Origin: a virus
Lineage: Duplodnaviria; Heunggongvirae; Uroviricota; Caudoviricetes
IMG/VR virus record: IMGVR_UViG_2690315922_000004
Direction: 5' to 3' (one strand)
Length of the DNA: 14,851 nucleotides
A model generated the notes under the pieces. That model ran no database searches. It worked only from the letters and a program-made list of their open reading frames with translations, and was not told the DNA's origin. A program made the position numbers and the translations under genes. Below, piece by piece: positions 1 to 14,851 of this stretch. Positions within the stretch are counted from its first letter, which is position 1; every line of letters begins with the position of its first letter.

Positions 1-213
1 GTTGCCGCTGGTCGTAAGCGCCTGCGGGTCAATGCCAGTTGCTCCGCAGCCGTGCGTGAGGCCACCGGCCCCACCCGCGTGGATAATGCAACCAGCCCCC
101 GACTGGCAGACACCGCTGAGCGGGATTATTTCACCCTCAGAGAACGGCTGATGACAATGCAAAAGCAACTGGAAGGGGCACAGGAATATATCCGTACCCA
201 GTGTATACCGTGA
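1..213 (+). CDS. Rz: i-spanin Rz, C-terminal ~70 codons (5' end lies outside the window)
   Basis: Frame 1 reads through from position 1 to TGA at 211-213, giving ...VAAGRKRLRVNASCSAAVREATGPTRVDNATSPRLADTAERDYFTLRERLMTMQKQLEGAQEYIRTQCIP*. This closely matches the C-terminus of lambda Rz as I recall it, and the position just upstream of cos fits the lambda lysis cassette. Confidence 0.85.
   Translation, partial: VAAGRKRLRVNASCSAAVREATGPTRVDNATSPRLADTAERDYFTLRERLMTMQKQLEGAQEYIRTQCIP
2..151 (+). CDS. Rz1: o-spanin Rz1, embedded in the +1 frame of Rz (5' end outside the window)
   Basis: Frame 2 translates to ...LPLVVSACGSMPVAPQPCVRPPAPPAWIMQPAPDWQTPLSGIISPSENG* with stop at 149-151. The proline-rich sequence matches the lambda Rz1 lipoprotein and is nested inside Rz as in lambda. 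Confidence 0.8.
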   Translation: MPLVVSACGSMPVAPQPCVRPPAPPAWIMQPAPDWQTPLSGIISPSENG

Positions 214-558
214 TGTTTTGTTATAAAGGTGTTGATGGTTGTGTTAGGGGGGATTTAACAAAAAGCCAGTTCCGGACTTTATAGTGTGCTCAGATCATGG
301 CCAAAAACGATTTCTGTGATAAATATTTTGAATATTATTTACAGGTAAATGACGTGGGTCGCATGAATGAAAATATTACAATAGAGTATTAAGTATATGT
401 TCATATTGTATGGGCTGAGAAGGCAAAACACGGTAATTCCTTATGTTGCTATGATACTTGATTGGCAGAATAGTTATTTGGTCTTGAGTATATAGTCAGC
501 GTTTTTTGTTCAGTAATAGTTCTTTCAGTAAAAAACAATAAATAGCGTGATTATTTCT

Positions 559-609
559 GTTTGTTATTTATATTTTTGTTTGTTATTTATATTTTTGTTT
601 GTTGTTTTA
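559..609. repeat. Tandem direct repeat, 19-bp unit GTTTGTTATTTATATTTTT x2 plus a degenerate partial third copy, in the AT-rich region upstream of the PerC-like gene
   Basis: Read directly: identical 19-mers at 559-577 and 578-596, followed by GTTTGTTGTTTTA at 597-609. Confidence 0.85.
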
Positions 610-639
610 TTGTCTTTCTGTGGAGGGGGGAGTATTGTT

Positions 640-652
640 CCCTTATTAAGGG
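640..652. promoter_or_regulatory. 13-bp perfect palindrome CCCTTAtTAAGGG, ~45 bp upstream of the PerC-like start codon; candidate operator or protein-binding site
   Basis: Read directly: CCCTTA / T / TAAGGG are reverse complements. It lies between the tandem repeats and a possible -10 element (TAGAAT, 663-668). The function is inferred only. Confidence 0.3.
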
Positions 653-697
653 CAGGTAAATTTAGAATGGTAATCTGTAGATAATTGGAGGTCACTT

Positions 698-1012
698 ATG
701 CTACATGATCACCTGGCTGAATGTCTGGAGAAAAAAGGACTGTACCGGAGAGCGGCTGAACGATGGGCAAAAGTGATGGTACAGCTAAGTGATGATCAGA
801 AAAGAAAAATCGCGGCACAGAAACGAGCAGAGTGTTTGCGTAAGGCGCGCCGGACTTCGGTTGCACCGGTGAATCTGACAGAAATAAAGCAAGCGGTCAA
901 CAGACTACATTCTGAGTTGGGAATGGGATTTGAAGAGCGGCGGATATTCCGACGATATAAAGGGACAGGAGAACAGAATACGTCCGGAAACGCGCGGTCA
1001 AAAAAATGCTAA
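698..1012 (+). CDS. PerC-family transcriptional activator homolog (Pch-like), 104 aa; a prophage moron gene
   Basis: The ORF has a strong GGAGG Shine-Dalgarno 7 nt upstream of ATG 698. Its N-terminus MLHDHLAECLEKKGLYRRAAERWAKVMVQ carries the (E/K)KGL(Y/W)RRAAxRW motif I associate with PerC/Pch proteins, and 104 aa is the length of EHEC PchA/B/C. It sits in an AT-rich island between the lysis genes and cos, a typical moron position, and is followed by a terminator. Confidence 0.6.
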   Translation: MLHDHLAECLEKKGLYRRAAERWAKVMVQLSDDQKRKIAAQKRAECLRKARRTSVAPVNLTEIKQAVNRLHSELGMGFEERRIFRRYKGTGEQNTSGNARSKKC

Positions 1013-1050
1013 AAAATATCTGAGAAAGTTATTGCCTGTTACCATAATAA

Positions 1051-1076
1051 AAAGCGACTTTAGTAGTCGCTTTTTG
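1051..1076. terminator. Rho-independent terminator hairpin downstream of the PerC-like gene (potentially bidirectional)
   Basis: AAAGCGACT (1051-1059), loop TTAGTA, AGTCGCTTT (1066-1074), then T-run TTTTTG on the + strand. An A-rich tract upstream (ATAATAAAAAG) would give a U-run for the minus strand as well. Confidence 0.6.
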
Positions 1077-1180
1077 TGTCATATATACGTCGTTTAAGTA
1101 AACCTGTCTGAACAGGTGCTCTGGTCGTGTTTGTTTTTGTTGGGTACAAATTGAGAATGTTTTTCATTAATTAGTCTTCT

Positions 1181-1318
1181 TCAGCAGACTTCAATAATCC
1201 ACGCTGAAAAAATTCCTGAACCTTTCTGACCAAAAGCGATGTTAATTTGTTCAATCATCTGGTTTGGAAATCGGATGTTGAGGGCTGTTGTTCTGCGGGT
1301 TCTGTTCTTTGATGACAT
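1181..1318 (-). CDS. Small conserved ORF (45 aa), YlcI/DUF3950-like; homolog of the small ORF just upstream of cos in lambda and of ylcI-type genes preceding nohD/nohA in K-12 cryptic prophages
   Basis: Minus-strand ATG at 1318 (plus-strand CAT 1316-1318), stop TGA (plus-strand TCA 1181-1183). Translation is MSSKNRTRRTTALNIRFPNQMIEQINIAFGQKGSGIFSAWIIEVC. As I recall it, the lambda counterpart is 64 aa (MSTKNRTRRTTTRNIRFPNQMIEQINIALEQKGSGNFSAWVIEACRRRL...); here a TGA ends the frame at the position of the first R of RRRL. It is below the ORF-track length cutoff. Confidence 0.5.
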   Translation of the reverse strand: MSSKNRTRRTTALNIRFPNQMIEQINIAFGQKGSGIFSAWIIEVC

Positions 1319-1499
1319 AATGTTGCCCCATATTCAGTGTTGCTGGTTTGTATTTTCTGAAGTTGCTTTTACGTTAATTTGATGTGGATCAATTGATGCA
1401 ATGCCTGCGTCATAATTGATCATTTCTTGTGGTTAGATTGCGTACACACACGTTCTGATGAGTCATCATGCAGATGATAACTATTCTCATTTTTTGTGG

Positions 1500-1716
1500 G
1501 TCCTTTCCGGCGATCTGACAGGCTACGGGGCGGAAGGCGCGCGGGTTTTCGCTATTTATGAAAATTTTCCGGTTTAAGGCGTTTCCGTTCTTCTTCTCCG
1601 TAACTTCATGTTTTTATTTAAAACACCCCCTGAAAAGAAAGGAAACGACAGGTGCTGAAAACGAGCTTTTTGGCCTCTGTCGTTTCCTTTCTCTGTTTTT
1701 GTCCGTGGAATGAACA
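1500..1716. other. cos: cos site region: cosQ, cosN and cosB terminase recognition elements, with the cosN 12-nt cohesive-end homolog at ~1528-1539
   Basis: Sequence ...GGTCCTTTCCGGCGATCTGACAGGCTACG | GGGCGGAAGGCG | CGCGGGTTTTCGCTATTTATGAAAATTTTCCGGTTTAAGGCGTTTCCGTTCTTCTTC... is near-identical to the lambda right-end/left-end junction and to the cosB region upstream of Nu1. The overhang differs from canonical GGGCGGCGACCT (see findings). Confidence 0.8.
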
Positions 1717-2236
1717 ATGGAAGTCAACAAAAAGCAGCTGGCTGACATTTTCGGTGCGAGTATCCGTACCATTCAGAACTGGCAGGAACAGGGAATGCCC
1801 GTTCTGCGAGGCGGTGGCAAGGGTAATGAGGTGCTTTATGACTCTGCCGCCGTCATAAAATGGTATGCCGAAAGGGATGCTGAAATTGAGAACGAAAAGC
1901 TGCGCCGGGAGGTTGAAGAACTGCGGCAGGCCAGCGAGGCAGATCTCCAGCCAGGGACTATTGAGTACGAACGCCATCGACTTACGCGTGCGCAGGCCGA
2001 CGCACAGGAACTGAAGAATGCCAGAGACTCAGCTGAAGTGGTGGAAACCGCATTCTGTACTTTCGTGCTGTCACGGATCGCAGGTGAAATTGCCAGTATT
2101 CTTGACGGGATCCCTCTCTCGGTACAGCGGCGTTTTCCGGAACTGGAAAACCGACATGTTGATTTCCTGAAACGGGATATCATCAAAGCCATGAACAAAG
2201 CAGCCGCGCTGGATGAACTGATACCGGGGTTGCTGA

Positions 2237-2262
<26 letters not shown>
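1717..2262 (+). CDS. Nu1: Terminase small subunit gpNu1 (181 aa)
   Basis: MEVNKKQLADIFGASIRTIQNWQEQGMPVLRGGGKGNEVLYDSAAVIKWYAERDAEIENEKLRREVEELRQ... is essentially lambda gpNu1 (winged-HTH DNA-binding N-terminus), with the same length and position relative to cos. Confidence 0.95.
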
Positions 2263-5949
<3,687 letters not shown>

Positions 5950-5969
<20 letters not shown>

Positions 5970-7269
5970 TCTCCCGCATATTGCCAGCATGGCCTTTAAT
6001 GAGCCGCTGATGCTTGAACCCGCCTATGCGCGGGTTTTCTTTTGTGCGCTTGCAGGCCAGCTTGGGATCAGCCGCCTGACGGATGCGGTGTCCGGTGACA
6101 GCCTGACTGCCGGAGAGGCACCCGCGGCGCTGGCGTTATCCGTTGATGATGACGGACCACGACAGGCCCGCAGTTATCAGGTCATGAACGGCATCGCCGT
6201 GCTGCCGGTGTCCGGCACGCTGGTCAGCCGGACGCGGGCGCTGCAGCCGTATTCGGGGATGACCGGTTACAACGGCATTATCGCCCGTCTGCAACAGGCT
6301 GCCAGCGATCCGATGGTGGACGGCATTCTGCTCGATATGGACACGCCCGGCGGGATGGTGGCGGGGGCATTTGACTGCGCTGACATCATCGTCCGTGTGC
6401 GTGACATAAAACCGGTATGGGCGCTGGCCAATGACATGAACTGCAGTGCAGGTCAGCTGCTTGCCAGCGCCGCTTCCCGGCGTCTGGTCACGCAGACCGC
6501 CCGGACAGGCTCCATCGGCGTCATGATGGCTCACAGTAATTACGGCGCTGCGCTGGAGAAACAGGGCGTGGAAATCACGCTGATTTACAGCGGCAGCCAT
6601 AAGGTGGATGGCAACCCCTACAGCCATCTTCCGGATGACGTCCGGGAGACACTGCAGTCCCGGATGGATGCAACCCGCCGGATGTTTGCACAGAAGGTGT
6701 CGGCATATACCGGCCTGTCCGTGCAGGCTGTTCTGGATACCGAGGCTGCAGTGTACAGCGGTCAGGAGGCCATTGATGCCGGACTGGCTGATGAACTTGT
6801 TAACAGCACCGATGCGATCACCATCATGCGTGATGCACTGGATGCACGTAAATCCCGTCTCTCAGGAGGGCGAATGACCAAAGAGACCCAATCAACAACT
6901 GTTTCAGCCACTGCTTCGCAGGCTGACGTTACTGACGTGATGCCAGCGACGGAGGGCGAAAACGCCAGCGCGGCGCAGCCGGACGTGAACGTGCAGATCA
7001 CCGCAGCAGTTGCGGCAGAAAACAGCCGCATTATGGGGATACTCAACTGTGAGGAGGCTCACGGACGCGAAGAACAGGCCCGAGTGCTGGCAGAAACCCC
7101 CGGTATGACCGTGGAAACGGCCCGCCGCATTCTGGCCGCAGCACCACTGAGTGCACAGGCGCGCAGTGATACTGCGCTGGATCGTCTGATGCAGGGGGCA
7201 CCGGCACCGCTGGCTGCAGGTAACCCGGCATCTGATGCCGTTAACGATTTGCTGAACACACCAGTGTAA
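5950..7269 (+). CDS. C: Head maturation protease / scaffold fusion gpC (439 aa), GTG start
   Basis: The ORF-track frame 5803-7269 contains the lambda gpC sequence starting at V(M)TAELRNLPHIASMAFNEPLMLEPAYARVFF... GTG at 5950 is preceded by GAGGAGGAG (5938-5946) and overlaps the B 3' end, giving 439 codons as in lambda C. The upstream extension to 5803 is rejected. Confidence 0.9.
6664..7269 (+). CDS. Nu3: Scaffolding protein gpNu3 (201 aa), from an internal in-frame start within C
   Basis: In-frame ATG at 6664 (MDATRRMFAQKVSAYTGLSVQ...) shares the C stop at 7269. Length 606 nt matches lambda Nu3, which is nested in the 3' third of C. Confidence 0.75.
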   Translation: MDATRRMFAQKVSAYTGLSVQAVLDTEAAVYSGQEAIDAGLADELVNSTDAITIMRDALDARKSRLSGGRMTKETQSTTVSATASQADVTDVMPATEGENASAAQPDVNVQITAAVAAENSRIMGILNCEEAHGREEQARVLAETPGMTVETARRILAAAPLSAQARSDTALDRLMQGAPAPLAAGNPASDAVNDLLNTPV

Positions 7270-7278
7270 GGGATGTTT

Positions 7279-7611
7279 ATGACGAGCAAAGAAACCTTTA
7301 CCCATTACCAGCCGCTGGGCAACAGTGACCCGGCTCATACCGCAACCGCGCCCGGCGGATTGAGTGCGAAAACGCCTGCAATGACCCCGCTGATGCCGGA
7401 TACCTCCACCCGTAAGCTGGTTGCGTGGGATGGCACCACCGACGGTGCTGCCGTTGGCATTCTTGCTGTTGCTGCTGACCAGACCAGCACCACGCTGACG
7501 TTCTACAAGTCCGGCACGTTCCGTTATGAGGATGTGCTCTGGCCGGAGGCTGCCAGCGACGAGACGAAAAAACGGACCGCGTTTGCCGGAACAGCAATCA
7601 GCATCGTTTAA
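7279..7611 (+). CDS. D: Head decoration protein gpD (110 aa)
   Basis: [110 protein letters not shown] is lambda gpD. The true start is the second ATG of track ORF 7273-7611. Confidence 0.9.
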
Positions 7612-7627
7612 CCTTACCCTCATCACT

Positions 7628-7652
7628 AAAGGCCGCCTGTGCGGCTTTTTTT
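7628..7652 (+). terminator. GC stem-loop plus T7 run in the D-E intergenic region (possible weak terminator or attenuator)
   Basis: GCCGC (7632-7636), loop CTGT, GCGGC (7641-7645), then TTTTTTT (7646-7652), immediately upstream of the E start. The same structure is present in lambda. Confidence 0.35.
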
Positions 7653-7665
7653 ACGGGATTTTTTT

Positions 7666-8691
7666 ATGTCAATGTACACAACCGCCCAGCTGCTGGCGGC
7701 AAATGAGCAGAAATTTAAGTTTGATCCGCTGTTTCTGCGTCTCTTTTTCCGTGAGAGCTATCCCTTCACCACGGAGAAAGTCTATCTCTCACAAATTCCG
7801 GGGCTGGTAAACATGGCGCTGTACGTTTCGCCGATTGTTTCCGGTGAGGTTATCCGCTCCCGTGGCGGCTCCACCTCTGAATTTACGCCGGGATATGTCA
7901 AGCCGAAGCATGAGGTGAATCCGCAGATGACCCTGCGTCGCCTGCCGGATGAAGATCCACAGAATCTGGCGGACCCGGCTTACCGCCGCCGTCGCATCAT
8001 CATGCAGAACATGCGTGACGAAGAGCTGGCCATTGCCCAGGTGGAAGAGATGCAGGCCGTTTCTGCCGTGCTTAAGGGCAAATACACCATGACCGGTGAA
8101 GCCTTCGATCCGGTTGAGGTGGATATGGGCCGCAGTGAGGCGAATAACATCACGCAGTCCGGCGGCACGGAGTGGAGCAAGCGTGACAAGTCCACGTATG
8201 ACCCGACCGACGATATCGAAGCCTACGCGCTGAACGCCAGCGGTGTGGTGAATATCATCGTGTTTGATCCGAAAGGCTGGGCACTGTTCCGTTCCTTCAA
8301 AGCCGTCAGGGAGAAGCTGGATACCCGTCGCGGCTCTCATTCCGAGCTGGAGACAGCGGTAAAAGACCTGGGCAAAGCGGTGTCCTATAAGGGAATGTAT
8401 GGCGATGTGGCCATCGTCGTGTATTCCGGACAGTACGTGGAAAACGGCGTCAAAAAGAACTTCCTGCCGGACAACACGATGGTGCTGGGGAACACTCAGG
8501 CTCGCGGTCTGCGCACCTATGGCTGCATTCAGGATGCGGACGCACAGCGCGAAGGCATTAACGCCTCTGCTCGTTACCCGAAAAACTGGGTGACCACCGG
8601 CGATCCGGCGCGTGAGTTCACCATGATTCAGTCAGCACCGCTGATGCTGCTGGCTGACCCTGATGAGTTCGTTTCCGTACAACTGGCGTAA
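7666..8691 (+). CDS. E: Major capsid protein gpE (341 aa)
   Basis: MSMYTTAQLLAANEQKFKFDPLFLRLFFRESYPFTTEKVYLSQIPGLVNMALYVSPIVSGEVIRSRGG... is near-identical to lambda gpE. The start is taken at ATG 7666, not the upstream 7639 of the track ORF. Confidence 0.95.
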   Translation: MSMYTTAQLLAANEQKFKFDPLFLRLFFRESYPFTTEKVYLSQIPGLVNMALYVSPIVSGEVIRSRGGSTSEFTPGYVKPKHEVNPQMTLRRLPDEDPQNLADPAYRRRRIIMQNMRDEELAIAQVEEMQAVSAVLKGKYTMTGEAFDPVEVDMGRSEANNITQSGGTEWSKRDKSTYDPTDDIEAYALNASGVVNIIVFDPKGWALFRSFKAVREKLDTRRGSHSELETAVKDLGKAVSYKGMYGDVAIVVYSGQYVENGVKKNFLPDNTMVLGNTQARGLRTYGCIQDADAQREGINASARYPKNWVTTGDPAREFTMIQSAPLMLLADPDEFVSVQLA

Positions 8692-8732
8692 TCGTGGCCC
8701 TTCGGGGACATTTTCTCTCTGTGGAGGAGTTC

Positions 8733-9119
8733 ATGACGAAAGATGAACTGATTGCCCGTCTTCAGGAGCTGGGTGAGCAACTGAACCGCGATGTCAGTTT
8801 GAGGGGAACGAAAGAAGAACTGGCGCTCCGTGTGGCAGAGCTGGAAGAGGAGCTTGATGACACTGCCGATCAGGATACCCCTATCAGCCCGGAAAATGCG
8901 CTGACCGGACATGAAAATGAGGCTGTATCAGCGCAGCCGGATACCGTGACTGATACGGCTGATCTGGTCACGGTTGTGGCACTGGTGACGCTGCATACTG
9001 ATGCACTTCACGCCACGCGGGATGAGGCTGTGGCATTTGTGCTGCCGGGAACGGCGTTCCGTGTCTCTGCCGGTGTGGCAGCTGAAATGACAGAACGTGG
9101 CCTGGTCAGAATGCAATAA
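8733..9119 (+). CDS. FI: DNA-packaging accessory protein gpFI (128 aa)
   Basis: MTKDELIARLQELGEQLNRDVSLRGTKEELALRVAELEEELDD...GVAAEMTERGLVRMQ matches lambda gpFI, with GGAGG upstream of ATG 8733. It is slightly shorter than lambda FI because of small differences in the central acidic linker. Confidence 0.85.
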   Translation: MTKDELIARLQELGEQLNRDVSLRGTKEELALRVAELEEELDDTADQDTPISPENALTGHENEAVSAQPDTVTDTADLVTVVALVTLHTDALHATRDEAVAFVLPGTAFRVSAGVAAEMTERGLVRMQ

Positions 9120-9130
9120 CGGGAGGCGCT

Positions 9131-9484
9131 GTGGCTGATTTCGATAACCTGTTCGATGCTGCCATTGCCCGCGCCGATGAAACGATACGCGGGTACATGG
9201 GAACGTCAGCCACCATGACATCCGGTGAGCAGTCCGGTGCGGTGATACGTGGTGTTTTTGATGACCCTGAAAATATCAGCTATGCCGGGCCGGGCGTGCG
9301 TGTTGAAGGCTCCAGCCCGGCCCTGTTTGTCCGGACTGATGATGTGCGGCAGCTGCGGCGCGGCGACACGCTGACCATCGGTGAGGAAAACTTCTGGATA
9401 GACCGGGTTTCGCCGGATGATGGCGGAAGCTGTCATCTCTGGCTTGGGCGTGGCGTGCCGCCTGCCGTTAACCGTCGCCGCTGA
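9131..9484 (+). CDS. FII: Head-tail connector protein gpFII (117 aa), GTG start
   Basis: (M)ADFDNLFDAAIARADETIRGYMGTSATMTSGEQSGAVIRGVFDDPENISYAGPGVRVEGSSPALFVRTDDVRQLRRGDTLTIGEENFWIDRVSPDDGGSCHLWLGRGVPPAVNRRR is lambda gpFII, 117 aa as in lambda. Confidence 0.9.
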   Translation: MADFDNLFDAAIARADETIRGYMGTSATMTSGEQSGAVIRGVFDDPENISYAGPGVRVEGSSPALFVRTDDVRQLRRGDTLTIGEENFWIDRVSPDDGGSCHLWLGRGVPPAVNRRR

Positions 9485-9495
9485 AAGGGGGATGT

Positions 9496-10074
9496 ATGGC
9501 CATACAGGGTCTTGAGCAGGCCGTTGAAAACCTCAGCCGTATCAGCAAAACGGCGGTGCCCGGTGCCGCCGCAATGGCCATTAACCGCGTTGCTTCATCC
9601 GCGATATCGCAGTCGGCGTCACAGGTTGCCCGTGAGACAAAGGTACGCCGGAAACTGGTAAAGGAAAGGGCCAGGCTGAAAAGGGCCACGGTCAAAAATC
9701 CGCAGGCCAGAATCAAAGTTAACCGGGGGGATTTGCCCGTAATCAGGCTGGGGAATGCGCGGGTTGTCCTGTCCCGCCGCAGGCGTCGTAAAAAGGGGCA
9801 GCGTTCATCCCTGAAAGGTGGCGGCAGCGTGCTTGTGGTGGGTAACCGTCGTATTCCCGGCGCGTTTATTCAGCAACTGAAAAATGGCCGGTGGCATGTC
9901 ATGCAGCGTGTGGCCGGGAAAAACCGTTACCCCATTGATGTGGTGAAAATCCCGATGGCGGTGCCGCTGACCACGGCGTTTAAACAGAATATTGAACGGA
10001 TACGGCGTGAACGTCTTCCGAAAGAGCTGGGCTATGCGCTGCAGCATCAACTGAGAATGGTAATAAAGCGATGA
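9496..10074 (+). CDS. Z: Tail completion protein gpZ (192 aa)
   Basis: 192 aa at the conserved position after FII; MAIQGLEQAVENLSRISKTAVPGAAAMAINRVASSAISQSASQVARETKVRRKLVKERARLKRATVKNPQARIKVNRGDLPVIRLGNARV... matches lambda gpZ. Confidence 0.9.
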   Translation: MAIQGLEQAVENLSRISKTAVPGAAAMAINRVASSAISQSASQVARETKVRRKLVKERARLKRATVKNPQARIKVNRGDLPVIRLGNARVVLSRRRRRKKGQRSSLKGGGSVLVVGNRRIPGAFIQQLKNGRWHVMQRVAGKNRYPIDVVKIPMAVPLTTAFKQNIERIRRERLPKELGYALQHQLRMVIKR

Positions 10075-10466
10075 AACATACTGAACTCCGTGCAGCCGTA
10101 CTGGATGCACTGGAGAAGCATGACACCGGGGCGACGCTTTTTGATGGTCGCCCCGCTGTTTTTGATGAGGAGGATTTTCCGGCAGTTGCCGTTTATCTCA
10201 CCGGCGCTGAATACACGGGCGAAGAGCTGGACAGCGATACCTGGCAGGCAGAGCTGCATATCGAAGTTTTCCTGCCTGCTCAGGTGCCGGATTCAGAGCT
10301 GGATGCGTGGATGGAGTCCCGGATTTATCCGGTGATGAGCGATATCCCGGCACTGTCAGATTTGATCACCAGTATGGTGGCCAGTGGCTATGACTACCGG
10401 CGCGACGATGATGCGGGCCTGTGGAGTTCAGCCGATCTGACTTATGTCATTACCTATGAAATGTGA
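10071..10466 (+). CDS. U: Tail terminator protein gpU (131 aa)
   Basis: [131 protein letters not shown] is lambda gpU; ATGA overlap with Z. Confidence 0.9.
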
Positions 10467-10473
10467 GGACGAT

Positions 10474-11214
10474 ATGCCTGTACCAAATCCTACAATGCCG
10501 GTGAAAGGTGCCGGGACCACACTGTGGGTTTATAAGGGGAACGGTGACCCTTATGCGAACCCGCTTTCAGACGTTGACTGGTCGCGTCTGGCTAAAGTTA
10601 AAGACCTGACGCCCGGCGAACTGACCGCTGAGTCCTATGACGACAGTTATCTCGATGATGAGGATGCGGACTGGACCGCGACCGGACAGGGGCAGAAATC
10701 CGCCGGAGATACCAGCTTCACGCTGGCGTGGATGCCCGGAGAGCAGGGGCAGCAGGCGCTGCTGGCGTGGTTTAATGAAGGTGATACCCGTGCCTATAAA
10801 ATCCGCTTCCCGAACGGCACGGTCGATGTGTTCCGCGGCTGGGTCAGCAGTATCGGTAAGGCAGTAACGGCGAAGGAAGCGATCACCCGCACGGTGAAGG
10901 TCACCAATGTGGGCCGTCCGTCAATGGCAGAAGATCGCAGCACGGTGACGGCAGCAACCGGTATGACCGTGACACCCGCCAGTGCTTCCGTAGTGAAAGG
11001 GCAGAGCACGACGCTGACCGTGGCATTCCAGCCGGAAGGTGCAACCGACAAGAGCTTCCGTGCGGTGTCTGCGGATAAAACAAAAGCCACCGTGTCGGTC
11101 AGTGGTATGACCATCACCGTGAAGGGCGTCGCTGCAGGCAAGGTCAACATTCCGGTTGTATCCGGTAATGGTGAGTTTGCTGCGGTTGCAGAAATCAACG
11201 TCACCGCCAGTTAA
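10474..11214 (+). CDS. V: Major tail tube protein gpV (246 aa) with C-terminal Ig-like (Big_2-type) domain
   Basis: [123 protein letters not shown]... is lambda gpV. The start is taken at ATG 10474 (246 aa), not the track ORF's upstream 10444. Confidence 0.9.
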
Positions 11215-11229
11215 TCCGGAGAGTCAGCG

Positions 11230-11652
11230 ATGTTTCTGAAAACCGAATCATTTGAACATAACGGCGTGACCGTCACGCTTTCTGAACTGTCAGCCCTGCA
11301 GCGCATTGAGCATCTCACCCTGATGAAACGGCAGGCAGAACAGGCGGAGTCAGACAGTAACCGGAAGTTTACTGTGGAAGACGTCATCAGAACCGGCGCT
11401 TTTGTGGTAGCGATGTCCCTGTGGCATAACCATCCGAAGAAGACGCAGATGCCGTCCATGAATGAAGCCGTTAAACAGATTGAGCAGGAAGTGCTCACCA
11501 CCTGGCCCACAGAGGCGATTTCTCATGCTGAAAACGTGGTGTACCGGCTGTCCGGTATGTATGAGTTTGTGGTGAATGATGCCCCTGAACAGGCAGAGGA
11601 CGCCGGGCCTGCAGAGCCTGTTTCTGCGGGAAAGTGTTCGACGGTGAGCTGA
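11230..11652 (+). CDS. G: Tail assembly chaperone gpG (140 aa)
   Basis: MFLKTESFEHNGVTVTLSELSALQRIEHLTLMKRQAEQAESDSNRKFTVEDVIRTGAFVVAMSLWHNHPKKTQMPSMNEAVKQIEQEVLTTWPTEAISHAENVVYRLSGMYEFVVNDAPEQ... is lambda gpG, 140 aa. Confidence 0.9.
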   Translation: MFLKTESFEHNGVTVTLSELSALQRIEHLTLMKRQAEQAESDSNRKFTVEDVIRTGAFVVAMSLWHNHPKKTQMPSMNEAVKQIEQEVLTTWPTEAISHAENVVYRLSGMYEFVVNDAPEQAEDAGPAEPVSAGKCSTVS

Positions 11653-12059
11653 GTTTTGCCCTGAAACTGGCGCGTGAGATGGGGCGACCCGACTGGCGTG
11701 CCATGCTTGCCGGGATGTCATCCACGGAGTATGCCGACTGGCACCGCTTTTACAGTACCCATTATTTTCATGATGTTCTGCTGGATATGCACTTTTCCGG
11801 GCTGACGTACACCGTACTCAGCCTGTTTTTCAGCGATCCGGATATGCATCCGCTGGATTTCAGTCTGCTGAACCGGCGCGGGGCTGACGAAGAGCCTGAA
11901 GATGATGTGCTGATGCAGAAAGCGGCAGGGCTTGCCGGAGGTGTTCGTTTTGGTCCGGACGGGAATGAAGTTATCCCCGCTTCCCCGGACATGACGGAGG
12001 ATGACGCAATGCTGATGACAGTATCAGAAGGGATCGCAGGAGGAGTCCGGTATGGCTGA
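11230..12059 (+). CDS. G-T: Tail assembly chaperone fusion gpG-T, produced by programmed -1 ribosomal frameshift at 11628-11634
   Basis: The T-frame ORF (track 11634-12059, ...FDGELSFALKLAREMGRPDWRAMLAGMSSTEYADWHRFYSTHYFHDVLLDMHFSGLTY...) has no independent start with an RBS and is in the -1 frame relative to G. It begins at the slippery heptamer G GGA AAG near the G 3' end, exactly as in lambda G/GT. Confidence 0.8.
11628..11634 (+). other. Programmed -1 frameshift slippery heptamer GGGAAAG (G to G-T recoding site)
   Basis: Read directly: G GGA AAG in the G frame at 11628-11634, six codons before the G stop (TGA 11650-11652). This is identical to the lambda slippery site. Confidence 0.8.
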
Positions 12060-14613
12060 ACCGGCAGGCGATCTGGTCGTTGATTTAAGTCTGGATGCAG
12101 CCAGATTTGACGAGCAGATGGCCAGAGTCAGGCGTCATTTTTCCGGTACGGAAAGTGATGCGAAAAAAACAGCGGCAGTTGTTGAGCAGTCGATGAACCG
12201 GCAGGCGCTGGCTGCACAGAAAGCGGGGATTTCCGTCGGGCAGTATAAAGCCGCCATGCGTATGCTGCCTGCACAGTTCACCGACGTGGCCACACAGCTT
12301 GCAGGGGGGCAGAATCCCTGGCTGATTCTGCTGCAACAGGGCGGTCAGGTTAAGGACTCCTTCGGCGGGATGATCCCCATGTTCAGGGGGCTTGCCGGTG
12401 CAGTCACCCTGCCAATGGTCGGGGTCACCTCGCTGGCGGTGGCAACCAGTGCGCTGGTGTATGCCTGGTATCAGGGTGACTCAACCCTGTCCGATTTCAA
12501 CAAAACGCTGGTCCTTTCCGGTAATCAGGCGGGACTGACGGCAGATCGTATGCTGGTCCTGTCCAGAGCCGGGCAGGCGGCAGGGCTGACGTTTAACCAG
12601 ACCAGCGAGTCACTGACGGCGCTGGTGAATGCCGGTGTGCGTGGTGGTGAGCAGTTTGAGGCGATCAGCCAGAGTGTGGCGCGTTTCTCCTCTGCATCGG
12701 GCGTGGAGGTGGACAAGGTCGCTGAAGCCTTCGGGAAGCTGACCACTGACCCGACGTCGGGGCTGACGGCGATGGCGCGCCAGTTCCATAACGTGACGGC
12801 GGAGCAGATTGCGTATGTTGCTCAGTTGCAGCGTTCCGGCGATGAAGCCGGGGCATTGCAGGCGGCGAACGAGGCCGCAACGAAAGGGTTTGATGACCAG
12901 ACCCGCCGCCTGAAAGATAACATGGGCACGCTGGAGACCTGGGCAGATAAGACAGCACGGGCATTTAAATCCATGTGGGATGCGGTGCTGGATATTGGTC
13001 GTCCTGATACCGCGCAGGAGATGCTGATTAAGGCAGAGGCTGCGTTTAAGAAAGCAGACGATATCTGGAATCTGCGCAAGGATGATTATTTTGTTAACGA
13101 TGAAGCACGGGCGCGTTACTGGGATGATCGTGAAAAGGCCCGTCTTGCGCTTGAAGCCACCCGAAAGAAGGCTGAACAGCAGAGTCAACAGGACAAAAAT
13201 GCGCAGCAGCAGAGCGATACCGAAGCGTCACGGCTGAAATATACCGAAGAGGCGCAGAAGGCTTACGAACGTCTGCAGACTCCGCTGGAGAAATATACCG
13301 CCCGTCAGGAAGAACTGAACAAGGCACTGAAGGACGGGAAAATCCTACAGGCAGATTACAACACGCTGATGGCGGCAGCGAAAAAGGACTATGAAGAGAC
13401 GCTGAAAAAGCCGAAACAGTCCGGCGTGAAGGTGTCTGCGGGCGATCGTCAGGAAGACAGTGCTCATGCTGCCCTGCTGACGCTTCAGGCAGAACTCCGG
13501 ACGCTGGAGAAGCATGCCGGAGCGAATGAGAAAATCAGCCAGCAGCGCCGGGATTTGTGGAAAGCGGAAAATCAGTTCGCAGTACTGGAGGAGGCAGCAC
13601 AACGTCGCCAGCTGTCCGCACAGGAGAAATCCCTGCTGGTACATAAAGAGGAGACGCTGGAGTACAAACGACAACTGGCGGAGTTAGGCGATAAGGTCGA
13701 ACATCAGAAACGCCTGAATACACTGGCGCAGCAGGCGGATAAATTCGCACAGCAACAACGGGCAAAACGGGCTGCCATTGATGCGAAAAACCGGGGGATG
13801 ACAGACTGGCAGGCAGCGCGGGAAGCCACGGAACAGCGCCTGAAGGAACAGTATGGCGATAATCCGCTGGCGCTGAATAACGTCCTGTCAGAGCAGAAAA
13901 AGACCTGGGCGGCTGAAGACCAGCTTCGCGGGAGCTGGATGGCAGGCCTGAAGTCCGGCTGGAGTGAGTGGGAAGAGAGCGCCACGGACAGTATGTCGCA
14001 GGTTAAAAGTGCAGCCACGCAGACCTTTGATGGTATTGCGCAGAATATGGCGGCGATGCTGACCGGCAGTGAACAGAACTGGCGCAGCTTCACCCGTTCC
14101 GTGCTGTCCATGATGACAGAAATTCTGCTAAAGCAGGCAATGGTGGGGATTGTCGGGAGTATCGGCAGCGCCATTGGCGGGGCTGTTGGTGGCGGCGCAT
14201 CAGCGTCAGGCGGTACAGCCATTCAGGCAGCTGCGGCGAAATTCCATTTTGCGACCGGAGGTTTTACGGGGACCGGCGGCAAATATGAGCCAGCGGGGAT
14301 TGTCCACCGTGGTGAATTTGTCTTCACGAAGGAGGCAACCAGCCGGATTGGCGTGGGGAATCTTTACCGGCTGATGCGCGGCTATGCCACCGGCGGTTAT
14401 GTCGGTGGCACCGGAAGTCCGGCGCAAATGCGGCGTTCAGAGGGTATCAGGTTTGAGCAGAACAACAACGTGGTGATTAACAACGACGGTACGAATGGTC
14501 TGCCAGGTCCACAGATGATGAAGGCGGTGTATGACATGGCCCGCAAGGGTGCCCGTGATGAAATCCAGGCACAGATGCGCGATGGTGGTCTGTTCTCCGG
14601 AGGTGGACGATGA
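12052..14613 (+). CDS. H: Tail tape measure protein gpH (853 aa)
   Basis: 853 aa as in lambda gpH. Long coiled-coil-rich central region, glycine-rich segment near the C-terminus (GSIGSAIGGAVGGGASASGGTA) and the conserved gene order between T and M. Its start overlaps the T-frame stop. Confidence 0.95.
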   Translation: MAEPAGDLVVDLSLDAARFDEQMARVRRHFSGTESDAKKTAAVVEQSMNRQALAAQKAGISVGQYKAAMRMLPAQFTDVATQLAGGQNPWLILLQQGGQVKDSFGGMIPMFRGLAGAVTLPMVGVTSLAVATSALVYAWYQGDSTLSDFNKTLVLSGNQAGLTADRMLVLSRAGQAAGLTFNQTSESLTALVNAGVRGGEQFEAISQSVARFSSASGVEVDKVAEAFGKLTTDPTSGLTAMARQFHNVTAEQIAYVAQLQRSGDEAGALQAANEAATKGFDDQTRRLKDNMGTLETWADKTARAFKSMWDAVLDIGRPDTAQEMLIKAEAAFKKADDIWNLRKDDYFVNDEARARYWDDREKARLALEATRKKAEQQSQQDKNAQQQSDTEASRLKYTEEAQKAYERLQTPLEKYTARQEELNKALKDGKILQADYNTLMAAAKKDYEETLKKPKQSGVKVSAGDRQEDSAHAALLTLQAELRTLEKHAGANEKISQQRRDLWKAENQFAVLEEAAQRRQLSAQEKSLLVHKEETLEYKRQLAELGDKVEHQKRLNTLAQQADKFAQQQRAKRAAIDAKNRGMTDWQAAREATEQRLKEQYGDNPLALNNVLSEQKKTWAAEDQLRGSWMAGLKSGWSEWEESATDSMSQVKSAATQTFDGIAQNMAAMLTGSEQNWRSFTRSVLSMMTEILLKQAMVGIVGSIGSAIGGAVGGGASASGGTAIQAAAAKFHFATGGFTGTGGKYEPAGIVHRGEFVFTKEATSRIGVGNLYRLMRGYATGGYVGGTGSPAQMRRSEGIRFEQNNNVVINNDGTNGLPGPQMMKAVYDMARKGARDEIQAQMRDGGLFSGGGR

Positions 14614-14851
14614 AGACCTTCCGCTGGAAAGTGAAACCCGGTATGGATGTGGCTTCGGCCCCTTCCGTCAGGAAAGTGCGCTTTGGTGATGGCTATTCCC
14701 AGCGAGCGCCTGCCGGACTGAATGCCGACCTGAAAACGTACAGCGTGACGTTGTCTGTCTCCCGCGAGGAGGCCACGGCGCTGGAGTCGTTTCTGGCTGA
14801 GCACGGGGGCTGGAAAGCCTTTCTGTGGACGCCGCCTTATGAGTGGCGGCA
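14610..14851 (+). CDS. M: Tail tip assembly protein gpM, N-terminal ~80 codons (3' end outside the window)
   Basis: ATG 14610 overlaps the H stop (ATGA). Translation is MKTFRWKVKPGMDVASAPSVRKVRFGDGYSQRAPAGLNADLKTYSVTLSVSREEATALESFLAEHGGWKAFLWTPPYEWR..., matching lambda gpM; the frame stays open to the window end. Confidence 0.85.
   Translation, partial: MKTFRWKVKPGMDVASAPSVRKVRFGDGYSQRAPAGLNADLKTYSVTLSVSREEATALESFLAEHGGWKAFLWTPPYEWR

Follow-up and report, generated by a model that had tools for sequence, protein, structure and literature searches.

A pch Gene of the PchA/B/C Type Carried as a Probable Moron Between Rz and cos of a Lambda-Like Prophage

The prophage segment analyzed here (IMGVR_UViG_2690315922_000004; the window, 14,851 nt, is prophage DNA throughout, without host chromosome) carries a gene for a PerC-family regulator, pch (698-1012, plus strand, ATG start), between the Rz gene, which ends at 213, and Nu1, which starts at 1717. 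Judged by its sequence, the 104-aa product is a group-1 (PchA/B/C-type) Pch, the class that activates the LEE, and is very probably an orthologue of EHEC PchA/B/C that switches on the LEE, a function extrapolated from published work on PchA. Together with its surroundings the gene would make up a moron, consisting of an AT-rich tract, a strong ribosome-binding site, 104 codons, and a terminator, all placed between Rz and cos in a lambda-type late operon; we regard this explanation, with LEE activation included, as highly likely. The gene is a known one in its usual genomic place, EHEC biology of this kind is textbook material, and the exact sequence is already catalogued. Two observations are mildly new, namely the near-perfect co-distribution of the cassette with ler, and length polymorphism, in a 19-bp repeat and a G-run, within the tract upstream of the gene.

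The pch product is a group-1 member of the PerC family

A sequence-only reading of this DNA had assigned the ORF to the PerC family and named a search with the Pfam profile as a check. In this search, pch residues 1-89 aligned with positions 1-89 of the 90-position PerC profile (PF06069), i.e., over the full length, with E 1.3e-42 and 144.4 bits against a gathering cut-off of 22.6. The "Pch-like" part of the call was borne out by comparison with reference genes from O157:H7 Sakai and from EPEC plasmid pMAR7: Sakai PchA (ECs_1091 / NP_309118.1) is identical to the window protein at 99 of 104 positions (95%) and similar at 103 of 104, and the five changes relative to PchA (V6L, V38I, P54S, S56A, V83I) are conservative. 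Identity drops to 76% in P0031, which represents a second group of 104-aa proteins, to 48% in EPEC PerC, to 40% in PchE, and to 25% in PchD; it is because of the closeness to PchA, as opposed to PerC, PchE, and PchD, that the protein is placed in group 1.

The motif that had attracted attention to the ORF, described as (E/K)KGLYRRAAERW, is found as EKKGLYRRAAERW at residues 11-23, with a core that does not vary among PchA, PchD, PchE, EPEC PerC, and P0031. In the alignment of pch with PerC, PchA, PchD, and PchE, the invariant residues are L10, E11, G14, R17, R18, A19, R22, W23, M27, R36, R43, and C46. As had been expected, the family is an already described one: the exact 104-aa sequence is public as P0018, under the name [quoted passage not shown], and 485 contigs encode it. 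P0018 shares a 90% cluster with an O157 protein called "PchABC family transcriptional regulator" by its source. In PHROG, the window protein also hits six families of phage proteins, and the NCBIfam profiles produced only noise below threshold (e.g., ANR_neg_reg, 14 bits versus a cut-off of 32).

An AlphaFold2 model, built from a shallow alignment and of moderate confidence (pLDDT 71.6, pTM 0.38), consists of five helices followed by a disordered basic tail. Foldseek comparison of this model with PDB gave 0 matches, and a sequence search of PDB gave nothing meaningful, in agreement with the published remark that Pch has no homology to known DNA-binding proteins (PMC4764244).

There are also variant database entries for this protein. 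In P0004 (138 aa), PerC is fused to the N-terminal part of a small terminase subunit (PF03592), and P0007 and P0016 are frameshifted and run into the +3 frame at 930-1097. All three are probably products of assembly, annotation, or decay.

The cassette occupies the bor slot of a lambda-type backbone

The lysis cassette closes with the Rz spanin gene, of which the 3' part opens the window (1-213, plus strand; PF03245 Phage_lysis, E 7.1e-20, positions 76-125 of the 126-position profile). Rz1, read in an embedded frame, stops at 151, and the Rz1 profile (PF06085) is called in homologous loci; in NZ_CP039404.1, a "lysis protein" is annotated at the position that matches the end of Rz. On the other side of pch, Nu1 is recognized by PF07471 with E 9e-101, and the head and tail genes around pch are intact and 95-96% identical to those of lambda.

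The alignment of lambda and its relatives to the window begins only at 1171 or 1184 and runs to 14851, with 95.6-96.2% identity. Base 1171 corresponds to position 20437 of the lambda record, which is downstream of bor, ybcV, and ybcW, the genes that occupy the interval after Rz in lambda. Thus the 957-bp segment 214-1170 replaces bor-ybcV-ybcW, about 1.7 kb of lambda cargo, and the suggestion that pch sits where lambda has bor is upheld. The product of bor is an outer-membrane lipoprotein for serum resistance, and does not regulate genes. Both bor and pch are lysogenic-conversion genes in the same Rz-cos slot of backbones that are otherwise about 96% identical, but the Bor protein is unrelated to Pch and is encoded on the opposite strand.

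Just inside the right-hand junction, at which lambda homology restarts (1171), lies the 3' end of a 45-aa DUF3950 / YlcI-YnfO-like ORF (1181-1318, minus strand; PF13132, E 1.6e-10; phrog_949, E 1.1e-22). This ORF is convergent with pch, belongs to the lambda backbone, and is annotated as DUF3950 in NZ_CP039404.1. Its counterparts are 65 aa long in lambda and 74 aa long in the O157 copy; since the breakpoint is just beyond the stop codon and the lengths differ, the recombination junction appears to remodel the C-terminus of the protein.

The same arrangement, with pch after Rz, is found in NZ_CP039404.1, in O157 FRIK2533, in Sakai prophage Sp4, and in eight further loci. In NZ_CP039404.1, the closest prophage, pch follows Q, holin, lysozyme, and Rz; between Q and holin, outside the part corresponding to the window, this locus also has a yagU-family gene and four tRNA genes, for Ile, Lys, Thr, and Gly (3284-4320 of the extracted locus). 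The packaging genes that follow are not always the same. Lambda-type Nu1/A are downstream of pch here, as they are in eight other loci that encode the identical protein, whereas the O157 locus from NZ_CP015842.1 (2533-5344, compared with window 1-2262) has the Rz-pch-YlcI block and then an HNH endonuclease and a non-Nu1 terminase. The occurrence of one cassette next to different packaging modules indicates that it moves, with conserved flanks, between lambdoid backbones. In Sakai Sp4, IS629/IS1203 fragments flank a holin-endolysin-Rz-pchA segment, whose orientation is inverted with respect to the terminase genes (22130-26375 of the extracted locus).

The cosN cohesive end (1528-1539) reads GGGCGGAAGGCG, versus GGGCGGCGACCT in lambda, with differences in 5 of the last 6 bases. 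The flanking cosQ and cosB are lambda-like, and the same cosN variant is found in NZ_CP039404.1. An exact 28-mer of the variant is present in 78 IMG/VR contigs, so that it represents a common alternative type of cos and not damage. Only 2 of these 78 viral contigs have pch in the slot; cargo at this place varies, as one would expect where morons insert.

Upstream tract, ribosome-binding site, and terminator

The sequence-only reading had placed the ORF within an AT-rich island of about 500 bp. The island exists: G+C content is 0.28-0.34 in 200-nt windows over 201-700, compared with 0.605 at 1-200 (the end of Rz) and 0.50-0.57 in Nu1. The ORF itself, however, has G+C of about 0.50, and thus it lies beside the island, not inside; the shift of composition is confined to the upstream tract. 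This tract (214-697, plus strand, 28-34% GC) is non-coding; presumably it serves pch as regulatory region and leader, and it is a likely target of H-NS.

A scan of the plus strand of 214-697 for sigma-70 promoters found no site at the standard threshold. With a looser setting, the best promoter-like candidate is TTAACA-19 nt-TATAGT at 255-285, which is conserved in O157 and has a poor spacer. Three small ORFs in the tract (31, 32, and 45 aa) were considered as genes and rejected: a 19-bp indel shifts the frame inside the 45-aa ORF, and the first of the ORFs has several replacement substitutions relative to O157, as judged by eye.

The indel belongs to a 19-bp tandem repeat, TATTTTTGTTTGTTATTTA, present in 3.2 copies at 552-611 (Tandem Repeats Finder score 99, 92% matches). 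O157 lacks one of these units, as do five of the compared loci (L009-L011, L013, and L015), even though these five encode the identical protein. A G-run next to the repeat (622-632) is G6 or G5, depending on the allele, and in the upstream tract the window carries the segment GGAGGGGGGAG where O157 has GGTTTGTTTTT. The repeat and the G-run are located 70-145 nt upstream of the ATG and differ between otherwise identical alleles. One can imagine that it is the regulatory tract rather than the protein that varies, and that the repeat, in its 2.2- or 3.2-copy form, and the G5/G6 run constitute a slippage-prone element which tunes the expression of pch, and hence of the LEE, but we consider this a long shot.

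The prediction of a strong ribosome-binding site and of a dedicated terminator was confirmed on closer inspection. The Shine-Dalgarno sequence GGAGG (687-691, plus strand), read off the sequence, ends 6 nt before the ATG, and GGAGGT is invariant even in homologues of 75-89% identity (E. albertii NBRC 107761 and Escherichia sp. MOD1-EC7003). The intrinsic terminator hairpin (1047-1077, plus strand) has a GCGACU/AGUCGC core lengthened by A/U pairs into a 13-bp stem, with dG of -16.4 kcal/mol and z of -6.51; none of 200 shuffled sequences (0/200) folds as well. A simple consensus scanner missed the terminator because its T-run is absorbed into the extended stem. The hairpin is preceded by an A-run and followed by a T-run and could for this reason terminate in both directions, so that the symmetric structure may also end the convergent DUF3950 transcript.

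Other RNA signals were sought as well. Rfam gave no match at gathering thresholds in the whole window, and at E<=1 only weak terminator- or hairpin-driven matches, far under the cut-offs, in 1-1800. A hairpin at the start codon, suggested by folding of the single sequence 640-800, was discarded: its z is only -1.39 and it is absent from the consensus structure of four diverged homologues. Pairing between K-12 DicF and the pch mRNA was predicted in 24-nt windows, as unrestricted duplexes were meaningless, and gave an ambiguous picture; the best candidate sites are +35..+62 and +81..+104 (-20.8 kcal/mol) for the window allele, and +10..+40 (-24.9) and +81..+104 (-23.4) for O157.

Conservation of the cassette and its association with ler

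We searched 5426 complete E. coli genomes with the 867-bp region 214-1080. The cassette is retained as a whole in 673 of them, with a median of 3 copies per genome and identity usually close to 89%; the nearest genome is NZ_CP039404.1 (strain 377323_2f), with 99.9% identity over the cassette. Compared with the O157 copy, identity is 96.2% in the coding region, where 12 nucleotide differences comprise 5 replacement and 7 silent ones, 95.6% in the 3' UTR and terminator (1013-1080), and 85.3% in the upstream tract, or 81.4% when gaps are counted. The higher conservation of the coding region, together with the ratio of 7 silent to 5 replacement changes, speaks of purifying selection on the protein and of faster evolution of the regulatory region. 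Codon 33 has a synonymous C-to-T change (GAC to GAT, window 796).

A scan of genome contigs from species representatives revealed two close relatives only, E. albertii NBRC 107761 and Escherichia sp. MOD1-EC7003. The chromosomes CP030783.2 and CP117668.1 are base-for-base identical to window 1-1012; the accession of the latter belongs to a numbered series with plasmids labelled E. albertii, so that CP117668.1 may come from this species. The residues that are specific for the window allele (L6, I38, S54, A56, and I83) recur in P0002, a protein labelled Escherichia albertii, and several of the 485 contigs with the exact protein apparently come from this species. PerC-family proteins in general are present also in the LEE-free genera Salmonella, Klebsiella, and Pantoea.

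A 702-bp Sakai fragment comprising ler and its promoter was used as a second probe, alone and concatenated with the cassette. The ler probe matched 697 genomes, once in each, and the concatenate matched 699. With 673 genomes for the cassette, 697 for ler, and 699 for their union, inclusion-exclusion gives 671 genomes that have both. Thus ler is present in 99.7% of the cassette carriers (671/673), and the cassette in 96% of the ler carriers (671/697); 2 genomes have the cassette without ler, and 26 have ler without the cassette. Typical EPEC E2348/69, which uses the plasmid-borne PerC, is among the ler matches. In NZ_CP039404.1 the number of matches rises from 2 to 3 once ler is appended to the query, so the complete genome nearest to the window is ler-positive. 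As the window consists of prophage DNA only, LEE carriage of its own host is deduced from these relatives.

Relationship to known Pch and PerC systems

The closest known systems are PchA/B/C of EHEC O157:H7 Sakai, which are also 104 aa long, are encoded directly after Rz in lambdoid prophages, share the upstream tract, Shine-Dalgarno sequence, and terminator with the window, and have the same association with ler. The differences are the five conservative substitutions in the protein, an upstream tract of only about 85% identity in which the window has one extra 19-bp unit, and the genomic environment: window pch is in a true lambda-type Nu1/A backbone, while the O157 copy that we examined is followed by the HNH endonuclease and a different terminase. 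Moreover, it is the window allele, not that of O157, which is found in records labelled E. albertii.

EPEC PerC (perABC, pEAF/pMAR7; WP_000405638.1) belongs to the same Pfam family, has the same N-terminal core, LE-x-KG-x-YRRA-x-RW, and has been reported to be interchangeable with PchABC at LEE1, with gene dosage playing a role (PMC5293775). This dosage dependence fits the cassette's median copy number of 3. In contrast to pch, PerC is only 48% identical, has 89 aa without the basic C-terminal tail, and is encoded by the third gene of a PerA-controlled operon on a plasmid, whereas pch is a phage moron. PchD (ECs_1388) and PchE (ECs_1588) of Sakai are, like pch, PerC-family proteins of horizontally acquired elements, but they are 89-90 aa long, share 25% and 40% identity with pch, respectively, are located not after Rz but in SpLE1 and Sp7, the latter an untypable prophage, and are reported not to activate the LEE (PMC6265319).

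Proposed role, and the alternatives

Published work on EHEC gives a coherent picture of what group-1 proteins do. [quoted passage not shown] Pch activates LEE1 only when it is silenced by H-NS/StpA/Hha/YdgT, and lowers the occupancy of LEE1 by H-NS, both in vivo and in vitro, without binding to H-NS itself; the proposed action is that Pch, by competing for DNA, loosens the silencing complex, and the Pch-dependent loss of H-NS is confined to virulence loci (PMC4764244). [quoted passage not shown]

By analogy, the small, all-helical, basic protein encoded in the window would bind AT-rich, H-NS-coated DNA of the LEE1 promoter and displace H-NS, StpA, and Hha from it, so that ler would be de-silenced, and Pch and Ler would then turn on the LEE type III secretion island together with non-LEE effectors. 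In the lysogen, the upstream tract presumably supplies the promoter of pch; the EHEC tract is responsive to LrhA, Lrp/butyrate, and NtrC, and DicF raises translation there. Upon prophage induction, read-through of the Q-antiterminated late transcript into pch would be added to this.

Could the protein act elsewhere than on the LEE, controlling curli, flagella, fim switching, and nitrate respiration in the manner of PchD and PchE? PchE represses curli and flagella, PchD and PchE have little effect on the LEE (PMC6265319, PMC7369912), EPEC PerC has effects on nitrate reduction and on fim phase (PMC5293775), and the family extends into LEE-negative genera. Still, the protein is 95% identical to PchA and much more distant from PchD (25%) and PchE (40%), ler accompanies the cassette in 671 of 673 genomes, and additional targets would be compatible with LEE activation rather than an alternative to it, so we find this reading very improbable. 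Somewhat less probable again is a primary role in the service of the phage, in which Pch would be a general anti-H-NS factor that relieves the silencing of the prophage's AT-rich DNA at induction, with LEE activation as a side effect. Such a role would suit the location of pch within the late transcription unit after Rz, the matches to six phage PHROG families, and a mechanism that consists in displacement of H-NS (PMC4764244). Yet the presence of pch in only 2 of the 78 contigs with the same cosN variant implies that the backbone manages without it, lambda has bor in the slot instead, the near-exclusive link to ler-positive genomes argues for selection at the level of the host, and the Pch-dependent loss of H-NS is limited to virulence loci (PMC4764244).

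The least credible possibility, in our estimate, is that pch is an unexpressed relic of a defective prophage. Many pch prophages of EHEC are indeed cryptic or rearranged, as exemplified by the inverted, IS-flanked lysis-pchA segment of Sakai Sp4, and frameshifted and fused variants of the protein do exist (P0007, P0016, and P0004). In the window, however, the ORF, the Shine-Dalgarno sequence, and the terminator are all intact, the substitutions follow the pattern of purifying selection, the exact protein recurs on 485 contigs, and the surrounding head and tail genes are likewise intact, at 95-96% identity to lambda.

Implications for attaching-and-effacing Escherichia

Carriage of pch suggests that the host of this prophage is a LEE-positive Escherichia, either E. 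albertii, which carries the LEE (PMC4332760), or an EPEC/EHEC-like E. coli. What the analysis adds to the known biology of pch are figures for how closely the cassette tracks ler, and evidence of its transfer, as a unit, between lambdoid backbones that differ in their packaging module. If the length polymorphism upstream of the gene did tune its expression, the tuning would vary between strains or even between cells, and would amount to unrecognized heritable variation in attaching-and-effacing virulence in E. albertii and atypical EPEC. The presence of pch marks this prophage as a carrier of a master switch for attaching-and-effacing virulence.

Follow-up and report, generated by a model that had tools for sequence, protein, structure and literature searches.

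Does an otherwise lambda-like cos site with an altered cohesive end still serve a working packaging module? The question arises from a 14,851-nt stretch of viral DNA (IMG/VR record IMGVR_UViG_2690315922_000004), hereafter the window, in which the first-pass annotation had described an unusual 12-mer at the cohesive-end position and had offered three explanations: the terminase copes with a changed right half-site, mature ends would fail to anneal with those of lambda, or the cos is defective in a decaying prophage. Our comparative analysis indicates that this is very probably the functional cos of a lambda-type packaging module, carrying a second natural cohesive-end allele.

Direct reading and a MAFFT alignment place GGGCGGAAGGCG (window positions 1528-1539) opposite the lambda cohesive end GGGCGGCGACCT. 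The alignment comprised the window, lambda (record PV340536), an O26 prophage with canonical cos, PhiR46_1 and an E. coli prophage, and it runs from cosQ to the Nu1 start without a gap. Relative to lambda the changes are C7A, G8A, A9G, C10G and T12G, which alter 5 of the 12 positions, all within the right half; bp 1-6 and bp 11 are those of lambda. The altered 12-mer and the clustering of its five substitutions are thus confirmed, and comparison with lambda gave no match to the canonical overhang. The flanks are near-identical to lambda, as had been described: the left flank reads ...GACAGGCTACG in the window and GACAGGTTACG in lambda, and the right flank, CGCGGGTTTTCGCTATTTATG, is the same in both. 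The range originally singled out, 1525-1552, consists of ACG, the 12-mer and 13 bases of the right flank. The subsites of the window are as follows.

1498-1504, plus strand: cosQ (GGGTCCT), the packaging-termination signal, an exact lambda heptamer at lambda spacing, about 30 bp upstream of cosN
1526-1541, plus strand: cosN, the 16-bp nicking site, made up of CG, the 12-bp cohesive end and CG
1528-1539, plus strand: predicted 12-nt 5' cohesive end GGGCGGAAGGCG, with the right-end complement CGCCTTCCGCCC; nick positions by homology
1577-1692, plus strand: cosB, comprising R3, R2 and R1, with the I1/IHF interval between R3 and R2
1577-1592: R3, exact lambda sequence, with the cosN-R3 spacing of lambda (R3 at bp 50-65)
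1636-1651: R2 (inverted), exact lambda sequence
1677-1692: R1, exact lambda sequence

The location of R3 at bp 50-65 is as published (PMC9026076). A 5'-CG-3' is retained outside both nick sites (1526-1527 and 1540-1541), and these dinucleotides are described as highly conserved, and cosQ as conserved (PMC4669245); cosQ is also invariant among the loci in our cos-site alignment. Set against lambda, then, cosQ, the CG flanks, bp 1-6 and 11, R3, R2, R1 and their spacing are all identical in the window, whereas the right half CGACCT has become AAGGCG. Judged by its sequence, the site is a lambda-type cos in every respect save the identity of its cohesive end, and identity of the cohesive end to lambda is no defining feature of cos under the definition used in the field. 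An Rfam scan of the whole window returned no RNA families overlapping the cos site. Separately, the R2-R1 interval is one base shorter in the window than in lambda J02459 (window 1660-1670 versus J02459 bp 133-140), which puts the Nu1 start at bp 190 from the cohesive end, versus 191. This one-base indel is absent when the window is compared with several other lambda records, and PV340536 is gap-free.

The altered overhang differs little from that of lambda in its predicted energetics. The nearest-neighbour dG37 of the overhang duplex is -17.8 kcal/mol for the variant versus -18.2 kcal/mol for lambda, and G+C amounts to 10 of 12 bases in each. Self-annealing of variant ends is therefore predicted to be about as stable as that of lambda ends. 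Rotational symmetry of the overhang has been redistributed compared with lambda: the overhang loses the pairs 3/10 and 6/7, gains 4/9 and keeps 2/11.

Downstream of cos lie the lambda packaging, head and tail genes from Nu1 to H.

1717-2262, plus strand: Nu1 (TerS), 181 aa, 99.4% identical to lambda Nu1 (Pfam PF07471, 9e-101)
2237-4162, plus strand: gpA (TerL), 641 aa, with ATPase and endonuclease domains, 98.3% identical to lambda (PF05876, PF20454)
4159-14613, plus strand: head and tail genes W, B, C/Nu3, D, E, FI, FII, Z, U, V, G(T) and H

The lambda head and tail genes that are complete in the window, from Nu1 to H, are all full length. Twelve lambda proteins from W to H (n=12, T left out of the queries) can each be aligned over the whole length at 85-99% identity, and none is truncated. 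The nearest match to the window among complete E. coli genomes is strain 377323_2f, at 97.7% identity. The 98.3% identity of gpA over 641 aa bears out its description as almost identical to lambda, 11 of the 641 residues being different. Other features lie upstream of cos. These are a 19-nt tandem repeat, TATTTTTGTTTGTTATTTA, at 552-611 (3.2 copies, 92% matches), in an AT-rich stretch upstream of a PerC-family regulator gene (698-1012, PF06069), and a small DUF3950 ORF on the minus strand (1181-1318) between the PerC-family gene and cos.

Changes confined to the right half of cosN have precedents. Mutations at cosN bp 7-12 have minimal effect, and the symmetric changes at bp 1-6 are severe; G2C carries a tenfold cost and C11G none (Feiss et al. 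2015, PMC4669245, citing Xu & Feiss 1991). The tolerance at bp 7-12 is attributed to cosB-bound TerS, which anchors TerL for bottom-strand nicking (PMC4669245). Natural right-half variants occur in N15 and phiD326 (bp 9 and 12) and in Gifsy-1 (bp 8, 9 and 11), and lambda TerL gives equal yields from cosN-lambda and cosN-N15; two mismatches between ends entail an approximately fourfold loss of yield (PMC4669245). By its sequence, the window allele belongs to this known class of natural right-half cosN variants. The label "variant" is fair; right-half cosN variation, which the first-pass annotation did not take into account, is an established phenomenon. Searching the literature for the exact 12-mer and for its complement brought up nothing but unrelated primers from plant and Streptomyces work, and no description of the allele was found there.

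The known variants resemble the window to different degrees. N15 and phiD326 have a 12-nt 5' overhang with an unchanged left half and natural variation in the right half, and N15, like the window, has G at bp 12; our reading of the N15 record confirmed its end as GGGCGGCGTCCG, and the first 12 bases are annotated there as a 12-base 5' sticky end. Relative to lambda, N15 has changes at only two positions (9 and 12) and the window at five; N15 also encodes its own TerS and a TerL with 65% identity to that of lambda, and its cosB is simple, in contrast to the lambda-type cosB and terminase of the window. The cosN of the Salmonella phage Gifsy-1 is also lambda-like, with changes in the right half only (PMC4669245); it has three changes rather than five, bp 11 is changed in Gifsy-1 but conserved in the window, and its host and packaging specificity are different. 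The cos sites of PICIs, Gram-negative satellites (cos-rpp), have cosQ and cosN nearly identical to those of their helper phages (PMC9026076); the window, by contrast, is no satellite but has the complete packaging and virion module of a phage. The window allele has the most divergent right half that we observed with a lambda-identical terminase.

The variant 12-mer recurs widely. A megablast query of 49 nt centred on the variant, for which seeding requires at least part of the variant right half in the target, matched 156 of the 5,426 complete E. coli genomes; of the places matched, 151 are chromosomal and 16 are on plasmids. Exact-pattern scans identified 55 IMG/VR contigs with lambda-like flanks (82 with a looser left flank) and 31 contigs in a metagenome collection, chiefly from human gut and food. 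Two records in a phage collection, PhiR46_1 and YDC107_1, carry the variant 12-mer, and GTDB species representatives gave one true match, Escherichia sp. E1V33. Two further GTDB matches, in environmental MAGs, were taken as chance because their flanks and genes are unrelated. Phages 1H12, 4B5 and 2G7a were considered as genomes with variant ends, since their BLAST alignments spanned the 12-mer from record position 1, and were rejected when reading gave the canonical GGGCGGCGACCT.

The sequences around the variant are diverse. The 12-mer occurs on about 30 distinct left-flank (cosQ-cosN spacer) haplotypes and adjoins three cosB/TerS classes: a lambda-type class; a class in which Nu1 is 83% and gpA 98-99.5% identical to lambda; and a class with a distant Nu1-like protein (35% identical). 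The 83%-Nu1 class (L263, L266, L268, L270, L272 and others) has the right flank ...CCGGGGAAAATCATGTCGGTACTTCTCG, a left flank ending in CACG and a cosQ-cosN spacer 1 bp shorter. This class presumably represents a distinct packaging specificity with lambda TerL in common.

If the altered cohesive end depended on an altered terminase, allele and protein should vary together, and we compared them directly. We aligned 71 complete gpA sequences, of which 40 come from loci with canonical cosN and 31 from loci with the variant; none of their positions follows the allele, and the 11 differences between the window and lambda are either polymorphic in both classes or private to the window. An identical 641-aa gpA is found beside the variant in one locus (L138) and beside canonical cosN in another (L078), and most variant-linked gpAs are no more than 1-3 residues from a canonical-linked one. 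Nu1 behaves likewise: four of its sequences are common to both allele classes, and none of its positions tracks the allele. Among 151 aligned cos sites (-80 to +75), the two classes are separated in DNA solely by bp 7, 8, 9, 10 and 12. Comparison among prophages with the same Nu1 and gpA, as the first-pass annotation had proposed, thus finds identical proteins beside both forms of cosN. Together with the published tolerance at bp 7-12 (PMC4669245), this supports its suggestion that an unchanged lambda-type gpA and Nu1 tolerate the altered right half-site, as far as sequence comparison can indicate.

Several other explanations can be weighed against these data. Many E. coli lambdoid prophages are defective, and with lambda as the sole comparison five clustered changes in 12 bp resemble damage, as if packaging had been lost through decay of the cos in a cryptic prophage. 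The remaining cos subsites show no damage, however, nor do any of the head and tail genes that are complete in the window, and the identical 12-mer stands on about 30 flank haplotypes, beside three TerS classes, in 156 genomes and in two deposited phages. Recurrence of the same five changes rules out random decay as their source; we thus consider a dead cos very improbable, and the idea of a defective site in a decaying prophage does not hold up. A sequencing or assembly artefact in the window, for which the G+C-rich context is the single argument, has practically no likelihood, because hundreds of independent assemblies, made by different projects on different platforms, contain this same sequence, and neither chance nor sequencing error accounts for that. 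This recurrence also disposes of the artefact that the first-pass annotation had named as a possible refutation.

A changed gpA or Nu1 that has become specific for the new right half-site would fit the 11 gpA residues that differ from lambda, and gpA mutations that can broaden cosN specificity have reportedly been described by Arens et al. (1999). Given that no gpA or Nu1 position co-varies with the allele, those 11 included, and that identical gpA and four identical Nu1 sequences accompany both alleles, we reject such co-evolved specificity as highly unlikely. The site might instead be functional but cut differently, with shifted nicks or another overhang length. The T to G change at bp 12 adjoins the bottom-strand nick, and none of the 113 viral and metagenome contigs with the variant 12-mer (IMG/VR and metagenome scans, with no left-flank requirement) begins or ends at it; in the PhiR46_1 and YDC107_1 records, too, cos is internal. 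Against this, CG is unchanged at both nicks, as is the cosN-R3 spacing by which gpA is positioned, and N15 likewise has G at bp 12 with its annotated 12-base end. A different cut therefore appears very unlikely to us.

We favour the reading in which this is a functional, lambda-type cos with a second cohesive-end allele, and propose that it works as follows. Nu1 dimers would bind R3, R2 and R1 of cosB, IHF would bend the interval that separates them, and cosB-bound Nu1 would anchor gpA. The top strand would then be nicked between 1527 and 1528 and the bottom strand between 1539 and 1540, to leave 12-nt 5' overhangs, GGGCGGAAGGCG at the left end and CGCCTTCCGCCC at the right. Because right-half nicking relies on cosB anchoring and not on base-specific recognition, ordinary lambda gpA should cut the variant. 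We know of no published mutant that combines five right-half changes, and the efficiency of cleavage may accordingly be reduced. Both chromosome ends would come from one site and so be perfectly complementary, and with a predicted duplex stability like that of lambda, normal cyclisation after injection is expected. One variant end and one lambda end would pair with five mismatches, and poor cyclisation is expected; since two mismatches already cost about fourfold in yield, the incompatibility should be strong. It is plausible that variant ends are incompatible with lambda ends. Such incompatibility, offered earlier as an alternative to terminase tolerance, accompanies it and is no competing reading.

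The variant is found in several kinds of elements. PhiR46_1 (PV340565.1, L320) was deposited as the complete genome of a phage whose host is E. coli ECOR13. Its record annotates telL/telR, it carries a RepA-like primase, ParAB and the whole of a lambda-type virion module, and its variant cosN lies upstream of Nu1. Variant-bearing "plasmids" of about 46 kb are N15-like linear plasmid-prophages with a lambda-type virion module; one of them, L261 (NZ_LR883007.1, 46,243 bp), encodes a protelomerase and a RepA-like replication protein. Plasmids make up 16 of 167 variant places versus 35 of 8,086 among all lambda-like cos matches. Such plasmid-prophages must be packaged, injected and cyclised through their cohesive ends to become established as plasmids, and their occurrence is indirect evidence that the variant cos works.

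The exact variant cosN also occurs in a satellite or PICI-like element in IMG/VR (L067 1-6500, also L130, L161 and L168). It has genes for a D5-like primase (DUF5906), SSB, an E-like capsid protein with 41% identity to lambda E, a decoration protein of the D-like kind, and AlpA; these are followed by cosQ and the variant cosN, a gene for a Nu1-like protein (180-183 aa, 35% identity) that starts at +146, and an Abi_C gene. The two loci that extend far enough, L067 and L168, show the element adjoining a truncated lambda E (aa 80-341) and then FI, and in L067 the lambda genes run on from FI through to M. The Nu1-like class of this satellite is also found beside the cosN alleles AGACCT, CAGACG and GGGCGT-CGACCT.

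Two targeted scans for mixed states, with cosQ and the left half held constant, recovered the following additional right halves.

CGTCCG: 47 loci, the N15 type
CGACCG: 8 loci
AGACCT: 6 loci
CAGACG: 5 loci
CAGCGG: 2 loci
CAGGCG: 1 locus, with the spacer and right flank of the window; one step from the window allele
AAGGCT: 1 locus, one step from the window allele
AAGCGT: 1 locus
CTGACG: 1 locus

Right-half polymorphism is common in the lambda supergroup. An IMG/VR scan in which the whole 12-mer was left free yielded 120 loci, of which 113 are canonical, 4 are variant and 3 read GGGCGTCGACCT, the last with a left-half change, GGGCGT (G6T). These allele-unbiased lambda-type cos sites (L007-L126), a redundant sample counted with no phylogenetic correction, show two right-half haplotypes (116 CGACCT and 4 AAGGCG), the adjacent 14-bp spacer 19 and bp +13 to +18 nine. 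One-step intermediates between the canonical and variant right halves are very rare. The contrast in haplotype number hints, as a lead only, that the right half of lambda-type cos sites may drift less readily than an absence of selection would imply. Potentially the right half could exist as a few discrete cohesive-end compatibility types that are selectively maintained and do not drift freely, a suggestion that we regard as speculative and rather doubtful. If mismatched ends lower infectivity, selection for the common type would keep each type intact.

The variant amounts to a natural experiment at population scale, in which one lambda terminase is paired with two cohesive ends that differ at five of six right-half positions, and it supports the functional asymmetry of cosN. 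Tools and annotators that rely on the exact lambda end will overlook the cos of about 3% of complete E. coli genomes, as well as that of a family of N15-like linear plasmid-prophages. Lambda arms and cosmid ends should not anneal with the DNA of variant phages. The finding also raises an evolutionary question, whether cohesive-end alleles are neutral or are maintained as compatibility groups. If compatibility types do exist, one with five mismatches would form a partial barrier: a chromosome packaged from one cos type to the other, among co-resident lambdoid prophages, linear plasmid-prophages or satellites, would not cyclise.
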